Positions 1 through 64,000 of a DNA stretch of 64,000 bases are shown here, in pieces. Within the stretch, counting starts at the first letter, position 1. Every line of letters begins with the position of its first letter. The notes beneath the pieces were generated by a model. It was given only the letters and a program-made list of their open reading frames with translations. It made no database searches and was not told where the DNA came from. The translations under genes were made by a program, and so were the position numbers. Location: NCBI GenBank assembly GCA_000997475.1, contig LCEC01000001.1, positions 375 to 64,374 of the forward strand, in the 5' to 3' direction. This DNA comes from Parcubacteria group bacterium GW2011_GWB1_42_6 (GTDB lineage Bacteria; Patescibacteriota; Minisyncoccia; Portnoybacterales; GWB1-42-6).

Positions 1-1
1 C

Positions 2-775
2 GTGATGCAGTCCGCTTTCGGGCAAACTTCCTCTTCGCTTTACTTCCAGCGCTTTGTCAAACACATTGAAGAAATTCTGACCGCGCCGCTTTCGTATTTG
101 GAGATGATTATCGGATATGTGGTGGCCGGAATTTTGCGGGGGCTTAAAGATGTTTTGCCCGAAATCGATGTTTTTGGAATCGAGCCGTCCATTGAAGAAT
201 CCGATTTTGCCAATCAAAAAGGCGTGAAAACCGAGACGACGCTTTTTGAAAATTTCAACGCCAAAAAATCGCGCCGGTTCGCGGCGATTTTTTGTATCCA
301 GAGCTTGAATCATTTGCTTGATCCCAAAAAGTTTTTCGATTGGTGCTTTGAAAATCTCGAGCCGGAGGGTTGTTTGGTTTTGGCGGTAAAAAATTTCCGC
401 GGCCAATGCCGCCGAGCCGGTTCCGTTTGGCGGGCCGCGCAAGTTGACCATCCTTTTATGTTTGTTCCCGAAACTCTCAAACTTTTTACGGAATCGGCCG
501 GATTCGAAATAATTTATTTTGACGTTGATGAATGGAAAAGCGCCAAAGAATTGCGGCTCCAGAAAGAAAAAGGAATTTCTTGCCACCACATAAGGCTTAT
601 CGCCAGAAAGAAAAAAGAAAAAGAATCCGTTTTGAACGTAACGGGCGGAAAAAACTGTCGGTCATCGCGTTTTTGGCTTTCTCCTTTGGCGCTCAAGATA
701 TTTTATTACCCGCTTTACGCCAATAAAACAAAATTTTTAAAAAAAATTTATGGCCGGATCAAAAATGGATTTTAA
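2..775 (+). CDS. Class I SAM-dependent methyltransferase, C-terminal part (5' end lies outside the window)
   Basis: ORF runs from the window edge. Methyltransferase-fold residues (LEPEGCLVLAV..) are present, and it sits directly upstream of the NeuB-like gene. Confidence 0.45.
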   Translation: MMQSAFGQTSSSLYFQRFVKHIEEILTAPLSYLEMIIGYVVAGILRGLKDVLPEIDVFGIEPSIEESDFANQKGVKTETTLFENFNAKKSRRFAAIFCIQSLNHLLDPKKFFDWCFENLEPEGCLVLAVKNFRGQCRRAGSVWRAAQVDHPFMFVPETLKLFTESAGFEIIYFDVDEWKSAKELRLQKEKGISCHHIRLIARKKKEKESVLNVTGGKNCRSSRFWLSPLALKIFYYPLYANKTKFLKKIYGRIKNGF

Positions 776-1832
776 TTTCAGCGGCAATCGCGTTTTTATC
801 ATCGCCGAAGCGGGCAAAAATTTCATCCAAACCCGGGAAGAAAAAACGTCCGAGGAATATTTGGCCAATGCCAAAGAATTGATCAGGCTGGCCTATGAAG
901 CCGGAGCCGACGCGGTGAAATTCCAAACCCACAATTTGGATGATGAGCAATTTGAAACGAATATAACTTCGCCCCATTTTTTAGGCAGCGATCGGTATAA
1001 TTGGATAAAACGCAATGATCGGGCGGCAACGATTGATTTTTGGAAAGAGTTAAAAGCTTTCGCGGATGAATTGGGCATAATATTTTTTTCCACTCCCATG
1101 AGCCGGGGAGCGGCCGTAAAATTGGAAGAAATCAATGTGCCGCTTTGGAAAGTCGGTTCGGGCGATATTCTTGATTTTGTGATGCTTGATTATTTGGCGC
1201 AAACGAAAAAACCGATAATTCTTTCTTCGGGGATGAGCACTTTGGAAGAAGTCGATCGGGCGGTGGAATTTTTGAAAAAAAGGGAATCCAAAATCGCGCT
1301 TTTGCATTGCGTTTCGCGTTATCCTTGTCCGCCCGACGAGCTCAATCTTAAGACTATAGAATTCTTTAAAAATCGCTACAAAGCGCCGATCGGTTTTTCG
1401 GATCACTCAATCGGCTTTGAAACGGTTTTGGCGGCCGTGGAGCTGGGAGCGGTTATAATAGAAAAGCATTTTTCATTGAGCCGCGATCTGTGGGGAGCGG
1501 ATCACAAAGTTTCCATGACTCCGGATGAATTTGAACAAATGGTCAAGGCCGCGCGCAAAACGCAGGCTTCCAAATTGACAAACTTGGGCTCAACGGATAA
1601 GCTTCTACAAGACGAAGAAGTCGTTTTCAGGCCGATTTTCCGCAAAATTTTGCGCGCCAGCCGCGATTTGAAAGAAGGGGAAATTTTGGAAAAAAACGAT
1701 ATCTACGCGATGAGGCCCCAAGAAGACGCCCAAGACGGGCTGCCTTCCGAAGATTACGAAAAAGTTTTGGGTAAAAAATTGAAAAGAGACATAAAAAAAT
1801 ACGATCCGATTTCTCGGGATGTTATTTTTTAA
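750..1832 (+). CDS. NeuB-family nonulosonic acid synthase (N-acetylneuraminate / legionaminic / pseudaminic acid synthase-like), copy 1
   Basis: N-terminal VFIIAEAGKNF..AVKFQTH motif typical of NeuB/PseI/LegI TIM barrel, with a C-terminal SAF-like segment; 360 aa. Confidence 0.8.
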   Translation: MAGSKMDFNFSGNRVFIIAEAGKNFIQTREEKTSEEYLANAKELIRLAYEAGADAVKFQTHNLDDEQFETNITSPHFLGSDRYNWIKRNDRAATIDFWKELKAFADELGIIFFSTPMSRGAAVKLEEINVPLWKVGSGDILDFVMLDYLAQTKKPIILSSGMSTLEEVDRAVEFLKKRESKIALLHCVSRYPCPPDELNLKTIEFFKNRYKAPIGFSDHSIGFETVLAAVELGAVIIEKHFSLSRDLWGADHKVSMTPDEFEQMVKAARKTQASKLTNLGSTDKLLQDEEVVFRPIFRKILRASRDLKEGEILEKNDIYAMRPQEDAQDGLPSEDYEKVLGKKLKRDIKKYDPISRDVIF

Positions 1833-3068
1833 TATTATGGAACAGCCAAAAAGAAAAAAAATATTGATTCCCATTTTAAACCGCGCCCACTACGGGCGTT
1901 TAAGGTCGGTTTTGAAAGCTGTCAACGACCATCCAAAACTCGAGCTGATGATTCTGGTCGCTTCTCCGCTGGCTTATAGCAGTTTTTTTTTAAATCTCAA
2001 ACACAGCCGGCCGGCTTTGAAAGGGCAGGCTTTGCGTTGGTATTTAAAAGCTCGTTTTCTCTCTTGGGCGGGAAAATTGAATCCCCGATTTTTAATCAAT
2101 AAAGATTTTTTGATAAAAAGCATTCTTGACGACGGGTTTCCCATTTACAGCCGCGTCCCTTTTTTCATAGACGGCGGATCATCCGTTTCCATGGCCAAAT
2201 CGGTCGGTTTCGGACTAATAAAACTGGCCGATGAATTTAACAGGCTGAAGCCCGATGCGGTTTTCGTGAATGCCGACAGATTTGAAATGATGGCGGTGGC
2301 GTTGGCGGAGCCGGTGACGTGAGCGGAACGATTGACGAAAGCGTCAGGCACGCCATTACGAAACTCGCTCAAATCCATTTCACTTCAACCCAAGCCAGCC
2401 GCAACCGCGTCATTCAAATGGGTGAAAACCCCCAAACCGTTTTCGCGGTCGGTTCGCCCTCAATCGATATAGTCAAAAATCTCGATTTGGACGCGCTTCC
2501 CAAAATTTTGCCGCCGGGTTTTCAAATCAAAGACCCCTATCTTTTGGTGGTTTTCCATCCGGTGGCTACGGAAAGTTCGCAAAAAAATATTGCTTTGACC
2601 GAAAATATTTTGAAAGCGGTTGAAAATATGGCGATGCCCGCTATTTTTTTGGGATCCAATATTGACGGCGGTTCCAAAGAAGTCGGTTTAATGGTGAAAA
2701 AATTTCTTTCCAAAAACTTGCCCTTCGTTCATTTTTACAAAACTTTGCCCCCGGATGATTTTTATCGTTTTTTGGCGGGCGCTTCCTGCGCCCTGGGCAA
2801 TTCGTCGAGCTTTATCAGGGAAGGCGCTTTTTTTGGCGCGCCGGCGGTTATTGTCGGATCGCGCCAGCAAAAAAGGGAGCGAGGAGAAAATATAAAAGAA
2901 GCCGGTTGCAAAGCCCAAGAAATAGAGAGAGCCGTGAAAGATCAGATCGCCCACGGACGCTTTGCTTCAAGTCTAATATTTGGTTCGGGGAAAGCCGGCG
3001 AACAAATCGCTCAAATTTTGGCCGAGACAAATCCTCCAATTCAGAAAACTTTTTTTGATCGGAGTTGA
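1819..3068 (+). pseudogene. UDP-N-acetylglucosamine 2-epimerase (hydrolysing) NeuC/LegG homolog, split by a frameshift plus a ~30-nt deletion near 2286-2322
   Basis: ORF 1819-2322 encodes the N-terminal half (..DAVFVNADRFEMMAVALA..). ORF frame +2, open from 2286, encodes the C-terminal half starting GGAGDVSGTIDESVRHAITKL, matching the conserved GGEVSGTIDE motif. About 11 residues of the active-site segment are missing between the two halves. Confidence 0.55.
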
Positions 3069-3117
3069 AATTCGCCTCATCCCCGGAGTTATTCGTAATT
3101 AACAGGAGAGAAGAAAC

Positions 3118-4572
3118 ATGAAAATTTTTTTAATCGGTTTTTCCAATGATATTTTCCGGGGCGTTGCCGAACAATTGGCCAAAGAACCGGATTTTGAAAT
3201 CGCTTATTGGACTTGCCGTTTTCCCGAAAAAGTTGACAGAACCAAGTTTCCCGAAGCGGTTATCCATTTTTCGGAAGACGCCATCAAGGGGATTCCGGCC
3301 CGCGATTTTAATGTTTTTGATTTTGAGCCTCTTGGCGAAGAATTGGCGGGCCAAATGTACGAATGCGAATCCCATGCCCTTACCATGATGAATCGAATGC
3401 ATTTTTCTTCTTCTTTGGGTGTTGATCAGCGAAAAAGAATATATTACGGCTATTTAAAATATTGGAACGGCATTTTGAAAAAATTTCAACCCGAAGCGAT
3501 TGTTTTTTCAACGATTCCCCATATGGGCTATGATTATGTTTTATACTGCTTGGCCAAAAATTTCGGCGTTAAAACTTTAATGTTTGATTTGACCAGAATT
3601 CCCGACAGGATTGTTCTGATGGATGATTTTAAAAAAGGGTTTCTTCCGTTAAAAAAATATTTGGCGGAAATGAAAAAAGACGTGAATTTGGCCGATCTGG
3701 ATGAAAAATTGCGAAATTATTATTCTCTTATGTCGGATAAAGAAAAAATTTATTATCCTCTTAATATCCCGACAGGATGGGAAAAGGCTTTAAAGAATAA
3801 AAGACGCGTAGTTCCTTCCGTTAAAATTAGATCTATTTTACGGGCCATAAAAAATAAAAATCTCGAAGAAAAATTGTTTGTCTTTCTTAATATTCTAAAA
3901 AGAAGAATATCGGTAAAAAAAATGGAAGAAGAATATTCGCGGCTGCAATTAAAACCCGATTTGAATAAAAAATTCATCTATTTTCCATTGCACGTCCAAC
4001 CTGAATGCACCACGTCTCCCTTGGGCGGAATTTTCGCCGATCAATTGCTCGTCGTTGAAATGTTGGCAAAAGCGCTGCCCGAGGATTGGCTGATTTATGT
4101 TAAGGAGCACAAATTTCAGCTGGTTAGAACGGCCGGGGGATACGCCAGATTCCCAAATTATTACAAATTTTTGACAAACCTCAAGAATGTCAATCTGGCG
4201 CCTATGAATTTTTCGAGCAATGAATTGATTTTAAAATCGCAGGCGGTAGCCACCATCACCGGCAGCGCCGGCTGGGAAGCTCTTTTTAGAGAGAAACCGG
4301 TTTTGGCGTTTGGTTATCCGGTTTATCAATTTTGCGACGGCGTTTTCCGCGTTTCAAACTTTAAAGAATGCCAAGAAGCGATTTTGGCCATTGTTAAAGG
4401 ATTCGCGCCTGACAAGCAAAAGGTGCTGAATTTTTTATCCGCTCTTAACGGAAGCGCGATAAAAGCCAATTTGAACTGCGGAGATTCCAAGGAAATTCGT
4501 CTTTCCGAAGACGCGAACATAAAAAATATTTCCGAAGCGATTCATAATCATTTATTTAAAAATCATGTTTAA
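3118..4572 (+). CDS. Capsule-polysaccharide biosynthesis family protein (KpsS/KpsC-like), putative nonulosonic-acid/Kdo-type transferase
   Basis: C-terminal motif TITGSAGWEALFREKPVLAFGYPVYQ resembles the Capsule_synth TVNSxxGxEAL..GKPV..G..Y signature; 484 aa, between NeuC-like and NeuB-like genes. Confidence 0.4.
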   Translation: MKIFLIGFSNDIFRGVAEQLAKEPDFEIAYWTCRFPEKVDRTKFPEAVIHFSEDAIKGIPARDFNVFDFEPLGEELAGQMYECESHALTMMNRMHFSSSLGVDQRKRIYYGYLKYWNGILKKFQPEAIVFSTIPHMGYDYVLYCLAKNFGVKTLMFDLTRIPDRIVLMDDFKKGFLPLKKYLAEMKKDVNLADLDEKLRNYYSLMSDKEKIYYPLNIPTGWEKALKNKRRVVPSVKIRSILRAIKNKNLEEKLFVFLNILKRRISVKKMEEEYSRLQLKPDLNKKFIYFPLHVQPECTTSPLGGIFADQLLVVEMLAKALPEDWLIYVKEHKFQLVRTAGGYARFPNYYKFLTNLKNVNLAPMNFSSNELILKSQAVATITGSAGWEALFREKPVLAFGYPVYQFCDGVFRVSNFKECQEAILAIVKGFAPDKQKVLNFLSALNGSAIKANLNCGDSKEIRLSEDANIKNISEAIHNHLFKNHV

Positions 4573-5578
4573 AAAAAATTCTGTTTTTATTATCGCCGAG
4601 GCGGGAATCAACCATAACGGTGATTTGGAAACCGCCGAGAAAATGGTTTTGGCCGCCAAAAAATGCGGCGCTGATGCCATAAAGTTTCAGTCATTGAAAG
4701 CCGAAGAGTTGATTATCGAAGAAGCGGGCAAGGCCGAACATATAAAAGGGAAGCAAAGCTTTTTCGAGATGATAAAAAGCTGGGAACTTTCCGAGAATGA
4801 TTATAAAAAGCTGGCTGATTTTGCCAAGAAAGAAGGAATAATTTTTTTCGCTTCGGTTTTCGGAAAGCAATCGCTTAATATTATGAAAAAAGCAGGAATG
4901 CCGCTTTATAAAATCGCTTCTTGCGATCTGAATAATCATTTTTTGCTTAAAGAAGTCGCTAAAACCAGAAAGCCGGTGATTATTTCCACGGGCATGGGCG
5001 ATATTAAAGAAATAAAAGAGGCGGTTAAAATTTTGGAAAAAGGGTCAAAAAAAATAGGCATTTTGCATTGCGTTTCTTTGTATCCGCCCGAGGCCCAAGA
5101 ATTGAATTTGCAGAGAATTCAATTGTTGGAAAAAATTTTTCCAAAATACGTTATTGGCTATTCGGATCACACCCTGGATATTTTGGCGCCCGCGGCGGCT
5201 GTCGCGCTGGGAGCGAATATAATCGAAAAGCATTTTACCTTGGATAAAAATATGCCCGGTCCCGATCAGCCAAGTTCCGCCGATCCCGCGGAATTTAAGA
5301 AAATGATTGAACAAATCAGATTTCTGGAAAAGGCGATTAACCGAGCCGAGAAAAACATTTTGCCCGGAAAACGCGAAAGCGAGATGAGGAAAATTTTTCG
5401 CCGAAGCTTGGTGGCCAACGAAGAGATTGCAGGGGGTTCTATAATTACGGCGGCCAAGCTTGGAATAAAAAGACCGGGAACAGGCATTCCTGCTTCACAA
5501 ATTGAGAAGGTAATCGGCAAAAAAGCCAAAAGAAATTTAGAAAAAAACACAATTTTGAAATTTGGCGATTTAATTTAG
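4565..5578 (+). CDS. NeuB-family nonulosonic acid synthase, copy 2
   Basis: VFIIAEAGINHNGDLETAEKMVLAAKKCGADAIKFQ motif and a C-terminal SAF-like domain; overlaps the upstream stop by 8 nt (translational coupling). Confidence 0.8.
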   Translation: MFKKNSVFIIAEAGINHNGDLETAEKMVLAAKKCGADAIKFQSLKAEELIIEEAGKAEHIKGKQSFFEMIKSWELSENDYKKLADFAKKEGIIFFASVFGKQSLNIMKKAGMPLYKIASCDLNNHFLLKEVAKTRKPVIISTGMGDIKEIKEAVKILEKGSKKIGILHCVSLYPPEAQELNLQRIQLLEKIFPKYVIGYSDHTLDILAPAAAVALGANIIEKHFTLDKNMPGPDQPSSADPAEFKKMIEQIRFLEKAINRAEKNILPGKRESEMRKIFRRSLVANEEIAGGSIITAAKLGIKRPGTGIPASQIEKVIGKKAKRNLEKNTILKFGDLI

Positions 5579-5579
5579 C

Positions 5580-6554
5580 ATGCAAATCGACGCGATTGGG
5601 AAAGTGAACAAAGATAATTATAAGCTGTTTCGGGACGGCAGTCTTTCGGGTTACGAAATTTATTTGGCCTCGGAAGACGATTTTGTTTTTTTGCCGGAGA
5701 TGTTGAAAGCTCTCAATATTGTTTCGGCGCATCAGCCCGGCCGGGGATTTAACTTGTGCCAAGAAGGAGAAATTGGTTGTTGGTCTTTTCAGACAATGGA
5801 AAAAATGCTGGCTGTTCTTAAGTCATGCGGCTACAAAGGGATCATAGTTATTCACGGCAATAATTTTGACGAATCGTCGCAAAATAGAGACGAATGCATG
5901 AAATTGCTGGCTGGGCGGCTGGATAAACTTAATAAAATTTCCGGCAAAATAAGAATCAGTCTGGAAACCGATGTTTTATTTTTTAATTTAATCGGGGCAA
6001 AAAGAGCTTTGCTCGCTTTGCCGGAAAATTTTAAGTTATTGACGAGTTTTATGAAATCTCCGCTTTTAATGACACTTGACTTCGAGCATATCTGGATAAC
6101 GTCGTTTTTTGCGGGATTTATCAAAGAACTGCCGGAATTTTATAAAGAATTCGATTTGATGGGCGATTCGGAAAAAGAGCTTGTCAAAAAGTCTTGGTTG
6201 AGCTATACCAAAGAGAAACTGAACGAGGCAGATCGGATAGTCGGGGAATCTCTAAAAAGATATTCAGAGACGAAAATTCCCATAATTAATTTTCATATCA
6301 ACGGCACGAATCCCGAAAAATATTGGTTCGATGAGAAAACTTTTTTGCCGCTTGAAGGCGAGCATCTTTGTTTGGGAGAGCCAGATGATAAATTGGATTA
6401 CGGTTTGATCGGCGAATATTTGCCAAGATTAACCCAGGAAGATTCGGCTAATCTTGTCATGGAAATCTGGCCTCGCGGAGCTTCCGATCGGGAATATTTT
6501 GAAAAATCTCTTGAATCGGCCGGATATCTTGAGAAAAAACTATGCCAAGCCTAA
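5580..6554 (+). CDS. Hypothetical protein, possibly a TIM-barrel sugar isomerase/epimerase-like
   Basis: 324-aa ORF within the cluster; weak resemblance only (IVVIHGNNF.., ISLETD). Confidence 0.3.
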   Translation: MQIDAIGKVNKDNYKLFRDGSLSGYEIYLASEDDFVFLPEMLKALNIVSAHQPGRGFNLCQEGEIGCWSFQTMEKMLAVLKSCGYKGIIVIHGNNFDESSQNRDECMKLLAGRLDKLNKISGKIRISLETDVLFFNLIGAKRALLALPENFKLLTSFMKSPLLMTLDFEHIWITSFFAGFIKELPEFYKEFDLMGDSEKELVKKSWLSYTKEKLNEADRIVGESLKRYSETKIPIINFHINGTNPEKYWFDEKTFLPLEGEHLCLGEPDDKLDYGLIGEYLPRLTQEDSANLVMEIWPRGASDREYFEKSLESAGYLEKKLCQA

Positions 6555-7168
6555 AACGTAAAAAAATAATAATAATTGGAGCAAGCGAACATGGAAAAAT
6601 CGCTCTTAACATTCTTCGTTATCAGAAAAACCTCGAGTTTGCCGGTTTTTTGGACGATAATAAAATGGCGGACAAAGAAGTAATCGGAAAGGTTTTTGAC
6701 TGGCCTAAATACGCCAAATATTTTTTTCATTTGGCTATTGGCGATAATTCGATTCGCGAAAAATTCTTTAAGATTTTAAATAAAGGCAATTGCCGTTTTA
6801 TTAATTTAATTCATCCCAAAGCTTTTATTGAAAAAGACGTTGTTTTGGGAGAAAGTGTTTTTGCGGGCGCGAACGCGTATATTAATATTGGCTCCAGAAT
6901 CGGCTCCGGAACAATCATAAATAATGGTTGCAATGTGGATCACCATAATATTATAGGTGATTTTTGCCATCTGGCCCCGGGAGTGATTACCGGCGGCGGA
7001 GTCAAAATCGCCGCCGGCGTTTTTGTCGGCCTTAACAGTGCGATTCGCGACCACATTAAAATAGGCGAAAACAGCTTTATCGGCATGGGGAGCGTAATAA
7101 CGAAAAATATTGAGAAAAATCTTTTAGTTTATAATAGACTGGAAATGAAAATCAAGAAACTTTCATGA
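6542..7168 (+). CDS. Hexapeptide-repeat sugar N-acetyltransferase (NeuD/PglD/LegH-like)
   Basis: N-terminal Rossmann-like IIIIGASEHGK, then left-handed beta-helix hexapeptide repeats (GANAYINIGSRIGSGTIINNGCNVDHH..). Confidence 0.75.
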   Translation: MPSLKRKKIIIIGASEHGKIALNILRYQKNLEFAGFLDDNKMADKEVIGKVFDWPKYAKYFFHLAIGDNSIREKFFKILNKGNCRFINLIHPKAFIEKDVVLGESVFAGANAYINIGSRIGSGTIINNGCNVDHHNIIGDFCHLAPGVITGGGVKIAAGVFVGLNSAIRDHIKIGENSFIGMGSVITKNIEKNLLVYNRLEMKIKKLS

Positions 7169-7186
7169 ACGATAAATAAAAAACCC

Positions 7187-7867
7187 ATGAAAAATATTTG
7201 CATTATTCCCGCCCGGGGCGGATCAAAAAGAATTCCCAAGAAGAATATTATTGATTTTCACGGCAAGCCGCTTATCGCCCACACCATTGAGGCGGCTGTC
7301 AATTCCAAGCTTTTCGGCAAGCATATTTATATCAGTTCGGATTTGGATGAAATTTTGGACGTGGCCGACAATTATTCTCAAGTTCAAAAACTCAAGCGCC
7401 CGGATGAAATTTCCGGGGATCGCGCGTCGCTCGAAGACGCCACTTTGCATCTGCTCGAATCGGTTGGAAAAGATTTTGATTATCTTTGCATGCTGATGCC
7501 CAGCTGTCCTTTGCGCAACGCGGAAGACGTCAAAAAGTCGTATAAAATTTTATTGGAGAAAAAAGGCGATTTTCTTATGAGTGTTATTGATTATTATTGG
7601 CTTTATCCTTTTTGGGCCATGCGGGAGAAAAAAGAAAACATTAAAATGTTTTTTGGCAAAAAATATTTGATTGATTCCAAAAAATTACCCAAGAATATTT
7701 ATTGCCCGTCGGGAGCAGTCCGCTGGGTCAGGGTGGAAAATTTTAAAAAAGAAAGAAAATACTATGGAAAAAATATCTTGAAATACGAGATACCTTTTGA
7801 GCGGGGAGCGGACATAGACAGTTTCGAAGATTTAGAACTGGCCAAAAAATTATACAAACTTTTATGA
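7187..7867 (+). CDS. CMP-nonulosonic acid synthetase (acylneuraminate cytidylyltransferase NeuA/LegF-like), copy 1
   Basis: ICIIPARGGSKRIPKKNI..GKPLIAHTIEAA motif of the CTP_transf_3 family. Confidence 0.8.
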   Translation: MKNICIIPARGGSKRIPKKNIIDFHGKPLIAHTIEAAVNSKLFGKHIYISSDLDEILDVADNYSQVQKLKRPDEISGDRASLEDATLHLLESVGKDFDYLCMLMPSCPLRNAEDVKKSYKILLEKKGDFLMSVIDYYWLYPFWAMREKKENIKMFFGKKYLIDSKKLPKNIYCPSGAVRWVRVENFKKERKYYGKNILKYEIPFERGADIDSFEDLELAKKLYKLL

Positions 7868-8985
7868 AAACGTATTCGATCGCCAAACCTCATATTGGCG
7901 AAAAAGAAATCAAAGCGGTTATCGAAGTTTTAAAAAGCGGCTCTTTGAGCCTGGGGCCGTATTATAAAAAATTTGAGGAAAGTTTCGCAAAAAAAATCGG
8001 CGTGAAATTCGCTTGCGCCGTTTCCAGCGGCACGGCGGGCTTGCATTTGGCAATGATCGCGGCGGGCGTCAGAGAGGGCGATGAGATAATTACTTCCCCC
8101 TTTTCTTTTATCGCTTCAGCTAATTGTATTTTATATGTTGGAGCCAGACCGGTTTTTGTTGATATTGATCCGGCCACTTGCAACATTGATCCCGAAAAGA
8201 TAGAAGAAAAAATCACCAAAAAAACCAAGGCGATTTTAGTCGCGCATATTTTCGGGCAAACCGCCGATATGGATCCGATCAGAGCTTTGGCGAAAAAATA
8301 CGATTTGAAAATAATTGAAGACGCTTGCGAATCTATTTTAGCCGAGTATAAAGGAAAGAAAGCCGGAACATTCGGGGAATCGGCCGTTTTCGCTTTTTAT
8401 CCCAACAAGCAGATGACGACGGGCGAAGGAGGAATGCTTGTGACGGATCAGGAAAAAATTTATAAAATGGCTTGCAGTTTGCGGAACCAGGGACGGTCGG
8501 AAAATATGCAATGGCTTGACCACCGACTTTTGGGATATAATTACCGGATGGATGAAATGAGCGCGGCATTGGGATTGATTCAGCTTCAAAAGATTGATTG
8601 GCTGATCGAGGAGCGCCGGAAAGTCGCCAAGCTCTATGAAAAACATCTTTTCGGACACAATGATCTGTTGCGGTTGCCGGTTGCCGTCGAAGGCAATACG
8701 CATACTTGGTTTGTTTACGCAGTCAAAATAAAAAACAAAAAGACGAACAGGAATGAAGTAATCGAAAAAATGAAAAATCGCGGCATAAGCGCAAAGCCTT
8801 ATCTTCCCTCAATTCATCTTTTTAAATTCTACCGGGAAAAATTTGGTTTTAAAAACGGCGATTTTCCGGTATCGGAAGAAATCAGCCGTTATTCCCTGGC
8901 TTTGCCTCTTTACATCGGGCTTAAAGAAAAGGACATAAAATACATTTCCGGTGAACTGGCCGGAATTTTAAAAAAAATCAAATGA
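7864..8985 (+). CDS. DegT/DnrJ/EryC1/StrS-family PLP-dependent sugar aminotransferase (LegC/PseC/PglE-like)
   Basis: 373 aa with a typical fold-type I aminotransferase pattern; start overlaps the upstream stop (ATGA). Confidence 0.85.
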   Translation: MKTYSIAKPHIGEKEIKAVIEVLKSGSLSLGPYYKKFEESFAKKIGVKFACAVSSGTAGLHLAMIAAGVREGDEIITSPFSFIASANCILYVGARPVFVDIDPATCNIDPEKIEEKITKKTKAILVAHIFGQTADMDPIRALAKKYDLKIIEDACESILAEYKGKKAGTFGESAVFAFYPNKQMTTGEGGMLVTDQEKIYKMACSLRNQGRSENMQWLDHRLLGYNYRMDEMSAALGLIQLQKIDWLIEERRKVAKLYEKHLFGHNDLLRLPVAVEGNTHTWFVYAVKIKNKKTNRNEVIEKMKNRGISAKPYLPSIHLFKFYREKFGFKNGDFPVSEEISRYSLALPLYIGLKEKDIKYISGELAGILKKIK

Positions 8986-9980
8986 CTCCGAATATATTCA
9001 AAAATAAAATAATTCTTGTGACGGGCGGAACCGGTTCAATCGGGTCTAAAATAGTGGAACGCCTCTTGGATCTTGAACCGCGCCAAATCCGGGTGCTTTC
9101 CAGGGATGAAAGCAAGCAATACGATCTGATTGAAAAATACGGCCACCCGAATAGTTTGAGAATGTTCATCGGCGACATCAGGGATCGGGAAAGATTGGAT
9201 TTGGCTTTTAAGGGTGTGGATATCGTTTTTCATGCCGCCGCTTTGAAGCATGTTCCTTTTTGCGAGTATAACCCCTTTGAGGCGGTAAAAACCAATATCG
9301 TCGGATCGCAGAATGTGATAGAAGCGGCTTTAAGGCATAATGTTTGGCGGGTGATCGGCATTTCAACGGACAAGGCGGCCAATCCCGTCAACATTTTAGG
9401 AACTTCAAAACTGATGATGGAAAAGCTTTTTATTAACGCGAACAATTATGTCGGGTCGGCTTCCACCAGATTTTCTTGCGTCAGATTCGGCAATGTCGCT
9501 TGGGCGAGGGGATCGGTTTTCCCTCTCTGGCAAAACCAGGTGAAAAAACATAAAAATATCGATGTAACCGACGGAGAAATGACCAGATTTTTAATGTCCA
9601 CCGTGGATGCGTGCGAACTTGTTTTGGATGCAACCAAATTGGCCAAGGGCGGAGAAATTTTTATTTTAAAAATGCCTTCCATAAAATTATTGGATTTGGC
9701 GGAATTGTTCATAAATAAGTATCATCCCCGGGAAAACATAAAAATCAAATTAATCGGTTTGAGACCCGGAGAAAAAAAACACGAAGATTTGCTTGATGCC
9801 AATCTGGAAAACGCCGAGATTCATGAGGGCAAAAAGATGTTTATAATCGTTCCGCAGATGGAAATTTACGGCTGGAAAGGAAAAAAAGCGGTTTATGCCG
9901 GTTTCAAGAAGATTTCAAAACAAGAAAAGTATTCTTCCGAGGATCGGATTAACAAAGAAAAAATAAAAGATATTATCTAA
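8982..9980 (+). CDS. UDP-N-acetylglucosamine 4,6-dehydratase (PseB/LegB/CapD-like short-chain dehydrogenase)
   Basis: IILVTGGTGSIGSKIV Rossmann motif and Polysacc_synt_2-like organisation. Confidence 0.8.
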   Translation: MTPNIFKNKIILVTGGTGSIGSKIVERLLDLEPRQIRVLSRDESKQYDLIEKYGHPNSLRMFIGDIRDRERLDLAFKGVDIVFHAAALKHVPFCEYNPFEAVKTNIVGSQNVIEAALRHNVWRVIGISTDKAANPVNILGTSKLMMEKLFINANNYVGSASTRFSCVRFGNVAWARGSVFPLWQNQVKKHKNIDVTDGEMTRFLMSTVDACELVLDATKLAKGGEIFILKMPSIKLLDLAELFINKYHPRENIKIKLIGLRPGEKKHEDLLDANLENAEIHEGKKMFIIVPQMEIYGWKGKKAVYAGFKKISKQEKYSSEDRINKEKIKDII

Positions 9981-9986
9981 AAAGCG

Positions 9987-11015
9987 ATGGAAATTTTTAT
10001 GACAAAAAAGTTTTTCAGCGAAAATGAAATCAGGCCCGAGAAATTCAAATCTCGAATGGAAAAGGTCAAGTCGCGGGACATAAAATATCTTTTCAGCAAA
10101 AAAAATCGGTTCGTCAAAGTCAATTGTCCGGCGTGCGGAAGGAATAATTTTAAAAAAGCTTTCAAGAAATACGGTTTCACTTTTGATTCATGCGGCGATT
10201 GCGGCACCGTCTTTATGAATCCGAGAGCCACGCCGGAAATATTGGACGATTTTTATTCCCAATCCGCGGTTTACGCGTATTGGAACAAAACAGTCTATCC
10301 GGCTTCGGAAGAATTGAGAAGAGAAAAAATCGTTAAGCCCAGGGTAAAAAGAATTCTCGAAATTTGCGATAAATTCAAGATTCCAAAAAAATGTTTGGTT
10401 GAAGCGGGGGCGGGGTTCGGAACTTTCTGCGACGAGGTTAAAAAGACTGGAGAATTCCAGAGAGTCGTAGCCATTGAGCCTTCGGCAACGGCGAAATCAT
10501 GCCGCCAGAAGGGGATAGAAACCATAGAAGATTTCATTGAAAATATAAAAACCTTGAAATTCGCTCCAAATGTCGTGGCTTCTTTTGAAGTTATAGAACA
10601 TCTTTTTTCTCCGGAAAATTTTTTAACGGGCTGCAAACGGCTAATGTCAAAAGAATCCATCATCGCGGTCAGTTGCCCCAATTACAATGGTTTTGACATT
10701 TTGACCTTGGGACTTGATTCGGAAAGCATAGATCACGAGCATATTAATCTTTTTAATCCGGATTCTCTGTCAAAGCTTTTCAGCCGCTGCGGTTTTGAAG
10801 TTTTGGAATGTTTTACTCCGGGCGAAATAGACGCCGATATCGTGAGAAATAAAATAATTTCCGGCGAATTTGAAATAAAGGACAAGCCGTTTTTAAAACT
10901 TTTATTGATTGACGAGTGGGACGAAATGGGGGCAAAATTTCAAAGTTTTCTCCAAAATAACAATCTTTCTTCCAATATGTGGCTGGTAGCCAAAAATAAG
11001 CAGTCAGCAATTTGA
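9987..11015 (+). CDS. SAM-dependent methyltransferase with N-terminal Cys4 zinc ribbon, paralog 1
   Basis: CPACG..(22)..CGDCG zinc ribbon, then class I MTase motif EAGAGFGTF; probable start at MTKKF (9999). Confidence 0.6.
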   Translation: MEIFMTKKFFSENEIRPEKFKSRMEKVKSRDIKYLFSKKNRFVKVNCPACGRNNFKKAFKKYGFTFDSCGDCGTVFMNPRATPEILDDFYSQSAVYAYWNKTVYPASEELRREKIVKPRVKRILEICDKFKIPKKCLVEAGAGFGTFCDEVKKTGEFQRVVAIEPSATAKSCRQKGIETIEDFIENIKTLKFAPNVVASFEVIEHLFSPENFLTGCKRLMSKESIIAVSCPNYNGFDILTLGLDSESIDHEHINLFNPDSLSKLFSRCGFEVLECFTPGEIDADIVRNKIISGEFEIKDKPFLKLLLIDEWDEMGAKFQSFLQNNNLSSNMWLVAKNKQSAI

Positions 11016-11016
11016 T

Positions 11017-11634
11017 ATGGGCGACAAGCTTTGCATTTTAGATTATGGTTCGGGGAACGTGGGGTCTGTTTTTAATATGTTCTCGACAATAATGGACAGA
11101 GTGGTTGTCTCTAATCGGCCGCCCGATTTGATTTCCTCAACTCATATAATATTGCCGGGCGTGGGCGCTTTTGGCTCTGCCATGGAGAAAATCAAAAAAA
11201 CTATTCCTTTGGACGTTTTGGAAGAAGAAGTTTTGCGAAAAGGCAAACCTTTTTTGGGAATATGCGTGGGTATGCAAGTATTGGCCGACAAAGGTTTTGA
11301 ATTTGGCGAATGCAAGGGATTGGGCTGGATTTCGGGAACGGTTGAAAAAATGGAAAGCGGAGATTTTTCCCTGCCGCACGTGGGCTGGAACAATATTGAA
11401 GTATCGAGGCAAACGAAATTATTTGAAGGCCTTTCCGATAATCAGGATTTTTATTTCGTCCATAGTTATGTTTTCAAGGAAAAAAATTCCAATGACGCGG
11501 CGGCCAAAACGGATTATGGCGAAAAGTTTACTTCCGTTGTCGCGAGAGACAATATTTTCGGTGTTCAATTTCATCCGGAAAAAAGCCAAAAAGCCGGCCG
11601 GATTATTTTAAAAAATTTTCTCGATATAAAATGA
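11017..11634 (+). CDS. HisH-like glutamine amidotransferase (WbuY-like)
   Basis: Class I GATase motifs ILDYGSGNVGSV, GVGAFG, HVGWN, QFHPEKS. Confidence 0.8.
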   Translation: MGDKLCILDYGSGNVGSVFNMFSTIMDRVVVSNRPPDLISSTHIILPGVGAFGSAMEKIKKTIPLDVLEEEVLRKGKPFLGICVGMQVLADKGFEFGECKGLGWISGTVEKMESGDFSLPHVGWNNIEVSRQTKLFEGLSDNQDFYFVHSYVFKEKNSNDAAAKTDYGEKFTSVVARDNIFGVQFHPEKSQKAGRIILKNFLDIK

Positions 11635-12437
11635 AAAAGAAACGCCTCATCCCCGTTCTTCTTTTAAAAAACGGCTGGCTCGTGCAAAGCAGGGAATTTA
11701 AATTTTACAGGAATTTGGGGAATCCGGTTGACGCGGTAAAAAGGCTAAACGAATGGGTTTCCGACGAACTGATTTATTTGAACATATCCAAGGAAGAAGT
11801 GTATGATATAAGAAGAGACGATCAAAATTATCCCAATCGTTGTTCGTTTGAAGAAATTATAGCGGATGTTTCTAAAGCGACTTTTATGCCAATGACGGTG
11901 GGCGGACGAATTGGAAACTTAAACAATATTGAAAAATTATTGTCCCTTGGAGCGGATAAAGTTTCCATTAATTCAAAAGCATTGGAAGACAAAAAATTTA
12001 TTGAGCAATCGGCCAGAGAATTCGGTTCCCAATGCGTGGTTGTTTCGATCGACGCCAAAATTATTAATGGAAAATATATTGTGATGTCGCAGGGAGGATC
12101 GAAAGAGACTCTTTACAATCCGGTTGAGTGGGCAAAAACCGTTGAATCGCTCGGAGCCGGAGAGATTCTTTTAAATTCGATTGATCGCGATGGCATGAAA
12201 AATGGCTACGATATTGATTTATTGGCTGCCGTTTCGGATGCTGTAAAAATTCCGGTAATTGCCTGCGGGGGCGTTGGCGAATGGGCGCATTTTGCCGAAG
12301 CGCTCCAAAAAACGAAGGTTGACGCGGTGGCCGCGGCGAATATTTTTCATTATATCGATCAGAGCGTTTATTTGGCCAAAAAATATCTTTATGAAGAGGG
12401 TTGCAATGTCAGACCTTGCGATCTGATGCCGGCCTGA
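11631..12437 (+). CDS. HisF-like cyclase subunit (WbuZ-like)
   Basis: IPVLLLKNG.. N-terminus and ..ACGGVG.. C-terminal phosphate-binding motif of HisF/HisA (beta/alpha)8 enzymes; overlaps the hisH-like stop. Confidence 0.8.
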   Translation: MKKKRLIPVLLLKNGWLVQSREFKFYRNLGNPVDAVKRLNEWVSDELIYLNISKEEVYDIRRDDQNYPNRCSFEEIIADVSKATFMPMTVGGRIGNLNNIEKLLSLGADKVSINSKALEDKKFIEQSAREFGSQCVVVSIDAKIINGKYIVMSQGGSKETLYNPVEWAKTVESLGAGEILLNSIDRDGMKNGYDIDLLAAVSDAVKIPVIACGGVGEWAHFAEALQKTKVDAVAAANIFHYIDQSVYLAKKYLYEEGCNVRPCDLMPA

Positions 12438-13471
12438 AAATTATTTTTGGCGGTCAATCCTATTTTCGGGATCCTCTTATGAAAGAAGAAGAAATCAGAC
12501 CCGGCAATCTAATGGCTGAAAATAGCAAACTGCACGCAAAAGATGTGGCCGAAATTTTGATTCGCCGAAAAGAATTTAAAAAAATAGCCTGTCCCGCTTG
12601 CGAATCAAAGAAGCAAAAATTCGCGTTTAAGAAAGATGGATTCAATTTCGCGGTTTGCTTGAAATGCGGCACTCTATTTATCAATCCAAGGCCTTCCCGC
12701 GAATTGTTGGCGGATTTTTATAAAAATTCGCGCAGCATCCGCCATTGGAGCGATAAAATTTTTCCGGCCAGCGAAAAACAAAGAAGATCGCAAATTTTTT
12801 ATCCGAGAGCGAAACGGATTATCGGTCTTTGCAAAAAATTTAAAATTAAAAACGGAGTTCTGGCGGATATCGGCGCCGGTTTCGGCACTTTCTGCCAAGA
12901 AGTCAAGAAATTAAATTTTTTTAAAGAAATTATTGCCATAGAGCCTTCAAAAAAATTAGCGCAGGTTTGCCGGCAAAAAGGTATTTTTGTGATTGAAGAA
13001 ATGGCCGAAAACGTAAATTTGGAAAAAATTGACGTGGTGACCAGTTTTGAATTGCTGGAACATCTTTTTTGGCCAAAAAACTTTCTTTGCGCTTTGTCCA
13101 AAAATATGTCCAAAAATTCCCTGTTTATTCTCACGACCCCAAACATAAGAGGATTTGATTTGCTTACTCTGGGAGAGCTTTCCAATAATATCAAGGGGCC
13201 GAACCATTTGAATTATTTTCATCCCGGTTCAATCAGCCTTCTATTGGAAGGTTGCGGATTTGAAGTGGTTGAGGTTCTGACGCCCGGAAAACTTGACGCG
13301 GAACTGGTAAGGAAAAAAATTTTACAGGACGATCCGGGCATCTTTTTAAATCGTCCTTTTATTCGGCACATCTTGGTGGACAAATGGAAATCCGTAGGAA
13401 ATTCTTTTCAGCATTTTTTGGCAGATAATAATTTATCTTCCCATTTATGGGTCGTGGCGAAGAAAAAATAA
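12401..13471 (+). CDS. SAM-dependent methyltransferase with N-terminal Cys4 zinc ribbon, paralog 2
   Basis: CPACE..CLKCG ribbon and DIGAGFGTF MTase motif; the same architecture as 9987-11015; probable start MKEEE at 12479. Confidence 0.6.
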   Translation: MQCQTLRSDAGLKIIFGGQSYFRDPLMKEEEIRPGNLMAENSKLHAKDVAEILIRRKEFKKIACPACESKKQKFAFKKDGFNFAVCLKCGTLFINPRPSRELLADFYKNSRSIRHWSDKIFPASEKQRRSQIFYPRAKRIIGLCKKFKIKNGVLADIGAGFGTFCQEVKKLNFFKEIIAIEPSKKLAQVCRQKGIFVIEEMAENVNLEKIDVVTSFELLEHLFWPKNFLCALSKNMSKNSLFILTTPNIRGFDLLTLGELSNNIKGPNHLNYFHPGSISLLLEGCGFEVVEVLTPGKLDAELVRKKILQDDPGIFLNRPFIRHILVDKWKSVGNSFQHFLADNNLSSHLWVVAKKK

Positions 13472-13475
13472 AAAT

Positions 13476-14690
13476 ATGAAATATTGCGAAAGGTGCGTTT
13501 ATCCAAAAGTCTCGGTAAATCTTGAATTGGACAGCGAGGGAGTTTGTTCAAGTTGCCGAACTTTTGAAAAATTCAAAGCAACCCCTTCCCAAATATGGGA
13601 AAAAAAGAAAAAAAAGTTTGAAGAAATTATCGCCAATTCCAAAAAAAGCGGCGTTTCCAATTATGACTGCGTTATTCCCGTTAGCGGCGGCAAAGACAGT
13701 TATTTTCAAGCGCATGTGATAGTTTCCGAATTTGGCTTGAAACCCTTGCTTGTAACTTATCATGGCAATAATTACCTGCCCGAAGGAGATTATAACCGCG
13801 ACAGGATGCGCCAAGTATTTGATGCCGATCATCTTGTTTTCGGTCCAAGCGTCGAGGTCTTGAAAAAACTCAACAGAATTGGTTTCAAGAAAATGGGAGA
13901 TATGAATTGGCACGCTCATTGCGGCATTGTCACTTATCCGATAATCGCCGCGGTTAAATTCAATATTCCGCTTATTATTTGGGGAGAGGTCGCGTGGGAT
14001 ATTTCGGGAATGTTTGATCCGGACGATTTTGTGGAGTTTAGCGCGCGGGTGCGTCACGAACATTATGTGAGAGGCTATGAATGGAGCGATATGGTAAATA
14101 ATGATCCCAAAGACAGATTAACCGAAAAAGATATGCTTTGGGCCAAATATCCTTCCGATGAAGAAATCTTGAAGGTTGGCGCGAGGGGATTATATATAGG
14201 AAATTTTTTCCGATGGGATCCCAATAATCATGTAAAATTGGTTCAGAAAAAATACGGGTGGAAGGCTAAAGAAGGACAGTTTGAAAGAACTTATCGCAAA
14301 TTTTCCAATTTGGATGACAGATACGAAAATGGCGCGCACGATCTGATGAAATTCATAAAATTCGGCTATGGCCGAGCTTCCGATCACGCCTCCAAAGATA
14401 TCCGCGACGGTTATATGACTCGCGAGCAAGGAGTAGCAATGGTAAAAAAATATGATCATGTGATTTCAAAAGATCTTTATTATTGGCTTGAGTATGTCGG
14501 TATGAGCGAGAAAGAATTTTGGCGCATAGCCGATACTTTCAGGGATCCTCGGGTTTGGCGGATTGAGAGCGGCCAATGGGTGAAAGATAATATCTGGGGC
14601 GGTTCATCAGCTTATGGGCCGGTTCATCTGAATGTTAAACAAATTAAAGCTTATAAAGAACGCCAGAAAAAGATAAATCGGATAATTTAA
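13476..14690 (+). CDS. N-acetyl-sugar amidotransferase (WbuX/PseA/WbpG family, PP-loop ATPase)
   Basis: N-terminal zinc-binding CERC..CSSC followed by the PP-loop SGGKDS; 404 aa. Confidence 0.75.
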   Translation: MKYCERCVYPKVSVNLELDSEGVCSSCRTFEKFKATPSQIWEKKKKKFEEIIANSKKSGVSNYDCVIPVSGGKDSYFQAHVIVSEFGLKPLLVTYHGNNYLPEGDYNRDRMRQVFDADHLVFGPSVEVLKKLNRIGFKKMGDMNWHAHCGIVTYPIIAAVKFNIPLIIWGEVAWDISGMFDPDDFVEFSARVRHEHYVRGYEWSDMVNNDPKDRLTEKDMLWAKYPSDEEILKVGARGLYIGNFFRWDPNNHVKLVQKKYGWKAKEGQFERTYRKFSNLDDRYENGAHDLMKFIKFGYGRASDHASKDIRDGYMTREQGVAMVKKYDHVISKDLYYWLEYVGMSEKEFWRIADTFRDPRVWRIESGQWVKDNIWGGSSAYGPVHLNVKQIKAYKERQKKINRII

Positions 14691-14700
14691 GATTAAAAAA

Positions 14701-16230
14701 ATGAAAATCTCTCTCATTGTGAGCGCCGATATCACCGACAGCTACGGCTTCAACGTTTTGGCGGCGCAGCTTAAAAAATTCAAAGACAGAAACGTCGAGG
14801 TTGGGCAGTTTTATATTTTTTACGATTTCAACAAATCCTATCCGCCCGAAGCGATTGAGGATTTGGTTTCTTTGTGCCGAGGGAGCGATCTTATCGGCAT
14901 TTCGCTGCTTTCCAGCGCTTTCAAAAATTCCGTCGCGATTACCAAAGCTCTGAAAGAGAAAATAAATTGTCCCGTAATCTGGGGCGGCAAACATCCCACG
15001 GCTGATCCGGAAGAATGCGTCAGGTATGCCGATATGATTTGTTTGAGCGAAGGAGAAGACGCGCTTTGCGAACTGGTGGAGAGAATGCTGGAAAACAAAT
15101 CTTACGATGATATCCAAAATCTTTGGGTGAGAAAAGGCGATTGGATAATCAAGAATCCGTTAAGGCCGGTGGAGGAAAATTTGGATCGTTTTCTGCCGCC
15201 CGATTATTCTCTGGAAAACAAATTTGTTTTGGACAAAAAAACTTTGCGCATTCGGCCGATCGAAGATCGCGATCTGGAGAATATGCGTTTGTGGTATCCC
15301 ACGATGATGACGCGGGGATGCCCCAATTGCTGCACTTTTTGCACCAACAGCACCGATCTGCGTTTGCGAAAAATGCGTTCGCGCGGGCTGGATAATGTTT
15401 TTGGCGAAATCAAAATTTTTTTGAAAAAATATCCGGACACAAAAAGGATTTTTTTCCGCGACGATTGCATCAGCGCGATGCCTCTTGATTTCATCAAAGA
15501 ATTCTGCCGGCGGTGGAAAGAGGAAATCAATTTGCCTTGCAGCTGTTCGGGAGTGATCGCGACCAGCCCGGATTTTGAGGAAAAAATAAAATTGCTCACT
15601 GATGCCGGATTCACCGGTCTGAAAATGGGAATACAATCGGGTTGCGAAAGAGTGCGCCGGTTTGTTTTTGCCAGAGTCGGCGAAACCGATGAAGTGATTA
15701 TGAAGGCGGCGAGAATTCTGCGAAAATGGGCCCACGGCAAGAATTGTTATTATATGATCACCGATAATCCTTATGAATCGGAAGAAGAATTGGTTCAATC
15801 AATAAGATTCACCAGCCGCGTGCCGCGCCCTTTTTCTTTATCCCTTTATTCTCTCAATTTCTATCCCGGCACCGCGATTTACAATCGGGCCATAAACGGC
15901 GGGATTATAAAAGACAAAGAGCAGGCGCTTCAGGAATCAACCATGGATTTTAAAGACACTTATTTGGGCCGGGTTTTCCTTTTGCTCCGTTTTTTCGAAC
16001 TTCCGCCTTTCTTTGTGAATTTTTTGACGAACAAGAAAATTTATTCCAATAAAATTTACCGAAAATCATTCAATCTGTTTTTTTGGTTTCTTTGCCGGAG
16101 TAAATTGCCCACCCGATGGATAAGGGCGCCCAGGCTCAAAGATCCCGACACTTGGGAAATTATCAGATGGATTGTCTGGCAGGGCATTGAACGCGCAAGC
16201 CGCTGCTATCACCGGCGCTTTGTGAAATAA
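14701..16230 (+). CDS. B12-binding domain radical SAM protein
   Basis: N-terminal cobalamin-binding-like Rossmann segment (LIGISLLSS..CPVIWGGKHPT), then the CxxxCxxC cluster in MMTRGCPNCCTFC. Confidence 0.75.
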   Translation: MKISLIVSADITDSYGFNVLAAQLKKFKDRNVEVGQFYIFYDFNKSYPPEAIEDLVSLCRGSDLIGISLLSSAFKNSVAITKALKEKINCPVIWGGKHPTADPEECVRYADMICLSEGEDALCELVERMLENKSYDDIQNLWVRKGDWIIKNPLRPVEENLDRFLPPDYSLENKFVLDKKTLRIRPIEDRDLENMRLWYPTMMTRGCPNCCTFCTNSTDLRLRKMRSRGLDNVFGEIKIFLKKYPDTKRIFFRDDCISAMPLDFIKEFCRRWKEEINLPCSCSGVIATSPDFEEKIKLLTDAGFTGLKMGIQSGCERVRRFVFARVGETDEVIMKAARILRKWAHGKNCYYMITDNPYESEEELVQSIRFTSRVPRPFSLSLYSLNFYPGTAIYNRAINGGIIKDKEQALQESTMDFKDTYLGRVFLLLRFFELPPFFVNFLTNKKIYSNKIYRKSFNLFFWFLCRSKLPTRWIRAPRLKDPDTWEIIRWIVWQGIERASRCYHRRFVK

Positions 16231-16287
16231 GCATATTTTTTACAAAAAAGAGATCGGGCGAAATTAATTCGTAATTGGCTAGCAAAT

Positions 16288-17247
16288 ATGAAAATTCTAA
16301 ACGCAATCGGCAAAGAATTCAGCCTTTCGGCCAAACCTATTCTTGAAAAAGCGGGAGAAGTCGATTATTTGAATTTGGCGCAGGATGAATTTGAGGAAAA
16401 AATTGTCTCTTACGACGCTGCTGTTTTGGGATTAGGCTTGAATTTGAACGAAGAAGTTTTGCGGAAAGCCAAGAATCTGAAAGTGATTGCCACAGCCACC
16501 ACGGGTTTGGATCATATTGATTTAAAAACAGCCCAAGAAAAAGGAATCGAAGTTTTGAGCTTGAAAGGCGAAGAAGAATTTTTAAAAACCATCGCGGGAA
16601 CGGCCGAACTGGCTTTTGGATTGCTTATCGATCTTTCCAGAATGGTTTCAGCCGGCTTTGAATCGGTAAAAAAAGGCGAGTGGGATCGCGAAAAATTCAG
16701 GGGACATAATCTGCGAGGCAAAACTTTGGGAATTTTGGGTTTGGGCCGGCTTGGGCAAATGATGGCCAAATACGGTTTGGCTTTCGGTATGCGCGCAATC
16801 GCTTGCGATCCTTATGTTAAAAAGGAATCTTTCAGCGATTCCGGCTGCCGGCGCGTTGATTTTGAAACTTTGCTCAAAGAGAGCGATGCCGTTTCAATCC
16901 ACGTCCATTTGAGCGAAAAAACGGAAGGTCTTTTTTCAAAAGAATCTTTTGAAAAAATGAAAGACGGGGCGCTTTTAATAAACACCTCAAGGGGGAAAAT
17001 AGTAAATGAGGAAGATTTAATCCAATTTTTAAAAAACGGCAAGATTGGGGGATACGCGGCTGATGTATTGACAAATGAGCTTAAATTTGGTAAAAAGTTT
17101 GAAAGCGATCCGTTGGTTGAATGCGCCAAAAACGGCCAAAATGTCATAATCACTCCGCATATCGGCGGAATGACCTATGAATCGAGGGAAGCCACGGATA
17201 TGTTTATTTCTCAAAAATTGCTTGATTATGTCCAAAATAACGAATAA
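16288..17247 (+). CDS. D-isomer-specific 2-hydroxyacid dehydrogenase (NAD-binding)
   Basis: GKTLGILGLGRLGQ dinucleotide-binding motif and the catalytic-domain pattern of the D-2-hydroxyacid dehydrogenase family. Confidence 0.75.
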   Translation: MKILNAIGKEFSLSAKPILEKAGEVDYLNLAQDEFEEKIVSYDAAVLGLGLNLNEEVLRKAKNLKVIATATTGLDHIDLKTAQEKGIEVLSLKGEEEFLKTIAGTAELAFGLLIDLSRMVSAGFESVKKGEWDREKFRGHNLRGKTLGILGLGRLGQMMAKYGLAFGMRAIACDPYVKKESFSDSGCRRVDFETLLKESDAVSIHVHLSEKTEGLFSKESFEKMKDGALLINTSRGKIVNEEDLIQFLKNGKIGGYAADVLTNELKFGKKFESDPLVECAKNGQNVIITPHIGGMTYESREATDMFISQKLLDYVQNNE

Positions 17248-17962
17248 AAAGAAAAAAGTTTTGGGAATTATTCCGGCCAGAGGCGGCTCCAAAGGAATTC
17301 CCGGCAAAAACATAAAAAATTTTTGCGGCAAGCCCCTGCTCGCCCATATTTTTGAGGCGGCCAAGAATTCCGGAGTGTTTGACCGGATAATCGTTTCCAC
17401 GGATGACGAAAAAATCGCTCAAGTTGCCAAAAAATGCGGCGCCGAAGTCCCGTTCATTCGTCCGGCCCGACTCGCTCAAGACAAAACTCCCACTTTGCCC
17501 GTGATTCAACACGCCGTAAATTATTTAAAAGAAAATGAAAATTATAACCCCGATTATGTGATGATTTTGCAGCCCACCGTTCCCTTGACGCAGTCCAGGC
17601 ATTTGAAAGAGGCGGTTGAACTTATTTTGAATAAAAAAGCGGATACGGTTTTGAGCGTTGCCGAAATTCCCGAGAGTTTTAATCCTTGCAACGCGATGGT
17701 TCTGGATGAGGGATTCTTAAAGCTTTATAACGGCTTGCCGGTCCGCCAAAGAATTCCCCGCCGCCAAGACAGGCCGCAAACTTTTTGGAGCATCGGTTGC
17801 ATTTATCTTTTTAGAACCGATCTGATTTTTGATCAGAAAGAACCTTCTTTTTACGGCAATAAAATTTTGCCATATATTTTGGAAAAAGAATGCATTTGCG
17901 ACATCAATACGCCGGAAGATTGGGATATCGCCGCAAAGTCTTATAAAAAATTGAGAAAATAG
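17228..17962 (+). CDS. CMP-nonulosonic acid synthetase (acylneuraminate cytidylyltransferase), copy 2
   Basis: VLGIIPARGGSKGIPGKNI..GKPLLAHIFEAA; the ORF-track entry begins at 17177 but the likely start is MSKIT at 17228. Confidence 0.75.
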   Translation: MSKITNKKKKVLGIIPARGGSKGIPGKNIKNFCGKPLLAHIFEAAKNSGVFDRIIVSTDDEKIAQVAKKCGAEVPFIRPARLAQDKTPTLPVIQHAVNYLKENENYNPDYVMILQPTVPLTQSRHLKEAVELILNKKADTVLSVAEIPESFNPCNAMVLDEGFLKLYNGLPVRQRIPRRQDRPQTFWSIGCIYLFRTDLIFDQKEPSFYGNKILPYILEKECICDINTPEDWDIAAKSYKKLRK

Positions 17963-18046
17963 AAAATTATTATTTTTTCTCCGGGAATAAACGGAGAATT
18001 AGGGGTTAATACTTTTATTGTTTCTCTTTCGATTATTCCCGGAGCT

Positions 18047-18640
18047 TTGTTCGACAGATTTATTTTTGGCCATTGTCTCAAATTGAGGCAATGGTTTGGA
18101 ATATTTGTTGCGATAATCGCTGGATATTCCATTCTGCAATGGCCGTCTTTAAAACAATTGCTGAAGATGCCATTATGGATTTGGCTCTCATCCGTTGTAT
18201 CTTTAAGTATGGCGATTGGCCAGTTGATCACTCAGAGAATAAAGGATATCGAAATCTTTCGCAATAATTTTTGGGCGGGAATAACTACATTTACGCTAAA
18301 CTTCTTTTTTCTTTATGCGATGGATTCTTTAGGCCTCCTTAAAAATTTTTCCGAGCCGATGAGATTTTTATGGCTGTTTTCATTACTTATTGGGGTTATA
18401 TTCATCGGAAGCTGGTCATTTAATCTGATGGCTTACAAAAATGAAGCTTATATCGCTCTGAAGAAATTAACGATGAATGGGATTTATTTGACGTTAACCA
18501 TGGCAGCTGGAGTAATTTTCTTCGGGGAGTCATTAAGCGTCGGAAAGATTTTGGGAGTTGTTCTTTTTTTTGTTGCTTTTGTTCTTGTTGATGAAAAAAC
18601 TTGGAATTTTTTCCGTCGGTGGTCAGATAATCAAAGTTGA
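18047..18640 (+). CDS. Small EamA/DMT-like membrane protein (possible lipid-linked sugar flippase subunit)
   Basis: Multi-TM protein with EamA-like C-terminus FFGESLSVGKILGVVLFFVAFVLV. Confidence 0.4.
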   Translation: MFDRFIFGHCLKLRQWFGIFVAIIAGYSILQWPSLKQLLKMPLWIWLSSVVSLSMAIGQLITQRIKDIEIFRNNFWAGITTFTLNFFFLYAMDSLGLLKNFSEPMRFLWLFSLLIGVIFIGSWSFNLMAYKNEAYIALKKLTMNGIYLTLTMAAGVIFFGESLSVGKILGVVLFFVAFVLVDEKTWNFFRRWSDNQS

Positions 18641-18643
18641 GAA

Positions 18644-18677
18644 AATAAAAAACCTCGCTTGCAAGCGAGGTTTTTAA
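18644..18677. terminator. Bidirectional rho-independent terminator between convergent genes
   Basis: A-run, hairpin cctcgcttg/caagcgagg, then T-run. Confidence 0.7.
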
Positions 18678-18698
18678 ATATTGAAATAAGATATAATC

Positions 18699-20048
18699 CT
18701 ATCTTCCCCCTCCGCTCAAAACCGTTTTTACCGTCTTGAGAATTATCGCCGCTTCCAAAAACAAGGAGCGGTTTTTTATATAATATAAATCGTATTGAAG
18801 TTTTTGAAGAGTATCCTTGATTGAAGAGCCATAAGGATATTTTATCTGCGCCCAGCCGGTGAGTCCCGGTTTGATGGTGTGGCGGATTTGATAAAACGGG
18901 ATTTCGGAAAGTATTTCATTGGAGAAAGCAAACTCCGGGCGTTCCGGCCGCGGACCCACGAAAGACATGTCGCCTTTTAAGATATTCCAAAGCTGGGGAA
19001 GTTCATCAAGGCGCGTTTTGCGCAAAAAATTTCCCACTCGGGTTATTCGGCCGTCGTTTTTTTTGGCCCATTGGGCGCCGTTTTCTTCCGCGTTTTTAAT
19101 CATTGAGCGAAATTTTACGACTTCAAAAATTTTATTGTCCTGGCCCACTCTTTTTTGAGAATAAAAAATGGGACCGGAGCTGTCCAGTTTTATGGCCAGC
19201 GCTATAAACGGATAAAGAATCAGTGCGATAATTCCGCCCAAGATTGAAGCAATCATGTCAAAGACTCTTTTAACCGCCTCAAAGACGATTTTTTTTCCGG
19301 TCATCAAATTTTCCAGAAACCAAACTTCTTCGATCGCGGAAACCGGAACTTTGCCCGTGATTTTTTCGTAGAAACTGGGAAGATCCGCCAGAGTGATTTT
19401 AAGCGGTATGCATTGATAAAGATTGCGCACGAGCTCGCTGTTTTTGTGCGGATTGACGCTTGTGATAATCACCTGTATTCTGTCTTGGGCAATCACGTGC
19501 GTAAGATCATAAAGGATTTCCACTTCATTGGGTTCGACTATTTTTTTGATTCGATAGCCAAGCTGCGGGCTGTCATTGATGTATCTGATCAGTTCTTTGG
19601 CTTCTTGGCTTTGGCCGATGACCAGAACATTATTAAGCAGGGCTCGGCTTCTGATAAAACGGTTGAAAAATTGCCGCCAAGCGACGAATAAAACGGCGAA
19701 AATCAAAAGGTTTATGAAAAGATTGGTTTTGGGAGTAACCTTGAAAAAAGGAAAAAAATAAAAGAAAATTATCGCCAGTCCCGCGTCTATGGCCAGAACC
19801 TTGGCCAGAGTGATGAAAAAATAAAGATTATTGCGCGCCATGCTGATTTCGTAAAGCCCGATGATATAAAAAGCCAGAATCCAGAAAGCGTAAATAATGG
19901 AAAAGGGAAAAAAATGTTCCTGCCATTGAAGAGAGCAGTTTTGGCCGTAACGCAAAACAAGCGTTGCCAGGAGCGCCAGATATAGGATCGCGATATCCCC
20001 CGCGACCAATATGAAAACTTTTATCCTGCCAAGCAATGTGCTCATCAT
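18699..20048 (-). CDS. Polyprenyl-phosphate glycosylphosphotransferase (bacterial sugar transferase, WbaP/PglC-like initiating enzyme)
   Basis: Multi-TM N-terminus and C-terminal domain ..[35 protein letters not shown] typical of Bac_transf. Confidence 0.8.
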
Positions 20049-20122
20049 TTAAATTCTAACTAATTTTTTGGTTTTTGGCAATATTTTAAAAGATTGTTTT
20101 ATCTGATAAAATATAAGCGGTT

Positions 20123-21907
20123 ATGAAAAGATTAAATCGGAAAAGAAGCAGACTTTGGGTTTTTGGCTTGGCAAGCCTTGTTTTGTGTTTTATTTTTTTA
20201 GGATCGGCTTTGGCTGGCTCGGCGCAGGCGTTTTTTCCCGGAGAAACAAAAGGTTTTAACATTAACTCGGAATATGATTATTTCGGAAGAAATTCAATCA
20301 GCGCGACTTTAAGGCAAGCGGGCGACAAAGCTCTTTTTTACGTGGATGATGAATTGTGGAACAGCGGAGGCAATGATCAAATAAATTCCGCCGTTTTGAA
20401 ATTATTGAGCGAATTTGACGAAATCATTTATCCCCGCGTGACCAAGGTTTTTGGCGCGGAATGGAATCCGGGCATAGACAACGAGGGAAGAATCACCATT
20501 CTTCTTTTTAAAATGAAAGACATCGCCGGCGGTTATTTTAACACAATCGATGAATTTCCAAAAAGCGTTTTTCCTTTGTCAAATGAAAGAGAGATGGTTT
20601 ATCTCAATTCCAATTTCTTGGGCACGGCCAGAATAAACAATTTTCTGGCCCATGAATTTCAGCACCTGATAAATTATTATCAAAAAGAAAAACTTCGCGG
20701 AGTCGTGGAGGATATTTGGCTCAATGAAGCAAGATCGGAATATGCGCCGACTCTTTGCGGCTACGACGAGGCGTTGGCGGGGAGCAATTTGGAAAAAAGA
20801 TCGCGCGAATTTATCCAGAATTCTTCCGATTCTTTAACCGAATGGCGGGAAAAAATCGGCGACTACGGATCGGTTAACCTTTTTATGCAATATCTGATGA
20901 GCCGCTACGGGGAGGTTTTTTTGAAGGAAACCATGAGGTCGGAAAAAACCGGCATTGCCAGCATCAATGACGCCCTGGAAAAGCTTGGGTTCAAAGAAAA
21001 ATTCGAAGATGTTTTTATGAACTGGCTTGTCGCCAATTACGCCAATGACTGCCTGCTGGGAGAACAAAAGATTTTTTGCTATCTTAATTCCAATCTGGCC
21101 GATTTTAAAATTATTCCCAACCTCACGACTTTTCTTCTTCCGGTCAAAAACAAAATTTTTTCTTTTTCCGACAATACCAAGGATTGGTCGGGGCGCTGGT
21201 ACAGGATTTCAGGCGGCGGCGAAAATTTGGATTTAAAGCTGGAATTTAAAAGTCAAACGGGCGAAAATTTCAAGGCGGCGGTTTTGGTTTTGAAATCGGA
21301 CGGAAAAAAAGAAATTCAGTTTTTTTCAACCGATCCGGAAGGAAAATTTTGGAAAATTTTTAAGGGTTTTGGCAGTGAAATTGATTCGATCGTTCTTATC
21401 CCTTTCAGCTACGGAAAAAAAGAAAATTTTACCGCCAATGAATCTTTGAAAAATTTTTCTTATTCCATGGAACTTGGAGAAACCGGTTCTTTGGCCGTTG
21501 CCCCCGTTTTAACGCCTTCTCCGGCCGTTTCTTCCGTTTCCCAAAAAATTCCTTCATATCCGGACGGCTCATTGATTCGGGCCGAGGAAGATTACAAGGT
21601 TTACGTGATCAAAGGAAACTTCAAAAGATGGATCCAGTCTCCCCAAATATTGCTTTCGTATTCGCATTGGGATTGGAACAAGATTATCAAAGTTTCAACG
21701 GCTGATCGTGATTGGTATAAAGACGCCGGCTTGATTCGGGCGGAAAATGATTATAAAGTCTATGAAGCGAACGGAGATATGAGCAAACACTGGCTCAATA
21801 TCAGCACCCGGCAATTCACGGATTCCGGAAGAGATTGGAATATGATATTTGCGGTGAATAAGGCGGAACTGGATCTTTATAAAACGGGAGCGGATGTGAT
21901 GAGATAA
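20123..21907 (+). CDS. Secreted protein with HExxH zinc-metallopeptidase-like motif and C-terminal tandem repeats
   Basis: Signal peptide MKRLNRKRSRLWVFGLASLVLCFIFLGSALA; LAHEFQHLINY; C-terminal duplicated ~45-aa segments (LIRAEEDYKVYVIKGNFKRW / LIRAENDYKVYEANGDMSKHW). Confidence 0.45.
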   Translation: MKRLNRKRSRLWVFGLASLVLCFIFLGSALAGSAQAFFPGETKGFNINSEYDYFGRNSISATLRQAGDKALFYVDDELWNSGGNDQINSAVLKLLSEFDEIIYPRVTKVFGAEWNPGIDNEGRITILLFKMKDIAGGYFNTIDEFPKSVFPLSNEREMVYLNSNFLGTARINNFLAHEFQHLINYYQKEKLRGVVEDIWLNEARSEYAPTLCGYDEALAGSNLEKRSREFIQNSSDSLTEWREKIGDYGSVNLFMQYLMSRYGEVFLKETMRSEKTGIASINDALEKLGFKEKFEDVFMNWLVANYANDCLLGEQKIFCYLNSNLADFKIIPNLTTFLLPVKNKIFSFSDNTKDWSGRWYRISGGGENLDLKLEFKSQTGENFKAAVLVLKSDGKKEIQFFSTDPEGKFWKIFKGFGSEIDSIVLIPFSYGKKENFTANESLKNFSYSMELGETGSLAVAPVLTPSPAVSSVSQKIPSYPDGSLIRAEEDYKVYVIKGNFKRWIQSPQILLSYSHWDWNKIIKVSTADRDWYKDAGLIRAENDYKVYEANGDMSKHWLNISTRQFTDSGRDWNMIFAVNKAELDLYKTGADVMR

Positions 21908-22039
21908 TTTTCAAATTGCAAATTCTCCTCCTTCGCTCCTTCGGAGCTTCGGAAGGACATGGCAATTTCCAATTAAGGATGAAACTATTTATATAACTCC
22001 CCCAACCCCCTCTTATCTAAGAGGGGGAATCCGCCAAGA

Positions 22040-22135
22040 GAGTTTTATTCAGAAATTAGGCATTAAGAATTTTATCGTTTTATTGGAAATTATAATTTGT
22101 AATTTGGAAATTAAGAAAAATTTATCAATAAAGCA
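22040..22135. repeat. GGAAATT/AATTAGGCATT repeat block upstream of murB (related block at 23090-23235)
   Basis: aattaggcatt and tttgtaatttggaaatt are shared with the downstream block. Confidence 0.5.
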
Positions 22136-22150
22136 AATTAATTCATACAG

Positions 22151-23089
22151 ATGTTTTCCGTTGATGATATTCAACAAAACGTTCCCCTCTCTTCCTTCGC
22201 CACCTTCCGCATCGGCGGAGCGGCTAAGTATTTTTTGGTTGTCAAAACAAGAGAAGAATTGATTAAAGCGGTAAAATGGGCGCGTGAAAACGATTTGTCG
22301 TATTTTGTTTTGGGAGGCGGCAGCAATATTTTAATTTCGGAAAAAGGTTTCAGTGGTCTTGTTATAAAAAACGAATCGAACGGTTTAAAAATTGGCGAAA
22401 TGGAAGACGGAAAACTAAAAGTGAAGTGCGATTCGGGAGTTATGACGGCCAAAATAGTTTTTGAGACAACAAAGCTTGGTTACTCCGGAGCCGAATGGGG
22501 ATTCGGAATTCCCGGCACGATCGGCGGGGCGATTTGCGGCAATGCCGGCCGTTTGGGCCGGGAAACATCGCAAATCGTGGAAAGCGTCACAATGCTCGGC
22601 GGCGACTTATCGGAGAAAGAAATCGCCAAAAGCGAATGCGGATTTGAATATCGCTCAAGCCGATTCAAAAAAAATCAAGAAATTGTTTTAGGGGCGGAGC
22701 TGGAGTTTGTCAAAAAATCGAAAGAAGAAATTAATTCGGTTCTCAATGAGGCCAAAGAAATCGTCCGGCAAGGCGCTCCTTTTCCTTCGGCCGGCTGCGC
22801 GTTTAAAAACTATGTTGTGAGGCAAAATGACCCGCTTTTGCTGAATCACCCGGATTTAAATGAAAAAGTCAGGGGCGGAAAAATCGGCGTGGGATTTTTG
22901 ATTGATCAGAGCGGGCTTAAAGGCCGTAAAATAGGCGGAGCGCGAATTTGGGAAGGGCACGCCAATTATATTGTGAACGCGGGCGGCGCAAAATCGGGCG
23001 ATGTTTTGGAACTGATAAAATTGGCCAAAGAAAAAGTTAAAGAAAAATTCGGAATTGAACTTGAAGAAGAAATCAGGGTAATAAAATAA
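22151..23089 (+). CDS. murB: UDP-N-acetylenolpyruvoylglucosamine reductase MurB
   Basis: FAD-binding N-terminus (FATFRIGGAAKYF..LGGGSNIL) and MurB C-terminal domain. Confidence 0.8.
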   Translation: MFSVDDIQQNVPLSSFATFRIGGAAKYFLVVKTREELIKAVKWARENDLSYFVLGGGSNILISEKGFSGLVIKNESNGLKIGEMEDGKLKVKCDSGVMTAKIVFETTKLGYSGAEWGFGIPGTIGGAICGNAGRLGRETSQIVESVTMLGGDLSEKEIAKSECGFEYRSSRFKKNQEIVLGAELEFVKKSKEEINSVLNEAKEIVRQGAPFPSAGCAFKNYVVRQNDPLLLNHPDLNEKVRGGKIGVGFLIDQSGLKGRKIGGARIWEGHANYIVNAGGAKSGDVLELIKLAKEKVKEKFGIELEEEIRVIK

Positions 23090-23284
23090 TTTCCAAATTA
23101 CAATTTCCAATTTCCAAACGATTCCGAATTTTGAGCTTAAGATCAGAATTCGGAAATATTGGAAATTTAAGAATTAGGCATTTCATTAGAAATTGGGATT
23201 TGTAATTTGGAAATTTTCTATTGCATTCTTTTCCAAAAAGCTTATTATGAAAATATAAGCTTTTTTAATTGTTAAAAAATTTTA

Positions 23285-23313
23285 TTTACATTTGAAAAAA
23301 TAAAATATATAAT
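23285..23313 (+). promoter_or_regulatory. Sigma70-like promoter upstream of hpf
   Basis: TTTACA, 17-nt spacer, TATAAT; lies 30 nt upstream of the hpf ATG. Confidence 0.5.
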
Positions 23314-23343
23314 TAAAAAAGATTTTTTAAACTATAAAAAATC

Positions 23344-23760
23344 ATGAAAATAAATTTCAAAGCGAAGGATTTGGAATTGAACGAAGAGATAAAAAATCTC
23401 GTTGAAAAAAAGCTGGAGACTTTGCGAAGATTTTTTCAAGCGAGCGATCCGGAAGCCGTGCTTGCCGAAGTTGAACTTTCGCGGACCACTCTTCATCATC
23501 AAAACGCTCAAGATCTTTTTCGGGCGGAAATAAATCTAACCATCGCCGGAAAAATGTTTCGGGCGGAATCGGAGCAATCCGATCTCCGCACGGCGCTTGA
23601 AGAAACCCGCGATGATTTGGAAAGAGAGATAAATAAATTTAAAACCAAAAGGGAGACTGTTTTTATTCGAGGCGCGCGCAGCATAAAAAAGGCTTTGAGC
23701 CTTTCGCCCTTAGCGCGTTTCAATAGAAAGTCGCAAAATAAAGAAGATGGTACCGAATAA
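23344..23760 (+). CDS. hpf: Ribosome hibernation promoting factor (HPF/RaiA/YfiA family)
   Basis: [31 protein letters not shown].. matches the HPF N-terminal domain. Confidence 0.75.
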
Positions 23761-24304
23761 AGTGTTTTTCACCAAAGGAGTCGGCGTTCATAAGGAATAC
23801 TTGATGTCTTTTGAGTTGGCGCTCCGCGACGCGGGAATCGCTCCGTTTAATTTGGTGACGGTTTCAAGCATTTACCCTCCGGGTTGCAAAAGAATCAGCC
23901 GCGAAGAAGGATTAAAAATCATAAAACCCGGGCAAATTCTTTTTGTCGTGATGAGCCGCAATGCCACCAATGAACCAAACAGACTTATGGCTTCATCCGT
24001 TGGTTGCGCCATTCCGGCGGATGCCGATCAATATGGTTATCTTTCCGAGCATCATTCTTTTGGAGAAAATGATCAGAAAGCCGGAGATTACGCCGAGGAT
24101 TTGGCGGCTTCAATGCTAGCTTCAATCCTTGGCATCGAATTTAATTCGGATTCAGCTTGGGACGAAAGGGAACAGCTTTACAAAATGGGCGGCAAAATCG
24201 TCAAAACCACCAATGTCACGCAGTCGGCTTTGGGCAATAAAGACGGATTTTGGACAACGGTTTTGGCGGCGGCGGTTTTAGTGATGCCCGAAGACGAAAA
24301 GTGA
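23747..24304 (+). CDS. pdaD: Pyruvoyl-dependent arginine decarboxylase (PdaD, archaeal type)
   Basis: [24 protein letters not shown] with the Ser-Ser self-cleavage site characteristic of PdaD; 185 aa. Confidence 0.75.
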
Positions 24305-24309
24305 GTGTC

Positions 24310-24392
24310 ACCCTACGGAATTACGGATTGGTACGGATATTACGGATTTGATTTATCTGTATAATCCGTATATATCTGTAATTCAGTAGGGT
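24310..24392. repeat. TACGGAT direct/inverted heptamer array (copy 1)
   Basis: ccctacggaattacggattggtacggatattacggatt..taatccgtatat..gtagggtt. Confidence 0.6.
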
Positions 24393-24452
24393 TATGAAAC
24401 CTCGCCATAATTAACAAGAGTTAATTAACTCAAGAAAACCCGGCGGAGGGCC

Positions 24453-25694
24453 GTGATTTTCTTTTGGTTTATGAAGCATTTAACTAAAAGATTGGTTGGG
24501 CCCCGCGTTCTCAACGAACCGATTACCGGCTCGGAAACAACGGCGGAGCTGTTTGAAAAGGCGTTTGGCGCTTATGTCGGGCGCGAAGTAAAAACCGCCT
24601 ACAATATAATCAAGCGTATGGTTGAAAAAGATCACACGGTTGTTTTGGCGATTTCAGGAGCGATGACGCCGGCTGATTTTGTCGTGCCCTGCGTGATTCC
24701 CTTGATTAAATCGGGAATCGTGGATGTCATAACCACTACCGGCGCCAATATCTATCATGATGTGCAGCGTCTTGAAAGCGACGATTGGTTTCAGGTCAAT
24801 CCTAATGAAGGCGATTTGAAATTGCGCAAAGCGGGTTGGACGAGAATTTATGACACCGCTTTTCCCGAAGACGATCTTTGGGCGACGGATAATCTGATTA
24901 TTGATCTTGTCCGCCGGTCGGATTTCGCCCATCAGATGACAACCACGCAATTTCATTATCTTTTAGGCGAGCATCTTTCCAAGCACGGACGGAGAAGATT
25001 CGCCACGGCCGATTTAAACCGCAGCTTGCTGGTTCAAGCTTATCGGCATAAAATTCCGATATTTTGCGGCGCGCCACAAGACGGTTCAATATTTTTGAAT
25101 TTGGCTTTTCTCAAAAGAAAGCTTGGCCCCAAATACAAATTCGGCATTGATATGGAACTTGATATCCATGAATTCGGCGCTTTCCACTATTTCGCCAAAA
25201 ATAAGAGATCAAAAAAATTATCGGTGATAATTTTGGGCGGCGGAGTGCCTAAAAATTATTCTTTGCAGCCCGAGCCGTATTTGACGCAAATTTGCGGAAT
25301 TGACGCGGGTGGCTACGATATGGATGTTCAAATCTCCGACGCTCACGTTCAAAACGGCGGGCTTTCTTCCTGCACGGCCTCCGAAGCTCACACTTGGGGA
25401 AAGACTTCGGAGGCGTGTTTAAAAAATTCCCAATATGTTTTTGCCGATGTCACTTCCACTTTTCCTTTTATCGTTCACGCTTTGATGCAGGAAGAATTGG
25501 AGAAGGAACCTCGCAGACTGATGGAGCATCGCGATGAAGCGATTGAACTTTTGGACAAGGTTCTCAAAAGAAAAACCTTAAGGGAATACTATCTCAAAGG
25601 AAAAGTTAAAAAAGGCGAACTGCATCCGGAAGCTCATTTTGGATCAAACCACGCCGGCCATGTTGAAAAAACGGCCGACAATCCGGAGGCGTAA
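24453..25694 (+). CDS. Deoxyhypusine synthase-like protein (DHS family; possible homospermidine synthase)
   Basis: ..VVLAISGAMTPADF..IVDVITTTGANIYHD.. resembles the DHS NAD-binding core; probable start MKHLTKRL at 24471. Confidence 0.65.
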   Translation: MIFFWFMKHLTKRLVGPRVLNEPITGSETTAELFEKAFGAYVGREVKTAYNIIKRMVEKDHTVVLAISGAMTPADFVVPCVIPLIKSGIVDVITTTGANIYHDVQRLESDDWFQVNPNEGDLKLRKAGWTRIYDTAFPEDDLWATDNLIIDLVRRSDFAHQMTTTQFHYLLGEHLSKHGRRRFATADLNRSLLVQAYRHKIPIFCGAPQDGSIFLNLAFLKRKLGPKYKFGIDMELDIHEFGAFHYFAKNKRSKKLSVIILGGGVPKNYSLQPEPYLTQICGIDAGGYDMDVQISDAHVQNGGLSSCTASEAHTWGKTSEACLKNSQYVFADVTSTFPFIVHALMQEELEKEPRRLMEHRDEAIELLDKVLKRKTLREYYLKGKVKKGELHPEAHFGSNHAGHVEKTADNPEA

Positions 25695-25695
25695 A

Positions 25696-25818
25696 TTATC
25701 GCGGATCTGACGCGGATCTTTGGACTGTGCCGCGGATAAACGCGGATTTTCAACCGCTCGGCGCCGTTGACGGATTTCTATTCGTAATTGGTTTTAAATT
25801 CGTAATTAGTGAGGATTC
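25696..25818. promoter_or_regulatory. CGCGGAT x4 array followed by a tandem ATTCGTAATTRG module upstream of the agmatinase gene
   Basis: cgcggatctgacgcggatc..ccgcggataaacgcggatttt .. attcgtaattggttttaaattcgtaattagtGAGGAttcATG. Confidence 0.5.
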
Positions 25819-26763
25819 ATGAATTTTCTCGACATCAATCAATCTTACAAAAACGCGAAATTCGTTGTCGCGCCTTTTGGCTTTGAAGCCACCACGAGTT
25901 ATGGCGGAGGAACGAATAAAGGCCCGGCGGCAATAATCAAAGCCAGCGCCCAGGTTGAGCTTTTCGACGAAGAACTCTGGCGGGAAATCTACAAAAAGAC
26001 AGGCATTTTCACTTTGCCCGCAATAAAACCCGCCAAAAATATTCCCGGCGCCAAGAAACAGATTTCAAAAATAATCTCAAAAATTCTTGCGGATAAAAAA
26101 ATCCCGATTGTTTTGGGCGGCGAACATAGCATCACGCCTATGATAGTTGAAACATTTTCGGATTTCCTCCTCCCCTCGTCGAGGGGAGGCCATGGAGGGG
26201 TAATTAATCCTAAAATTACCTCCCCCGAACCCCTCCCTAAAAAGGAGGGAAGGAATTCCGCCGCTTCTTTCTCCATCCTCCAATTTGACGCCCACGCCGA
26301 TTTGCGCGATGGCTACTTGGGGCAAAAATATTCCCACGCGGCCGCCATGCGCCGATGTTTGGATAATGAGGGTGTTAATTTAGTCCAAGTCGGGATCAGG
26401 AACATCAGCAACGAAAATGATGAGTTGGTTTTTTGGGAAGCAAACAAAGATCGCATTAAAACTTTCTGGGCCAAAGATAAAAAAAATTGGAAGCTTTCCG
26501 AAATTATGGGTTCTCTTAGGGAAAATGTTTATTTAACCTTTGATGTTGACGCTTTTGATTCTTCGATTATGCCTTCAACCGGCACGCCCGAACCCGGAGG
26601 ATTGGATTGGTACGAAGTGATGGATATTTTGCGCGAAGTCGCCAAAACCAAAAACATCATCGGCATGGATTTTGTGGAGCTCGCTCCCATTAAAACCCTT
26701 CCCGCGCCGGATTTTTTGGTCGCCAAGATGATTTATAAGACGATAGGGTATATTTTAAAATAA
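25819..26763 (+). CDS. Agmatinase/arginase-family ureohydrolase
   Basis: Metal-binding motifs GGEHSIT, FDAHADL, SFDVDAFD; carries an in-frame palindromic insertion at 26166-26252. Confidence 0.75.
   Translation: MNFLDINQSYKNAKFVVAPFGFEATTSYGGGTNKGPAAIIKASAQVELFDEELWREIYKKTGIFTLPAIKPAKNIPGAKKQISKIISKILADKKIPIVLGGEHSITPMIVETFSDFLLPSSRGGHGGVINPKITSPEPLPKKEGRNSAASFSILQFDAHADLRDGYLGQKYSHAAAMRRCLDNEGVNLVQVGIRNISNENDELVFWEANKDRIKTFWAKDKKNWKLSEIMGSLRENVYLTFDVDAFDSSIMPSTGTPEPGGLDWYEVMDILREVAKTKNIIGMDFVELAPIKTLPAPDFLVAKMIYKTIGYILK
26166..26252. repeat. In-frame composite of three GC-rich hairpins inside the agmatinase gene
   Basis: cctcccctc-gtc-gaggggagg, ggaggggtaatt..aattacctcccc, ccctccc-taaaaa-ggaggg; the region encodes SSRGGHGGVINPKITSPEPLPKKEGRN. 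Confidence 0.6.
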
Positions 26764-26777
26764 TTCATCGGATAGTA

Positions 26778-26806
26778 AAGAGACCTTAAAACGGTCTTTT
26801 TTTATT
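26778..26806 (+). terminator. Putative rho-independent terminator after agmatinase
   Basis: Short hairpin agacc/ggtct followed by a T7 run. Confidence 0.45.
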
Positions 26807-26925
26807 TCAGATCCTTAATATTGACAAAACATGTATAATATGATAAAATGTAATAATAAGGGATATCAAACCAAAGGCAAAAGGATAGTTCTTATTCATA
26901 TCAAAAACCAGTAAGGGAGGTTATT

Positions 26926-27708
26926 ATGAAGCCGTTTTGGTTCAATTTGACGCGCAAGGTGTTGAAGTGGGCAATGGGAACGGATCGGATTGAAGTCTCT
27001 CTCAGGCCGGCTGAAAAATTCCAAGGTTCTGTAAAAATTCTCGGCATATCGGGAAGTCCGCGCGGCAGAAAGAGCCGGAGCTATAAAATGATGGCGAAGG
27101 TTCTGGAACATGCCCGGGTATTCGGCGCCCAAACGCAGGAGATCATTCTCTGTGAAAAGACGATGAAACCTTGTGAGGGGTGTCTCTCTGATCCGGACAA
27201 GGAATGCACATTTCCGTGTATTCATTGCGAGGACGATACGAACGAAATTCTCCAAATGATGATCGATGCGGACGCATTTGTTTTTGCCACACCGATTCAC
27301 TGGGCGGCGCCTTCGGCCATCATGAAAATCCTCATTGATAAGATGATCTCCCTCGAGGAGAATCATTATGAGATCGCAATGAGTGATGGTCGCGAGCCAC
27401 TGCTTGGCAAACCATGCGCCTTGATCGCTTCGCAAGAAGGAGACGGCGCAACCGGCGCGCTCGGTTGGATGGCGGCGGAACTACGGGAAATGGGAGTTTG
27501 GACTATTCCCTGGGGCCAGACTTTCAAACCCGCCCTTCTGGAAAAGAAAATCGTGAAGCTCGGAATGTTTGCCCTGGGGGAACGCAAGTTCGAGTGGATC
27601 GAAAATAACCTGGCGGCGGCGGGAAGAAACCTTGCTTTGGTCACCAGACTCCTTAAAGAAAGCGGTTATAAGTGGGACGATTACGATGTAATCGAACCCA
27701 ATTGTTAA
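26926..27708 (+). CDS. Flavodoxin-like NADPH-dependent FMN reductase / iron-sulfur flavoprotein-like
   Basis: KILGISGSPRG..(FMN_red-like) with a CEGC..C..C cysteine cluster; strong SD AAGGGAGG upstream; GC-richer than its surroundings. Confidence 0.55.
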   Translation: MKPFWFNLTRKVLKWAMGTDRIEVSLRPAEKFQGSVKILGISGSPRGRKSRSYKMMAKVLEHARVFGAQTQEIILCEKTMKPCEGCLSDPDKECTFPCIHCEDDTNEILQMMIDADAFVFATPIHWAAPSAIMKILIDKMISLEENHYEIAMSDGREPLLGKPCALIASQEGDGATGALGWMAAELREMGVWTIPWGQTFKPALLEKKIVKLGMFALGERKFEWIENNLAAAGRNLALVTRLLKESGYKWDDYDVIEPNC

Positions 27709-27711
27709 AGA

Positions 27712-27745
27712 ATAAAAGGCTGTGAAATTCACAGCCTTTTTAAAT
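27712..27745 (+). terminator. Rho-independent terminator
   Basis: Hairpin aaggctgtg/cacagcctt followed by a T-run. Confidence 0.6.
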
Positions 27746-27824
27746 TGCGCAAAAATGGATTGTTGATGTATAATATAAATGTCGCTCTATTTATAAAGCG
27801 AAAATAAACTTTAAATAAAAAAAT

Positions 27825-28760
27825 ATGATGAATCCAGAATCAAATTTAGGCATTCCCGAGAATGTCCAAGCCGGGCAGAATTTAGAAAAACGCGAGGAAG
27901 AAAATGAATACAATCCCCTGGAGATATTAAGAGAAAGAGAATTTTATCCCGGAGTAATCGAGGTTGAGGAAGGCAAGGAAATCATTACAGACGAGGATTA
28001 TAAAGCTTGCTTTGAATTTTTGAGGGAAAATATCAAAGACGGCAGTCTTTTGAACTTGAATTTTGGATCCGGCATCACTCATTGCCATTATATGCTTCCG
28101 CTGATTGACAGACTTTCTCATGTCACGGCTTTGGATATCAGCGCCAAAAACAATCAACTTATCGGAGAACTGCTCAATTCTATCCAAGACAAAGGAAATC
28201 CTGAAATAATCGAAGAGGAAGACAAGAAGATGTTGAGGGATCTGGCTCAAGCCGTTTCCAAAGATGAAGATTTTGGAATAAAAGAGAGTGGCGAAGAACT
28301 GCTGGCCATGCTTCACGAAAAAAGCCAGCACGAAGGAAAATCCGACATTATTACCGCCGATATGATTGAAGATATGGAGAAACTGGGTTCAGGAGAGCTG
28401 GTTGGCGATAGAAAATTTGATAATATATATCTTTCGTTTTCTATTTACGCTCGAACCAGAGAAGAACTGGTTGGATTCTTGAAGAACGCGAAAGAAAGAT
28501 TAAACGAAGGCGGAAATCTTTTGATAATAGATTGCGAAAATTATACTAATGAGAGCGGGGAAGAGAAAGAGCTCTTCTCGGAGGATAAGGTCATAGAAGA
28601 AAAATATGGCGAAGTTTTTGATTGGACTTTGGATGAAATGAAAGAGATTCTAAATGAAGTTGGATTCAGCAGCGTTAATTCGCAAATTCGCGAGATAGAA
28701 GCCAAAGAAGATGAAGCGGAAGAATTTGGAACCTATCTTTTCATCAAAGCGCAAAAATAA
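27825..28760 (+). CDS. Hypothetical acidic protein (possible methyltransferase-like fold)
   Basis: 311-aa ORF, very Glu/Asp-rich, with an LNLNFGSGITH segment. Confidence 0.35.
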   Translation: MMNPESNLGIPENVQAGQNLEKREEENEYNPLEILREREFYPGVIEVEEGKEIITDEDYKACFEFLRENIKDGSLLNLNFGSGITHCHYMLPLIDRLSHVTALDISAKNNQLIGELLNSIQDKGNPEIIEEEDKKMLRDLAQAVSKDEDFGIKESGEELLAMLHEKSQHEGKSDIITADMIEDMEKLGSGELVGDRKFDNIYLSFSIYARTREELVGFLKNAKERLNEGGNLLIIDCENYTNESGEEKELFSEDKVIEEKYGEVFDWTLDEMKEILNEVGFSSVNSQIREIEAKEDEAEEFGTYLFIKAQK

Positions 28761-28780
28761 ATTATATTTTAAATAAATAA

Positions 28781-28812
28781 AAAAGAACCGCAATTTTTTG
28801 CGGTTCTTTGGG
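28781..28812. terminator. Bidirectional terminator
   Basis: Hairpin agaaccgca/tgcggttct with flanking A-run and T-run. Confidence 0.6.
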
Positions 28813-28831
28813 GTTTGTATCGCTGCGGGTT

Positions 28832-29251
28832 TTATTCTTCCGGCTGGAAGAACTTATCCCAGAGGAGGTTATCGGAGAAGTGAGTCATGAATTCCGTCAT
28901 GGCCGTTTTGTTTTCGGCGAACGAATCGGGGATAAGGGAGATGACTTCTTCGATTGTCGGCTCTCCCTCAAATTTGATGACCGTATTTTTCTCCTGGCCG
29001 TCGTCTTTGAACATAACTTCCATTGAGACATAACGACCTTTCCAGGTGGAGATGTTGGTGTAGATCCCGAAAGCTTTTTTGCCATCATCCATGAGGATAT
29101 ACCGGAAGTAATTCCTGGAACGATGGCTTCGGCTGTGGCTGGCGAATCCTTCGGGCTTCCTTGCCATCATCCTGTCGATGATGGCCATTTCCAAGCCTTC
29201 CCTTAGCTTTTTCATTGAATGCTCCCTTGGATGAGTTTTATTTAGATGCAA
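28832..29251 (-). CDS. Hypothetical small protein (PEGFA-motif family, paralog of 29353-29808)
   Basis: ORF in a GC-richer island; shares a PEGFA..YF..G segment with the neighbouring gene. Confidence 0.3.
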   Translation of the reverse strand: MHLNKTHPREHSMKKLREGLEMAIIDRMMARKPEGFASHSRSHRSRNYFRYILMDDGKKAFGIYTNISTWKGRYVSMEVMFKDDGQEKNTVIKFEGEPTIEEVISLIPDSFAENKTAMTEFMTHFSDNLLWDKFFQPEE

Positions 29252-29311
29252 AAGGTACTATCTGATTGATATTGGAATATATCATATCTGGTCTATCTTG
29301 TCAAGATGTAA

Positions 29312-29342
29312 TAAAAAAGCCGCGTTTTTTTGCGCGGCTTTG
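29312..29342 (-). terminator. Rho-independent terminator (minus strand)
   Basis: Hairpin aagccgcg/cgcggctt; T-run on the minus strand. Confidence 0.5.
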
Positions 29343-29352
29343 GCGGACGGTT

Positions 29353-29808
29353 TTAATAACCGGAGCAGGCTGTTTTTGCTGAAGGTTTGGAAATGAAATC
29401 CTTCGCTATTCTCATTCCCGCTTCGGAAAGGAAATCCTCCGGAATCGTTTTGAGAATATCATCGCAAGAAGGGCTGTTTTCTCCCGCGGCTGATATTTTG
29501 GCTCCGAACTTTTTTTCTCCTTGCCGGATAAAAAAAATCACGGAGACTTTTCTTCTTCTCGAATTGGAAATTCGCGAAAAAACGGCCAGAACCGTTTCTC
29601 CTCTTTTTTCGAAAAATCTTTCCATCAGAAAATAGCTTTTTTCCGGCCTATTCTTCAAAAAGTTGGCGAATCCCTCGGGATAGTTATAGATCATCGCCTC
29701 TATCTCGGCGATTTCTCCGGAAGAAGCTTTTTCCGTTTTGATTGCGCCCGGGCCCTGCTCTGTTTCGGGAGGTTTGGAAAGAACTTTTTTTAGCGTTCCA
29801 ATCATCAT
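29353..29808 (-). CDS. Hypothetical small protein (PEGFA-motif family)
   Basis: 151-aa ORF followed by its own terminator. Confidence 0.3.
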   Translation of the reverse strand: MMIGTLKKVLSKPPETEQGPGAIKTEKASSGEIAEIEAMIYNYPEGFANFLKNRPEKSYFLMERFFEKRGETVLAVFSRISNSRRRKVSVIFFIRQGEKKFGAKISAAGENSPSCDDILKTIPEDFLSEAGMRIAKDFISKPSAKTACSGY

Positions 29809-29874
29809 TTGCTCCTTTTTGGATTGGTTTATTAAATTATATGTGATTTTCTTTTTTGGATCAATCGGGGAAAT

Positions 29875-29906
29875 TAAAAAAGCCCGCGGTATTTCTGCGG
29901 GCTTTG
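29875..29906 (-). terminator. Rho-independent terminator (minus strand)
   Basis: Hairpin agcccgc/gcgggct; T-run on the minus strand. Confidence 0.5.
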
Positions 29907-29919
29907 GGATTAATAGGGA

Positions 29920-30321
29920 CTACGCCGGCCATTTGGTGACGGACCAATGTTTTCCCTCGAAAAGCTGGTGGCTGAATTCTTCGAAAACAGTGGCCCGGAA
30001 AAAGAGAAGATCTTCAGGTAGGAAGCCGATGATCCGAGCGAACATCCCGAAGGCGATGATGTTCTTGAGGCGCTGGTTGAACTTATGTTCTTCCAGCAGA
30101 CTCTTCGGTATAAAGGAGAAGAGCCAATCGATATCCGCTTGGCTGGAAATACCAATGGGGTATCCTTGTGCTTTCTTGTTGTCAAGACGATATAGAATCT
30201 GGCCGTTTCTGTCTTTGAGCTTTTTATAAACTTCCAGTTCCTCGGCCGGAATGCCGACATATGGAGCGAGCTTGTCGAGCTCGACCAGATTTCTTATCCG
30301 AGCGGCGATGGTCGTATTCAT
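29920..30321 (-). CDS. Hypothetical protein
   Basis: 133-aa ORF in the GC-richer island. Confidence 0.3.
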   Translation of the reverse strand: MNTTIAARIRNLVELDKLAPYVGIPAEELEVYKKLKDRNGQILYRLDNKKAQGYPIGISSQADIDWLFSFIPKSLLEEHKFNQRLKNIIAFGMFARIIGFLPEDLLFFRATVFEEFSHQLFEGKHWSVTKWPA

Positions 30322-30584
30322 TCGCTTGGCCTTGCCCCGGGCGCATTCTTTGAGTTTCTCCTTCGGATTTCAACAAATCTTTCAGCTGTCATATTATCCA
30401 TGGCTTGCTCCTTGAAAACGGGTTTATTTGGTTGGGAACGAACTTCTTTCTTTGATACATAAGTATATCATATATAATCAACTGTGTCAAGGTTTGGAGC
30501 ACAGAACTCAAATGGTTGATTTTTGACGGGATTTTTTGTATAATTCGGGGAGAAACATTTAATTTTAAAGGTAAAAATCCCTCT

Positions 30585-30680
30585 CTTCGAGCCTGTCATT
30601 CGACCCCGAGGGTCTTAGACCCGAACGGGAGGGCCTCAGAGCCTCGAAGGCCCAACCTCCCTTTAGAAGGGAGGAGAAAA
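30585..30680 (+). promoter_or_regulatory. secA 5' leader made of four consecutive GC-rich hairpins
   Basis: gggtct-t-agaccc, cccgaacggg, gggcct..aggccc, and cctccctt-TAGA-aagggagg overlapping the SD. Confidence 0.5.
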
Positions 30681-30683
30681 ACG

Positions 30684-33368
30684 ATGTCCATATTCACCAA
30701 AATTTTCGGCGGGACGAATGAAAAGTCTGTTGCCAAATATAAAACGGTCATTGAAGAGATTAATAAGCTTGAACCGAAATTCGAGTCTTTTTCGGATGAG
30801 GAATTGAAATTGAAGACCGCCCAATTTAAAGAAAGATTGGGCAAAGGAGAAACTCTGGATGATATTTTGCCCGAAGCCTTCGCGGCTTGCCGCGAGGCGG
30901 CCAAGCGCGCGATCGGCCAACGGCATTTTGACGTTCAGTTGATCGGCGGAATGGTTTTGCACGAAGGAAAAATCGCCGAAATGAAAACCGGCGAAGGAAA
31001 AACTTTGGCGGCGACTTTGGCGGTATATCTCAACGCGCTTTCAGGCAAAGGCGCGCACGTTGTAACGGTGAACGATTATCTTTCCAAACGCGACGCCAAC
31101 TGGATGGGATCAATTTATCATTTTTTGGGTTTGAGCACCGGCTGCATCCAGCACGAAAAATCTTATGTTTACGAACCCAAAAAAATCGATCTCAACGAGG
31201 TAACGGTGGAAATGGAAAATCTCAAACAGGTTTCGCGGCGTGAGGCCTATGCCGCCGATATCACTTACGGCACGAACAACGAATTCGGCTTTGATTATTT
31301 GCGCGACAATATGGTGCCGGATTTCAGCGAGATGGCGCAAAGACCTGTCCTCCGAAGCCTTGGCGAAGGGGGAAAACACAACTTCGCCATTGTGGACGAA
31401 GTTGATAGCATTTTGATCGACGAAGCGCGCACGCCTTTGATTATTTCCGCTCCCGACGAAGATTCGGGCAAACTCTACGAAACTTTCGCGCGGATTGTTC
31501 CCCGCCTCAAAGAAAACGAGGATTTTAACATTGATGAAAAATTGCGCTCGGCCACTCTCACGGAAGAAGGCATTGAAAAAGTGGAAAAAATTTTGGGTTT
31601 GGGGAATATTTACACCGAAGGCGGAATAAAATACGTTCATCACTTGGAGCAAGCTTTGCGGGCGCAGGCGCTTTTTAAAAAAGATCGCCATTATGTCGTC
31701 AAAAACGGCGAGATCATTATCGTTGATGAATTTACCGGCCGCCTTATGCCCGGCAGAAGATATTCGGAAGGCCTTCATCAGGCTTTGGAAGCCAAAGAAA
31801 ACGTTACGGTGCAAAAAGAATCGCGGACTTTGGCCTCAATCACTTTTCAAAACTATTTCAGAATGTATGAAAAACTTTCGGGCATGACCGGAACCGCCAT
31901 GAGTTCGGCCGAGGAATTCGGCAAAGTCTATAATCTTGAAGTGGTGGAAGTTCCCACCCATAAGCCTCTTTCCAGGGGTGATAAATCCGATTTGATTTTT
32001 CGCACCGAGATGGGAAAATTCAAAGCGGTGATCCGTGAAGTGGAAGAACGGTACAAAAAAAATCAACCGGTTTTGATCGGCACGGCCTCGATTGATAAAA
32101 ACGAACTTTTGGACCAACTTTTAACCAAAGCCGGAATCAAGCATGAAGTTTTAAACGCCAAAAATCACGAACGCGAAGCTTTGATTATCGCCAAAGCCGG
32201 GGAGCCGGGCGCGGTGACGGTGGCGACAAATATGGCGGGGCGCGGAGTGGATATAATTTTGGGGGGAAGAATTGAATCTCACAACTCTCCCCAACCCCTT
32301 CTTAACTTAAGAGGGGGAGAGGGGGAGTTATCAAAGGATAGCTCTCAAGAAAAAAGTGAATGGCAAAAAAAACACGACTTGGTTGTTTCTTTGGGGGGAC
32401 TGGCGATCATCGGCACCGAGCGCCATGAAGCGCGCCGGATTGACGACCAGTTGCGCGGGCGCGCCGGCCGCCAGGGCGATCCGGGTTCTTCGCGGTTTTT
32501 CGTTTCGCTTGAGGACGATTTGATGAGGATTTTCGCGGCCGATCGCATCAAGGGAATGATGGAATTTTTAAAGATGCCCGAAGACGAGCCGATTGAAAAC
32601 AAAATGATCTCCAAGGCGATCGAATCGGCGCAGGAAAAAATCGAAGGATTCAATTTTGACACTCGCAAACATGTTTTGGAATATGACGATGTGATGAACA
32701 AACAGCGCGAAACGATTTATCGCAAGCGCCGGGAAATTTTGGAATCAAAAGATCTTAAAGAAAAAACTTTGGAAGCGATTTTGGGGGAAGTCAAAAAAAT
32801 CGCCCAATTCCATGCCGCGGGATACAAAGAAGAATGGAACACGAAAGAGCTCAAAGAATCATTGGGCGCGATTATGCCTCTTCCGGCTGATTTTGACGAA
32901 GCGGTTGGGAAAATTGAAACTTCCGAAAATCTGGTTGGCTTTTTGGAAAAACTCGCCGCCGATATTTACGAGATGAAAGAAAAACAAATCGGTTTTGAGC
33001 AGATGCGAGAAATCGAAAAAGTTCTCTTTTTGCGCACCACCGATATGATGTGGATGGATCATCTGGACGAGATGGAGCATTTGCGCGATTCCGTTCGCTT
33101 GCGCGCCTATGGCCAAAAAGATCCCTTGGTTGAATACAAAAACGAAGGCCACAAACTTTTTCAGGATTTGCTGGCTGCCATTCAGGCGCAATTTACGAGC
33201 ATGATTTACAAAGTGACTCTAACGCCGCCGGAGAATCGCCAATCGCGCGTCGCCAATCGCCCTTCGACAAACTCACCACAGGCAAGCTCGGGAAATAATT
33301 CGGTCGGCAGAAACGATCCGTGCCCGTGCGGGAGCGGGAAAAAGTATAAGAAGTGTTGTGGAAAATAA
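30684..33368 (+). CDS. secA: Preprotein translocase ATPase SecA
   Basis: MSIFTKIFGG.. start, DEAD-like motor motifs, and C-terminal zinc-binding CPCGSGKKYKKCCG; the ORF-track N-terminal extension from 30516 is not credible. Confidence 0.9.
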   Translation: MSIFTKIFGGTNEKSVAKYKTVIEEINKLEPKFESFSDEELKLKTAQFKERLGKGETLDDILPEAFAACREAAKRAIGQRHFDVQLIGGMVLHEGKIAEMKTGEGKTLAATLAVYLNALSGKGAHVVTVNDYLSKRDANWMGSIYHFLGLSTGCIQHEKSYVYEPKKIDLNEVTVEMENLKQVSRREAYAADITYGTNNEFGFDYLRDNMVPDFSEMAQRPVLRSLGEGGKHNFAIVDEVDSILIDEARTPLIISAPDEDSGKLYETFARIVPRLKENEDFNIDEKLRSATLTEEGIEKVEKILGLGNIYTEGGIKYVHHLEQALRAQALFKKDRHYVVKNGEIIIVDEFTGRLMPGRRYSEGLHQALEAKENVTVQKESRTLASITFQNYFRMYEKLSGMTGTAMSSAEEFGKVYNLEVVEVPTHKPLSRGDKSDLIFRTEMGKFKAVIREVEERYKKNQPVLIGTASIDKNELLDQLLTKAGIKHEVLNAKNHEREALIIAKAGEPGAVTVATNMAGRGVDIILGGRIESHNSPQPLLNLRGGEGELSKDSSQEKSEWQKKHDLVVSLGGLAIIGTERHEARRIDDQLRGRAGRQGDPGSSRFFVSLEDDLMRIFAADRIKGMMEFLKMPEDEPIENKMISKAIESAQEKIEGFNFDTRKHVLEYDDVMNKQRETIYRKRREILESKDLKEKTLEAILGEVKKIAQFHAAGYKEEWNTKELKESLGAIMPLPADFDEAVGKIETSENLVGFLEKLAADIYEMKEKQIGFEQMREIEKVLFLRTTDMMWMDHLDEMEHLRDSVRLRAYGQKDPLVEYKNEGHKLFQDLLAAIQAQFTSMIYKVTLTPPENRQSRVANRPSTNSPQASSGNNSVGRNDPCPCGSGKKYKKCCGK
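32284..32328. repeat. In-frame GC-rich palindromic insertion within secA
   Basis: ctccccaacccc ttcttaacttaaga gggggagaggggg encodes SPQPLLNLRGGEGE. Confidence 0.6.
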
Positions 33369-33430
33369 GGAGAAAGAAATCCTCCGCCATTCGGTACCTT
33401 CTTTAGAAAAGGAGGAATAAATCAAATCAT

Positions 33431-33697
33431 ATGGCAATAATCAGAAAAAAAATTTGGCCAGGATATTTGGAACTGATTGAATCGGGAAGAAAAAAATATG
33501 ATTTCCGCCTTGATGATTTTGAAATCAAAGAAGGCGACACGATTATTTTTGAGGAATGGGATCCGAAAACAAAAAAATACACGGGAAGGAAAGTCCAAAA
33601 GAAAGCGGGCTATATTGGAAAACTGAAAATAGGTGATTCTTTTTGGTCCGAAGAAGAAATAAAGGAAAAAGGGATTAAAATCATTTCATTGGAATAA
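33431..33697 (+). CDS. ASCH/PUA-like small domain protein (DUF3850-like)
   Basis: IWPGYLELIESGRKKYDFRL.. pattern of ASCH-like beta-barrel proteins. Confidence 0.4.
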   Translation: MAIIRKKIWPGYLELIESGRKKYDFRLDDFEIKEGDTIIFEEWDPKTKKYTGRKVQKKAGYIGKLKIGDSFWSEEEIKEKGIKIISLE

Positions 33698-33728
33698 CTT
33701 TTCTGTAAAAATAAAAACAGGGTTGGTT

Positions 33729-33770
33729 TATAAGTGAGTTATTTACGCTATAGCGTAAATAACTCACTTA
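33729..33770. repeat. Perfect 18-bp-stem palindrome
   Basis: taagtgagttatttacgc tatagc gtaaataactcactta. Confidence 0.8.
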
Positions 33771-33849
33771 TGGAAATTTGAAGGGGACATTCAGAAATAA
33801 TTAAAATAATTAAAAAGGACGGAATTTTTCCGTCCTTTTGCGTTTTTAA

Positions 33850-34435
33850 CCAGATAAACCACCAGCGTAAGCTGGTGAGTGCGTTTAAAAGCGTAGCTAT
33901 TGTACAATAAAATCACCTCGGGAAAGGAGGTGATTTTAAACATGAGCAGAAGCTATCTGCTGTATCAACTCGACCACTGCACTTACCATTGCAGTTATCA
34001 TATCGTGTGGACACCACGATTCCGCGGTAAGGTTTTGGCCGACAACTATATTAAAGCAGAATTAAAAAGAATGTTCAAACAGATTGCCAACTGGAAAGGA
34101 CTAAGGATTTATGCTTGGCACATCGGAGATGAGCACATCCATCTGCACATCTGCATTCCTCCCAAATATTCTATTGCCTACATCATTCAAATTCTCAAGG
34201 GAAAAACTTCTGGCTGGATCAAAAAGAAAACCAAGAAGTTTCCCAAAGGAGTCCTCTGGGCCAGGGGATACTTTGTTTCGACCGTTGGCATCACGGAAAT
34301 CGCCGTGAAAAAATATATTGAAAACCAGCAACACCATCAAATTGAACTTTCTCAATTAAAACTTTGTTAGCCGGCTGGCGTCAGCCAGCAAAAAGATACC
34401 CCCAGCGTTTAAGCTGGGGGTAGTTCATTTTGGCC
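33850..34435 (+). mobile_element. IS200/IS605-family insertion sequence (tnpA only) with left-end and right-end hairpins
   Basis: Y1 HUH transposase ORF flanked by similar hairpins: accagc-gtaa-gctggt at 33861 and cccccagc-gtttaa-gctggggg at 34401. Confidence 0.55.
33942..34370 (+). CDS. tnpA: IS200/IS605 family Y1 (HUH) transposase TnpA
   Basis: YHCSYHIVWTPRFR and HIHLHICIPP (HuH) motifs. Confidence 0.8.
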   Translation: MSRSYLLYQLDHCTYHCSYHIVWTPRFRGKVLADNYIKAELKRMFKQIANWKGLRIYAWHIGDEHIHLHICIPPKYSIAYIIQILKGKTSGWIKKKTKKFPKGVLWARGYFVSTVGITEIAVKKYIENQQHHQIELSQLKLC

Positions 34436-34439
34436 TCTA

Positions 34440-34751
34440 TTATATGAGGCCGAGGATTTCCAACAGCCTCACGACTAACCATTCCCGCAGGAGGAACCGC
34501 CAGCGCGCGCGGGTCCACCATTGGTCCCCATCATGGTCGTAAGGAATTTCTTTCATCGTCGGCATCGGTTTGGCGTTGATGCCGAGCTTTTTGAGCGTCC
34601 GCAGAACCCGTGGCATATGGTCCTGGTGGGCCGCGGCATAAACTTGCGTGTCGGCGCCAAACATTTTTTTCGTTTTTGCGAAAAGATGCATTTGGGCCGT
34701 AACCTCTCTCGTGTCAAGATATTTTTTCGCGACACGATGAAAACGGACCAC
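34440..34751 (-). CDS. Hypothetical GC-rich orphan ORF adjacent to the IS right end (possibly a gene fragment)
   Basis: About 55% GC over 300 bp, in contrast to the ~40% genomic background. Confidence 0.25.
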   Translation of the reverse strand: MVRFHRVAKKYLDTREVTAQMHLFAKTKKMFGADTQVYAAAHQDHMPRVLRTLKKLGINAKPMPTMKEIPYDHDGDQWWTRARWRFLLREWLVVRLLEILGLI

Positions 34752-35085
34752 GAAAGCTGATCCAACTCCAATTCTTTCCAGCGCTTTATTTACTTCCCAC
34801 TGGGAGAGAATGCGAATCGGCTCAGAATAATCAGACCAAAAATCTTAGCTTATAAATCTTTTTGTTTCCCGGGCGATCGCTTCATTGCTTAGCCCGGGTT
34901 CCTCACCCCGCAGATTAAATGAAAATGCCAAAATGATTATCATTGGCAACCTCCAATATTAAGTGTGAAAAGGACTATTCGTATTCGTGATTTTTAATTA
35001 TACTATGCTTTTTCTCATTGTGTCAATAGTTGAGTTTCGCATGTTGAGTTTCGCAATTCAATTATTCAAAAAATCACTGATGAGT

Positions 35086-35118
35086 TAAAATTAAAAGGAG
35101 CGGGGTTTTTCCGCTCCA
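35086..35118 (-). terminator. Rho-independent terminator (minus strand)
   Basis: Hairpin ggagcgg/ccgctcc; T-rich tract on the minus strand. Confidence 0.5.
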
Positions 35119-35138
35119 CATATCGAAGGTTATTTTTA

Positions 35139-35513
35139 TTAAGGAGAACAAAAAAGAGGGAAATGTTCAACCGCCGAATTTCTCACTTCTTTTGGCATTG
35201 AAGCGAGAGAATTCTCGAAATGCTTTTCGAGGAGTTCAAAGATGGAATCTTTTAAGCTCCTGAAGAGTTTGTTTTTGGGATAATTCTCGAACAAATTGCA
35301 AGCAATTTCGAGTAGAGTCTCATATTCTTTTTGCTCCCGATACGATTTCCAGCGAGGCTTTGAATATCCTCTGCTTGAACTAGGAGCAAGAAACTGCATA
35401 CGGACAGATATCATGGACGCCGCCCGCTCTTCCCATCCTTCTTCCGCTCTTTCAATTCTTTCAATAATTTTTTGAATGGCTTCAAGGACGGGGTTTATTG
35501 CTGTTGCTTCCAT
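35139..35513 (-). CDS. Hypothetical protein
   Basis: 124-aa ORF. Confidence 0.3.
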   Translation of the reverse strand: MEATAINPVLEAIQKIIERIERAEEGWEERAASMISVRMQFLAPSSSRGYSKPRWKSYREQKEYETLLEIACNLFENYPKNKLFRSLKDSIFELLEKHFENSLASMPKEVRNSAVEHFPLFCSP

Positions 35514-35604
35514 CCGGCTTCTCCTTCTGATAGAGATTTTTTGCCTTGATATGGAAAGAACTGATTATTGGACAAAGTATCCAATAATTGATTATTATAC
35601 ATGA

Positions 35605-36204
35605 GTGGCGTTAAAGCGTCAAACAAAAATGGAAGAATTGAAAATAATCGTTTTTTTGATGGTTGAATTGCTGGCTTTGAGTATGGCTATTTTTTTGGCG
35701 GCAAATTTTTATTTTTGCGTTCGGGCCGGGGGATGCCCTTATGTGCCCACCGGCAAAAAGAGGATTGGCAGGATTATAGAAGAAGCTGATTTGAAAGAGG
35801 GTTCTTTTGTTTTGGAACTGGGTTGCGGCGATGGATACTTTTTGAGGCGGGCGGCGCAAGAACGCAAAATAAAGGGTTTGGGCGTGGATATTCACGGAAT
35901 CGCGCTTTTGAAAGGCGTAATTTTGGCGCGGTTGGCGAAAATAAAAAACATAAAATTTCAAAGAGGTGATCTTTTCGGTTGCGATATTTCGCGGGCGCAG
36001 GTGATTTATCTTTTTTTAATCAGCGGCGTTTTGGAAAAATTGGCGCCCAAATTAAAAAAAGAATGTTCTTCGGGAACGTTAATAATTTCCCACGGTTTCA
36101 AATTGCCGCGATTTGATAAGTATCTTTTCAAAGAATTGGATCATGGCAGTTGGAATATGAGTTATCAGAGAAAAACGTATTTTTACAGATATTATGCCGA
36201 TTAG
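35605..36204 (+). CDS. Membrane-anchored class I SAM-dependent methyltransferase
   Basis: N-terminal TM helix, then VLELGCGDGYFLRRA motif I. Confidence 0.55.
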   Translation: MALKRQTKMEELKIIVFLMVELLALSMAIFLAANFYFCVRAGGCPYVPTGKKRIGRIIEEADLKEGSFVLELGCGDGYFLRRAAQERKIKGLGVDIHGIALLKGVILARLAKIKNIKFQRGDLFGCDISRAQVIYLFLISGVLEKLAPKLKKECSSGTLIISHGFKLPRFDKYLFKELDHGSWNMSYQRKTYFYRYYAD

Positions 36205-36251
36205 TCTCGGTGGTTGACCAAAATGGATTTTCCCGCTAAGCTTACAATAAT

Positions 36252-37700
36252 ATGAAACCCCTCCAAAACTTTTTCTCGGCAATATTTACTCAAAAAAAGA
36301 TGTCGCAGACCACCTGGATAGTTTTTGTCATCTCTTTAGCGGCCGCTTTGGCGGTTTTTTTAATTTATCCGAAAGTTTGGAATAATTCCGTTGATTTTAT
36401 AAATGCCTTGAAGAATGAAGTCCCTGGCCTGAAAAGCATTTCCAATATTCCCCAATTTTGGGAAAGGCCATTCCGATTGGGTCTTGATCTGCAGGGCGGA
36501 ATCCATTTGACTTATGAAGCCGACCTTTCCAATATTGAAGAAGAAAATTATTCTCAAGCCATGGCGGGAGTGCGCGACGTGATTGAACGGCGGGTGAATC
36601 TTTTCGGCGTGACAGAGCCCTTGGTGCAGGTTGAAAGCGCCGGCGGACGCCATCGCTTGATTGTGGAGTTGGCCGGCATCGGCAATGTCCATGACGCGAT
36701 TCAAACGATCGGCGAAACTCCGTCTTTGGATTTCAGGGAGGAAAGAGCGCAGGAAGAAACCAAAGAAATTGCGGATCGTTATAATGCTTTATCCGATGAA
36801 GAAAAAGCCGATTTCAAAGAAGATCCTTATTTCAAGCCCACGGCTCTCACCGGAAAATTCTTGAAACAGTCAAATCTGCAATTTGATCCCACGACCAATA
36901 ATCCCCAAATCGGCTTGGAATTCGATGACGAGGGAGCCAAGCTTTTTGAAGAAATAACTTCGCGCAATGTTGGAAAAAGGGTGGCGATTTATTTGGATAA
37001 TTTCGCGATCAGCATTCCCACCGTTCAGGAAGCGATTACGGGAGGCAAAGCCCAAATTTCCGGAGATTTTACTTTAAAAGAAGCAAGGGAACTTGTTGCT
37101 CGGTTGAACGCGGGCGCTTTGCCTGTTCCGATAAATTTGGTCAATCAGCAAAGCATTGGCGCTTCTTTGGGAGAAAAATCTTTAGATCAAAGTTTGTTCG
37201 CGGGGCTGATCGGGATTCTCGCGGTTATGATTTTTATGATCGCTTGGTATCGCTTGCCGGGCGTTATGGCAGTGATCGCTTTGCTTGGCTACACGGCTTT
37301 CGTGCTGGCGATTTTCAAGCTCATTCCCGTAACTCTCACTTTGGCGGGAATCGCCGGATTCGTGCTTTCGGTGGGCATGGCGGTGGACGCCAATATTTTG
37401 ATATTTGAAAGAATGAAAGAAGAATTGCGTTGGGGCAAATCTTTGGGCGGAGCCATTGACGAAGGATTCAAGCGCGCATGGAGCTCGATTCGCGATTCGA
37501 ACGTTTCTTCTCTCATCACTTGCGCCGTGCTTTTTTGGCTGGGAACGAGCATTATCAAAGGATTCGCTTTGACTCTGGCGATCGGAATTCTCGTGAGCAT
37601 GTTTTCGGCGATATTCGTTACGCGAAACCTTTTGAAACTTTTTGTGGGCGAGGGAATGAAAAAACATATGTGGCTGTTTGGAGGAAAAAACAAAGAGTAG
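36252..37700 (+). CDS. secD: Protein translocase subunit SecD
   Basis: GLDLQGG motif and C-terminal 6-TM SecD/SecF domain; probable start MSQTT at 36300. Confidence 0.85.
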   Translation: MKPLQNFFSAIFTQKKMSQTTWIVFVISLAAALAVFLIYPKVWNNSVDFINALKNEVPGLKSISNIPQFWERPFRLGLDLQGGIHLTYEADLSNIEEENYSQAMAGVRDVIERRVNLFGVTEPLVQVESAGGRHRLIVELAGIGNVHDAIQTIGETPSLDFREERAQEETKEIADRYNALSDEEKADFKEDPYFKPTALTGKFLKQSNLQFDPTTNNPQIGLEFDDEGAKLFEEITSRNVGKRVAIYLDNFAISIPTVQEAITGGKAQISGDFTLKEARELVARLNAGALPVPINLVNQQSIGASLGEKSLDQSLFAGLIGILAVMIFMIAWYRLPGVMAVIALLGYTAFVLAIFKLIPVTLTLAGIAGFVLSVGMAVDANILIFERMKEELRWGKSLGGAIDEGFKRAWSSIRDSNVSSLITCAVLFWLGTSIIKGFALTLAIGILVSMFSAIFVTRNLLKLFVGEGMKKHMWLFGGKNKE

Positions 37701-37724
37701 CCGCTAAAACCTAATCGCTAATTT

Positions 37725-38633
37725 ATGATCAATATTGTCGGCAAAAGAAAAATTTATTATTCATTCTCAATTTCATTGGCTGTTTTAAGCTTGATCGCCA
37801 TTTTGGCTTGGGGGCTTAATTTCGGAATCGATTTTACTGGCGGCTCTCTGATGGAAATCGAATTTGCGGGTGAAACGCCGCAAGCGGACGCCATAAAAGA
37901 AAAACTTGCTTCAGTCGGAATTACCGAATCAACGGCGCAGCCGGCGGGAGAAAAAGGTTTTTTGATTCGCTTTAAGGATATTGATGAAGACACCCATCAG
38001 AAAATTTTGGCTTCATTGAATTCGCTTTCGCCGGTTGAAGAAAAAAGTTTTGAATCGGTGGGTCCGGTAATCGGCCAAGAGCTTAAAGACAGAGCTTATT
38101 CGGCGGTTGGCTTGGTTTTGGTTTTGATTTTGGTTTATATCGCTTTTGCTTTCCGCAAGGTTTCGCGGCTTATTACTTCCTGGAAATACGGAGTTGCCGC
38201 TCTTTTGGCTCTTTTTCACGATATTCTTATCCCAACCGGCATATTTGCCGTCTTGGGCCATTTTGCCGGAGCGCAGGCCGATCTTTTGTTTGTTACGGGG
38301 CTTTTAACGATTCTTGGTTTTTCGGTTCACGACACAATCGTGGTTTTTGATCGGATCAGAGAAAATTTGCGAAAAGGCGCGGGAAGTAATTTTGAAGATA
38401 CGGTGAATATTAGCGTCAATCAAACTTTGGCGCGTTCGATCAATACTTCTTTTACCACTTTATTGGCATTGTTCGCAATCTATATCTGGGGAGGGGAAAG
38501 CATCAAGTCTTTTATCCTGCTTTTGATAATGGGAATATTCTTTGGAACCTACTCTTCCATCTTCGTGGCGAGCTCGATTCTTGTCACTTGGGAAAATTGG
38601 CGCCGGAAAAAGCTGGCCAATAAATTTTCTTAA
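37725..38633 (+). CDS. secF: Protein translocase subunit SecF
   Basis: GIDFTGGS motif and SecDF membrane domain. Confidence 0.85.
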   Translation: MINIVGKRKIYYSFSISLAVLSLIAILAWGLNFGIDFTGGSLMEIEFAGETPQADAIKEKLASVGITESTAQPAGEKGFLIRFKDIDEDTHQKILASLNSLSPVEEKSFESVGPVIGQELKDRAYSAVGLVLVLILVYIAFAFRKVSRLITSWKYGVAALLALFHDILIPTGIFAVLGHFAGAQADLLFVTGLLTILGFSVHDTIVVFDRIRENLRKGAGSNFEDTVNISVNQTLARSINTSFTTLLALFAIYIWGGESIKSFILLLIMGIFFGTYSSIFVASSILVTWENWRRKKLANKFS

Positions 38634-38733
38634 ATACCATTTTTACTTGACGTCAATATTGACATATCTTTTTTGATATGATATATTAGGATTATCAATA
38701 ATAATTTGACGGCCGAGAGGGGCCGTTTGAAAT

Positions 38734-39801
38734 ATGATAAATCCAGTCAATTTAATCAGCGAAATGCTGCAAAATATACCTAATCCGCGCACCAAAGAAG
38801 TGATTGCGCGGCGTTTTGGCTTGAAAGACGGCCAAAGGCACACTTTGGAGGCTATCGGGCAGGACTATAAAATCACCCGCGAAAGGGTGCGCCAGATAGA
38901 AGAAAGCGGTTTGGCTGTTTTAAGGCAGGAAAAAATCGCCGCCAAATTCCAACCGGTATTAGATTTATTGGCCGAACATTTGTCCGAATACGGGGATTTC
39001 AAGCGCGAGGATTCTCTTTTTAATGATTTGAACTTTGTTTGCTTTCCTTCAAAGGAGATTGAACGTTTGCGCGAAGAGGATCCGATTGAGCTGAATCGCT
39101 GCCACGCGGCTTTCTATTTGATTATGACTTTGGGACGCAGATTCGAAAGAGTTCCCGAATCCGATCATTTCCATACCGCTTGGGCCGGCAACAAGGAATC
39201 GGTCAAAAAAGCCAAAAAAACCCTTGATTCGGTAGTTAAATATCTGGACGGCAAAAAAACCGTTCTTAAGGATTTTGAATTGGTCGGGGCCGTAAAAAAT
39301 CTTCATCCGGAATTGTCCGACAAAGCCATTTCTTCTTATATTGACGCTTCAAAAAACATTGAAAGAAATCATCTCGGCCAATACGGAATGGCCAAATGGC
39401 CGGAAATCAGCCCCAAGGGCGTCAAGGATAAGGCTTATATAATTCTCAAAAGCGCCGGGCATCCTTTGCATTTCAGCGAAGTGACCAGTCTCATCAACAA
39501 AAGCATTCCTTCCGCCCGTCCGGCCTACATTCAAACCGTGCACAACGAATTGATCAAAGATCCCAGATTCATTCTGGTCGGCCGCGGACTCTACGCTTTG
39601 TCCGAATGGGGCTATCAGCCCGGAACGGTTCTGGAAACCATCAGCGGGATTCTTAAAAAAGAAGGGCCTCTCTCCAAACAGGAAATTCTCAAAAAAGTTT
39701 TGGAAAAAAGAATCGTCAAAGAAAACACGGTTCTCATCAATCTCCAGAATAAAAAGTTTTTTGAGAGAAATCAGGAAGGAAAATACACCATCAAATCTTA
39801 A
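38734..39801 (+). CDS. Protein with N-terminal sigma-70 region-4-like HTH and C-terminal HARE-HTH (RpoE-delta-like) domain
   Basis: RTKEVIARRFGL..TLEAIGQDYKITRERVRQIE (sigma region 4-like); C-terminal ..PLHFSEVTSLI..FILVGRGLYALSEWGY (HARE-HTH signature). Confidence 0.5.
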   Translation: MINPVNLISEMLQNIPNPRTKEVIARRFGLKDGQRHTLEAIGQDYKITRERVRQIEESGLAVLRQEKIAAKFQPVLDLLAEHLSEYGDFKREDSLFNDLNFVCFPSKEIERLREEDPIELNRCHAAFYLIMTLGRRFERVPESDHFHTAWAGNKESVKKAKKTLDSVVKYLDGKKTVLKDFELVGAVKNLHPELSDKAISSYIDASKNIERNHLGQYGMAKWPEISPKGVKDKAYIILKSAGHPLHFSEVTSLINKSIPSARPAYIQTVHNELIKDPRFILVGRGLYALSEWGYQPGTVLETISGILKKEGPLSKQEILKKVLEKRIVKENTVLINLQNKKFFERNQEGKYTIKS

Positions 39802-39919
39802 GAGTTATACCCAACGCCGATATTCAAAATATTGGCGTTGTGTTATTATAAGAGGAGAAGACAACATTTTCTCTTTTTAAAAAAGAAGAATCCGTTGCTT
39901 TTTAATAATATTCAATTTA

Positions 39920-41089
39920 ATGTTGGGGACTTTATTTAGCCTTTACATAAAAGCGATTGTTTTGGTGCTGGATTTGGGCTGGATTTGGATGCCTTTTTTT
40001 CTGGCCGTCGCTTTTTTTGAAAGCTGGATGTATTATATCCGGCGCCGCTATTGGCGAAATCTCAAATGGATAATTTTGGAAGTAAAGCCTCCCAAAGAAG
40101 TTGACCACACCCCCAAAAATATGGAGTTGATTTTCGCCGGACTTTGGGGGTCTTTTGGCACCGTGGGAAACAAACTGGAAAAATACATCAAAGGATTTAT
40201 GCAAGATTATTTCAGTTTTGAAATAGTGGGTTTTAACGGAGAAGTTCATTTTTATTTGAGAGTTTTGGAAAAATTCCGCGATTTGGTCGAGGCGCAGTTT
40301 TATTCGCAATTTCCCCGGGCCGAGATTCGGGAAGTTCCCGATTATGTTTATTCAGTGCCGGCCACCATTCCCGACAAAAACTGGAATCTTTGGGGTTGCC
40401 TTTTGAGCTTGGCCAAAAGCGATGTTTATCCCATCAGGATGCATGGAGATTTTATGGATGAAGGAGAAAGGCCGTATCTTGACCCTTTGTCTTCGGTGGT
40501 TGAAATAATGGGAAAACTGAAGCCAAGCGAACAAGTTTGGATCCAAATGCTTTTTCGGCCGATAAAAGACGATTGGACGAAAAGGAGCGATAAGGAAATT
40601 GATAAGCTGATGGAAAGAAAAGTGGATCCGAAAACAAAAGACACGATCAGTTCCCGATCTTTGCTTTCTCTCTCTCCTTCAACCAAAGAAGCGGTGGAAG
40701 GCATTTCCAAAAAAGGGGACAAAAAAGGATTTCAAACGAAAATCCAATGGGCGTATATCGGCCGCAAGGAAATATTCACTATGGCCAATGTTTCGGCCGT
40801 TATGGGCGCTTTTAACCAATACAGCAATCTTAACGCCAACAGCCTTGTTCCGGACAAAAAGACGATGACTCGCGCCAATTATCTTTTCGCCAAAGTCCGC
40901 AAGGCCTACAAACAGAGAATTTTGATGAGGCTTTTGAGGCAAAGATCGTTTTGGGAAAAAGGTTATGTTTTTAATATCGAGGAATTGGCCACTTTCTACC
41001 ATATGCCCACCGCCATGGTTTCGGCTCCTTCGGTTTCGTTTGTGGAAGCCATCAAAGGCGGCCCGCCGGGAGAACTGCCGCTGGAATAA
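39920..41089 (+). CDS. Hypothetical membrane protein (two N-terminal TM helices plus a soluble domain), putative partner of the downstream ATPase
   Basis: 389-aa ORF upstream of the T4CP-like ATPase. Confidence 0.4.
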   Translation: MLGTLFSLYIKAIVLVLDLGWIWMPFFLAVAFFESWMYYIRRRYWRNLKWIILEVKPPKEVDHTPKNMELIFAGLWGSFGTVGNKLEKYIKGFMQDYFSFEIVGFNGEVHFYLRVLEKFRDLVEAQFYSQFPRAEIREVPDYVYSVPATIPDKNWNLWGCLLSLAKSDVYPIRMHGDFMDEGERPYLDPLSSVVEIMGKLKPSEQVWIQMLFRPIKDDWTKRSDKEIDKLMERKVDPKTKDTISSRSLLSLSPSTKEAVEGISKKGDKKGFQTKIQWAYIGRKEIFTMANVSAVMGAFNQYSNLNANSLVPDKKTMTRANYLFAKVRKAYKQRILMRLLRQRSFWEKGYVFNIEELATFYHMPTAMVSAPSVSFVEAIKGGPPGELPLE

Positions 41090-41107
41090 CTATATAATGC
41101 GAACCTA

Positions 41108-41186
41108 CGAACTTAATGCTAACTATGCGAACTGCGAAATCTGTTAAACCGGATTTATTTTCGCAGTTCGTAGGTTGGCATTAGAT
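41108..41186. repeat. GCGAA-motif palindrome
   Basis: gcgaacctacgaact ... agttcgtaggttggc inverted repeat with internal gcgaa repeats. Confidence 0.6.
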
Positions 41187-41210
41187 TCGCATATTTCGCA
41201 TCATAATTTT

Positions 41211-43043
41211 ATGGAAAACAGTAATATCACTCTCTTTGGCGAAACCGATTTCCGCAATCAAAAGCGGCGTTTTGGCATAAAAGAAGACGATCGCCGCCGC
41301 CATATGTATATCATCGGAAAAACCGGCACCGGCAAAACCACGCTTTTGGAAAATATGGCGATCCAGGACATTCAAAACGGCCATGGCATCGCCATTGTGG
41401 ACCCGCACGGCGAATTTGCGGAGAAGATGCTGGATTTTGTGCCTTCAAGCCGCATTAACGACGTGATCTATTTTAATCCCGCCGATTTGGATTTTCCGAT
41501 CGCTTTTAACGCCATCGAAACGGTGGATGCCGAACACAGGCACTTGGTGGCTTCGGGATTGGTGGGTGTCTTTAAAAAAATCTGGGCCGAAACTTGGGGG
41601 CCCCGCTTAGAGTATTTGCTGCGCAACGCCATTTTGGCTCTTTTGGAATATCCGGGAGCGACTCTCTTGGGAGTTATGCGGCTTTTGGTGGATAAGACAT
41701 ATCGCCAAAAAGTGATGGATAAAGTCACGGATCCCGTGGTTAAGAGTTTCTGGGTGGATGAATTTTCCAAATACAAAGGCAATTTTGAAGTTGAGGCAAT
41801 TGCTCCAATCCAAAACAAAGTCGGGCAATTTTTAACCAATCCTTTGATTCGTAATATTGTGGGTCAAACGAAGTCGTCAATCAATATCCGAGAGATTATG
41901 GATTCGGAGAAAATTTTTATTATGAATCTTTCCAAAGGGAAGATAGGTGAAGATACTTCCAATCTTTTGGGCGCGATGCTGATCACTCGTTTGCAATTGG
42001 CGGCTATGAGCCGCGTGGATATTCCCGAAGACGAAAGAAAGGATTTCTATCTTTATGTCGACGAATTCCAAAACTTCGCCACCGAATCTTTCGCCAATAT
42101 TCTTTCGGAGGCCAGAAAATATCATCTGAGCCTAGTCTTGGCGCATCAATATATCGCCCAAGTCCGCGAAGAAGTGCGCGACGCGGTTTTTGGCAACGTG
42201 GGGACGATGGTTTCTTTCCGCGTGGGAGCGGCCGATGCGGATTTCCTGGAAAAAGAATTCGAGCCCGAATTTACCGTTAACGACATGGTGGGTTTGGGAT
42301 TTGCCCAAATTTATTTAAAATTGATGATCGACGGTTTCTCTTCCCGGCCTTTTTCCGCCAGGACACTTGCGCCGATTCGATCAACCGAATCGAGCAGCAA
42401 AGAAAAAATTGTCAGAGTTTCGAGAGAACGCTATGGCCGTTCCCGCCAGGAAATTGAAGATAAGATTATGCGCTGGAGCGGACTTCTTGGCGGTGAGAAC
42501 GAAGGAGGATCAGCTCATGATTCAATCGGCGGATCGGAAAGAAGCAGCCATGGCGATCCAAATGTTCCGATGTTTAAGGATAAATGTTCCGAATGCGGCA
42601 AGGAAGTGGAAGTGCCTTTTAAGCCGGACGGGGTGCGGCCGGTTTATTGCAAGGATTGTTTGATTAAAACCAGGGAAAAAGGCGCTTCGCCGGGGACTCA
42701 AAAACCGGCTGAAAATTTCGCGCCGCAAAAACACAATAACTTTCCGCAGGATTTTAAAAACGGATCGGAGCCCGTGCTCAAAAGGGTGGGTGAGACGGTT
42801 TCATTAAGAGACGCGTTTAAAACCGGACCGGTTTTCTGTCCGCCCGCGCCAAAAAGACAACACAAGGAAGTTGACTTGCGGGATTTGAGGGAAACGCTCA
42901 AGGAAATAACCGAGGGGCAAAATAGACCTCCGCAAGAACCCGAAATAAAAGAAAAGCCGCATTCTTTCCATGAAGAAAAAAAGCAAGATTCTCCCGTTTT
43001 GCCGAAGAACGAATTGAATCCCGGCGAATCGGTGGATCTCTGA
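41211..43043 (+). CDS. FtsK/HerA-superfamily ATPase resembling type IV secretion coupling proteins (TraD/VirD4/TrwB-like), with C-terminal zinc ribbon
   Basis: Walker A GKTGTGKTT, VDEFQNFAT Walker B region, RKYHLSLVLAHQYIAQV (TraD/TraG C-terminal-like), CSECGKEVEVPF..RPVYCKDC ribbon; no TM segment. Confidence 0.55.
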   Translation: MENSNITLFGETDFRNQKRRFGIKEDDRRRHMYIIGKTGTGKTTLLENMAIQDIQNGHGIAIVDPHGEFAEKMLDFVPSSRINDVIYFNPADLDFPIAFNAIETVDAEHRHLVASGLVGVFKKIWAETWGPRLEYLLRNAILALLEYPGATLLGVMRLLVDKTYRQKVMDKVTDPVVKSFWVDEFSKYKGNFEVEAIAPIQNKVGQFLTNPLIRNIVGQTKSSINIREIMDSEKIFIMNLSKGKIGEDTSNLLGAMLITRLQLAAMSRVDIPEDERKDFYLYVDEFQNFATESFANILSEARKYHLSLVLAHQYIAQVREEVRDAVFGNVGTMVSFRVGAADADFLEKEFEPEFTVNDMVGLGFAQIYLKLMIDGFSSRPFSARTLAPIRSTESSSKEKIVRVSRERYGRSRQEIEDKIMRWSGLLGGENEGGSAHDSIGGSERSSHGDPNVPMFKDKCSECGKEVEVPFKPDGVRPVYCKDCLIKTREKGASPGTQKPAENFAPQKHNNFPQDFKNGSEPVLKRVGETVSLRDAFKTGPVFCPPAPKRQHKEVDLRDLRETLKEITEGQNRPPQEPEIKEKPHSFHEEKKQDSPVLPKNELNPGESVDL

Positions 43044-43044
43044 C

Positions 43045-43078
43045 AAAAAAACCTCCGTTTTTAGCGGAGGTTTTTTTG
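43045..43078. terminator. Bidirectional rho-independent terminator
   Basis: A7, hairpin acctccg/cggaggt, then T7. Confidence 0.7.
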
Positions 43079-43085
43079 TTTTTGA

Positions 43086-43652
43086 TTATTTATTAGCTCT
43101 TTCCGTGTATTCTCCGGTTTGCGTGTTGATCCGGATAACATCTCCTTCTTCAATAAACAGCGGAGCGTTAATCATGGCGCCGGTTTCGATTTTCACGGCT
43201 TTGTTGCCGCCTTGGGCGGTGTTGCCTTTGATAGAAGGAGGAGCTTCGATCACTTTAAATTCCATTTTGATCGGCAAATCGATATTGATAATCTTGCTTT
43301 CAAACATCACGACTTCCACGGAGGAATCGGGTTTGAGGAATCTTTTTTGTTCGCCGATGCTTTCTTCGGGCAATTCAAATCGGACGGACGGATTTTCCAT
43401 TTCGCAAAAAACGAATTTGTCGCGATGGTTGTATAGAAATTTGACTTTTTTGTAATCGATTTCGGCTTCCTTAAAATTGTCGGAATTTTGGAAATTGCGG
43501 TTGAGTACTTTGCCGGTGATGAGATTTTTTATTTTGGTCTGGGCGACCGGCTTGCGCTGCTGCATTCTTAAAAAATCAAATTCCAGCACCTCATAGGGCT
43601 GGCCGTCCAAAATAAAAAGAGTTCCGGGTTTGAGTTCGTTGTAGCTGATCAT
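43086..43652 (-). CDS. efp: Elongation factor P
   Basis: MISYNELKPGTLFILDGQPYEVLEFDF.. three-domain EF-P; the ORF-track N-terminal extension is not credible. Confidence 0.85.
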   Translation of the reverse strand: MISYNELKPGTLFILDGQPYEVLEFDFLRMQQRKPVAQTKIKNLITGKVLNRNFQNSDNFKEAEIDYKKVKFLYNHRDKFVFCEMENPSVRFELPEESIGEQKRFLKPDSSVEVVMFESKIINIDLPIKMEFKVIEAPPSIKGNTAQGGNKAVKIETGAMINAPLFIEEGDVIRINTQTGEYTERANK

Positions 43653-43728
43653 GAGTTTGCGCTCCCCCTCTTCCTTGCGCGCTTCATATTTATAGCATAG
43701 AATGAGGTAAATTACAAACCCCCGCACC

Positions 43729-43868
43729 TAATCGGCATAATTGAATTCTCTTTCTTCTCTGTCATCCCCGCGCAGGCGGGGATCCAGATTAATTCAGAAC
43801 CTGGATTCCCCCCGTAGCTGCGGGGCGGGAATGACAAATATAAAGCCAATGCCGATTAGGTGCGGGGG
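43729..43868. mobile_element. MITE-like element A with 19-bp perfect terminal inverted repeats
   Basis: TIR CCCCCGCACCTAATCGGCA / TGCCGATTAGGTGCGGGGG; internal multi-hairpin core. Confidence 0.6.
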
Positions 43869-43876
43869 CAAATCTC

Positions 43877-44959
43877 ATGAATAAGCCCGTCAAAAAAGTC
43901 ATTATCGCGATGTCGGGAGGAGTGGATTCCTCCGTTTCGGCCGCCTTGCTCAAAAAGCAAGGTTTTGAGGTTGAAGGGGTTTTTATGAAATTTTGGTCGG
44001 AACCGGAATCGAAAGACCCCGAATCGGTTTGCCGGCAAAATTTATGCTGTTCCAAAGAGGCTGAAGAAGCGGCGCGGCAAGTGGCCGAGAAACTGGGCAT
44101 CCCGTTTAAGGTTTTGGATTTCAGCCGCGAATTCAAAAAAGAAGTGGTTGATTATTTTTTGGCCGAACAGAAAAAAGGCCGCACGCCCAATCCTTGCGTC
44201 GTTTGCAATAAGAAAATAAAGTTCGGCCTGCTCTTTGATTACGCGCAAAAAATGAAAGCCGACTTTTTGGCTTCGGGCCATTATGTGGATAAGATTAAAT
44301 CAAAAGGCGTTTTTAAAATTAAAAAAGCCAAAGACCAATCCAAAGATCAGACCTATTTCCTTTACCGCTTGAATCAAAAACAATTAAGCAAATTGATTTT
44401 TCCGGCCGGAGATATCTTGAAAGAAGATATTTATAAAATTGCCAAGAAACTAAAACTGCCTTATTGGCGCGCCGAAAGCTTTGATTTGTGTTTTGCCCGC
44501 TCCGGCGCCGAAAGCTTCGTCAAAAAATATTTAAAGCTGGTTCCGGGAGAAATCAGGAATCTTGATGGCGAAATTTTGGGCCGCCACGAAGGTTTGGCGA
44601 TTTATACGATCGGCCAGCGCAAAAGAATTCCCGTTGCCCAAGGGCCTTGGCGGGTGGTTAAAAAAGATGAGAGAAAAAATATTCTTTTTGTGAGCAACGA
44701 TGAAAAAGATTTGTATTCAAGCGAGCTTAAAATGGCGCGGGTGAATTGGACAAGCGGCCAAGCTCCGGAATTTCCTTTGCGGGCGGACGTAAAGATTCGT
44801 TATAAAAGCAAGCCGGCGCGGGCAATGATTGAACCGATTGATAAATCGGCCAAAAAATTAAAGGTAAAATTTTCAAAACCGCAGTTTGCCGCGACTCCCG
44901 GGCAATCGGCAGTTTTTTATAAAGGCAAGGAATTGTTGGGCGGGGGAGTCATCGAATAG
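43877..44959 (+). CDS. mnmA: tRNA-specific 2-thiouridylase MnmA
   Basis: PP-loop IIAMSGGVDSSVSA and conserved catalytic Cys regions. Confidence 0.85.
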   Translation: MNKPVKKVIIAMSGGVDSSVSAALLKKQGFEVEGVFMKFWSEPESKDPESVCRQNLCCSKEAEEAARQVAEKLGIPFKVLDFSREFKKEVVDYFLAEQKKGRTPNPCVVCNKKIKFGLLFDYAQKMKADFLASGHYVDKIKSKGVFKIKKAKDQSKDQTYFLYRLNQKQLSKLIFPAGDILKEDIYKIAKKLKLPYWRAESFDLCFARSGAESFVKKYLKLVPGEIRNLDGEILGRHEGLAIYTIGQRKRIPVAQGPWRVVKKDERKNILFVSNDEKDLYSSELKMARVNWTSGQAPEFPLRADVKIRYKSKPARAMIEPIDKSAKKLKVKFSKPQFAATPGQSAVFYKGKELLGGGVIE

Positions 44960-45032
44960 CGAATCGCTAATAGCTGATCGCGAATCGGAAAGAAAAAATC
45001 AAAATCGCGAATTTAAAATAATCCAGGCAAAG

Positions 45033-45066
45033 AAAAAAGCCTCCAAATTTTTGGGGCTTTTTAAAA
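45033..45066 (+). terminator. Putative terminator after mnmA
   Basis: Imperfect hairpin aagcc(t)cc/ggggctt followed by a T-run. Confidence 0.4.
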
Positions 45067-45653
45067 TAATCGCGGGAAGGCCGGGGCCCAAAGCGTAATT
45101 TCGGAAATACCCGATTTTGACAGCTAAGCCGCTGTCTTGTCAGCCAATCCGTAACGGAAAGGCAAGCTTTGGGGATTGGGTTTGTGCCGTCCACGGTTTA
45201 TGTTTTTACTCGCTCTATTTTTGGATAGAGTCTCCGGTTGCTTCCCGCGACAGGAAGAACTTTCTTGCATCATGCCTCTGGCAAGGAATGATTTTTTGAT
45301 ATTAGCAAAATAATTTTTATTTGTCAATAAAAAAAACAAGGCTCTCGTTTTGTGAGAGCCTTGGTGCAGAAAGAAGTTTGTCTGGAAAAATTGCTTGCTC
45401 TGACGCATATAATGGGAGGGATAAGGAAAAAGAGAAATAATGAAGATAAGCGCTGATGAATCAGACAAACTCCTTTTTATAAAGAACTGATTGAAAGGGA
45501 AATCGGTATGGAACCGGGAAATTAAGGCTGCGCTCTTTCCCTTTCAATTATATTTTATGCTTTTTTAAAATTTTGTAAATAGAATTATCCACAGGCAATA
45601 TTCTTTTGCGAATTTTTTTTAAAATATAATTATTATAAATATTTTGCCATCTC

Positions 45654-45682
45654 TTGACAAGGTGATCAATAGGGAGTATACT
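45654..45682 (+). promoter_or_regulatory. Near-consensus sigma70 promoter
   Basis: TTGACA, 17-nt spacer, TATACT. Confidence 0.55.
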
Positions 45683-45688
45683 GGAACC

Positions 45689-46270
45689 ATAGGCTAAGGA
45701 TGGAGTCTGAATTTAACCGAAAAGGGCTTGTTTGAGCCAACGGCAGACCCCCTAGCTCGCACATTTATATAAAAATATCAATTAGATCTTCGCCCCGCCT
45801 GCCGGCCGAACCCATCAATTTTATTTAGATGGCTGCGCGACCAGGCATGTGTGGCGAATTCGGGTTTCTTTTTTCGGACAGGTTGCGGGACAGGCATCCC
45901 TTTTAATGACAGCATTGCGATCGTCATTATTACTGACCGAAAATGAACCCGGAAAAATTGGAAGAGGAGAGGAATCCCGCCCGCAGACCTCGCCCCGATG
46001 AAAATATCATCGACGATCCGTCATTGGACGCCCCTCTCCCTTCCGCCTAAAAAGTCCCCGTCATTTTCGTAAGTAAGGGTTGCCGTACCCGATAAGAGTT
46101 TTATTGAAAGAAGCAAAAACCCTCTTATCGGTAAAATAGCAACACCGTTTCAAAATCAGCGACGACGGGGCAAAAAAGAGGAGCCAGTGGATTAAATACC
46201 CATTGGCTCCTCGGAATTATTGTTTCTTAAGACACCGAAGCCCCCCAAAAACACGAGGGGCTTCTTTTTT
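45689..46270 (+). ncRNA. Candidate structured non-coding RNA (~580 nt, class unknown)
   Basis: Bounded by a consensus promoter and a strong terminator (gaagcccc/ggggcttc plus T6 at 46237-46270). Multiple stable hairpins, including a 10-bp stem at ccgataagag..ctcttatcgg. No ORF of 60 aa or more on either strand. Confidence 0.35.
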
Positions 46271-46767
46271 ATCTTTTATGATTTTAAAAACGACGCAATC
46301 CATCACACTCAAGAGTAAAACAGGTTGTGCTCTGATTATTTATTATTGCGGAACAAAATAAAAAGAGCGCTTCGTTTGAAAGCGCCCTCATTTTGATGCA
46401 GGCGAGAAAAAATTTTATCTAAGAATTCTCGAGTTCTCTCAGATATTTTTTCCTCGTCGGGAATTATCGTGTTAGACGACCGCCTTGTTTTCGCATTAGC
46501 GAATGTTTCGAGTTCTTAAGCTCGATCTTTTTAGGCGTTGATAACACTAACTCCCTTTATAACTTTTGGAAAATTTGGATTACCCGTCCTTCCCTTTTGG
46601 ACTTGGGAAGAGTTGGGGTGATGCTCGACTCATACTGCCTCCGTGGAATGGAGTTTTCTTGAGTGAGCGGAAGGTACTGACCGATCGAAAGCCGATAAAA
46701 ACAGCCTTCGATCATATATAGAGATTATAAAATAACGATGAGCTTGTCAAGTCTTTTCAATTTTACA

Positions 46768-46883
46768 CACACCTAGTCAGGATATTTGAATTTAATTTGG
46801 ATAATAAACAAGTTTACTCCCAATGGCTTGTTTGTCTTCGAAGGATTCTTTGAATAAAAAACAATCCTGATTAGGCGCGGGGG
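46768..46883. mobile_element. MITE-like element B, copy 1
   Basis: (c)cacctagtcagga ... tcctgattaggcgcggggg imperfect TIRs; interior is the reverse complement of copy 2. Confidence 0.55.
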
Positions 46884-46937
46884 CAAGGGAAAAGAAATCC
46901 GATTGAACTTTTGAATTTGCCGTGCTAAGATTTTTAT

Positions 46938-48809
46938 ATGACGGCCAAGGAATTACGCGGTAAATATCTTGAATTTTTCAAAGCTCGGGGGCACGCGGTT
47001 ATCCCTTCGGCTTCTTTGGTTCCGCAAAACGATCCCACAGTGCTTTTTACCACCGCCGGAATGCAACCTTTAGTGCCGTATCTTTTGGGCGAAAAGCATC
47101 CCCAAGGAAAGCGGCTTGTCAATGTTCAAAAATGCCTCCGCACCAACGATATTGATGAAGTGGGTGATGCCACTCACGGAACTTTTTTTGAAATGCTTGG
47201 CAATTGGTCTTTGGGCGATTATTTTAAAAAAGAATCGTTGAGTTGGAGCTATGAATTTTTAACTTCGCCTGAATGGTTGGGATTGGATAAAAACCGTTTG
47301 GCTGTTTCGGTTTTTGCAGGGGATGACGACGCGCCATTTGATGAAGAAGCTTTTGAAATTTGGAGATCTTTGGGTATTTCTGAAAAAAGAATCACCCGGC
47401 TTCCCAAAGAAAACAATTGGTGGGGGCCGGCCGGAGAAACCGGGCCATGCGGACCGGATTCGGAAATATTTTATTGGACCGGCGCTCCGGATCAGGTTCC
47501 GGAAAGTTTCAACGATGATAACGATCTTTGGGTGGAAATCTGGAATAACGTTTTTATGCAATATAATAAAAACATAAAAGGCTCCTTTGAACCGCTTGCG
47601 CAAAAAAATGTTGACACGGGTTTGGGGCTGGAAAGGGCGCTGGTTACTCTCAATGGCTACGACGAGATTTATAAGATTGACGTTATCCGGCCGATTATTG
47701 AAAAGATAGAAGAAATTTCAGGGAAGAAATACGATGAAACTATCTCTGAAATCCCCCTTAATCCCCCTTTTACAAAGGGGGGAAATCAGAAGGCTATGAG
47801 AATCGTGGCGGATCATTTGAAAGCGAGCGCTTTTTTAATCGCCGATGGAGTTGAGCCTTCCAATACGGAGCGAGGCTATGTTTTGCGCCGGCTGATTCGG
47901 CGCGCGGTGAGATATGGCCGGCAATTGGGAATTGAAGGAATTTTTTGTTTTAAAATCGCGCGGGTCGCGATTGAAATATACAAAGATATTTATCCGGAAC
48001 TTTCGCGGGAAGAAAATTCAATCGAAGAGCAATTAACGAAAGAAGAAGAAAAATTTGCCAAGACTCTTGAATCCGGATTGAAACAATTTGAAAATGTAAA
48101 AATCAAAATTAAAAATGACAGCGCAAAATCTGGAATTATTTCCGGGGAGATCGCTTTTAATTTGTATCAGACTTACGGTTTTCCCGTCGAGCTGACAAAA
48201 GAATTGGCCAAAGAAGCCGGATTGGAAGTTGACGAGGAAAAATTTAAGGATGAAATGAAGCGCCATCAAGAACTTTCCCGCGCCGGAGCCGAACAAAAAT
48301 TCAAAGGCGGTTTAGCCGATCATTCGGAACAAACCGTCAAATACCACACGGCGGCGCATTTGCTTTTGGCGGCTTTGCGTCAAACTTTGGGCGGAGACGT
48401 AAATCAGCGTGGCGCCAATATAACAAGCGAACGATTGAGATTTGATTTTTCGCATCCGCAAAAAATGACTCCGGAACAAATTAAAGAAGTTGAGGATTTG
48501 GTGAATGAAAAAATCAAAGAAGACTTGCCGGTTGCTTGCGAAGAGATGGCCTTGGATGAAGCGAAAGCAAAGGGAGCGACTGGAATTTTCGATTCAAAAT
48601 ACGGGGAGAGGGTGAAAGTTTATACAATTGGAAGCCCTTCGACAGGTCCTTCGACAGGCTCAGGGCAATGCTCGGGGTCCGCGGCTTTCAGCCGCGAGAT
48701 TTGCGGCGGGCCGCATGTTGAAAGAACGGGAGTTTTGGGAAATTTTAAGATCGTTAAAGAAGAATCGTGTTCGGCCGGAGTGAGAAGAATCAAAGCGGTG
48801 CTGAAATAA
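46938..48809 (+). CDS. alaS: Alanine--tRNA ligase, short form (catalytic, tRNA-recognition and editing domains; no C-Ala domain)
   Basis: N-terminal class II core, editing-domain HTAAHLL motif; 623 aa; contains two in-frame insertions. Confidence 0.85.
   Translation: MTAKELRGKYLEFFKARGHAVIPSASLVPQNDPTVLFTTAGMQPLVPYLLGEKHPQGKRLVNVQKCLRTNDIDEVGDATHGTFFEMLGNWSLGDYFKKESLSWSYEFLTSPEWLGLDKNRLAVSVFAGDDDAPFDEEAFEIWRSLGISEKRITRLPKENNWWGPAGETGPCGPDSEIFYWTGAPDQVPESFNDDNDLWVEIWNNVFMQYNKNIKGSFEPLAQKNVDTGLGLERALVTLNGYDEIYKIDVIRPIIEKIEEISGKKYDETISEIPLNPPFTKGGNQKAMRIVADHLKASAFLIADGVEPSNTERGYVLRRLIRRAVRYGRQLGIEGIFCFKIARVAIEIYKDIYPELSREENSIEEQLTKEEEKFAKTLESGLKQFENVKIKIKNDSAKSGIISGEIAFNLYQTYGFPVELTKELAKEAGLEVDEEKFKDEMKRHQELSRAGAEQKFKGGLADHSEQTVKYHTAAHLLLAALRQTLGGDVNQRGANITSERLRFDFSHPQKMTPEQIKEVEDLVNEKIKEDLPVACEEMALDEAKAKGATGIFDSKYGERVKVYTIGSPSTGPSTGSGQCSGSAAFSREICGGPHVERTGVLGNFKIVKEESCSAGVRRIKAVLK
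47752..47786. repeat. In-frame GC-rich palindromic insertion within alaS
   Basis: tccccctta atccccctttt acaaa ggggggaaat encodes PLNPPFTKGGN. Confidence 0.6.
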
Positions 48810-48856
48810 CAGTTAATGCAAAATGCAAATTTCAAAACGCAGATTACTCTCTTTTT

Positions 48857-48935
48857 GTCATTCCCGCGCAGGCGGGAATCTAGATTAATTCAGAATTAGA
48901 CTTGGGTCTGGATCCCCGTTTTCACGGGGATGACA
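48857..48935. repeat. TIR-less copy of the MITE-A core (GTCAT..ATGAC multi-hairpin unit)
   Basis: gtcattcccgcgcaggcgggaatctagattaattcagaa.. is about 80% identical to 43761-43837. Confidence 0.55.
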
Positions 48936-48973
48936 TCTATGGTTGGGTTTATTTTAATTTTAAAATTTATTTT

Positions 48974-49417
48974 ATGTCTGACATCAAAAAACCCGGCGTG
49001 GGCTTTGGGGTGATGATTGAAAAGAAAGGTAAAATCCTTTTGGGCCGGCGCCATAGCGATCCCAAGAAAGCTTCCAGCGAACTTCACGGCGAAGGCGCTT
49101 GGACGATGCCCGGAGGCAAATTGCATTTTGGCGAAACTCCCGAGGAAGGGGCTTGCCGGGAAGTTTTGGAAGAAATCGGCGTGAAAATAAATTCAAGAAG
49201 GCTCAAGCTCATAAGCGTTTCCAATGATATGGTGAGCGACGCGCATTTTATCACTTTGGGATTCAGATATCCGAGTTTTAAGGGCAGTCCCAAAGTGATG
49301 GAGCCGGATGAAATCGTTGAATGGCGCTGGTTTAATCCCAAGGCATTGCCCAGCCCTATGTATTTTCCCAGCGAACGGGTGTTCAAGCATTTTAAGAGAG
49401 GCAAAATATACGGATAG
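48974..49417 (+). CDS. NUDIX hydrolase
   Basis: Nudix box GGKLHFGETPEEGACREVLEEIGV. Confidence 0.75.
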   Translation: MSDIKKPGVGFGVMIEKKGKILLGRRHSDPKKASSELHGEGAWTMPGGKLHFGETPEEGACREVLEEIGVKINSRRLKLISVSNDMVSDAHFITLGFRYPSFKGSPKVMEPDEIVEWRWFNPKALPSPMYFPSERVFKHFKRGKIYG

Positions 49418-49530
49418 GTGGATATCTTTATTGCGGAGAAGCGTTTTTTTGGATATAATTATTTAAGAAAATATCGGGCGCGAAAGAATCCTTCGTTTTG
49501 CCGCGCGCGCTTTTGAGTTGTAAATAAACT

Positions 49531-49647
49531 CCCGCACCTAGTCAGGATTGTTTTTTATTCAAAGAATCCTTCAAAGACAAACAAGCCATTGGGAGTAAAC
49601 TTGTTTATTATCCAAATTAAATTCAAATATCCTGACTAGGCGCGGGG
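49531..49647. mobile_element. MITE-like element B, copy 2 (inverted relative to copy 1)
   Basis: cccgcacctagtcagga ... tcctgactaggcgcgggg. Confidence 0.55.
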
Positions 49648-49659
49648 ATAAAATAAACT

Positions 49660-51537
49660 ATGGCGAAATTGATTTATTTAAAACCGAATCAAGACATAAC
49701 TTCGATAATCGGCTATCTTTGGCAAACCAAAGAACCTGAAATCGCGCTCGTTGCTCCAAAAAATTCGGTTTTATTGGAGAATCGCATTGCGCTTAAAATT
49801 CTCAAAAGAGAAGCGGACAACTGCGAAAAAGAGATAATTTTTGTCATCAAGGATTCGGAAAGCCGCGAAGCGGTGGAAGATCTGGGCTTTAAAACCAAAG
49901 TTTCCTGGCCGAAAAGCGAAATAAGCGAAGAAGAATCCGAAGAGGAAGAAAAAGTTATCAAAGAAATGCCGGCTGAAGATTACCAATTGATGATTGGCAA
50001 TCAGCTGAAGATAAAGCACGGAGCGGCTTCCAAGATCCGCTTTAGCGACATCAAAAAACCCGGGAATAAGAAAAAAGATTCGGATGAAAAAATTAAGAAA
50101 ATAAAATCAGCCGAAGAAAGCGAAGATGATTTTATTTTGGGACATTTGGCGGAACCGGAAAAAGAATTTTCTTTGCCCATTCCCCAAGAAACCGATGATT
50201 TTAAGGAGAAAGCGGAGACTTTCCTTAAAATAAAAAATTTCGCTCCGCGCGAAGAAATTAAAGAAGAAACGGTTCAAGAAGAATCTGTTCCTTTTGAAAA
50301 AATATTTGGCCGGGAAGAAAAGGAGATATTCATTAAGCCGCAAATTCATAACTTTTCCAAGAAGAAATTTTCCGGTTTCAAATTTCCTGATTTTTCTTCA
50401 AAGATCGTCATGCTTTTTGTCGGTTCGGCCGTGATTGTGGCGGGATTGGTTTTTTATTTTGTTTTGCCCAAAGCCGAAATCGAGGTTGTTCCAAAGGTGG
50501 AGGCGACCGAACAAGATTTAAACGTTGTGGCCGACAAGGGATCGGCGTTTATTGATTTGGGGAAAGGCGTAATTCCGGCGCAAGTGATTCGTTTTGATAA
50601 AAAATCATCTCGGGAATTCAACACTACGGGTGAAAGCCAAGCCAACGAGAAAGCTCGAGGCGTTATGACGGTTTATAATGAATACAGCTCTTCGCCGCAG
50701 GGCTTGGTTGAAAAAACGCGTTTTGTTTCGGCGGATGGAAAAGTTTTTCGGACCGTCAAATCCATCACTGTTCCGGGAGCTAAAATCAGCGAAGGGAAAG
50801 TGATCGCGAGTTCAATAGATGTTGAGGTGGCGGCCGACGAAGCGGGCGAATCGTATAATATTTCTCCGGGAAAATTTTTAATCCCCGGTTTTCAGGGATC
50901 GCCAAAATACGAAGGTTTCTACGGCATAACCAAAGACGCCATGTACGGCGGCACGACGGGAATTTCTAAAATTGTTTCGGCGGATGATGTCGAAATGGCC
51001 AAAAATGAAATCTGGGCGGATCTTCAAAAAGATTTGGAGAGCGACATAAAAACGCAAACGCCCGAAGGGTTGAAACTTTTGCCGGAAGCCAAAAAATTGG
51101 AAATCAGCTCATTCGATCCATCCGTTAAGGCGGGCGGCCGGGCTGATAAATTCACGATGACGGTCAAAGGAACCGGAATTCTCATTTTTTTTGACGAGCG
51201 CGACATTATTGAATTAGCCAGAGAAAATTCGGAAATTGAATCTTTGGAAAGCAAAGATTATTCCGATAAATTGTCGGAAGTTGTTTATTCCGAAGTTAGC
51301 GCTGATTTTGAAAAAAGCAAAATAAGTTTTAAAGCAAAGGTGGGGGAAAAATTGGTTTGGAAAATCAATGATTCCATTCTTAAGAGATTGATCGCCGGCC
51401 GGAATGAAACTGAAATCAGAACGATTTTGAATGACCGCGAAGAAGTGTTGAGCGCCAGGATTCTTTTCTGGCCTTTCTGGGTGGATGCCGTGCCTGATAA
51501 CCCGGACAGAGTGAATGTGAGCGTTAAAACGGATTGA
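49660..51537 (+). CDS. Hypothetical single-pass membrane protein with acidic linker
   Basis: 625 aa; central TM IVMLFVGSAVIVAGLVFYFVL; no recognisable motifs. Confidence 0.4.
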   Translation: MAKLIYLKPNQDITSIIGYLWQTKEPEIALVAPKNSVLLENRIALKILKREADNCEKEIIFVIKDSESREAVEDLGFKTKVSWPKSEISEEESEEEEKVIKEMPAEDYQLMIGNQLKIKHGAASKIRFSDIKKPGNKKKDSDEKIKKIKSAEESEDDFILGHLAEPEKEFSLPIPQETDDFKEKAETFLKIKNFAPREEIKEETVQEESVPFEKIFGREEKEIFIKPQIHNFSKKKFSGFKFPDFSSKIVMLFVGSAVIVAGLVFYFVLPKAEIEVVPKVEATEQDLNVVADKGSAFIDLGKGVIPAQVIRFDKKSSREFNTTGESQANEKARGVMTVYNEYSSSPQGLVEKTRFVSADGKVFRTVKSITVPGAKISEGKVIASSIDVEVAADEAGESYNISPGKFLIPGFQGSPKYEGFYGITKDAMYGGTTGISKIVSADDVEMAKNEIWADLQKDLESDIKTQTPEGLKLLPEAKKLEISSFDPSVKAGGRADKFTMTVKGTGILIFFDERDIIELARENSEIESLESKDYSDKLSEVVYSEVSADFEKSKISFKAKVGEKLVWKINDSILKRLIAGRNETEIRTILNDREEVLSARILFWPFWVDAVPDNPDRVNVSVKTD

Positions 51538-51632
51538 TTCTGCGGTGGGGGTTGACGAAAGCGGCTTTTGGGTATAACATTGTAATAAGCTGAAAATCAG
51601 ACAAAAAGCTTTAATTTTAAGACCAGTTCCGA

Positions 51633-51851
51633 GTGGGAAAAGAAAATTTTATAAAAAAGAACGGACGTGTTGTTGAAGCGTTGCCTAATGCCACTTTCAG
51701 AGTGAAATTGGAAGACGATTCGGAAATTCTAGCTCATCTTTCAGGAAAGATGAGGATGAATTTTATCCGGGTGATGATGGGCGATAAAGTGGCGGTGGAA
51801 ATGAGCCCGTATGATAATACGAAAGGCAGAATTGTTTTTCGGGAGAAATGA
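51633..51851 (+). CDS. infA: Translation initiation factor IF-1
   Basis: ..[60 protein letters not shown]; GTG start. Confidence 0.85.
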
Positions 51852-51960
51852 TTTTCAACCAACCGTGCTAAGCAATCCTTCTTCTTCGATGAAGAGGTTC
51901 CGCGGAAGCAAAGCGGAGCTGACGGTGCGTTTAGCGCGTTTTGTATTGGTTTTTTTCCTC

Positions 51961-52065
51961 ACTAATTACGAATAAATTTACTCCAATTACGAATAATTAT
52001 AGATTAATTGCGAGATGATGCGCTTCATTCGTAATTAGTTCTTAATTCGTAATTGGCGAGGATTC
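51961..52065. promoter_or_regulatory. TTCGTAATT palindromic module upstream of rpmJ
   Basis: Two copies of YYAATTACGAAT, a spacer, two copies of ATTCGTAATTRG, then GAGGATTC ATG. Confidence 0.5.
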
Positions 52066-52179
52066 ATGAAAGTTCGCGCTTCGGTTAAAAAAATATGCCA
52101 GAAATGCAAACTCGTGCGCCGAAAAGGCAAATTGCGGGTTATTTGCGCGATCAAAAAACATAATCAAAGACAAGGATGA
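52066..52179 (+). CDS. rpmJ: 50S ribosomal protein L36
   Basis: [37 protein letters not shown]; TGA stop. Confidence 0.8.
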
Positions 52180-52189
52180 AATCATTTTA

Positions 52190-52262
52190 ACATTTTAGCA
52201 TTTTAGCATTTTAGCATTTGAATTATTGAATTTTGTTAATATGCTAACATGTTGATATGTTA
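52190..52262. repeat. ATTTTAGC x3 array plus inverted TGCTAACATG motifs upstream of rpsM
   Basis: cattttagcattttagcattttagcatttgaatt..tatgctaacatgttgatatg. Confidence 0.5.
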
Positions 52263-52274
52263 AAATGACTAGCC

Positions 52275-52664
52275 ATGCCCAGAATCGCGGGAGTAAATAT
52301 TCCGGATAATAAAGTGATCGTCATCGCCCTCACGTATATTTACGGAATCGGGCGGACTTTGAGCAATAAAATTTTAGCCCAAGCAAAAATCGATCCGGGG
52401 GCGCGGGCCAATAAACTTTCGGCTGATGAAATTAACCGATTGAGAGAAATTATCGAAAAAGGATTGAGAGTCGAGGGGGAATTAAGGCGCGAAAGGATGA
52501 TGAACGTGAAAAGGTTGAAAGATATCGGTTCATACCGCGGGATAAGACATATCAAAGGTTTGCCGGTTCGAGGCCAAAGAACGAAAACAAACACCAGAAC
52601 CGTTCGCGGAAATATCCGCAAGACTATGGGTTCGGGCAGGAAGGCTTCGGCGGAAAAGACATAA
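52275..52664 (+). CDS. rpsM: 30S ribosomal protein S13
   Basis: [26 protein letters not shown]. Confidence 0.9.
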
Positions 52665-52667
52665 ATC

Positions 52668-52845
52668 TCGCTTCGCCCGCTTCTTTTCAAAAAACGCCAA
52701 AGCCGCATAACAAACAAATCATTTGGCTTTGGCTAAGCGCTCAACGCGCCGCATAAGACTATTTCAATATAAACAGCTTATGCCTTGGGCGCGTCTCGCG
52801 ATTTTTTTGAAAAGAACGGGCTTGCTCGTCGATAATAAAATCTAA
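52668..52845. repeat. Structured intergenic element between rpsM and rpsK
   Basis: Outer ~25-bp inverted repeat (cgcttcgcccgcttcttttcaaaaaa / tttttttgaaaagaacgggcttgctcg) enclosing two hairpins (gccaaagcc..ggctttggc; cgcgccgcataag..cttatgcc..ggcgcg). Confidence 0.55.
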
Positions 52846-52849
52846 ATTC

Positions 52850-53311
52850 ATGGGAAAGAAAAAAATTCAAACACAAAGCGAACAGGAAGCGTTGAAAGAA
52901 AAAGAAGTTCAGGAATCAGCTCAAAAGAAAGCCGTTGCGGCTCAACAGACTTCCGTTAAAAAAGGCGTTGAAAAAGGCAAGGTTTTCATCCAATCGACCT
53001 ATAACAACACTTTGATTTCTTTTTGCGACTTCAAGGGAAATATTATAGCCTGGTCAAGCGCCGGTTCTTTGGGATTCAAGGGACCGAAAAAAGCGACTCC
53101 GTATGCCGCTTCCAAAGTTATTGAAACATTGGTTGAAAAAATCAAGAAAGTCGGTATGAAGGAAGTTGACGTGTTTGTCAAAGGAATCGGCAGCGGCCGG
53201 GAAGCGGCCGTGAGAGCGATTGCCGCGCAGGGGATGTTAATAAATTCAATTAAAGACGTGACTCCGGTGCCTCATAATGGCTGCCGGCCCAGGAAAGTGA
53301 GAAGAGTCTAG
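52850..53311 (+). CDS. rpsK: 30S ribosomal protein S11 (with Lys-rich N-terminal extension)
   Basis: ..VFIQSTYNNTLISFCDFKGNIIAWSSAGSLGFKG. Confidence 0.9.
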   Translation: MGKKKIQTQSEQEALKEKEVQESAQKKAVAAQQTSVKKGVEKGKVFIQSTYNNTLISFCDFKGNIIAWSSAGSLGFKGPKKATPYAASKVIETLVEKIKKVGMKEVDVFVKGIGSGREAAVRAIAAQGMLINSIKDVTPVPHNGCRPRKVRRV

Positions 53312-53312
53312 A

Positions 53313-53392
53313 ACCCTACGGAATTACGGATTAGTACGGATATTACGGATTCAAATTGGATTTATCCGTATATTCGTAAAAATCCGTAAATC
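53313..53392. repeat. TACGGAT direct/inverted heptamer array (copy 2)
   Basis: ccctacggaattacggattagtacggatattacggatt.. first 38 nt almost identical to 24310-24347. Confidence 0.6.
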
Positions 53393-53406
53393 TATAGAAA
53401 ACCACA

Positions 53407-54039
53407 ATGGCAAGATTAACTGAAGCAAAATGCAGAAAATGCCGCCGAATGGGTGAAAAACTCTTTTTAAGAGGTGATCGCTGTTTTTCGGCCAAGTGCG
53501 CCGTGACAAGACGAGCCGTTGCTTCCGGAAGAAGACAAGGCAGAGGCCGCCGAGGCGGAATTTCTGAATTTGGGCGCCAACTTTCAGAAAAGCAAAAAGT
53601 CAAAAGAATCTACGGCGTTTTGGAAAGGCAGTTTAAAAATTATTTTGAAAAAGCGCAAGGAAGCAAAGGCGACACTCGTCAAAATTTGATTCAACTTTTG
53701 GAAAGCCGCTTGGATAATGTCGTTTTTCGCTTGGGTTGGGCCAAATCAAGAGCGGCCGCGAGGCAAATCGTGAATCACGGCCACATTTTGGTTAACGGGA
53801 AAAAATTGGATATTCCTTCTTACGAGGTGAAGGTTAACGATAAAATTTCTCCGAAAGAAAAAATAAGAAAATCGAAGTTGATGGAAGAAATTATTCCGTC
53901 ATTGAAAAAACATGAATTGCCGGGATGGCTTGGAATGGATCCGGAAACTTTAGAAGCGAAAGCCTTAAGCCGTCCTTCGGTTGAAGATTTGGGAGATTTG
54001 AGCTCAATCGGCTTGATAGTTGAATTTTATTCAAGGTAA
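53407..54039 (+). CDS. rpsD: 30S ribosomal protein S4
   Basis: MARLTEAKCRKCRRMGEKLFLRGDRC. Confidence 0.9.
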   Translation: MARLTEAKCRKCRRMGEKLFLRGDRCFSAKCAVTRRAVASGRRQGRGRRGGISEFGRQLSEKQKVKRIYGVLERQFKNYFEKAQGSKGDTRQNLIQLLESRLDNVVFRLGWAKSRAAARQIVNHGHILVNGKKLDIPSYEVKVNDKISPKEKIRKSKLMEEIIPSLKKHELPGWLGMDPETLEAKALSRPSVEDLGDLSSIGLIVEFYSR

Positions 54040-54049
54040 TTCGCTCCTC

Positions 54050-54148
54050 ACCAATTACGAATAAATCCAATCCAATTACGAATTAAAGCCGGCTACGAAT
54101 AGTTTTATATTCGTAATTGGTTCCAATTCGTAATTAGCGAGGAAAAAT
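54050..54148. promoter_or_regulatory. TTCGTAATT palindromic module upstream of rpoA
   Basis: ccaattacgaat x2 ... attcgtaattgg ttccaattcgtaattagcGAGGAaaaatATG. Confidence 0.5.
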
Positions 54149-55078
54149 ATGCAAATTAATCTTCCGCAAAGCACGAAGCAAATAAAATCCGAGCATAACC
54201 GGGCAATTTTTGAAGTTGAAGGGCTTTATCCCGGATACGGAGTTACTTTGGGAAACGCTTTAAGAAGAGCGCTTCTTTCTTCTTTGAAAGGAGCTGCTAT
54301 CACCGGAGTTAAAATCAAAGGAGCGCAGCATGAATTTTCCGCGATTCCGGGCATTTCTGAAGATGTGATTGAAATTATTTTAAATTTGAGGCAAATTCGT
54401 TTTAAACTTCATTCCGACGAGCCGGTCAAATTAAATTTATCCGTTAAGGGAGAAAAAGAAGTCAAGGCTTCGGACATTCAAACAACTTCCGAAGTTGAGA
54501 TAATCAATCCTGAAGCGCGCATTGCCACTCTGAATGACAAGAAAGCGGAATTGGAAATGGAAATTGAAGTGGAAAGCGGCTTTGGTTTTGTTCCGGTGGA
54601 AATCAGGAGAAAAGAAAAACTCGAGATCGGTTTGATTGCCGTTGATGCCGTTTTCGCGCCGATTAAAAAAGTTAATTTTGAAGTTGAAAATATGCGCGTG
54701 GGAGACAGGACTGATTTTAATCGCTTGAGACTTGACATCGAAACTGATGGCAGCATTACTCCGCAGGACGCTTTTCACAAATCATGCGAGATTCTGGTCG
54801 CTCAATTCAATTCTTTGATCGGCGAAAAAAAGGAAGAAGAGGAAAGCGGCCAAAAGGAAGAAGAAGCGCAAGATTCGGGAAAAATAAAGATTGAAGATTT
54901 AAAGCTTTCCACCCGGACCGCCAACGCTTTGGCGGAAGCGGGAATAAAAACAGCGGGAGGCTTGGCCAAAAAGACCGAAGATTCTTTGAGGGAAATGGAA
55001 GGAATGGGAGAAAAAGGAATTACCGAAGTGAAGAAAGCTTTAAAGAAATTGGGATTGGGCTTAAAAGAAGAGGTGTAA
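54149..55078 (+). CDS. rpoA: DNA-directed RNA polymerase subunit alpha
   Basis: ..GYGVTLGNALRRALLSS.. and an alpha-CTD after the acidic linker. Confidence 0.9.
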   Translation: MQINLPQSTKQIKSEHNRAIFEVEGLYPGYGVTLGNALRRALLSSLKGAAITGVKIKGAQHEFSAIPGISEDVIEIILNLRQIRFKLHSDEPVKLNLSVKGEKEVKASDIQTTSEVEIINPEARIATLNDKKAELEMEIEVESGFGFVPVEIRRKEKLEIGLIAVDAVFAPIKKVNFEVENMRVGDRTDFNRLRLDIETDGSITPQDAFHKSCEILVAQFNSLIGEKKEEEESGQKEEEAQDSGKIKIEDLKLSTRTANALAEAGIKTAGGLAKKTEDSLREMEGMGEKGITEVKKALKKLGLGLKEEV

Positions 55079-55149
55079 TGCCAATCTGCGAATGACACGC
55101 AAATGCCGCAAATTTATTCGTATGCACGCAATTTGCATGCTATTCGCAG

Positions 55150-55184
55150 AATTTGAATAAAATTTGTAAATTGGAATTATATTT
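55150..55184 (+). promoter_or_regulatory. Conserved 34-nt module abutting the rplQ start codon
   Basis: atttgaataaaatttgtaaattggaattatattt immediately 5' of ATG; near-identical copy at 61467-61501. Confidence 0.5.
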
Positions 55185-55517
55185 ATGAGAAAATTCGGAA
55201 GAGAAACGGATCAGCGCCGGGCATTTATCAGAAGCTTGGCTTCCAATCTCGTTTTAAACGAAAAAATAAAGACCACCGAAGCTCGCGCAAAAGAATTGCG
55301 CTCTTTCGTGGAAAGAATTATAACCCAAACCAAAAGCGGAAATTTGGCCGGATTAAGATTGGCCAAAAAAGAACTTTCCGCGCCGGCTTTAAAAAAACTT
55401 TCAAAAGAAATAGCTCCTCGTTTTAAAGAAAAAAGGAGCGGCTATACCCGCATTACCAAACTTGGACGCAGAATGAGCGACAGCGCCAGCATGGCTTTTA
55501 TCGAGTTGATCAAATAA
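55185..55517 (+). CDS. rplQ: 50S ribosomal protein L17
   Basis: MRKFGRETDQRRAFIRSLASNLVLNEKIKTT. Confidence 0.9.
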   Translation: MRKFGRETDQRRAFIRSLASNLVLNEKIKTTEARAKELRSFVERIITQTKSGNLAGLRLAKKELSAPALKKLSKEIAPRFKEKRSGYTRITKLGRRMSDSASMAFIELIK

Positions 55518-55518
55518 T

Positions 55519-55887
55519 ATGAAAAAAGAAACATTGACTCACACAATTGACGCTTCGGGTAAAATTTTGGGAAGATTAGCGGTTGATATCGCCGTGTTTT
55601 TGCGAGGCAAACAAAAGGTTGCTTTTTTGCCCTATATTGAGCCAACTGATCAGGTTATTGTTTTTAATGCTGAAAAGATCAAGGTGACCGGCAAAAAAAT
55701 GGCCCAGAAGCTTTATCGAACTCACTCTCTTTATCCGGGCGGGCTAAAGGAAAAAAAACTCGAAGTGGCGTTTAAAAATAATCCTTCTTGGGTTTTGAAA
55801 GAAGCGGTTTACGGCATGTTGCCCAAAAACAGAACCCGCAATAAGATTATCAAAAATCTGAAAATTTATAACGGAGAAATCAAATAA
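55519..55887 (+). CDS. rplM: 50S ribosomal protein L13
   Basis: ..DASGKILGRLAVDIAVFLRGK.. Confidence 0.9.
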   Translation: MKKETLTHTIDASGKILGRLAVDIAVFLRGKQKVAFLPYIEPTDQVIVFNAEKIKVTGKKMAQKLYRTHSLYPGGLKEKKLEVAFKNNPSWVLKEAVYGMLPKNRTRNKIIKNLKIYNGEIK

Positions 55888-55907
55888 ATCAAAGAATAGA
55901 ATTTTTT

Positions 55908-56492
55908 ATGGAAAAGAAAACTACCAAAAAAACGGCCAAGCCGGCTGCCAAAAAGATTGCCAAGCCTCATCGCAAAGAAGAAAAAAAAGAGGAGATTATT
56001 GTCGCCCAGGCCGCGCCGGAAATAAACAAAGAGATAATCGCCGAATCGGCTGAAATTTCAGCGAGTGAAATCAAGGAAAAAAAAGCCAAGAAATATTATG
56101 AAGCGGTTGGCCGAAGAAAAAACGCCATTGCCCGCGTCAGACTTTCCACCATTAAACCTTTTGAAGGAGATGAAGGAAAAATAACGGTGAATGGAAAAGA
56201 TTACCGGGAATATTTTCCGGGGCTTAATCTCAAGCAAAATGTTGAATCTCCTTTGAGAAGATTAAAATCTCTTAATCGTTTTGAAGTGATCGCCAAAACC
56301 AACGGAGGCGGAATCAACGGCCAAGCCGAAGCGGTCCGCCACGGCATTTCAAGGACTTTGGTTGAATTCAACGCCGATTTTCGCAAGAAACTCAAGAAAG
56401 CCGGATTCTTGAAGCGCGATCCGAGAGTCAAAGAACGCCGCAAATTCGGCCTCAAGAAAGCCCGCCGAGCTCCGCAGTGGGCGAAAAGATAA
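55908..56492 (+). CDS. rpsI: 30S ribosomal protein S9 (Lys/Glu-rich N-terminal extension)
   Basis: ..YYEAVGRRKNAIARVRL...GGGINGQAEAVRHGISRTL...ARRAPQWAKR. Confidence 0.9.
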   Translation: MEKKTTKKTAKPAAKKIAKPHRKEEKKEEIIVAQAAPEINKEIIAESAEISASEIKEKKAKKYYEAVGRRKNAIARVRLSTIKPFEGDEGKITVNGKDYREYFPGLNLKQNVESPLRRLKSLNRFEVIAKTNGGGINGQAEAVRHGISRTLVEFNADFRKKLKKAGFLKRDPRVKERRKFGLKKARRAPQWAKR

Positions 56493-56541
56493 AATATATC
56501 TCGATCAAAAAAACTCTCTCGTTTGTCGAGGGAGTTTTTGA

Positions 56542-56922
56542 TTGACTTATAATCATTGGTATATTAATATAATTAACATTCAAATAATGGGCTGTTCTTG
56601 CAATTTTAACAAGGAGGAAAAGGTGGAAAGGAATGCAGAAAAACTGATTTGTCAGGTTGAGGCGAATGCGAGAAATGCCGCTTATGCGCTTTGTCTTCGC
56701 GTATTTGCCCTTATCACGGTCCTTATTGCTTTAGAGACTCGGATAAGAACATTGTATCGGCCATCAGATTTGTGGGTTTTATTATTTCTTTCGTTTTTAT
56801 ACATTGTTCTTTCTTTCAAACTCTCTTTTGATATAAAAAGGGAGAAAGAAGAAATAAACTCAAGGGAACTTGTAAAACACGCTTTGACTTACGATAGAGC
56901 AGGTTCGGATAATGAGATATAA
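56542..56922 (+). CDS. Hypothetical small membrane protein
   Basis: 126-aa ORF with TM segments; probable start MGCSC at 56587. Confidence 0.3.
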   Translation: MTYNHWYINIINIQIMGCSCNFNKEEKVERNAEKLICQVEANARNAAYALCLRVFALITVLIALETRIRTLYRPSDLWVLLFLSFLYIVLSFKLSFDIKREKEEINSRELVKHALTYDRAGSDNEI

Positions 56923-56956
56923 AAAAAATCCCCGAGAAAAACTCGGGGATTTTTAA
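56921..56956 (+). terminator. Rho-independent terminator
   Basis: A8, hairpin atccccgag/ctcggggat, then T5. Confidence 0.7.
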
Positions 56957-57050
56957 ATTCTTGACTTATTTACATAAGAGGATCAATAATTAGTTTAAGC
57001 GCGAGGTTTCGATCTCGCTTGCCCTCTCACAATCACACAAGGAGGAGACC

Positions 57051-57809
57051 ATGGCTTCGGTCGGGTCTAAAGAGAAGAAAAGCAGAGCAAGGGTGCTTCT
57101 CGATTTTGCTCTTGGGGAAAAGCGTGTTTCTCTGGGCGGATTGTCTTTTTCGGAATTTGATGTTTTTTTGGAAGAAGTTCTGAAAATTGTTGACTTGCGG
57201 GAGATACGCGGTTTCGTGCCGCTAAGAGATCTCCTGACGATTAAACCCGAGGCGGTTATTGGAAGGACAAGAATCCACACTCTCGACATTGAGCAACTTG
57301 GTGCGGCTTCGGAGTTGCGCTTTTCGGCATATGAGTTTGAAAAAAATCCGCCGGATTTGGATTCTCATGTGTTAAGAATTTCGCGCGGTTGGAATTTCCA
57401 CGATATTGTTTATAAAAGATACGAATCCGAAGAGGAAACTCAAGACCGGGAGACCGCTCAATCGTGGGGAAATTCGTCTTACCATGCTTCGGGAAAGGGG
57501 ACATTTTTGGTTGTTTGCCGGCCGCCCAATCACACCGGCGCGGAACAAAATTTGGCAATAATAGATTTTTTTTACAGAAAAGTTCCGCATAAGCCCAAGC
57601 ATGTTGTGCATAAAGTTCACGCGACTTTTCTTCCGATTGGGAAATTCAGGCATTATTTCGGCCAGTCTTATCCCAAGATGGCTTGGGAAATAATAAGTGA
57701 ATTAAGAACCGCTTGCTCTCGGACGGCCGCCGATCTGAGATCTCAAGCGACCGCCATGGAGAGGGACGAAACAAATCTGAAAAGAATCACAGAATCAACA
57801 ACCTCGTGA
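57051..57809 (+). CDS. Hypothetical protein (GC-richer, strong SD)
   Basis: 252-aa ORF preceded by AAGGAGGAG; no recognisable motifs. Confidence 0.35.
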   Translation: MASVGSKEKKSRARVLLDFALGEKRVSLGGLSFSEFDVFLEEVLKIVDLREIRGFVPLRDLLTIKPEAVIGRTRIHTLDIEQLGAASELRFSAYEFEKNPPDLDSHVLRISRGWNFHDIVYKRYESEEETQDRETAQSWGNSSYHASGKGTFLVVCRPPNHTGAEQNLAIIDFFYRKVPHKPKHVVHKVHATFLPIGKFRHYFGQSYPKMAWEIISELRTACSRTAADLRSQATAMERDETNLKRITESTTS

Positions 57810-57827
57810 TTTTTTGCAGAATAACAA

Positions 57828-57862
57828 TAAAGCCGGTTCAAAAAGAGCCGGCTTATTTTTAT
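57828..57862. terminator. Putative bidirectional terminator
   Basis: Hairpin agccgg/ccggct plus T-run. Confidence 0.5.
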
Positions 57863-57873
57863 TCTTTAAAAAA

Positions 57874-58899
57874 TCAAAAATTTTCCGAAAGATAATAGAA
57901 ATTTTCATTGCCAAAATCGTAATAAATTTGAGGGGATTTGGCGGTGATAAAATCGGCGATATTGCGGCGGTCGCGGCCGTCAAGCTCGATAATTTTTATT
58001 TTATTTTCAATCACAAAGCAAATATGATCGTTGTCCGGATAAAAAATCGCTTGTTCGATTTTTTGGGCAAAACGGGTGATCATTTCTTTCTCGCCCGGCT
58101 TCTTGTAGGGCTGGAGCATTATTTCTTCCGCGTATAGAACCCAAATTTCGCTTTCCGAAAAAAACAGCAATCTTTTGTTATCATTGGAAAATTCCGCGCC
58201 GATGATTCCCGAAGCGATTGATTCAAGAATTTTCATTTCATCGTTTAACAAAAACAGTTCCTTTTGGGGAGTAATGACAGCGAATTTGTTTCGGTCGTTG
58301 GACGCGATAATTTCATAAGAAGAATGTTCCGGCAGGGGATTTTTTGAAATTTGTTCTTTGAGGGAGCCGTTTAAATTTGATCTGTAGAGATTGCGGTTTT
58401 CTTCGGAAATATAAAAAATTTCGTTATCTTTCAAAATCCAGCCCGGGGTGCTGGACGCGGCATTTAAAGCTTGTCCTTGCTTTTTTTTATTGCCGGAATT
58501 TTCCAAAAAATCTTTTATTGTGGTGGTGGCATTTTGGCTTAAAAGTTCGGCTTGCGGATTGGTCGGTATAAGCAAAACGCTTCTTGCTTCAGTGACGAGC
58601 TTGGGAGAAATATTAAGATTTTTTTCCCAGGAATGATAACCTTCCATTTCTATTTTTACGTTATAGGCGCGCGGAGCCAGATGTGAAAAAAGAGAAGGAG
58701 TTCTTCTTTCTTTTTCTCCATCAATAAAGATTTGCGCCTGGTTGGGCGTTGATTTGATATAAAGCCCTCCGGTTTTGGCCAGCCGCCAATTTTTCCAGTC
58801 AAACGAATAACCCGCCGTGTAGAGAATCGTGGGCGGGACGCTTATGAGAAATATAAGCACAAACAGGTAAAAAATCAGCCGTCGTTTGTTTCTGGTCAT
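57874..58899 (-). CDS. Membrane-anchored PEGA-domain protein
   Basis: N-terminal TM, then a PEGA-like segment (TPNQAQIFIDGEKERRTPSLFSHLAPRAYNVKIEMEGYHSWEKNLNI); the ORF-track entry extends to 58935. Confidence 0.45.
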   Translation of the reverse strand: MTRNKRRLIFYLFVLIFLISVPPTILYTAGYSFDWKNWRLAKTGGLYIKSTPNQAQIFIDGEKERRTPSLFSHLAPRAYNVKIEMEGYHSWEKNLNISPKLVTEARSVLLIPTNPQAELLSQNATTTIKDFLENSGNKKKQGQALNAASSTPGWILKDNEIFYISEENRNLYRSNLNGSLKEQISKNPLPEHSSYEIIASNDRNKFAVITPQKELFLLNDEMKILESIASGIIGAEFSNDNKRLLFFSESEIWVLYAEEIMLQPYKKPGEKEMITRFAQKIEQAIFYPDNDHICFVIENKIKIIELDGRDRRNIADFITAKSPQIYYDFGNENFYYLSENF

Positions 58900-59002
58900 A
58901 GGTGAATTATAGCCATGAAACGGCTTAAAAATCAATGTTATATTTTCCTTGCCAGATGTGTTTCTTTAAACTAAGATAAAAGAAAGAGAGGTTGAAATTT
59001 TT

Positions 59003-60271
59003 ATGGATAAATTCATTATAAACGGCGGGCGTCCTCTTGCGGGCGAAATTGAGGTGCGAGGCTCCAAAAACGCGGCTACGCCGATTTTGGCCGCCTGTCT
59101 TTTAACCGAAGAGCCCTGCGAAATAGACAATTTGCCTTTGATCGAGGATGTGTTTAGAATTATAGAAATTCTTAAAAGCATGGGTGTCGAGATTGAATGG
59201 ACCGGCCAAAGAAAAATAAAAGTTCAAGCAAAAAACATTAATCCCGGGCAAATTGATCAGCATAAAGTTTGCCAATTGAGATCGTCGATTTTAATAATCG
59301 GCGGACTTTTGGGCAGATTCGATGATTTCAAAATCGGCCATCCCGGCGGCTGCATTATCGGGAGCCGGCCGGTGGAAACCCATTTTGAAGCTTTGATAAA
59401 ATTAGGCATTAATGTTTCGGAGGAAAACAATTTTTATCAAATAAAAAAGAACGATTCCCAAGATTCCGTTTCCAGAAAAATTGTTTTAAAAGAATTTTCC
59501 GTAACCGCGACGGAGAATGTTTTAATGGCCTCGGTTCTTAGACCCGGGAAAACTATTTTGCGTATCGCGGCGGCCGAACCGCATGTAAAAGAATTGGCCG
59601 TTTTTTTGAATAAAATGGGAGCAAGAATCAGCGGGGTCGGCGCTCATGAAATTGAAATTGAAGGAGTAAAAAAATTAAAAGGCGCCGATCATTTTATTAT
59701 GCCTGATCCGATTGAGGCGGGAACTTTTATTATCGCGGCGGCTGCCACGCGGGGAAAAGTAAGGATAATTAACGCGATTCCCGATCACCTCGATTCGGTT
59801 TTGGAGAAGTTGAGGGAAATGGGAGTTAATCTCTCGGTTGAAAATGGCAGCGTTTCAGTGGGCAGTTCTTCGCGTTTTAAGGCGGCTAAAATCCAGGCCT
59901 TGCCTTTTCCGGGAATTCCAACCGATTTGCAAGCGCCGATAGCTGTTCTTTGCACGCAAGCCGAGGGGACAAGTTTAATCCACGATCCTTTATATGAAGG
60001 TCGGTTTAAATACATAAATGAACTGGTAAAAATGGGAGCCAGCGCCACAATTCTTGATCCTCATCGGGCGGTAATCACCGGACCGTCTTTTTTGTCGGGA
60101 AAAGAAATTACCAGTTTTGATTTGCGAGCTGGCGCCACTTTGATCATCGCGGCGCTGGTAGCCAAAGGCGAATCGCGAATTTCCGAAATTTACCAAGTTG
60201 ACAGAGGGTATGAAAAAATAGAAGAAAGGCTTTCGGCTTTGGGAGCGGATATAAGAAGAGTAAAAGAATAA
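59003..60271 (+). CDS. murA: UDP-N-acetylglucosamine 1-carboxyvinyltransferase MurA
   Basis: MDKFIINGGRPLAGEIEVRGSKNAATPILAACLL.. two-domain EPT fold. Confidence 0.9.
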   Translation: MDKFIINGGRPLAGEIEVRGSKNAATPILAACLLTEEPCEIDNLPLIEDVFRIIEILKSMGVEIEWTGQRKIKVQAKNINPGQIDQHKVCQLRSSILIIGGLLGRFDDFKIGHPGGCIIGSRPVETHFEALIKLGINVSEENNFYQIKKNDSQDSVSRKIVLKEFSVTATENVLMASVLRPGKTILRIAAAEPHVKELAVFLNKMGARISGVGAHEIEIEGVKKLKGADHFIMPDPIEAGTFIIAAAATRGKVRIINAIPDHLDSVLEKLREMGVNLSVENGSVSVGSSSRFKAAKIQALPFPGIPTDLQAPIAVLCTQAEGTSLIHDPLYEGRFKYINELVKMGASATILDPHRAVITGPSFLSGKEITSFDLRAGATLIIAALVAKGESRISEIYQVDRGYEKIEERLSALGADIRRVKE

Positions 60272-60379
60272 AATTTCCAATTATCAATTTTCAATCAATA
60301 TCAAATATTTAATATTGAAAATTGCTTTGCCCTTTGAAACTCAAATTCCGATTTGAGCGAAGAAGGGGATTATTGAAAA

Positions 60380-61402
60380 TTGAAAATTAATAGCTTGTTT
60401 ATAAAAAAAATAGGAATTGACCTGGGAACGGCCAATACCCTGGTTTATGTGCCGGGAAAAGGCATTATCATCAACGAACCTACGGTAGTGGCTGTTTCCA
60501 TCAGCGACAATAAAATTCTGGCGGTAGGCAACGAAGCCAGAGAAATGCTCGGCCGCACACCCGATGCGATTATGGCTTTGCGTCCGATGAAAGACGGAGT
60601 GATTGCCGATTATCGGGTGACGGAAGCGATGCTTCGCTATTTTATAAATAAAACCGCCGGATCCCTGCGTTTTTTCAGGCCGGAAGTCATGGTGGCGGTT
60701 CCCGCGGGAATAACTTCAACTGAAAAGCGCGCGGTGGTGGATGCCACTCTTAATGCCGGCGCCAAAGCGGCTTATGTGGTTAAGGAGCCGGTTTTGGCCG
60801 CTATCGGGGCGGGGATTCCAATTAACGAACCGGCCGGGCATATGATTATTGATATCGGCGGGGGGACTTCGGAAGTGGCCGTGATTTCTTTGGGAGGAAT
60901 CGTGGCTTGCGCTTCGGCAAGAGTCGGCGGCAATAAAATCGATCAATCGATTGCCGAATATATCCGCAAAAAACATAATTTGGCCATTGGCGAAAGAATG
61001 GCCGAAGAAATAAAATTTACCATCGGCTCGGCTCTTCCGCAAAAAGACGAACAGAAAATGGACGTAAGAGGCAGGGATTTAATAGCCGGCTTGCCAAAAA
61101 CGATTGAAATAAAAAGCAACGAAGTCACAGAAGCGATTTCCGAAAATCTGCGCGAGGTGATCGTGGCGATAAAAAGCGTTTTGCAAAATACTCCTCCCGA
61201 ACTTTCGGCGGATATTATCGATCGGGGAATGATTATTTCCGGAGGCGGGGCATTGTTGCGGAATATGCCGGAGCTTATTGAAAAAGCTACCGGTGTTGCT
61301 TGTTACGCGGCCGAAAATCCGCTTTTTTGCGTGGCCAAGGGCGCGGGAATAGCCCTGGAGCATTTGGAAATTTATAAGAGAAGCGTGATGTCGAAGAAAT
61401 AG
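60380..61402 (+). CDS. mreB: Rod shape-determining protein MreB
   Basis: GIDLGTANTLVYV.. actin-like ATPase motifs; TTG or alternative start. Confidence 0.85.
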   Translation: MKINSLFIKKIGIDLGTANTLVYVPGKGIIINEPTVVAVSISDNKILAVGNEAREMLGRTPDAIMALRPMKDGVIADYRVTEAMLRYFINKTAGSLRFFRPEVMVAVPAGITSTEKRAVVDATLNAGAKAAYVVKEPVLAAIGAGIPINEPAGHMIIDIGGGTSEVAVISLGGIVACASARVGGNKIDQSIAEYIRKKHNLAIGERMAEEIKFTIGSALPQKDEQKMDVRGRDLIAGLPKTIEIKSNEVTEAISENLREVIVAIKSVLQNTPPELSADIIDRGMIISGGGALLRNMPELIEKATGVACYAAENPLFCVAKGAGIALEHLEIYKRSVMSKK

Positions 61403-61466
61403 TATGCGAATCGCGCAAATTCATGCGAATTGCGCACATGCGAATAAAATGCGAATCCCATTCGAG

Positions 61467-61501
61467 GCATTTGAATAAAATTCGTAGATTGGAATTATAT
61501 T
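61467..61501 (+). promoter_or_regulatory. Conserved 34-nt module abutting the GT4 start codon (copy of 55150-55184)
   Basis: atttgaataaaattcgtagattggaattatatt immediately 5' of ATG. Confidence 0.5.
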
Positions 61502-62605
61502 ATGACTATTGGCATTAACGCCTCGGCGGCTGTCAAAAAGAATAGAACCGGAGTGGAAGAATACGCTTATCAGCTCATAAAGCATTTGGCGATGATTCCC
61601 GAGTCCCAAAAGCATCGTTTTTTTCTATATTTGCCATCCGCAGTTTTAGCAAAGGAAGGTTTGCCCGACAATGTTTTTGATTTTTCTTTCCCTGAAAATT
61701 TTATAATAAAAAAACTTTGGTGGCCGCTGCCTTTCTTCTGGACGCAAATAAGATTGTCTCTGGAAATGATTTTTTTTGCGCCGGACGTTCTTTTCATCCC
61801 CGTTCATATTTTGCCTTTCATTCATCCAAAAAAATCCATTGTTTGTGTTCACGGCCTTGAATATGAATATCTGCGCGGATTCTATTCTTTTTCCCATCGT
61901 TTGTTTTTGCGTTGGAGCACCAAATTTTCCGCCGCGAAATCTTTCCGGATAATCGCGGTTTCTCAAAATACCAAGAACGATTTGGCAAAAATATATAAGA
62001 CAGATACTGATAAAATAAAAGTGGTAAAACACGGGATTTCCTTTCCCCCTTTAGAAAGGGGGATTAAGGGGGATTTTTTAAGGAAGAAAGAAAAATATAT
62101 TTTATATCTAGGCCGCATCGAAACCAAGAAGAATATCCAAGGAATTATTGAAGCGTATGAAATTCTGAATAACAAATATAGCATTCACCACAAGCTTGTT
62201 TTAGCCGGTTCAAAAGGATACGGCCATAAGAATTTAAAAATACCGAGCGATGTGATTCAGACCGGATTCGTGAGCCAAGAAAAAAAAGAAGTCTTGATGA
62301 ACAACGCCGCAATATTTCTATTTCCCTGTTTTTACGAGGGTTTTGGTTTGCCGATTCTTGAAGCTCAAGCGGCGGGAATTCCCGTCGTGACTTCTTATAA
62401 TTCTTCAATGCCGGAAGTGGCCGGGGAAGGGGCTTTATTTGTTGATCCGCGCAATCCGGCTCAAATCGCCCGGGCCGTTAAAAAAATAATTGACGACAAT
62501 CTCTTGCGTGATAAACTGATACAATCGGGATTTGAGAACATAAAAAAATTTTCTTGGGAAAAATGCGCTCGGGAAACGCTGGATTTTTTAAGCAGCTTGG
62601 AATAG
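61502..62605 (+). CDS. Glycosyltransferase family 4 (GT-B)
   Basis: C-terminal EGFGLPILEAQAAGIPVVT sugar-donor-binding motif. Confidence 0.75.
   Translation: MTIGINASAAVKKNRTGVEEYAYQLIKHLAMIPESQKHRFFLYLPSAVLAKEGLPDNVFDFSFPENFIIKKLWWPLPFFWTQIRLSLEMIFFAPDVLFIPVHILPFIHPKKSIVCVHGLEYEYLRGFYSFSHRLFLRWSTKFSAAKSFRIIAVSQNTKNDLAKIYKTDTDKIKVVKHGISFPPLERGIKGDFLRKKEKYILYLGRIETKKNIQGIIEAYEILNNKYSIHHKLVLAGSKGYGHKNLKIPSDVIQTGFVSQEKKEVLMNNAAIFLFPCFYEGFGLPILEAQAAGIPVVTSYNSSMPEVAGEGALFVDPRNPAQIARAVKKIIDDNLLRDKLIQSGFENIKKFSWEKCARETLDFLSSLE
62041..62075. repeat. In-frame GC-rich palindromic insertion within the GT4 gene
   Basis: ctttccccctttagaaagggggattaagggggat encodes SFPPLERGIKGD. Confidence 0.55.
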
Positions 62606-62616
62606 GAGGATGAGCT

Positions 62617-62799
62617 ATGGAAGAGAAGCAAATAATATCTCCCCATGACGCCGCGGGAAGATGCGAAAAATGTTCCAAAGTAATTTTTGGATGTTGCTCC
62701 GAAGGATTTGCTCTGTGTCCGGATTGCGGCGAACCGGTCAAGCTTGATCCGATAAAGCATCGCGGACCGTGCGGAGGTTCTTTGGAGAAAATCCACTGA
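62617..62799 (+). CDS. Small Cys-rich zinc-ribbon protein
   Basis: 60 aa with CEKC..CC..CPDCG..C pattern. Confidence 0.35.
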   Translation: MEEKQIISPHDAAGRCEKCSKVIFGCCSEGFALCPDCGEPVKLDPIKHRGPCGGSLEKIH

Positions 62800-62804
62800 C
62801 AAGT

Positions 62805-62838
62805 CAAAAAAGGAGCGGAGAATCCGCTCCTTTATTAT
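62805..62838 (+). terminator. Rho-independent terminator
   Basis: Hairpin aggagcgga/tccgctcct plus T-rich tail. Confidence 0.6.
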
Positions 62839-62871
62839 TATAATCGATTAATTTTAAAAAATAATTTGCCC

Positions 62872-64000
62872 GTGAAAATAGCTTTAATCCATGATTTTTT
62901 GATCAGATTCGGAGGAGCGGAGAGGGTGCTTTTGGAATTGGCGCGAATGTTTCCGGAAGCGCCCATTTATACCCTGCTTTATGATAAAGAAAAAATGTCC
63001 CAATGGTTTGAACCGGAAAGGGTAAAAGTTTCTTTTTTGCAAAAATTCCCCCGCTTTTTGCGCCGAAATCATAAATTGCTTTTGCCTTTGATGATAGTGG
63101 CGCCGGAAACCTTTGATTTGCGGGATTTTGATTTGGTTATTTCTTCTTCATCCGCTTATGCCAAAGGAGTAATCACGAGGCCTAAAACCATCCATATAAA
63201 TTATTGCCATAATCCGGCGAGGTTTATTTGGGATTATTCTTTTGAATATTTAAAAGAACAAGAGTTGGGTTTAATAAGCGGAGCTATTTCCAGAATATTT
63301 TTCAGCTATTTTCGCCTTTGGGACCGTTCGGCGAGCAAACGGGTGGATTATTTTATCGCCAATTCCCAATCTACGGCGCGGCGCATCCGGAAATATTACC
63401 GCCGTGATTCAAGAATAATATTTCCGCCTTGCCGGATTCCCCAAAACGGATTTAATGTCTGCGAAAAAAATTTGCAAGACATGGGCGCTGTTTTGCCAAA
63501 TGATTTCTTTTTGATAATTTCCCAGCTCGCTCCTTATAAAAAAATAGACGCGGCGGTTGAGGCTTTTAATAAGCTCGGCTTGCCTTTGATTGTTATTGGC
63601 GATGGTCCGCAAAAAAAATATTTGCAAAAAATTGCCAAATCCAACGTAAAAATCATGGGCTGGCTGGATGACAAAGAAACTTTTCAGTATCTTCGGGGCT
63701 GCCAAGCCTTAATTTTTTCGGGCGAGGATGATTTTGGCATTGCGCCGGTTGAGGCGATGGGTTTTGGCAAGCCTGTTTTGGCGCTAAATCGCGGCGGAGC
63801 ATTGGAAACGGTGATTCCCGGAAAAACCGGAGAATTTTTTGATTCGCCCACGCCCGAAGTCATAGCTGAAGGAGTGCGGCGCTTGCGCGAAAATATGCCC
63901 GAATACGATCCTATGGAAATTCATAACCATGTCAAACAATTTTCGGCGGAGAGGTTTAGAGAAGAGATAAAACAATTTATCGGTGAAAAATATCGATTGG
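62872..64000 (+). CDS. Glycosyltransferase family 4, second copy (3' end lies outside the window)
   Basis: GTG start; IALIHDFLIRFGGAERVLLELARMF N-terminus and ..EDDFGIAPVEAMGFGKPVLA; open to the window end; absent from the ORF track, presumably because it has no stop in the window. Confidence 0.7.
   Translation, partial: MKIALIHDFLIRFGGAERVLLELARMFPEAPIYTLLYDKEKMSQWFEPERVKVSFLQKFPRFLRRNHKLLLPLMIVAPETFDLRDFDLVISSSSAYAKGVITRPKTIHINYCHNPARFIWDYSFEYLKEQELGLISGAISRIFFSYFRLWDRSASKRVDYFIANSQSTARRIRKYYRRDSRIIFPPCRIPQNGFNVCEKNLQDMGAVLPNDFFLIISQLAPYKKIDAAVEAFNKLGLPLIVIGDGPQKKYLQKIAKSNVKIMGWLDDKETFQYLRGCQALIFSGEDDFGIAPVEAMGFGKPVLALNRGGALETVIPGKTGEFFDSPTPEVIAEGVRRLRENMPEYDPMEIHNHVKQFSAERFREEIKQFIGEKYRL

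What the first reader, a model, noticed from the sequence alone, without database searches (positions are those of the whole stretch)
26166..26252. Composite of three stacked GC-rich hairpins (87 bp, 29 codons) inside the agmatinase/arginase-family gene
cctcccctc-gtc-gaggggagg, then ggaggggtaatt...aattacctcccc, then ccctccc-taaaaa-ggaggg, are inserted between the GGEHSIT and FDAHADL metal-binding motifs. They add a Gly/Pro/Lys-rich peptide (..SSRGGHGGVINPKITSPEPLPKKEGRNS..). This is the largest intragenic member of the palindrome family. Its position between catalytic motifs of a binuclear-metal enzyme raises the question of whether the enzyme still functions.
Basis: seen in the sequence. Interest (0 to 1): 0.65.

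Follow-up and report, generated by a model that had tools for sequence, protein, structure and literature searches.

The report
Triplex-motif repeat pair inside agmatinase gene
An 87-base insert made of two inverted copies of a small repeated DNA motif (a hairpin plus a mirror-image third segment, the kind known from E. coli as BoxC/PIT) sits in frame in a loop of an otherwise intact polyamine enzyme of a groundwater Parcubacteria bacterium; these repeats were described as lying between genes, so this shows they can also settle inside genes.

Summary
Window 26166-26252 is an 87-nt, 29-codon, in-frame insert between GGEHSIT and FDAHAD of an agmatinase, and it folds into three hairpins. 108 of 111 homologues lack it. 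It is identical in six contigs from different groundwater samples.

The "three hairpins" are better read as two inverted units. Each unit is a pyrimidine arm, a loop, a purine arm, a 4-nt spacer, and a third purine segment that mirrors the purine arm. This is the architecture of class II purine-motif intrastrand triplex motifs (BoxC/PIT/TMECO; Holder et al. 2015). Those also occur as inverted pairs of two types, but were reported as intergenic.

The window holds five such G/C-rich motifs against 0.05 expected. Four are in coding sequence, including a 12-codon insert in alanyl-tRNA synthetase. A co-linear composite lies intergenically in another metagenome contig. Nearest relatives carry other units at the same agmatinase codon.

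The enzyme is probably functional. All metal ligands are present, dN/dS is about 0.10, the operon is conserved, and the insert is modelled as a disordered loop at the sheet edge opposite the metal site.

How the units spread is unknown. An IS200-type transposase lies 7.6 kb away, but nothing links it to them. Verdict: new variant of a known kind.

The parts
25819..26763 (+). Agmatinase (arginase-fold ureohydrolase) gene, 314 aa, host of the insert. It lies in a conserved cluster murB - S30AE - PvlArgDC - deoxyhypusine-synthase-like - agmatinase - FMN reductase.
   Evidence: Pfam PF00491 E 9e-56. PDB hits to agmatinases. Foldseek 3pzl TM 0.84. Neighbours. The same gene order is seen in relatives.
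26166..26252 (+). The 87-nt (29-codon) in-frame insert, which is the composite element of unit A plus inverted unit B. It is translated as F116/L117 to G144/R145; boundaries are ambiguous by about 3 nt.
   Evidence: Absent from 108 of 111 homologues. Removing it restores the native loop length: ETFSD-NSAAS-FSIL against EAYRD-AGHKD-FSIL. It is 76% identical and co-linear with an intergenic composite in L103/L165.
26169..26201 (+). Unit A, a class II purine-type triplex motif on the + strand. Y arm CCTCCCCTCG (26169-78), loop T, R arm CGAGGGGAGG (26180-89), spacer CCAT, third (reverse-Hoogsteen-type) segment GGAGGGGT (26194-26201). It allows 8 G.G-C / A.A-T / T.A-T triplets.
   Evidence: My ITxF-like scan and the repeat finder I2. 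It is 87% identical to the unit at the same site in L002 and 80% identical to an intergenic unit in L083.
26219..26249 (-). Unit B, the same kind of motif on the - strand. Read on the - strand it is CCCTCC, loop TTTTTAG, GGAGGG(G), spacer TTCG, third segment GGGGAGG. It allows 6 full triplets, plus 1 over a G-T pair.
   Evidence: Scan. Unit A is 62% identical to the reverse complement of unit B. The matching half of the L103 composite has compensated stem changes.
26194..26225 (.). Central hairpin, formed by the two third segments plus TAATT/AATTA of the two inverted units (GGAGGGGTAATT - aatcctaa - AATTACCTCCCC).
   Evidence: The same 12+12 nt centre occurs in L103/L165.
21995..22027 (-). Intergenic family member upstream of murB: CCCCCTCTTA ga TAAGAGGGGG tt GGGGGAGTT (9 triplets). 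It is 88% identical to the unit that occupies the agmatinase site in the sister organism (L001).
47750..47781 (-). Family member in frame inside alanyl-tRNA synthetase, encoded peptide IPLNPPFTKGGN. This is a 12-residue insertion.
   Evidence: Scan. There is a gap opposite it in Aquifex AlaRS 1riq. It is absent from all 119 other nearest AlaRS homologues.
62044..62075 (+). Family member in frame inside a GT4 glycosyltransferase, in the inter-domain linker (peptide FPPLERGIKGD). It shares the exact 22-mer AAAGGGGGATTAAGGGGGATTT with the AlaRS copy.
   Evidence: Whether it is an insertion relative to homologues was not tested.

Best explanation
The 87 nt are one copy of a small dispersed DNA repeat. 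It consists of two inverted units of a G/C-rich 'intrastrand triplex motif': a hairpin with a pyrimidine arm and a purine arm, followed after 4 nt by a third purine segment that mirrors the purine arm. This is the architecture described for BoxC/PIT/TMECO elements. The repeat became inserted in frame into a permissive loop of the agmatinase gene in the lineage of this Parcubacteria bacterium (GW2011_GWA1_42_7). It is read through by the ribosome and adds a flexible 29-residue Gly/Pro/Ser/Lys-rich loop. That loop lies on the side of the beta-sheet away from the binuclear metal site, and the enzyme stays functional.

Shown here: the insertion, its family membership by architecture and sequence, its multi-copy dispersed nature, its tolerance in coding sequence, and purifying selection on the host gene.

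Inferred: translation of the insert, its distance from the active site, and enzyme activity.

Not known: how the units are copied to new sites. My best guess is a process that acts on folded single-stranded DNA at replication forks or repair gaps, with turnover or conversion between copies. This could be a trans-acting enzyme or template switching. Selection would then keep only in-frame, stop-free copies in surface loops.
For: 1. It is an insertion. 108 of 111 homologues lack it, and removing it restores the native loop length.

2. Architecture. Both units have the order Y-R-third segment, with the third segment antiparallel to (a mirror of) the purine arm. In the family members with asymmetric arms (22006 copy, L001, unit B) only the mirror reading fits, not the direct one. 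In 186 other asymmetric purine-arm hairpins from metagenome loci, 47 are followed by a mirror segment and 17 by a direct one. Opposite A the third segment has T 30, A 32, C 4, which matches the purine-motif rule A.A-T / T.A-T. The rule and the element class are described in PMC4666352.

3. Over-representation. There are 5 G/C-rich motifs in 64 kb, against 0.05 in Markov shuffles with a maximum of 1.

4. Dispersed family. An exact 22-mer is shared by the copies in AlaRS and GT4. The 22006 intergenic copy is 88% identical to the unit in L001's agmatinase. Unit A is 80% identical to an intergenic unit in L083. The whole composite is 76% identical and co-linear with an intergenic composite between an epimerase and a pilin gene in L103/L165.

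5. Inverted pairs of two different unit types are the common arrangement in environmental contigs. They are reported for 5 of the E. coli K-12 loci, and I saw one in E. coli.

6. Dynamics at the site. The sister gene (83% aa identity, 100% bootstrap) carries a different unit type at the same codon. P0002 carries a unit A homologue, but in the tree it sits as the earliest branch beside the insert-less genes P0005, P0006, P0015 and P0016. All 5 differences between the window and L002 units are structure-neutral: one compensated stem pair, A to T in the third segment, and 2 spacer bases.

7. Function retained. H103, D157, H159, D161, D242, D244 and E287 are present. dN/dS is 0.10 for window vs L001, both insert-bearing, and 0.10-0.12 for the pairs that involve the insert-less L003. 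The polyamine operon is conserved. The AF2 model has pLDDT 87, with residues 121-146 below 50 and no secondary structure, between H105-117 and E151-156.

8. Generality. AlaRS in this genome and in three other Parcubacteria carries such units in one loop.
Against: - Triplex formation was not, and cannot be, tested here. For TMECO it was shown only for isolated single strands, not in vivo.
- For the A-type arm (GAGGGGAGG) mirror and direct repeats are nearly the same, so the triplex reading rests on other family members.
- Unit B is weak: a 6-bp stem and a 7-nt loop, just outside the ITxF loop limit.
- No target-site duplication, target motif or mobilising enzyme was found.
- The tree cannot decide between one ancestral insertion with a clean loss and two independent gains (WIN+P0001+P0002 bootstrap 17%).
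- Translation of the insert is inferred from frame and selection only.
- Distance to the metal site is inferred from fold topology, not measured.
- One population variant (L187) has the gene frameshifted elsewhere.
Confidence: 0.72

Rival explanations
1. The element is a non-autonomous hairpin transposon (REPIN / IS200-IS605-type MITE) moved in trans by a HuH Y1 transposase. The IS200-family TnpA encoded 7.6 kb downstream is one candidate. This rivals only the unspecified copying step of the best explanation.
For: An intact IS200-type TnpA with flanking hairpins lies at 33942-34370 (Pfam PF01797 E 3.7e-31, NCBIfam NF033573 114.9 bits). REPINs are likewise inverted doublets of hairpin units thought to move as single-stranded DNA (PMC3116915). 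The composite recurs as a whole at an unrelated locus.
Against: The RAYT model scores 25.8 bits against a cut-off of 80. The TnpA's own flanking hairpins show no similarity to the units (best E 0.012 for an A-rich 14-mer). No TnpA homologue was found in 1.49 Mb of fetched loci, most of which were chosen for carrying such motifs. No conserved 5' tetranucleotide was seen. Holder et al. found no link of TMECO to mobile elements.
Confidence: 0.12
2. The palindrome arose locally, by template switching or snap-back synthesis at a stalled fork or by quasi-palindrome correction. On this view it is not a copy of a dispersed element.
For: Inverted duplication is a known outcome of template switching (established knowledge). 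Units A and B are inverted and only 62% alike. No target-site duplication was seen.
Against: The same composite, with the same order of parts and an identical 12+12-nt centre, lies at an unrelated intergenic site in another organism. Unit A with its flanks TTTCCT...GGGGTAATTAAT recurs in L083. Exact 22-mers are shared between copies in unrelated genes.
Confidence: 0.06
3. It is a selected nucleic-acid signal inside the gene that acts on the mRNA. It could be a translational pause at the Shine-Dalgarno-like GGAGG runs, a stability element, or a pyrimidine-type RNA triplex, rather than passive repeat DNA.
For: The RNA fold is strong (-49.7 kcal/mol, z -4.6). It contains several GGAGG/GGGAGG runs. 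Related units sit directly upstream of start codons in viral contigs. A similar hairpin holds the SD-like run upstream of secA.
Against: Copies occur in both orientations relative to the host genes. The T-or-A rule opposite A is that of the purine motif, which Holder et al. state does not form in RNA. There is no Rfam match: none at gathering score, and the best sub-threshold hit is 25.1 bits against a gathering score of 80. Most orthologues do without it.
Confidence: 0.06
4. The insert has inactivated the enzyme, or marks a decaying gene (pseudogene in progress).
For: It lies between two metal-binding motifs. One population variant (L187) carries a frameshifting replacement farther downstream in the same gene.
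Against: The ORF is intact in 15 contigs. All ligands are conserved. dN/dS is 0.10 between two insert-bearing genes, the same as for pairs involving an insert-less gene. The operon context is conserved. The loop is at the N-terminal end of strand 151-156, whereas the ligands lie just beyond the C-terminal ends of the strands (plus fold topology).
Confidence: 0.04
5. It is a native or adaptive protein loop selected for its peptide.
For: The peptide is conserved within the population.
Against: It is absent from 108 of 111 homologues. The sister lineage has a different peptide encoded by a different unit type. The sequence symmetry is at the DNA level. The model shows a disordered segment.
Confidence: 0.02

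Closest known systems
BoxC / PIT elements / TMECO and other G/C-rich class II intrastrand triplex motifs (Hoyne et al. 2000; Holder et al. 2015, PMC4666352)
   Same: The order is pyrimidine arm, loop, purine arm, 3-4 nt spacer, then a third purine segment antiparallel to the purine arm with G.G-C and A/T.A-T triplets. They are G/C-rich in an A/T-richer genome, multi-copy and strongly over-represented against shuffles. They occur in both orientations and as inverted pairs made of two different unit types. They have no recognisable transposase or terminal repeats. They are associated with local gain, loss and replacement between close relatives.
   Different: The stem sequences differ (CCTCCCCTC / CCCCCTCTTA / CCCCCTTT instead of CCCTCNCCC). 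Stems are shorter, at 6-9 triplets. The host is a CPR/Parcubacteria bacterium. Above all, 4 of 5 copies in the window lie in frame inside protein-coding genes, whereas TMECO in E. coli K-12 is reported as always intergenic. In the one E. coli pair I inspected the third segments point outward; here they face each other.
Rickettsia palindromic elements (RPE)
   Same: They are palindromic repeats inserted in frame into unrelated housekeeping genes. They are translated as extra peptide segments that appear compatible with fold and function (PMC10969869).
   Different: RPEs are about 150 bp, belong to ten Rickettsia families and encode a conserved peptide. The present units are 30-35 nt (87 nt as a pair), have the three-part triplex-type architecture, and occur in another phylum. 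Sequence similarity to RPEs was not tested.
REPINs (inverted REP doublets) and their RAYT transposases
   Same: A short hairpin unit occurs as an inverted doublet that folds into a larger hairpin or cloverleaf. The doublet seems to be the recurring entity (PMC3116915).
   Different: REPs/REPINs are extragenic and cluster next to a RAYT gene. Here there is no RAYT, most copies are intragenic, and each unit has an additional mirror third segment.
Small dispersed repeats (SDR) of Nostoc/Anabaena (Elhai et al. 2008; recalled from memory, paper not held)
   Same: They are very small (about 20-30 nt) hairpin-forming mobile-looking repeats without a known mobilising enzyme. As I recall, some copies were reported inside genes.
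   Different: Different sequences and phylum. I could not verify their architecture or their intragenic behaviour here.

Membership tests
Class II purine-motif intrastrand triplex motif (ITxF definition; BoxC/PIT/TMECO class) | Three blocks on one strand in the order pyrimidine arm, purine arm, third (reverse-Hoogsteen) block | tested here: met
   Unit A at 26169-26201 (+) and unit B at 26219-26249 (-). Definition from PMC4666352.
Class II purine-motif intrastrand triplex motif (ITxF definition; BoxC/PIT/TMECO class) | Third block antiparallel to the purine arm, giving G.G-C and A.A-T or T.A-T triplets | tested here: met
   Unit A gives 8 triplets and unit B gives 6, plus 1 over a G-T pair. 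Family members with asymmetric arms fit only the mirror reading. In the wider sample the counts are mirror 47 vs direct 17, and opposite A the base is T 30, A 32, C 4.
Class II purine-motif intrastrand triplex motif (ITxF definition; BoxC/PIT/TMECO class) | Stem 6-15 nt (at most one mismatch if longer than 7) and loops 1-6 nt | tested here: inconclusive
   Unit A meets it (8-9 nt; loops 1-3 and 4). Unit B has a 6-nt stem but a first loop of 7 nt. That is outside ITxF's 1-6 but inside Hoyne's 0-10.
Class II purine-motif intrastrand triplex motif (ITxF definition; BoxC/PIT/TMECO class) | Over-representation relative to scrambled sequence, especially of G/C-rich motifs | tested here: met
   5 observed against a mean of 0.05 (maximum 1) in 20 Markov-1 shuffles of the window.
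Class II purine-motif intrastrand triplex motif (ITxF definition; BoxC/PIT/TMECO class) | The single strand actually folds into a triplex (CD/NMR) | not testable with these tools
   Shown for TMECO oligonucleotides only. The folding tools here model Watson-Crick pairs only.
TMECO / BoxC proper | Consensus CCCTCNCCC N3-6 GGGNGAGGG N3 GGGNGAGGG | tested here: not met
   The arms are CCTCCCCTC/GAGGGGAGG/GGAGGGG and CCCTCC/GGAGGG/GGGGAGG. A true TMECO was recovered by the same scanner in L016 and in E. coli. This is therefore the same class but not the same family.
TMECO / BoxC proper | Intergenic location | tested here: not met
   4 of 5 window copies are inside ORFs with Pfam-supported functions. 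The coding fraction of the window is 0.87.
TMECO / BoxC proper | Occurrence as inverted pairs combining two different unit types | tested here: met
   Unit A plus inverted unit B, 62% alike. Many such pairs occur in metagenome loci. Described for E. coli.
REP/REPIN-RAYT system | A RAYT (REP-associated Y1 transposase) gene flanked by the same repeats | tested here: not met
   The only Y1 gene in the window is IS200-type (NF033573 114.9 bits; RAYT model 25.8 against a cut-off of 80). Its flanks are unlike the units. Only 64 kb of the genome was seen.
REP/REPIN-RAYT system | Extragenic distribution | tested here: not met
MITE (non-autonomous DNA transposon) | Terminal inverted repeats matching a resident IS, plus target-site duplications | tested here: not met
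   No consistent direct repeat flanks the copies. GAAAT flanks the AlaRS copy only. There is no similarity to the IS200 ends.
Rickettsia palindromic elements | In-frame insertion into unrelated conserved genes with the fold retained | tested here: met
   Agmatinase and AlaRS. The AF2 core is intact.
Rickettsia palindromic elements | About 150-bp element of one of the RPE sequence families, encoding a conserved peptide | tested here: not met
   The length is 87 nt (units 30-35 nt). The peptides differ between copies and depend on frame and orientation. Sequence comparison with RPE consensus sequences was not done.
Agmatinase / ureohydrolase (host protein) | Binuclear-metal ligand set (His, Asp-x-His-x-Asp, Asp-x-Asp) and the conserved active-site Glu in the arginase fold | tested here: met
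   H103, D157, H159, D161, D242, D244 and E287 are invariant columns and are present. Fold match to 3pzl, 1wog and 7lba. Enzyme activity itself is not testable.

The most novel reading that the evidence does not exclude
Triplex-type hairpin units may be a structure-defined class of mobile DNA with no transposase of their own. On this reading they copy themselves, or overwrite one another, through folded single strands at replication or repair. In gene-dense CPR/Parcubacteria genomes they would routinely land inside genes and become a systematic source of the lineage-specific disordered loops seen in CPR proteins. The recurring hits at the same codon of agmatinase and in the same loop of AlaRS would then reflect a real target preference rather than only selection for permissive sites.
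Probability: 0.25. Interest if true: 0.8.

Novelty: new variant of a known kind. Interest (0 to 1): 0.55.

Why it matters
BoxC/PIT/triplex motifs have been known since the 1990s. Their function and their means of spread remain unexplained, and they were characterised as intergenic.

Here the same architecture sits in frame in housekeeping genes of a reduced-genome CPR bacterium. Orthologous sites are empty, singly occupied, doubly occupied, or occupied by a different unit type. This gives dated gain, loss and replacement events inside alignable coding sequence, which is the material needed to work out how these elements move and what they target.

It also offers a concrete DNA-level origin for some of the unexplained small insertions in CPR proteins. 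It shows that an enzyme can carry a 29-residue repeat-encoded loop between catalytic motifs while remaining under normal purifying selection. Practically, such inserts can mislead annotation and homology modelling of CPR proteins.

Tried and rejected
- **Single heptamer.** CCTCCCC is not enriched in the window (5 observed vs 6.8 expected). The signal is in the architecture, not the word.
- **Sister genomes in GTDB.** The related-loci scan of genome contigs returned only two moderately close Patescibacteria loci, plus Pelagibacter and Coxiella. These were useful only as negative controls.
- **Insert peptide search.** A protein search with the insert peptide failed, first because the query was too short and then with no hit at E<=10.
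- **Rfam.** No match at gathering score. The best sub-threshold hits were MIR5565 (25.1 bits vs 80) and sX13 (19.8 bits vs 50), both dismissed.
- **IS200 TnpA as mobiliser.** No similarity between its ends and the units, and no co-occurrence in 1.49 Mb of loci. Kept only as a low-probability rival.
- **Single or repeated insertion.** The NJ tree is not decisive. WIN+P0001 has 100% bootstrap, but the position of P0002 is unresolved.
- **Target-site duplications.** None is consistent across copies.
- **Exact 33-mers.** The 33-mers of the AlaRS and GT4 copies are not exact in the viral loci. Only the 20-mer R+third-segment part is, always preceded by a matching pyrimidine arm.
- **Programmed bypass, intein or intron.** Rejected. 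The insert is in frame, stop-free and far too small, and all five intragenic copies examined are in frame.
- **Elhai et al. 2008 (SDR).** The paper could not be retrieved.
Full report
**1. The observation**

Window 26166-26252 reads CCTCCTCCCCTCGTCGAGGGGAGGCCATGGAGGGGTAATTAATCCTAAAATTACCTCCCCCGAACCCCTCCCTAAAAAGGAGGGAAG.

It lies in ORF 25819-26763 (+, 314 aa). This ORF is an arginase-fold agmatinase:
- Pfam PF00491, E 9e-56.
- Best solved relatives are agmatinases 3pzl, 3lhl and 1wog.
- The AlphaFold model matches 3pzl with TM 0.84.

They are also the minimum-free-energy fold of 26160-26260, closed by an outer stem. Folded as DNA the energy is -23.5 kcal/mol (z -3.45), and as RNA -49.7 (z -4.60). 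None of 200 dinucleotide shuffles folded as well.

The segment is 29 codons, in frame and without a stop, between GGEHSIT and FDAHAD.

**2. It is an insertion, and it is real**

Among 111 aligned homologues (56-83% identity), only the window protein, P0001 and P0002 have residues in these columns. Removing the 29 codons leaves ETFSD-NSAAS-FSIL. That is the same length as the loop of insert-less relatives, EAYRD-AGHKD-FSIL.

The exact 314-aa protein is on 15 contigs of independent groundwater assemblies. The DNA of the insert region is identical in six contigs from several samples.

The organism is Parcubacteria group bacterium GW2011_GWA1_42_7 (100% AlaRS match, longest contig 64,708 bp).

**3. 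Anatomy: two inverted three-part units, not three stacked hairpins**

Unit A, on the + strand:
- Pyrimidine arm CCTCCCCTCG, then loop T.
- Purine arm CGAGGGGAGG, then spacer CCAT.
- Third segment GGAGGGGT.

Unit B, read on the - strand:
- Pyrimidine arm CCCTCC, then loop TTTTTAG.
- Purine arm GGAGGG(G), then spacer TTCG.
- Third segment GGGGAGG.

In both units the third segment is the mirror image of the purine arm. It could therefore lie antiparallel on that arm as G.G-C, A.A-T or T.A-T triplets. Unit A allows 8 triplets. Unit B allows 6, plus one over a G-T pair.

I wrote a scanner for this architecture, requiring at least 6 triplets. It finds five G/C-rich instances in the window, against 0.05 (maximum 1) in Markov shuffles:

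| Coordinates | Strand | Location |
|---|---|---|
| 21995-22027 | - | intergenic |
| 26169-26201 | + | agmatinase, unit A |
| 26219-26249 | - | agmatinase, unit B |
| 47750-47781 | - | alanyl-tRNA synthetase |
| 62044-62075 | + | GT4 glycosyltransferase |

The coding fraction of the window is 0.87. Four of five copies in genes is therefore what random placement would give.

**4. Mirror, not direct**

For the A-type arm (GAGGGGAGG) mirror and direct repeats almost coincide. Family members with asymmetric arms decide the matter:
- TAAGAGGGGG is followed by GGGGGAG(TT), both in the 22006 copy and in L001.
- GGAGGGG is followed by GGGGAGG in unit B.

I also tested a sample not chosen for this property. 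It comprised 186 other asymmetric purine-arm hairpins in 119 metagenome loci. Of these, 47 are followed within 1-7 nt by a mirror segment and 17 by a direct one. Opposite A the third segment carries T 30, A 32 and C 4 times.

A plain duplication would give A only. The A-or-T rule is that of the purine triplex motif (PMC4666352).

**5. What is known**

Holder et al. 2015 (PMC4666352) describe exactly this class. BoxC elements were rediscovered as potential intrastrand triplex (PIT) elements and then named TMECO. They are class II purine-motif intrastrand triplex motifs with the consensus CCCTCNCCC N3-6 GGGNGAGGG N3 GGGNGAGGG.

The paper reports the following:
- G/C-rich motifs are strongly enriched over scrambled genomes.
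- In E. coli K-12 the 23 copies are always intergenic.
- At five loci two units form an inverted pair, always one type A with one type B.
- Isolated strands form a stable triplex in vitro, but duplex wins when the complement is present, and in vivo footprinting gave no evidence of a triplex.
- No promoter or terminator activity was found.
- No link to transposons, phages or plasmids was found.
- The loci are unusually variable between strains.

My scanner recovers true TMECO copies in a Rickettsiales contig. A TMECO query hits 5409 of 5426 E. coli genomes, with a median of 16 places and no annotated feature under the listed best matches. One locus I read is an inverted pair.

**6. A dispersed family, and the composite recurs as a whole**

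- The AlaRS and GT4 copies share the exact 22-mer AAAGGGGGATTAAGGGGGATTT.
- Its 20-nt core occurs exactly in 22 viral contigs, each time preceded by a matching (T)CCCCCTTT arm.
- The hairpin CCTCCCCTC-N3-GAGGGGAGG occurs in more than 119 metagenome stretches. About 37% are followed by a mirror third segment of at least 8 triplets.
- Convergent pairs of two different unit types are common there.
- L083 has unit A with the same flanks (TTTCCT...GGGGTAATTAAT) at an intergenic site, 80% identical.
- L103/L165 carry, between an epimerase gene and a pilin gene, a composite that is co-linear with the window insert and 76% identical. It reads CCTCCCCTCATTGAGGGGAGG-GCGG-GGAGGGGTAATT-caataa-AATTACCTCCCC-CAA-CCCCTCTTT-ttc-AAAGAGGGG.

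The 87 nt therefore behave as one recurring module.

**7. History at the agmatinase site**

With the insert masked, the window gene pairs with P0001/L001 (83% identity, 100% bootstrap). P0002/L002 is closest to the insert-less P0005 and P0006. In the tree it is the earliest branch of the clade that also holds the insert-less P0005, P0006, P0015 and P0016.

L001 carries, at the same codon, a single unit of a different type: CCCCCTCTTA-ga-TAAGAGGGGG-cta-GGGGGAG. All three blocks have changed together. This unit is 88% identical to the window's intergenic copy at 22006.

L002 carries a unit A homologue that is 87% identical, although synonymous divergence of the two genes is about 1.7. Its five differences are one compensated stem pair, A to T in the third segment, and two spacer bases.

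Either the site was hit more than once, or a resident unit was overwritten and another cleanly lost. The tree cannot decide (WIN+P0001+P0002 bootstrap 17%).

Genomes whose agmatinase is empty show no such motifs in 31 kb of flanks (L003-L005). L001 has two in 1.1 kb.

**8. Not only this gene**

The AlaRS copy encodes IPLNPPFTKGGN. Aquifex AlaRS has a 12-residue gap there, and none of the other 119 nearest homologues has these residues. P0123, P0127 and P0142 have other inserts in the same loop. The DNA of P0123 and P0127 again shows such units.

Other agmatinase orthologues carry in-frame perfect palindromes in other loops. L064 has a 15-bp stem encoding RPVRGSASNGA. L067 has a 15-bp stem with a 36-nt loop.

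In-frame colonisation of loops by small palindromic repeats therefore looks like a general trait of these Parcubacteria. This recalls Rickettsia palindromic elements (PMC10969869). I found no paper describing it for CPR bacteria.

**9. Does the enzyme still work?**

Evidence that it does:
- H103, D157, H159, D161, D242, D244 and E287 are present and invariant.
- The gene sits in the conserved cluster PvlArgDC - deoxyhypusine-synthase-like - agmatinase - FMN reductase.
- dN/dS is 0.10 between the two insert-bearing genes, and 0.10-0.12 for the pairs that involve the insert-less L003.
- The AlphaFold model has mean pLDDT 87. Residues 121-146 are below 50 and unstructured, between helix 105-117 and strand 151-156.

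In the arginase fold the ligands lie just beyond the C-terminal ends of the parallel strands (H103 after strand 95-99; D157, H159 and D161 after strand 151-156). A helix-to-strand connection enters at the opposite, N-terminal edge. I therefore infer a distance of about one strand length, roughly 20 A. This was not measured.

A caveat: one population variant (L187) has a 63-to-40-nt replacement at 26476-26538 that frameshifts the gene.

**10. Mechanism**

Shown here: insertion, family membership by architecture, dispersal, and tolerance in coding sequence.

Inferred: the insert is translated into a flexible loop.

Unknown: how it is copied. An intact IS200-type Y1 transposase lies at 33942-34370. 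However, it is not a RAYT, its end hairpins do not resemble the units, and no homologue occurs in 1.49 Mb of motif-bearing loci.

I therefore favour a copying or conversion process that acts on folded single strands at forks or repair gaps, followed by selection for in-frame, stop-free copies in permissive loops. I rate this step as speculative.

**11. Verdict**

- The feature is a new variant (intragenic, in frame, in CPR bacteria) of a known kind of element (BoxC/PIT-type triplex motifs). Its behaviour resembles that of Rickettsia palindromic elements.
- Interest is moderate.

Noticed in passing
window 33942-34370 (+), flanks 33850-33940 and 34370-34425: An intact IS200/IS605-family Y1 transposase gene (HUH motif HIHLHI). 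It has end hairpins CCACCAGCGTAAGCTGGTG upstream and TACCCCCAGCGTTTAAGCTGGGGGTA downstream. In population contigs the gene is called shorter (99 aa in L188/L190) or not at all (L189).
   Followed up: partly
window 33730-33771: A perfect 42-nt palindrome with 21-nt arms (ATAAGTGAGTTATTTACGCTA / TAGCGTAAATAACTCACTTAT). It lies between a DUF3850 gene and the IS200 element.
   Followed up: no
window 43719-43868 and 48857-48896: A second repeat family. A roughly 150-bp MITE-like element with 20-nt terminal inverted repeats (CCCCCGCACCTAATCGGCAT / ATGCCGATTAGGTGCGGGGG) lies between efp and mnmA. Its inner module GTCATCCCCGCGCAGGCGGGGATCCAGATTAATTCAGAA recurs (92% over 40 nt) downstream of alaS.
   Followed up: partly
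window 30656-30674, ATG at 30684: The hairpin CCTCCCTTTAGAAGGGAGG ends 9 nt before the secA start codon. Its 3' arm is the Shine-Dalgarno-like GGGAGG, so the ribosome-binding site may be sequestered. The secA gene is called as two pieces in some population contigs (L189, L190).
   Followed up: no
window 1819-2322 and 2319-3068: UDP-GlcNAc 2-epimerase is split into two overlapping ORFs in different frames (Pfam profile positions 27-86 and 108-346). This could be a frameshift, a pseudogene or a sequencing error.
   Followed up: no
L187 1053-1092 (= window 26476-26538): One population variant of the agmatinase gene has 63 nt replaced by 40 unrelated nt containing the hairpin CTGCCTTTattgAAAGGCAG, which frameshifts the gene. 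The site (after FWAKDK) is where other orthologues (P0070, P0073, P0077, P0085) carry inserts. Six clustered SNPs lie at 25920-25982.
   Followed up: partly
L064 (P0039) and L067 (P0065) agmatinase genes: Other Parcubacteria agmatinases carry in-frame perfect palindromes in other loops. One is CGCCCCGTTAGAGGCAGTGCCTCTAACGGGGCG (11 codons). Another is GCCCCCACACCAAAA...TTTTGGTGTGGGGGT (15-bp stem, 36-nt loop). These are plain hairpins, not triplex-type units.
   Followed up: partly
L193 (P0127), L194 (P0123); protein P0142: AlaRS of other Parcubacteria has one or two triplex-type units in the same loop as the window's AlaRS insert. The encoded peptides are rich in PP..KGG.
   Followed up: partly
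L042-L063 (viral contigs): The exact 20-mer AAAGGGGGATTAAGGGGGAT occurs in 22 viral contigs of 42-64% G+C, always after a (T)CCCCCTTT arm. In many it ends 4-8 nt before an ATG, so the third segment may serve as a ribosome-binding site there.
   Followed up: partly
L016 11103-11341 (Rickettsiales bacterium AM-377-L16): Three identical canonical TMECO units (CCCTCTCCCTCTGGGAGAGGGTTAGGGTGAGGG) lie in tandem at 103-bp spacing, close to an agmatinase homologue.
   Followed up: no
L001 1059-1085: A second triplex-type unit (CCCCTCCTTTAGGAGGGGCTAGGGGAG) starts 8 nt after the agmatinase stop codon of the sister organism.
   Followed up: no
metagenome loci L069, L070, L077, L095, L097 and others (65-72% G+C): The same CCTCCCCTC...GAGGGGAGG hairpin is part of a different, longer multi-hairpin repeat in high-G+C organisms (...cccctcccggtcgctgcgcgaccgaCCTCCCCTCAACGAGGGGAGGtggaaga...). 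It often occurs twice about 100 nt apart.
   Followed up: no

What the first reader, a model, noticed from the sequence alone, without database searches (positions are those of the whole stretch)
30585..30680. secA leader consists of four consecutive GC-rich hairpins, the last overlapping the Shine-Dalgarno
gggtct-t-agaccc, cccgaacggg, gggcct..aggccc and cctccctt-TAGA-aagggagg lie directly upstream of the genuine secA start at 30684. The ORF-track start at 30516 merely reads through them. The last hairpin sequesters the GGAGG ribosome-binding site. This could be a translational regulatory structure for secA, or simply a landing pad for the palindromic element family.
Basis: seen in the sequence. 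Interest (0 to 1): 0.5.

Follow-up and report, generated by a model that had tools for sequence, protein, structure and literature searches.

The report
Palindromic repeat insertion in secA leader
The GC-rich hairpins in front of secA are real, but they are a lineage-specific insertion of small palindromic repeats into an otherwise short AT-rich leader, not a conserved control device for secA, so the finding is fairly ordinary.

Summary
The window comes from a groundwater Parcubacteria/Portnoybacteria population (GW2011_GWA1_42_7 / GWB1_42_6). secA starts at 30684, and the 30516 ORF start only reads through the leader. A promoter-like site at 30516-30544 puts about 133 nt of leader on the mRNA. 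The last stem is a perfect 8-bp stem that contains GGAGG. Structure exceeds shuffles modestly (z -2.5). Nine relatives with 69-74% SecA identity, and about 20 more distant ones, have AT-rich secA leaders without this block or a GGAGG. One relative carries a different complete palindromic element at the same place, and another lineage carries its remnant. The last hairpin matches a family of C-run/G-run hairpins (6 perfect copies against 0.47 expected). This family also sits in frame inside secA, alaS, an arginase-family gene and a glycosyltransferase gene. About 72% of genes here have no Shine-Dalgarno, so the "sequestered RBS" may not be the working RBS. Rfam, a custom covariance model, a uORF check and a six-frame peptide search gave no support for a dedicated regulator. 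Best reading: a selfish or neutral repeat insertion, perhaps damping translation.

The parts
30516..30544 (+). Sigma-70-like promoter of secA: TTGATT, 17-nt spacer, TATAAT. The predicted transcription start is about 30551.
   Evidence: Consensus scan, 10 of 12 matches. The TTTTTTG(GG)TATAAT part aligns with the secA upstream regions of relatives L168 and L169. The upstream genes lie on the other strand, so secA needs its own promoter here.
30551..30578 (+). AT-rich 5' part of the leader, resembling the whole leader of relatives. It contains AAAGGT, a possible ancestral weak ribosome-binding site.
   Evidence: Sequence. Relatives' leaders are this short and this AT-rich. That AAAGGT is the ancestral RBS is an inference.
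30579..30676 (+). GC-rich composite palindromic block, about 97 nt. It is an insertion relative to all relatives examined.
   Evidence: GC is 0.59, against 0.33-0.35 in the flanks. It appears as an alignment gap of about 85-95 columns (about 79 in L168) in the four closest relatives. It has no paralogue in the window or the fetched loci.
30585..30649 (+). Inner part of the block, bounded by 10-nt inverted repeats CTTCGAGCCT / AGCCTCGAAG. It may be a nested palindromic unit.
   Evidence: Inverted repeat I1, 90% complementary. The nesting is an inference only.
30605..30629 (+). Compound stem-loop: CCCG/CGGG enclosing GGGTC-TTA-GACCC.
   Evidence: -12.5 kcal/mol, 0.91 of the ensemble.
30627..30632 (+). 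Second GGGAGG. It could pair with the CCUCCC arm of the last hairpin as a decoy.
   Evidence: Inverted repeat I4: AACGGGAGG against CCTCCCTTT, 89% complementary. This pairing is not populated in the predicted ensemble.
30631..30653 (+). Stem-loop GGGCCU / AGGCCC.
   Evidence: -11.3 kcal/mol. The only population SNP, G30639A in L162, lies in its loop region.
30650..30676 (+). Unit of the C-run/G-run hairpin family: GCCC-AA-CCTCCCTT-TAG-AAGGGAGG-AG.
   Evidence: It aligns with window copies at 21997, 26220, 32287, 47753 and 62076rc. This hairpin class is enriched: 6 copies against 0.47 expected.
30656..30674 (+). Perfect 8-bp hairpin with a 3-nt loop. Its 3' arm holds GGAGG (30670-30674), 9 nt before the ATG.
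   Evidence: -11.5 kcal/mol. GGAGG unpaired probability is at most 0.01.
30684..33368 (+). secA coding sequence (894 aa).
   Evidence: Homologues align from residue 1, and the Pfam SecA domains are present.
32287..32327 (+). Copy of the same hairpin family, in frame in the variable loop of SecA (SPQPLLNLRGGEGEL).

Best explanation
The hairpins are a lineage-specific insertion of about 97 nt (30579-30676). It is made of short GC-rich palindromic repeats and sits in what was a short, AT-rich, Shine-Dalgarno-free secA leader.

The 3' unit (30650-30676) belongs to a family of C-run/G-run hairpins with the layout [C-run]-AA-[CCYCCYTT loop AAGGGAGG]. This family is scattered through this genome and its relatives, in intergenic DNA and in frame inside genes. 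The 5' part (30579-30649) is a unique cluster of small palindromes of unknown source.

The block is transcribed as part of the secA mRNA. This is inferred from the promoter position and from there being no room for a promoter downstream of it. The block folds into three stem-loops.

The GGAGG looks like a sequestered ribosome-binding site, but it is simply the purine arm that every member of the family carries. This organism mostly initiates translation on unstructured A/U-rich start regions without a Shine-Dalgarno, and the secA start region (30675-30700) remains open. The block is therefore most likely tolerated selfish or neutral DNA. At most it acts as a constant mild brake on, or stabiliser of, secA expression. 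It is not a signal-responsive regulator.

Shown here: the structure, the absence from relatives, the family resemblance, and recurrent occupation of this site by other palindromic elements. Inferred: transcription through the block, neutrality, and the mode of origin.
For: (1) No conservation. The four closest relatives (69-74% SecA identity; L167-L170) align across the promoter and the ATG, but the block is a gap of about 85-95 columns in three of them and about 79 in L168. Nine such relatives have 23-35% GC in the 140 nt upstream, against 51% here. About 20 more distant Patescibacteria also lack it. A covariance model of the leader finds only itself in 72 relatives' loci.

(2) The site is reused. 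L171 (70% identity) has a complete TGTCATTCCCGC...GCGGGATGACA palindromic element ending 11 nt before the secA ATG. L168 and L173 have its remnant 9 nt before the ATG.

(3) Family membership of the last unit. It aligns with five other copies in the window. Pyrimidine-first C-rich perfect hairpins number 6 in the window, against 0.47 (maximum 2) in shuffles. The same hairpins occur in relatives.

(4) The family behaves like selfish DNA. It sits in frame in SecA, an arginase-family protein, AlaRS and a GT4 glycosyltransferase, always at loops or linkers.

(5) A Shine-Dalgarno is dispensable here. 42 of 58 genes have no SD-like 4-mer near the start. Relatives' secA leaders have no GGAGG. The AUG region stays about 73% unpaired.

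(6) No regulatory signature was found. Rfam gave no hit. No terminator-like site lies in the leader. There is no uORF with ATG, GTG or TTG after the predicted start. The SD is paired in essentially the whole ensemble, so no alternative state is visible.

(7) Removing 30578-30681 would leave AAAGGTAAAAACGATG, a normal-looking start region (sequence; inference).
Against: The 5' two-thirds of the block has no second copy in the 64-kb window or in the 170+ loci. A six-frame peptide search of 5.8 billion proteins also found nothing. Mobility of that part is therefore not shown, and there is no convincing target-site duplication (only A5 on each side).

The nearest relative is only 74% identical in SecA, so a young regulatory innovation cannot be excluded by missing conservation.

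The block is fixed and almost invariant in six assemblies of the population.

An 11-kcal/mol hairpin 9 nt from the start of an essential gene could well affect expression. The upstream GGGAGG decoy offers the ingredients of a switch.

The transcription start is predicted, not measured.
Confidence: 0.65

Rival explanations
1. The block is a dedicated cis-acting translational regulator of secA. The last hairpin locks the GGAGG ribosome-binding site. Some signal (cold, secretion stress, a helicase, a protein) opens it, possibly by re-pairing the CCUCCC arm with the upstream GGGAGG decoy at 30627-30632.
For: GGAGG lies 9 nt before the ATG and is fully paired, with an opening cost of about 11 kcal/mol. 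A second GGGAGG is complementary to the anti-SD arm (I4). The block is fixed in the population. secA is a known target of SD-occluding control in other bacteria (secM-secA; PMC10987492, PMC7897499).
Against: It is not conserved in any of about 30 relatives. The alternative pairing would destroy two other helices and is essentially unpopulated in the ensemble. The perfect 8-bp stem is unlike a thermometer. 72% of genes, and secA in relatives, lack an SD. The opening cost ranks only 10th of 62 genes in a crude scan. Rfam gave no hit.
Confidence: 0.15
2. The block is an exapted RNA-stability or processing element. The three 5'-UTR stem-loops protect the secA mRNA from 5'-end-dependent decay, or they are RNase entry sites, as described for REP, ERIC and Correia elements.
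For: There are three stable stem-loops in the 5' UTR. Palindromic repeats are known to alter transcript fate (review PMC10969869).
Against: The stems start about 35-55 nt from the predicted 5' end, so they do not cap it. The stems are 5-8 bp, too short for RNase III. The block is not conserved in relatives. No transcript data are available.
Confidence: 0.1
3. The function is at the DNA level. The perfect palindromes (for example GGGTCT-T-AGACCC) are operators for a dimeric regulator sitting between the promoter and the start codon.
For: The 13-bp palindrome has one near-copy at 59533, giving 4 strand-matches against 0.39 expected.
Against: The second copy lies inside a coding region. No regulator gene is adjacent: relatives have a PaaX_M gene upstream of secA, but this genome does not. 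There is no conservation.
Confidence: 0.05
4. The leader is a SecM/MifM-type monitoring system. An upstream arrest peptide would be translated through the hairpins, and ribosome stalling would expose the secA start.
For: One frame ends at the TAG in the loop of the last hairpin. This would be the right geometry.
Against: That frame, and every other frame, lacks an ATG, GTG or TTG between the predicted transcription start (about 30551) and 30684. The only in-frame start (TTG at 30516) is the -35 box itself. The read-through peptides have no homologue among 5.8 billion proteins.
Confidence: 0.02

Closest known systems
Rickettsia palindromic elements (RPEs) and other small prokaryotic MITE-like palindromic repeats (Correia, ERIC, BOX, QMITE)
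   Same: They are GC-biased, hairpin-forming, non-autonomous repeats. They are found both between genes and in frame inside essential genes at tolerated loops, and they are able to alter neighbouring gene expression (PMC10969869). Here the C-run/G-run hairpins sit in frame in SecA, AlaRS, an arginase-family protein and a GT4 protein, and in the secA 5' UTR.
   Different: The units here are much smaller (about 20-45 nt, against about 100-150 nt). No terminal inverted repeats with target-site duplications are evident. No transposase partner was identified. The 5' two-thirds of the leader block is single-copy in all data available here.
REP/BIME elements mobilised by RAYT transposases
   Same: They are clusters of short imperfect palindromes in transcribed intergenic DNA.
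   Different: The only Y1 transposase in the window is IS200-type. The RAYT model scores 25.8 bits against a cut-off of 80. Its own end hairpins (CCAGC/GCTGG) differ from those in the leader. There is no GTAG-type conserved head. The family occurs inside genes, whereas REPs are extragenic.
secM-secA (and MifM-yidC2, VemP-secDF2) SD-occluding stem-loops
   Same: It is a stem-loop that buries the ribosome-binding site of a Sec-machinery gene (PMC10987492, PMC7897499).
   Different: There is no upstream ORF or arrest peptide here, and no conservation. The organism largely dispenses with SD sequences.
IS200 tnpA 5'-UTR stem-loop that sequesters its SD
   Same: It is a constitutive, perfect SD/anti-SD hairpin that keeps translation low (PMC4513863). 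The IS200 copy 3.2 kb downstream in this window has exactly such a hairpin (ATCACCTC...GAGGTGAT, 33918-33940).
   Different: That hairpin is conserved across IS200 copies and serves the element. The secA hairpin is not conserved and belongs to a dispersed repeat family.

Membership tests
C-run/G-run hairpin family of this genome (D3) | A 5' C-run, then AA, then a pyrimidine-first hairpin CCYCYYTT-loop-AARGRGGG. | tested here: met
   30650-30676 (GCCC-AA-CCTCCCTT-TAG-AAGGGAGG) aligns with five other window copies. This applies only to the last unit of the block.
C-run/G-run hairpin family of this genome (D3) | The hairpin class is over-represented relative to composition. | tested here: met
   6 perfect copies against a mean of 0.47 (maximum 2) in 30 dinucleotide shuffles. 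The rate is about 1.9 per 64 kb in 1.2 Mb of other loci.
TGTCATTCCCGC...GCGGGAATGACA three-hairpin element (window 43760, 48856; L171 secA leader) | A significant match to a covariance model built from family copies. | tested here: not met
   Model R2 scores 10-12 bits (E 0.2-0.6) on 30611-30679, the same as other unrelated hairpin clusters, whereas true copies score 75-80 bits. Only the 8-mer TGTCATTC at 30594 is shared.
MITE | Terminal inverted repeats, a target-site duplication and multiple copies. | tested here: inconclusive
   A 10-nt inverted repeat at 30585-94 / 30640-49 is 90% complementary. Only A5 runs flank the block. There is no second copy in the window, the loci or the protein database. 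The rest of the genome could not be searched.
REP/RAYT system | A RAYT gene, with extragenic palindromes that resemble those flanking it. | tested here: not met
   The Y1 transposase is IS200-type: NF033573 scores 114.9 bits, and the RAYT model NF047646 scores 25.8 bits against a cut-off of 80. Its flanking hairpins differ. Family copies lie inside genes.
SecM/MifM/VemP-type monitoring substrate | An upstream ORF encoding an arrest peptide whose translation opens the SD-occluding stem. | tested here: not met
   There is no ATG, GTG or TTG ORF in 30551-30683 in any frame. The read-through peptides have no homologues.
Known riboswitch, thermometer or leader RNA families (Rfam 15) | A match to a curated covariance model. 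| tested here: not met
   There were 0 hits at gathering thresholds in the window. Only chance-level eukaryotic miRNA/snoRNA matches (E of 0.2 or higher, far below gathering) appeared in 30400-30800.
Conserved cis-regulatory leader of secA | Structure or sequence conserved upstream of secA in related genomes, with covariation. | tested here: not met
   The block is absent from 9 relatives at 69-74% SecA identity and from about 20 more distant ones. No relatives between 74% and 99.9% identity exist in the databases searched, so recent origin cannot be tested.
Intrinsic terminator / transcription attenuator | A GC-rich stem followed by a U-run. | tested here: not met
   No terminator-like site lies on the + strand between 30545 and 30684. 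The last stem is followed by AGAAAAACG.

The most novel reading that the evidence does not exclude
A palindromic-repeat insertion has been exapted into a three-part translational switch for secA. The anti-SD arm CCUCCCUU (30656-63) would pair either with the SD arm (30667-74, off) or with the upstream decoy GGGAGG (30627-32, on). This would be a young, lineage-specific control of the Sec motor in a CPR bacterium that otherwise initiates translation without Shine-Dalgarno sequences. It would show repeat families acting as raw material for riboregulators.
Probability: 0.08. Interest if true: 0.55.

Novelty: new member of a known kind. Interest (0 to 1): 0.25.

Why it matters
For secA biology the result matters little. 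The leader structure is a private feature of one groundwater Portnoybacteria population, with no sign of conserved regulation.

The wider context is more useful. In this CPR clade, tiny GC-rich palindromes repeatedly colonise the same tolerated spots: the secA leader, the SecA variable loop, and loops of AlaRS and other enzymes. They carry SD-like purine arms in a genome that mostly does not use an SD.

This affects annotation in three ways. It produces false N-terminal extensions, such as the ORF from 30516. It produces apparent "sequestered RBS" motifs. It also causes assembly breaks at repeats. It offers a small-genome system for asking how selfish hairpins are tolerated in essential genes, much as for Rickettsia RPEs.

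Tried and rejected
- **Rfam.** Gathering thresholds on the whole window and E-value mode on 30400-30800 gave nothing meaningful.
- **Paralogues.** blastn-short of the block against the window and against 160+ loci found none.
- **Six-frame peptide search.** A pseudo-protein made from the six-frame translations of the block, searched against 5.8 billion proteins to catch in-frame or ORF-called copies elsewhere, gave no hit at E <= 10.
- **Covariance model of the leader (R1).** Searched against 72 relatives' loci, it found only itself. Weak hits (E 0.2-7) fell on other hairpin clusters.
- **Covariance model of the TGTCATTCCCGC element (R2).** I suspected the block was a diverged copy, because it starts with TGTCATTC and relatives carry that element at the same site. 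I rejected this: 10-12 bits only.
- **Nested insertion.** The idea is that a C-run element was split by a 65-nt unit bounded by CTTCGAGCCT / AGCCTCGAAG. The alignment after deleting 30585-30649 looks plausible, but I chose the boundaries knowing the repeat, so I keep this as speculation.
- **Arrest-peptide uORF.** Rejected, because there is no start codon.
- **RAYT/REP link through the nearby Y1 transposase.** Rejected, because it is IS200-type.
- **Strain-level covariation.** The six assemblies differ by one loop SNP, which is uninformative. No relatives between 74% and 99.9% identity exist in the databases.
- **SD occlusion as an outlier.** The crude scan places secA 10th of 62 genes. Start-codon picking was approximate, so this is weak evidence either way.

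Full report
**Source and gene model**

The exact SecA protein of the window is encoded on six independent assemblies of Rifle groundwater samples. These include NCBI GCA_000996265.1 (LCEI01000016.1). The protein cluster is named Parcubacteria group bacterium GW2011_GWA1_42_7 / GWB1_42_6. The best-named relatives are Candidatus Portnoybacteria.

All gene callers start secA at the ATG at 30684 (894 aa). Homologues from GTDB genomes and metagenomes align from residue 1. The ORF listed from TTG 30516 only reads through the leader. Its extra 56 residues have no homologue anywhere.

**The observation**

Two corrections apply.

- GGGTCT-T-AGACCC (30610-22) and CCCGAACGGG (30620-29) share the CCC. In the MFE and centroid folds they form one compound stem-loop at 30605-30629 (CCCG/CGGG around GGGTC-UUA-GACCC, -12.5 kcal/mol).
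- The loop of the last hairpin is TAG.

The region therefore holds three independent stable stem-loops: 30605-29, 30631-53 (-11.3 kcal/mol) and 30656-74 (-11.5 kcal/mol, a perfect 8-bp stem). A weak stem-loop lies at 30587-30603.

The 96 nt fold at -41.5 kcal/mol, against -32.4 +/- 3.6 for dinucleotide shuffles (z -2.52; 3 of 200 shuffles fold as well). Among 3994 windows of 96 nt, this one is 6th by raw energy and about 62nd after GC correction. The structure is real and more than chance, but it is one of at least ten comparably structured spots in the 64 kb.

GGAGG (30670-74) is wholly in the 3' arm. Its predicted unpaired probability is at most 0.01, and opening 30668-89 costs about 11 kcal/mol. 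The AUG and the next 16 nt are about 73% unpaired.

**Is the block on the mRNA?**

The genes upstream are on the opposite strand, so secA needs its own promoter within 30322-30683. The best + strand site is TTGATT-17-TATAAT at 30516-30544. Its T-rich spacer and -10 box align with the secA upstream regions of relatives L168 and L169.

Only 9 nt separate the last stem from the ATG, and nothing promoter-like lies inside the block. The block should therefore be part of a leader of about 133 nt. This is an inference, since no 5' ends are available. No terminator-like site lies in the leader.

**Conservation**

No relative between 74% and 99.9% SecA identity exists in the databases searched. I fetched the secA loci of eight proteins at 69-74% identity (L167-L174). 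I also read the upstream regions of about 20 more distant Patescibacteria.

None has the block. Their last 140 nt upstream are 23-35% GC, against 51% in the window. Their leaders are short and contain no GGAGG. In a MAFFT alignment the promoter region and the ATG align, and the block is a gap of about 85-95 columns in three of the four closest relatives and about 79 in L168. A covariance model of the leader, searched over the window plus 72 relatives' loci, found only itself. Its weak hits (E 0.2-7) fell on other palindrome clusters, not on secA leaders.

**The site is a recurrent landing place**

L171 (70% identity) carries a complete 73-nt TGTCATTCCCGC...GCGGGATGACA three-hairpin element ending 11 nt before its secA ATG, and its contig begins exactly at that element. 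L168 and L173 keep a remnant (...TCCAGAATGACAATTTATAGT-ATG). The same family occurs twice in the window (43760-43836 and 48856-48935).

The window's block begins with TGTCATTC at 30594, so I tested homology with a covariance model of that family. True copies score 75-80 bits. The secA leader scores 10-12 bits (E 0.2-0.6), like unrelated hairpin clusters. The block is therefore not a member, but the position is clearly one where palindromic elements are tolerated repeatedly.

**What the last hairpin is**

The window contains a family with the layout [C-run]-AA-[pyrimidine-first hairpin], for example CTCCCCCAACCCCCTCTTatctAAGAGGGGG. It is family D3, with sequences. The leader's GCCC-AA-CCTCCCTT-TAG-AAGGGAGG (30650-76) aligns with these copies.

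Perfect pyrimidine-first C-rich hairpins number 6 in the window, against a mean of 0.47 (maximum 2) in 30 dinucleotide shuffles. They occur at about 1.9 per 64 kb in 1.2 Mb of other loci. Every member has an SD-like purine 3' arm, so the "sequestered GGAGG" comes with the element.

Four or five of the seven copies lie in frame inside genes:

- the SecA variable loop (SPQPLLNLRGGEGEL);
- an arginase-family protein (three hairpins);
- AlaRS;
- the linker of a GT4 glycosyltransferase.

Relatives carry the same hairpins, or quite different palindromes, at the same SecA loop. This is the behaviour described for Rickettsia palindromic elements (PMC10969869), on a smaller scale.

**The rest of the block**

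The part at 30579-30649 is single-copy in everything I could search: the window, the loci, and a six-frame peptide search of 5.8 billion proteins. It is bounded by a 10-nt inverted repeat, CTTCGAGCCT / AGCCTCGAAG. It may be a unit nested within a C-run element, but that is speculation. There is no convincing target duplication, only A5 on both sides. Removing 30578-30681 would leave AAAGGTAAAAACGATG, an ordinary start region (inference).

**Does SD occlusion matter?**

In 58 genes of the window, 42 have no SD-like 4-mer within about 20 nt of the start. Their starts are A/T-rich. Relatives translate secA without an SD. The secA start region here stays open.

In a crude scan, the cost of opening the secA start ranks 10th of 62 genes. 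The top-ranked gene is the IS200 tnpA 3.2 kb downstream, whose SD-sequestering hairpin is a known feature of IS200 (PMC4513863).

The hairpin may lower secA translation somewhat, but nothing indicates regulated release. The SD is paired in essentially the whole ensemble. The only alternative partner for the anti-SD arm, GGGAGG at 30627-32, would cost two other helices. The stem is perfect, unlike a thermometer. No uORF with a canonical start exists. Rfam finds nothing.

**Verdict**

The hairpins are real. The "four hairpins" are three. The start-codon and read-through statements are right.

The best-supported explanation is a lineage-specific insertion of palindromic repeat DNA into the secA 5' UTR (confidence about 0.65). 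Its last unit belongs to an abundant hairpin family. The insertion is tolerated because initiation here does not depend on an SD, and it may act as a constant mild brake.

A dedicated riboregulator is possible but unsupported (about 0.15). An exapted stability element (about 0.1), an operator (about 0.05) and an arrest-peptide system (about 0.02) are less likely.

It is a new member of a known kind of thing, of low to moderate interest. The in-frame colonisation of essential genes by these tiny hairpins across Portnoybacteria is the more notable by-product.

Noticed in passing
window 32287-32327; L167 11606-11670; L170 4579-4630; L171 1663-1711; L174 3155-3172; L168 SecA loop: The variable loop of SecA, between DIILGG and GGLHIIGTERHE, carries in-frame palindromic DNA in many Portnoybacteria. 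Several genomes have the same CCCYCYYT...ARRGRGGG hairpins, coding PPQPSLKGG or SPQPLLNLRGG. Others have quite different long palindromes (L168, -70 kcal/mol). SecA lengths range from 843 to 1005 aa.
   Followed up: partly
window 26169-26249 (arginase-family ORF 25819-26763), 47753-47784 (alaS 46938-48809), 62044-62076 (GT4 ORF 61502-62605): C-run/G-run hairpins lie in frame and free of stop codons inside three other genes. They sit at positions that Pfam profiles treat as insertions or linkers, and they are read as Pro/Leu...Gly-rich loops.
   Followed up: partly
window 33860-34422: An intact IS200-type tnpA (33943-34370; NF033573 at 114.9 bits, RAYT model below cut-off). It has CCAGC/GCTGG end hairpins and the classic SD-sequestering stem ATCACCTC...GAGGTGAT (33918-33940). 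This gene has the highest start-opening cost in the window.
   Followed up: partly
window 43760-43836 and 48856-48935; L171 1-73; L003 2148-2216: A three-hairpin palindromic element, TGTCATTCCCGC...GCGGGAATGACA, of about 70-80 nt. It has two copies in the window and copies in other CPR genomes. Contig L171 begins exactly at a copy.
   Followed up: partly
window 46761-46881 and 49531-49651: A 121-nt inverted repeat, 93% complementary, brackets alaS and the following ORF 48902-49417.
   Followed up: no
window 33730-33771; L168 ~2810-2845; L170 ~2890-2930; L172 ~1410-1455: A long perfect hairpin with an invariant core CGCTATAGCG and covarying outer stem. In relatives it lies between a PaaX_M-domain gene and the secA promoter. 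In the window it lies after the DUF3850 gene downstream of secA, and no PaaX_M gene is nearby. It could be an operator or a terminator.
   Followed up: no
window 33378-33424; L081 3066-3150: An element of about 45 nt, AAATCCTCCGSC...CCTYCTTTAGRAAAGGAGGAATAAA. It is an anti-SD-like arm paired with AAGGAGG. It is conserved between the window (just before the DUF3850 gene) and a relative at 68% SecA identity, where it is tandemly duplicated downstream of secA.
   Followed up: partly
whole window (58 gene starts): 42 of 58 genes have no Shine-Dalgarno-like 4-mer within about 20 nt of the start. Their start regions are A/T-rich instead, which suggests mostly SD-independent initiation in this organism.
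   Followed up: partly
window 24305-24400: A very stable long hairpin (about -61 kcal/mol over 24290-24460) built from repeated TACGGAT units, in the gap between ORFs 23747-24304 and 24453-25694.
   Followed up: no
window ~29073-29176 and inside secA (~31580-32220): Several public assemblies of this population end or diverge near 29110-29175. Truncated SecA entries begin at residues 301, 477 and 512, one of them just before the in-frame palindrome. Some assembly breaks may therefore fall at repeats.
   Followed up: no
window 59533-59545: GGTTCTTAGACCC, a one-mismatch copy of the leader palindrome GGGTCTTAGACCC, lies inside ORF 59003-60271. It is probably chance.
   Followed up: no

What the first reader, a model, noticed from the sequence alone, without database searches (positions are those of the whole stretch)
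32284..32328. Family of GC-rich C-run/G-run palindromes inserted in frame into conserved genes (RPE-like); secA copy
In an AT-rich genome, short palindromes recur with the form C4-6(Y)n-T-rich/A-rich centre-(R)nG4-6. Four copies lie inside well-conserved ORFs without breaking the frame: secA (here, encoding SPQPLLNLRGGEGE), alaS (47752-47786, PLNPPFTKGGN), the agmatinase gene (26166-26252, three stacked hairpins) and a GT4 gene (62041-62075, PPLERGIKGD). In every case the C-run is read as Pro codons and the G-run as Gly codons. Only the coding-compatible insertion phase is therefore seen. This is the hallmark of selfish palindromic elements that insert into coding sequence, as described for Rickettsia palindromic elements. 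To my knowledge it has not been described for CPR-type genomes. The same motif type also sits in the secA leader and other intergenic spots.
Basis: seen in the sequence. Interest (0 to 1): 0.8.

Follow-up and report, generated by a model that had tools for sequence, protein, structure and literature searches.

The report
Short palindromic repeats inserted inside genes
A family of ~35-base C-run/G-run hairpin repeats sits in frame inside essential genes of this tiny groundwater bacterium; the same repeats occur in many bacterial phyla, where they bracket a small nuclease gene (DUF559) that may be what spreads them.

Summary
The window (Parcubacteria bacterium GW2011_GWA1_42_7, about 43% GC) has 7 pyrimidine-arm/purine-arm hairpins with stems of at least 8 bp, against 0.4 expected. 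Five lie in frame in secA, alaS, an agmatinase-like gene (a triple hairpin) and a GT4 gene. The alaS and GT4 copies share an exact 20-mer in opposite orientations.

Orthologue comparisons show the segments are lineage-specific, sit in variable loops, and fall at insertion hot spots. The same DNA element (SPQPSLNLRGGE) is in secA here and in alaS of other genomes.

The selfish-repeat reading is therefore supported, but three points need correcting:
- **Pro/Gly reading:** this is trivial, and the phase is fixed by TAA stops in the other frames.
- **Family:** the elements are not RPEs. They are 30-87 nt, not 100-150 nt.
- **Distribution:** the family is not CPR-specific. One 19-mer occurs in more than 20 phyla, mostly between genes.

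The new lead is a nuclease link. In 80 metagenome loci chosen only for a DUF559 (Vsr-like) nuclease gene, these hairpins flank the gene upstream in 63 and downstream in 68, 19 times the local background. The geometry is fixed, and the agmatinase insertion reproduces it without the gene. No Y1 transposase lies near the elements.

I infer a REP/RAYT-like system built on a PD-(D/E)XK nuclease. Mobility itself is not shown.

The parts
32284..32328 (+). secA copy. Anatomy is C-run, AA, C-rich arm, loop, G-rich arm, AG, G-run. It encodes SPQPLLNLRGGEGE inside the variable (VAR) region of SecA nucleotide-binding domain 2.
   Evidence: Sequence; fold -12.2 kcal/mol. B. subtilis SecA has no counterpart for ORF residues 587-622. 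The VAR region is an insertion hot spot in 42 orthologues. The same element in the same frame occurs in alaS of L003 and L004 and in secA of L001.
47751..47786 (+). alaS copy, orientation U(+): ATCCCCC-TTA-ATCCCCCTTT-tac-AAAGGGGGG. It encodes IPLNPPFTKGG.
   Evidence: It is a 12-aa gap against Aquifex AlaRS and is absent from most of 40 Parcubacteria orthologues. Residues 270-280 have pLDDT below 50 and are coil. It is fixed in all population variants at 95% identity or more.
62041..62078 (+). GT4 glycosyltransferase copy, orientation U(-): TCCCCCTTTAGAAAGGGGG-ATTAA-GGGGGAT. It encodes FPPLERGIKGDF in the interdomain linker.
   Evidence: It carries the exact reverse complement of the alaS 20-mer. 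The linker is hypervariable among 31 homologues, some of which carry other repeat-type peptides.
26166..26252 (+). Agmatinase/arginase-family composite: U(-) hairpin plus G-run, then an AT-rich spacer hairpin, then C-run plus U(+) hairpin. It adds about 24-29 aa (FLLPSSRGGHGGVINPKITSPEPLPKKEGRN).
   Evidence: three hairpins, -20.2 kcal/mol, 0 of 200 shuffles as stable. It is absent from orthologues in L001 (64% identity) and L005. It has the same U(-)...U(+) geometry as the units bracketing DUF559 genes. The 41-nt hairpin-to-hairpin gap compares with a median of 46 in 22 such pairs elsewhere.
21997..22030 (+). Intergenic U(+) copy, CTCCCCC-AA-CCCCCTCTT-atct-AAGAGGGGG, between a 594-aa ORF and murB.
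   Evidence: This spacer is 244 nt here against 13 nt in the syntenic locus L001.
30656..30674 (+). Hairpin CCTCCCTT-tag-AAGGGAGG in the secA leader, ending 10 nt before the ATG at 30684. It has no extra run. Its 3' arm is the probable Shine-Dalgarno sequence.
   Evidence: z = -4.5. The GC-rich leader has no counterpart in relatives L001 and L005. Membership in the family is uncertain.
30684..33368 (+). secA, host gene.
   Evidence: Pfam; PDB alignment.
46938..48809 (+). alaS, host gene.
25819..26763 (+). Arginase-family (agmatinase) host gene.
   Evidence: named agmatinase by NCBI.
61502..62605 (+). GT4 glycosyltransferase host gene.

Best explanation
The palindromes are copies of a dispersed, non-autonomous repeat family.

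**The unit.** One unit is about 30-36 nt: an 8-10 bp hairpin whose 5' arm is C-rich pyrimidine and whose 3' arm is G-rich purine, plus one extra C-run 2-5 nt upstream (orientation U+) or one extra G-run downstream (orientation U-).

**Shown.**
- The family is over-represented in the window.
- It occurs in both orientations, and as singles and as inverted doublets.
- It sits at different sites in orthologous genes of related genomes.
- Near-identical sequence is found across many bacterial phyla.

**Why copies survive in genes (shown by frames and loops; selection inferred).** In this 86%-coding genome, copies that land in genes persist only where the protein tolerates an extra loop and only in a stop-free frame. 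That frame turns C-runs into Pro, the T/A centre into Leu/Phe/Asn/Lys, and G-runs into Gly. The tolerant sites seen here are the SecA VAR region, an AlaRS inter-helix loop, an agmatinase loop and the GT4 linker.

**Candidate autonomous partner (association shown, role inferred).** The partner is a roughly 115-aa DUF559 nuclease, a Vsr-like PD-(D/E)XK enzyme. Its gene is bracketed by U(-) about 20 nt upstream and U(+) about 20 nt downstream, much as RAYT genes are bracketed by REPs. The agmatinase insertion is that bracket without the gene.

**Proposed mechanism (inferred, untested).** The nuclease nicks or cuts at or near the hairpins, and copying during repair or transposition spreads cassettes and gene-less derivatives.
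For: **Excess and identity**
- 7 hairpins against 0.4 expected; mirror class at chance.
- Exact 20-mer in alaS(+) and GT4(-).
- The secA element matches elements in alaS of L003 and L004 and in secA of L001, codon for codon.

**Lineage-specific presence and hot spots**
-.
- Inserted AlaRS segments are low-confidence coil.

**Breadth**
- The 19-mer occurs in at least 120 stretches from more than 20 phyla, often at contig ends.
- In that sample there are 247 pyrimidine-first hairpins against 35 purine-first.

**Nuclease link**
- ORF clustering around the elements singled out DUF559.
- In 80 loci chosen by the protein alone, a hairpin lies within 200 nt upstream in 63, downstream in 68, and on both sides in 53.
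- Density is 5.02 per kb at gene ends against 0.27 per kb elsewhere in the same loci.
- The extra run faces the gene in 50 of 62 upstream and 49 of 63 downstream cases. Median distances are 23 and 19 nt.
- Canonical cassettes exist in CPR genomes: L206 next to alaS and L233 next to ileS, whose ileS also carries an in-frame unit.
- The DUF559 profile matches PDB 3HRL (E = 1e-27) and the homing endonuclease I-Bth0305I catalytic domain 3R3P (E = 4.6e-5).
- Many DUF559 relatives sit on very short contigs, and their gene calls run into element-encoded peptides.
- No Y1 transposase lies in 807 kb around the elements.
Against: - No DUF559 gene occurs in the 64-kb window. I could not inspect the rest of the source genome.
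- No precise empty site, target-site duplication or presence/absence polymorphism was found. All population variants at 95% identity or more keep the insertions, and related contig pairs gave no clean unit indel. Mobility is therefore inferred from distribution only.
- The DUF559 loci are the 80 best matches to seeds that themselves came from element-bearing loci, so the association is proven for one subfamily only.
- In Leptolyngbya PCC 7376 the bracket has the opposite polarity.
- The hairpins could be expression or termination signals of the cassette rather than its substrate.
- The apparent co-variation of the extra run with its own stem arm did not survive a control.
Confidence: 0.6

Rival explanations
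1. These are classical REP/REPIN elements mobilised by a Y1 (RAYT or IS200-type) transposase, for example the IS200 TnpA encoded at 33900-34370 just downstream of secA.
For: The elements have REP-like size, are palindromic and form inverted doublets. A Y1_Tnp gene is in the window, and its right-end hairpin has C5/G5 runs.
Against: - The TnpA is an IS200 equivalog (114.9 bits). It scores 25.8 against the RAYT model, whose cut-off is 80.
- Its own hairpins share a CCAGCGT(T)TAAGCTGG core unlike the family.
- No Y1 homologue lies in 807 kb around 120 element loci, whereas 6 DUF559 genes do.
- The elements have no GTAG or CGTC end tag (criterion from PMC3733652).
Confidence: 0.08
2. The DUF559 cassette and the hairpins are linked, but the nuclease does not move the solo repeats. 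The hairpins are the cassette's own promoter, ribosome-binding-site or terminator signals, or its preferred landing site, and the solo copies arise or spread by another route.
For: The fixed positions, -23 nt before the start and +19 nt after the stop, also fit expression signals. The G-run next to the start codon resembles a Shine-Dalgarno sequence. The secA leader hairpin likewise overlaps a ribosome-binding site. The opposite polarity in Leptolyngbya argues against a strict transposon-end role.
Against: Other genes in the same loci are not bracketed (0.27 against 5.02 hairpins per kb). Gene-less U(-)...U(+) pairs with cassette geometry are dispersed, one of them inside the agmatinase gene.
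Confidence: 0.17
3. The hairpins are host-beneficial structures kept by selection, not selfish or mobile DNA. Candidates are mRNA hairpins that pace translation or stabilise transcripts, or Pro/Gly linker peptides.
For: Palindromy is retained in old, shared insertions such as the secA VAR region in the window and in L001. The insertions are fixed in the population. The secA leader hairpin could regulate translation.
Against: The same 20-mer occurs in unrelated genes in opposite orientation, so the peptides differ. In other phyla the copies are mostly intergenic. The inserted segments are predicted disordered and are absent from most orthologues. A related family at another AlaRS site is read in two different frames in different orthologues.
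Confidence: 0.08
4. The palindromes arise locally and repeatedly, by template switching or slippage at C/G runs, and resemble each other only by convergence.
For: - The alaS second insertion shows a 21-nt slippage polymorphism.
- The window and L001 secA copies differ by what looks like fusion or duplication of hairpins.
- The secA VLRSLGEGGK insert pairs with flanking conserved codons.
Against: Exact identity of 19-20 nt, including the non-run spacer TTAAT, across genes, genomes and phyla is far beyond convergence. By my rough estimate for uniform base composition, about 4 chance matches to the 19-mer are expected in 596 Gb, against at least 120 found.
Confidence: 0.05

Closest known systems
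Rickettsia palindromic elements (RPE; Ogata et al. 2000, recalled from memory; mentioned in PMC1779305 and PMC10969869)
   Same: Palindromic repeats inserted in frame into conserved protein genes. They are translated as extra surface segments, have no stop codons, and have copies in non-coding DNA as well.
   Different: RPEs are about 100-150 bp, restricted to Rickettsia, and have no known associated enzyme. The units here are 30-36 nt (87 nt for the composite), have a three-run C/G anatomy, occur across many phyla and are linked to DUF559 genes. Sequence homology to RPEs was not tested.
REP / REPIN elements with RAYT transposases (PMC3116915, PMC3337134, PMC3733652)
   Same: Palindromes of 20-40 nt in high copy, occurring as singles and as inverted doublets. 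A single small gene is bracketed by inverted copies. Occasional intragenic copies are already documented.
   Different: The bracketed gene is a PD-(D/E)XK DUF559 nuclease, not a Y1 HUH transposase. There is no GTAG or CGTC tag. RAYT-REPIN systems are described as mostly vertically inherited within lineages (abstracts), whereas this sequence is shared across phyla. In this CPR window most copies are intragenic.
MITEs derived from insertion sequences by internal deletion (review PMC10969869)
   Same: The agmatinase composite and 22 similar pairs look like the two ends of the DUF559 cassette with the gene deleted.
   Different: No DDE transposase is involved, and no target-site duplication could be identified. 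The ends are hairpins rather than simple terminal inverted repeats.
Homing endonuclease I-Bth0305I (EDxHD / Vsr-like fold; PDB 3R3P 'mobile intron protein')
   Same: The DUF559 profile matches its catalytic domain (E = 4.6e-5). This shows the fold is used by selfish, DNA-cutting mobile genes.
   Different: I-Bth0305I resides in a phage group I intron and has a long asymmetric target (from memory). The DUF559 genes here are free-standing and bracketed by short hairpins.
Very small dispersed repeats of cyanobacteria (Elhai et al. 2008) and GC clusters of yeast mitochondrial DNA (both recalled from memory, not read here)
   Same: Palindromic elements of tens of nucleotides appear as precise insertions in otherwise conserved sequence, including coding regions and the loops of other repeats. 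Nested insertions in loops are seen here in L025 against L064, and in L065 and L099.
   Different: Any sequence relationship is unknown. No nuclease partner was, to my knowledge, assigned to those elements.

Membership tests
Rickettsia palindromic elements (RPE) | Length about 100-150 bp with a long imperfect palindrome | tested here: not met
   Units are 30-45 nt and the largest composite is 87 nt.
Rickettsia palindromic elements (RPE) | In-frame insertion in conserved ORFs, absent from orthologues | tested here: met
Rickettsia palindromic elements (RPE) | Sequence similarity to RPE consensus families | not tested
   No RPE sequences were compared. The hosts are unrelated (Parcubacteria against Rickettsia).
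REP/REPIN-RAYT | Short (20-40 nt) imperfect palindromes, dispersed, many copies | tested here: met
   7 in 64 kb against 0.4 expected; 247 in 807 kb of other genomes.
REP/REPIN-RAYT | Inverted doublets (REPINs) | tested here: met
   35 U+/U- pairs and 22 U-/U+ pairs; the agmatinase composite; the L005 secA doublet.
REP/REPIN-RAYT | GTAG or CGTC terminal tag (PMC3733652) | tested here: not met
   Units begin ATCCCCC or CTCCCC and end GGGGGA(T); no tag is present.
REP/REPIN-RAYT | Cognate Y1 (RAYT) transposase gene flanked by the repeats | tested here: not met
   The window's Y1 gene is an IS200 equivalog and scores 25.8 against the RAYT model cut-off of 80. No Y1 homologue lies near 120 element loci. 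The flanked gene is DUF559.
MITE (deletion derivative of an autonomous element) | Ends match the ends of an autonomous element | tested here: met
   The U(-)...U(+) geometry of gene-less pairs equals the DUF559 bracket.
MITE (deletion derivative of an autonomous element) | Target-site duplication | tested here: inconclusive
   No sufficiently close empty site was available.
DUF559 / Vsr-like PD-(D/E)XK nuclease (the partner gene, not in the window) | Pfam PF04480 match above cut-off with conserved acidic and His residues | tested here: met
   132 bits against a cut-off of 20.6. D51, E62, D64 and H68 are invariant in A4. PDB 3HRL E = 1e-27.
DUF559 / Vsr-like PD-(D/E)XK nuclease (the partner gene, not in the window) | Nuclease activity on the repeat | not testable with these tools
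   Needs biochemistry.

The most novel reading that the evidence does not exclude
A pan-bacterial family of ~35-nt three-run C/G hairpins may be the non-autonomous partner of a free-standing Vsr-like DUF559 nuclease. That would be a second, mechanistically different REP/RAYT-type system, built on a PD-(D/E)XK nuclease instead of a Y1 transposase. It would be shared across phyla, and in CPR bacteria it would routinely remodel essential proteins (SecA, AlaRS, IleRS, agmatinase) by in-frame loop insertions.
Probability: 0.35. Interest if true: 0.85.

Novelty: new variant of a known kind. Interest (0 to 1): 0.68.

Why it matters
- **A function for an orphan family.** DUF559 is a large, unassigned protein family; only 25 papers in the searched library mention it at all. 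If the nuclease link holds, it gains a role as the driver of a very widespread class of short repeats. Those repeats fragment metagenome assemblies and generate spurious 'PPxxxKGG'-type peptides in gene calls.
- **Protein evolution in CPR bacteria.** Selfish DNA would be a regular source of the lineage-specific insertions that make CPR protein sequences look unusual. Length variation of SecA (843-1005 aa) and AlaRS among close relatives would largely be repeat traffic at a few tolerant loops.
- **Annotation and phylogenomics.** Such segments should be masked before alignment.
- **Transfer between phyla.** The near-identical sequence across phyla, and on 25 viral contigs, raises the question of how such a small element moves between lineages.

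Tried and rejected
- **34397-34422 palindrome.** Rejected as a family member. It pairs with 33860-33877 as the IS200 end hairpins.
- **RAYT/IS200 as mobiliser.** No Y1 gene lies near the elements, and the RAYT model score is below cut-off.
- **Empty-site alleles.** Clusters at 90% identity for all four host proteins show the C/G insertions fixed. Only the unrelated alaS PSTG repeat varies.
- **Unit presence/absence between related contigs.** BLAST of all fetched loci gave 10 related pairs and no clean case.
- **Unit-specific co-variation of the extra run with its stem arm.** The own-arm excess (56% against 32%) vanishes when CCCCCC cores are excluded (38 against 32 of 207), so the claim was dropped.
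- **Known RNA families and tRNAs.** None in the window.
- **Within-element folding z-scores.** Weak for single units (-0.5 to -2.2), because shuffles keep the C and G runs. The genome-level count is the valid test.
- **Viral contigs.** The 19-mer is present in 25, but no DUF559 gene lies nearby.
- **Defence-system models (PADLOC).** Only weak partial matches for DUF559.
- **Literature.** Searches by sequence string, by 'DUF559', and by CPR plus palindrome terms found no description of this family.
- **Scripts.** Searches were empty scripts.
Full report
**1. What is in the window**

The window comes from Parcubacteria group bacterium GW2011_GWA1_42_7, a Portnoybacteria-like CPR organism. This follows from exact protein matches and SecA relatives. 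GC content is about 0.39-0.47 per 2 kb, and about 86% of the window is coding.

The hosts are SecA, AlaRS, an arginase-family protein that NCBI names agmatinase, and a GT4 glycosyltransferase. The true secA start is 30684: ORF residue 57 aligns with residue 5 of B. subtilis SecA.

**2. More than chance**

I counted hairpins whose 5' arm is all pyrimidine with at least 4 C.
- With stem at least 8 and loop 3-9, the window has 7. The mean over 200 dinucleotide-preserving shuffles is 0.405 (sd 0.62, max 2).
- The mirror class (purine arm first) serves as an internal control. It is at chance, 1 against 0.43.

The alaS copy on the + strand and the GT4 copy on the - strand share the exact 20-mer ATCCCCCTTAATCCCCCTTT, with 0.06 matches expected even allowing 3 mismatches. 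The secA copy resembles the intergenic copy at 21997-22030.

The palindrome at 34397-34422 is not a member. Together with 33860-33877 it forms the end hairpins (core CCAGCGT(T)TAAGCTGG) of an IS200 element. That element's TnpA is an IS200 equivalog and falls below the RAYT cut-off.

**3. Anatomy**

Each unit is a hairpin (arm B, loop, arm B') plus one extra run:
- a C-run 2-5 nt upstream, called U(+), as in alaS and 21997;
- a G-run downstream, called U(-), as in GT4;
- or both, as in secA.

The agmatinase segment is U(-), then an 18-nt AT-rich spacer that forms its own hairpin, then U(+). This gives the three stacked hairpins.

**4. The segments are lineage-specific insertions at tolerant sites**

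- **Agmatinase.** The syntenic orthologue in L001 (64% identity) and the one in L005 read ...YK(N/K)AG(Y/F)(Q/N)DFSILQFDA. The window has about 24-29 extra residues at this point.
- **AlaRS.** The segment is a 12-aa gap against Aquifex AlaRS and is absent from most of 40 Parcubacteria orthologues. Eight orthologues, counting the window's own protein, carry the same kind of peptide at or next to this site. Examples are PSQPSLNLRGGEE, SPQPPLNLKGGEILNPPNPPLHKGG and NPPQPSFKKEG. An AlphaFold model built on that alignment gives pLDDT below 50 and coil for residues 270-280. The same holds for 569-581, a second insertion.
- **SecA.** The copy lies in the segment after GRGVDIILGG, which B. subtilis SecA lacks. 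Among 42 orthologues at 60-76% identity this segment ranges from 0 to about 80 residues and carries at least three unrelated repeat-peptide families. The short forms read GGRIxDxxxKxxWQ. From memory, E. coli SecA has a variable 'VAR' subdomain here.
- **GT4.** The copy replaces part of a hypervariable interdomain linker rather than clearly adding length.

**5. A DNA element, not a protein motif**

Codon-level comparison shows one element, AAC TCC CCC CAR CCC YCT CTT AAT TTA AGA GGG GGA GAA. It is in secA here and in L001, and in alaS in L003 and L004. It keeps the same frame and stays palindromic.

The genome that carries it in alaS (contig of P0201) has a SecA without it (P0007, on a contig of the same length, 44229 nt, so probably the same contig).

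The alaS and GT4 copies are the same DNA in opposite orientation and so encode different peptides.

**6. Phase**

A run of five C gives at least one Pro in any frame, and five G at least one Gly, so that part of the finding is uninformative.

The secA-type centre CTTAATTTAAGA has TAA in two of its three frames. The alaS-type U(+) has two open frames, and both kinds of peptide (xPPFxKGG and xPLxxRGx) are seen in ORF-internal copies elsewhere. The 'single phase' is what selection against stop codons leaves.

**7. The family is not CPR-specific**

My rough expectation for uniform composition is about 4.

Hits span Nitrospirota, Desulfobacterota, Chloroflexota, Cyanobacteria, Elusimicrobiota, Riflebacteria, Schekmanbacteria, Bacteroidota, Gammaproteobacteria, Patescibacteria and others. 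Many are within 150 nt of a contig end, as expected for multi-copy repeats.

Similarity does not extend beyond the roughly 35-nt unit. In these 807 kb there are 247 pyrimidine-first hairpins against 35 purine-first, and only 15 of 247 lie at least 60 codons deep inside an ORF. In the window, 5 of 7 lie inside genes, close to the 86.5% expected if coding sequence were not avoided (small numbers). Further CPR examples include an in-frame TPLAKGG unit in ileS of L233.

Intragenic REPs have been reported before in other bacteria (PMC3733652).

**8. The nuclease link**

Clustering all ORFs from the 120 loci gave three generic families and one small family that sat right next to the element in 6 loci. 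It is DUF559 (PF04480, 132 bits). An AlaRS homologue, P0177, also carries a DUF559 gene fused upstream through a unit.

As an independent test I fetched 80 metagenome loci chosen only by similarity to the protein.
- A pyrimidine-first hairpin lies within 200 nt upstream in 63, downstream in 68, and on both sides in 53.
- Density is 5.02 per kb at the gene ends against 0.27 per kb elsewhere in the same loci.
- The geometry is regular. The nearest upstream unit carries its G-run towards the gene in 50 of 62 cases, and the nearest downstream unit its C-run towards the gene in 49 of 63. Median gaps are 23 and 19 nt.

Canonical cassettes occur in Patescibacteria (L206, L233). A cassette of reversed polarity occurs in the complete isolate genome of Leptolyngbya sp. 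PCC 7376.

The DUF559 profile matches PDB 3HRL (E = 1e-27) and the catalytic domain of the homing endonuclease I-Bth0305I (3R3P, E = 4.6e-5). Relatives are often on sub-3-kb contigs, and their gene calls run into unit-encoded peptides.

No Y1 transposase homologue occurs in the 807 kb. Gene-less U(-)...U(+) pairs with a median 46-nt hairpin-to-hairpin gap occur 22 times elsewhere. The agmatinase insertion (41 nt) is one of these.

**9. Interpretation and limits**

The best reading is a REP/RAYT-like or IS/MITE-like system whose partner is a PD-(D/E)XK nuclease. The window's copies are non-autonomous members that survive in genes where loops tolerate them.

What is not shown:
- movement itself: I found no empty site, no target duplication and no polymorphism;
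- nuclease activity on the unit;
- the presence of DUF559 in this genome outside the window (none lies inside it).

The association is demonstrated for one DUF559 subfamily. An apparent co-variation of the extra run with its stem failed a control.

**10. Novelty**

Full-text searches by sequence string, by 'DUF559' and by CPR plus palindrome terms found no description of this family or of the nuclease association. The library is incomplete, and Elhai et al. 2008 on cyanobacterial small dispersed repeats could not be read.

In-frame palindromic insertions (RPE, intragenic REPs) are a known kind. The anatomy, the cross-phylum spread, the DUF559 link and the frequency inside CPR essential genes make this a new variant.

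Noticed in passing
window 33860-34422: A complete-looking IS200 element lies about 0.5 kb downstream of secA. TnpA is at 33900-34370 (IS200 equivalog, 114.9 bits). The left and right subterminal hairpins are CACCAGCGTAAGCTGGTG and CCCCCAGCGTTTAAGCTGGGGG. An ENA contig of the same organism (L002) carries it too.
   Followed up: partly
window 33730-33771: A perfect 42-nt palindrome (19-bp stem ATAAGTGAGTTATTTACGC, loop TATA) lies in the spacer between the DUF3850 gene and the IS200 element. It is unrelated in sequence to the C/G family.
   Followed up: no
window 31347-31376 (secA) and 48642-48671 (alaS): Two further in-frame insertions come from other repeat families.
- **secA, VLRSLGEGGK.** Shared with orthologue P0077. 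Its 3' part pairs with the conserved codons that follow.
- **alaS, TGPSTGSGQC.** One population variant (P0249) lacks 7 aa by slippage of CCTTCGACAGG. Shifted by one base, the window DNA reads LRQAQGN. Orthologue P0122 has LRQAQGKL at the same site, so the same DNA type is used in two frames.
   Followed up: partly
SecA alignment A1, after GRGVDIILGG (window about 32250-32400): The VAR region of Portnoybacteria SecA carries at least two other recurrent repeat-peptide families in different orthologues. SENAENSQREFSAPAN...VPARDLxVSE also occurs at a second site in P0077. The other family is GLLRRPADRTPRNDE. SecA length ranges from 843 to 1005 aa at about 60-70% identity.
   Followed up: partly
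window 46806-46833 and 49579-49606: A 28-nt hairpin (AAACAAG-TTTACTCCCAATGG-CTTGTTT) and its exact reverse complement flank a 2.8-kb block containing alaS and the ORF at 48902-49417.
   Followed up: no
window 43764-43783, 43808-43825, 48860-48879, 48912-48931: Another small palindrome type: ATCCCCGCGCAGGCGGGGAT, ATTCCCGCGCAGGCGGGAAT and ATCCCCGTTTTCACGGGGAT. Similar GGATTCCCGCCTTCGCGGGAATGAC motifs appear next to C/G units in other phyla (for example L097).
   Followed up: no
window 30595-30683: The secA leader is GC-rich and made of several hairpins (GACCCCGAGGGTC, GGGCCTCAGAGCCTCGAAGGCCC and the ribosome-binding-site hairpin). The leaders of relatives L001 and L005 are AT-rich and unrelated.
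   Followed up: partly
L025 against L064; L065; L099; L080 (other phyla): Loops of the C/G hairpins contain nested insertions of other small hairpins. For example, L025 has CCAGTCCTGGATGGTTTTGTCCAGG inside a loop that is intact in the related contig L064.
   Followed up: no
L207-L231 (IMG/VR viral contigs): The 19-mer ATCCCCCTTAATCCCCCTT occurs on 25 viral contigs. In that 212 kb there are 45 pyrimidine-first hairpins against 13 purine-first, and no DUF559 gene.
   Followed up: partly
window 29163-29185 against L002: The ENA contig of the same organism (99.66% identical over 8.4 kb) has a 15-nt insertion, AATTGTTATTCATGA, inside the hairpin GCCATCATC-CTGTC-GATGATGGC.
   Followed up: no
L232 (Leptolyngbya sp. 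PCC 7376, CP003946.1 811934-815305): In this isolate genome the DUF559 gene is bracketed with reversed polarity (extra runs distal to the gene). Each unit has a GCCTTCGGC hairpin nested between the extra run and the stem.
   Followed up: partly
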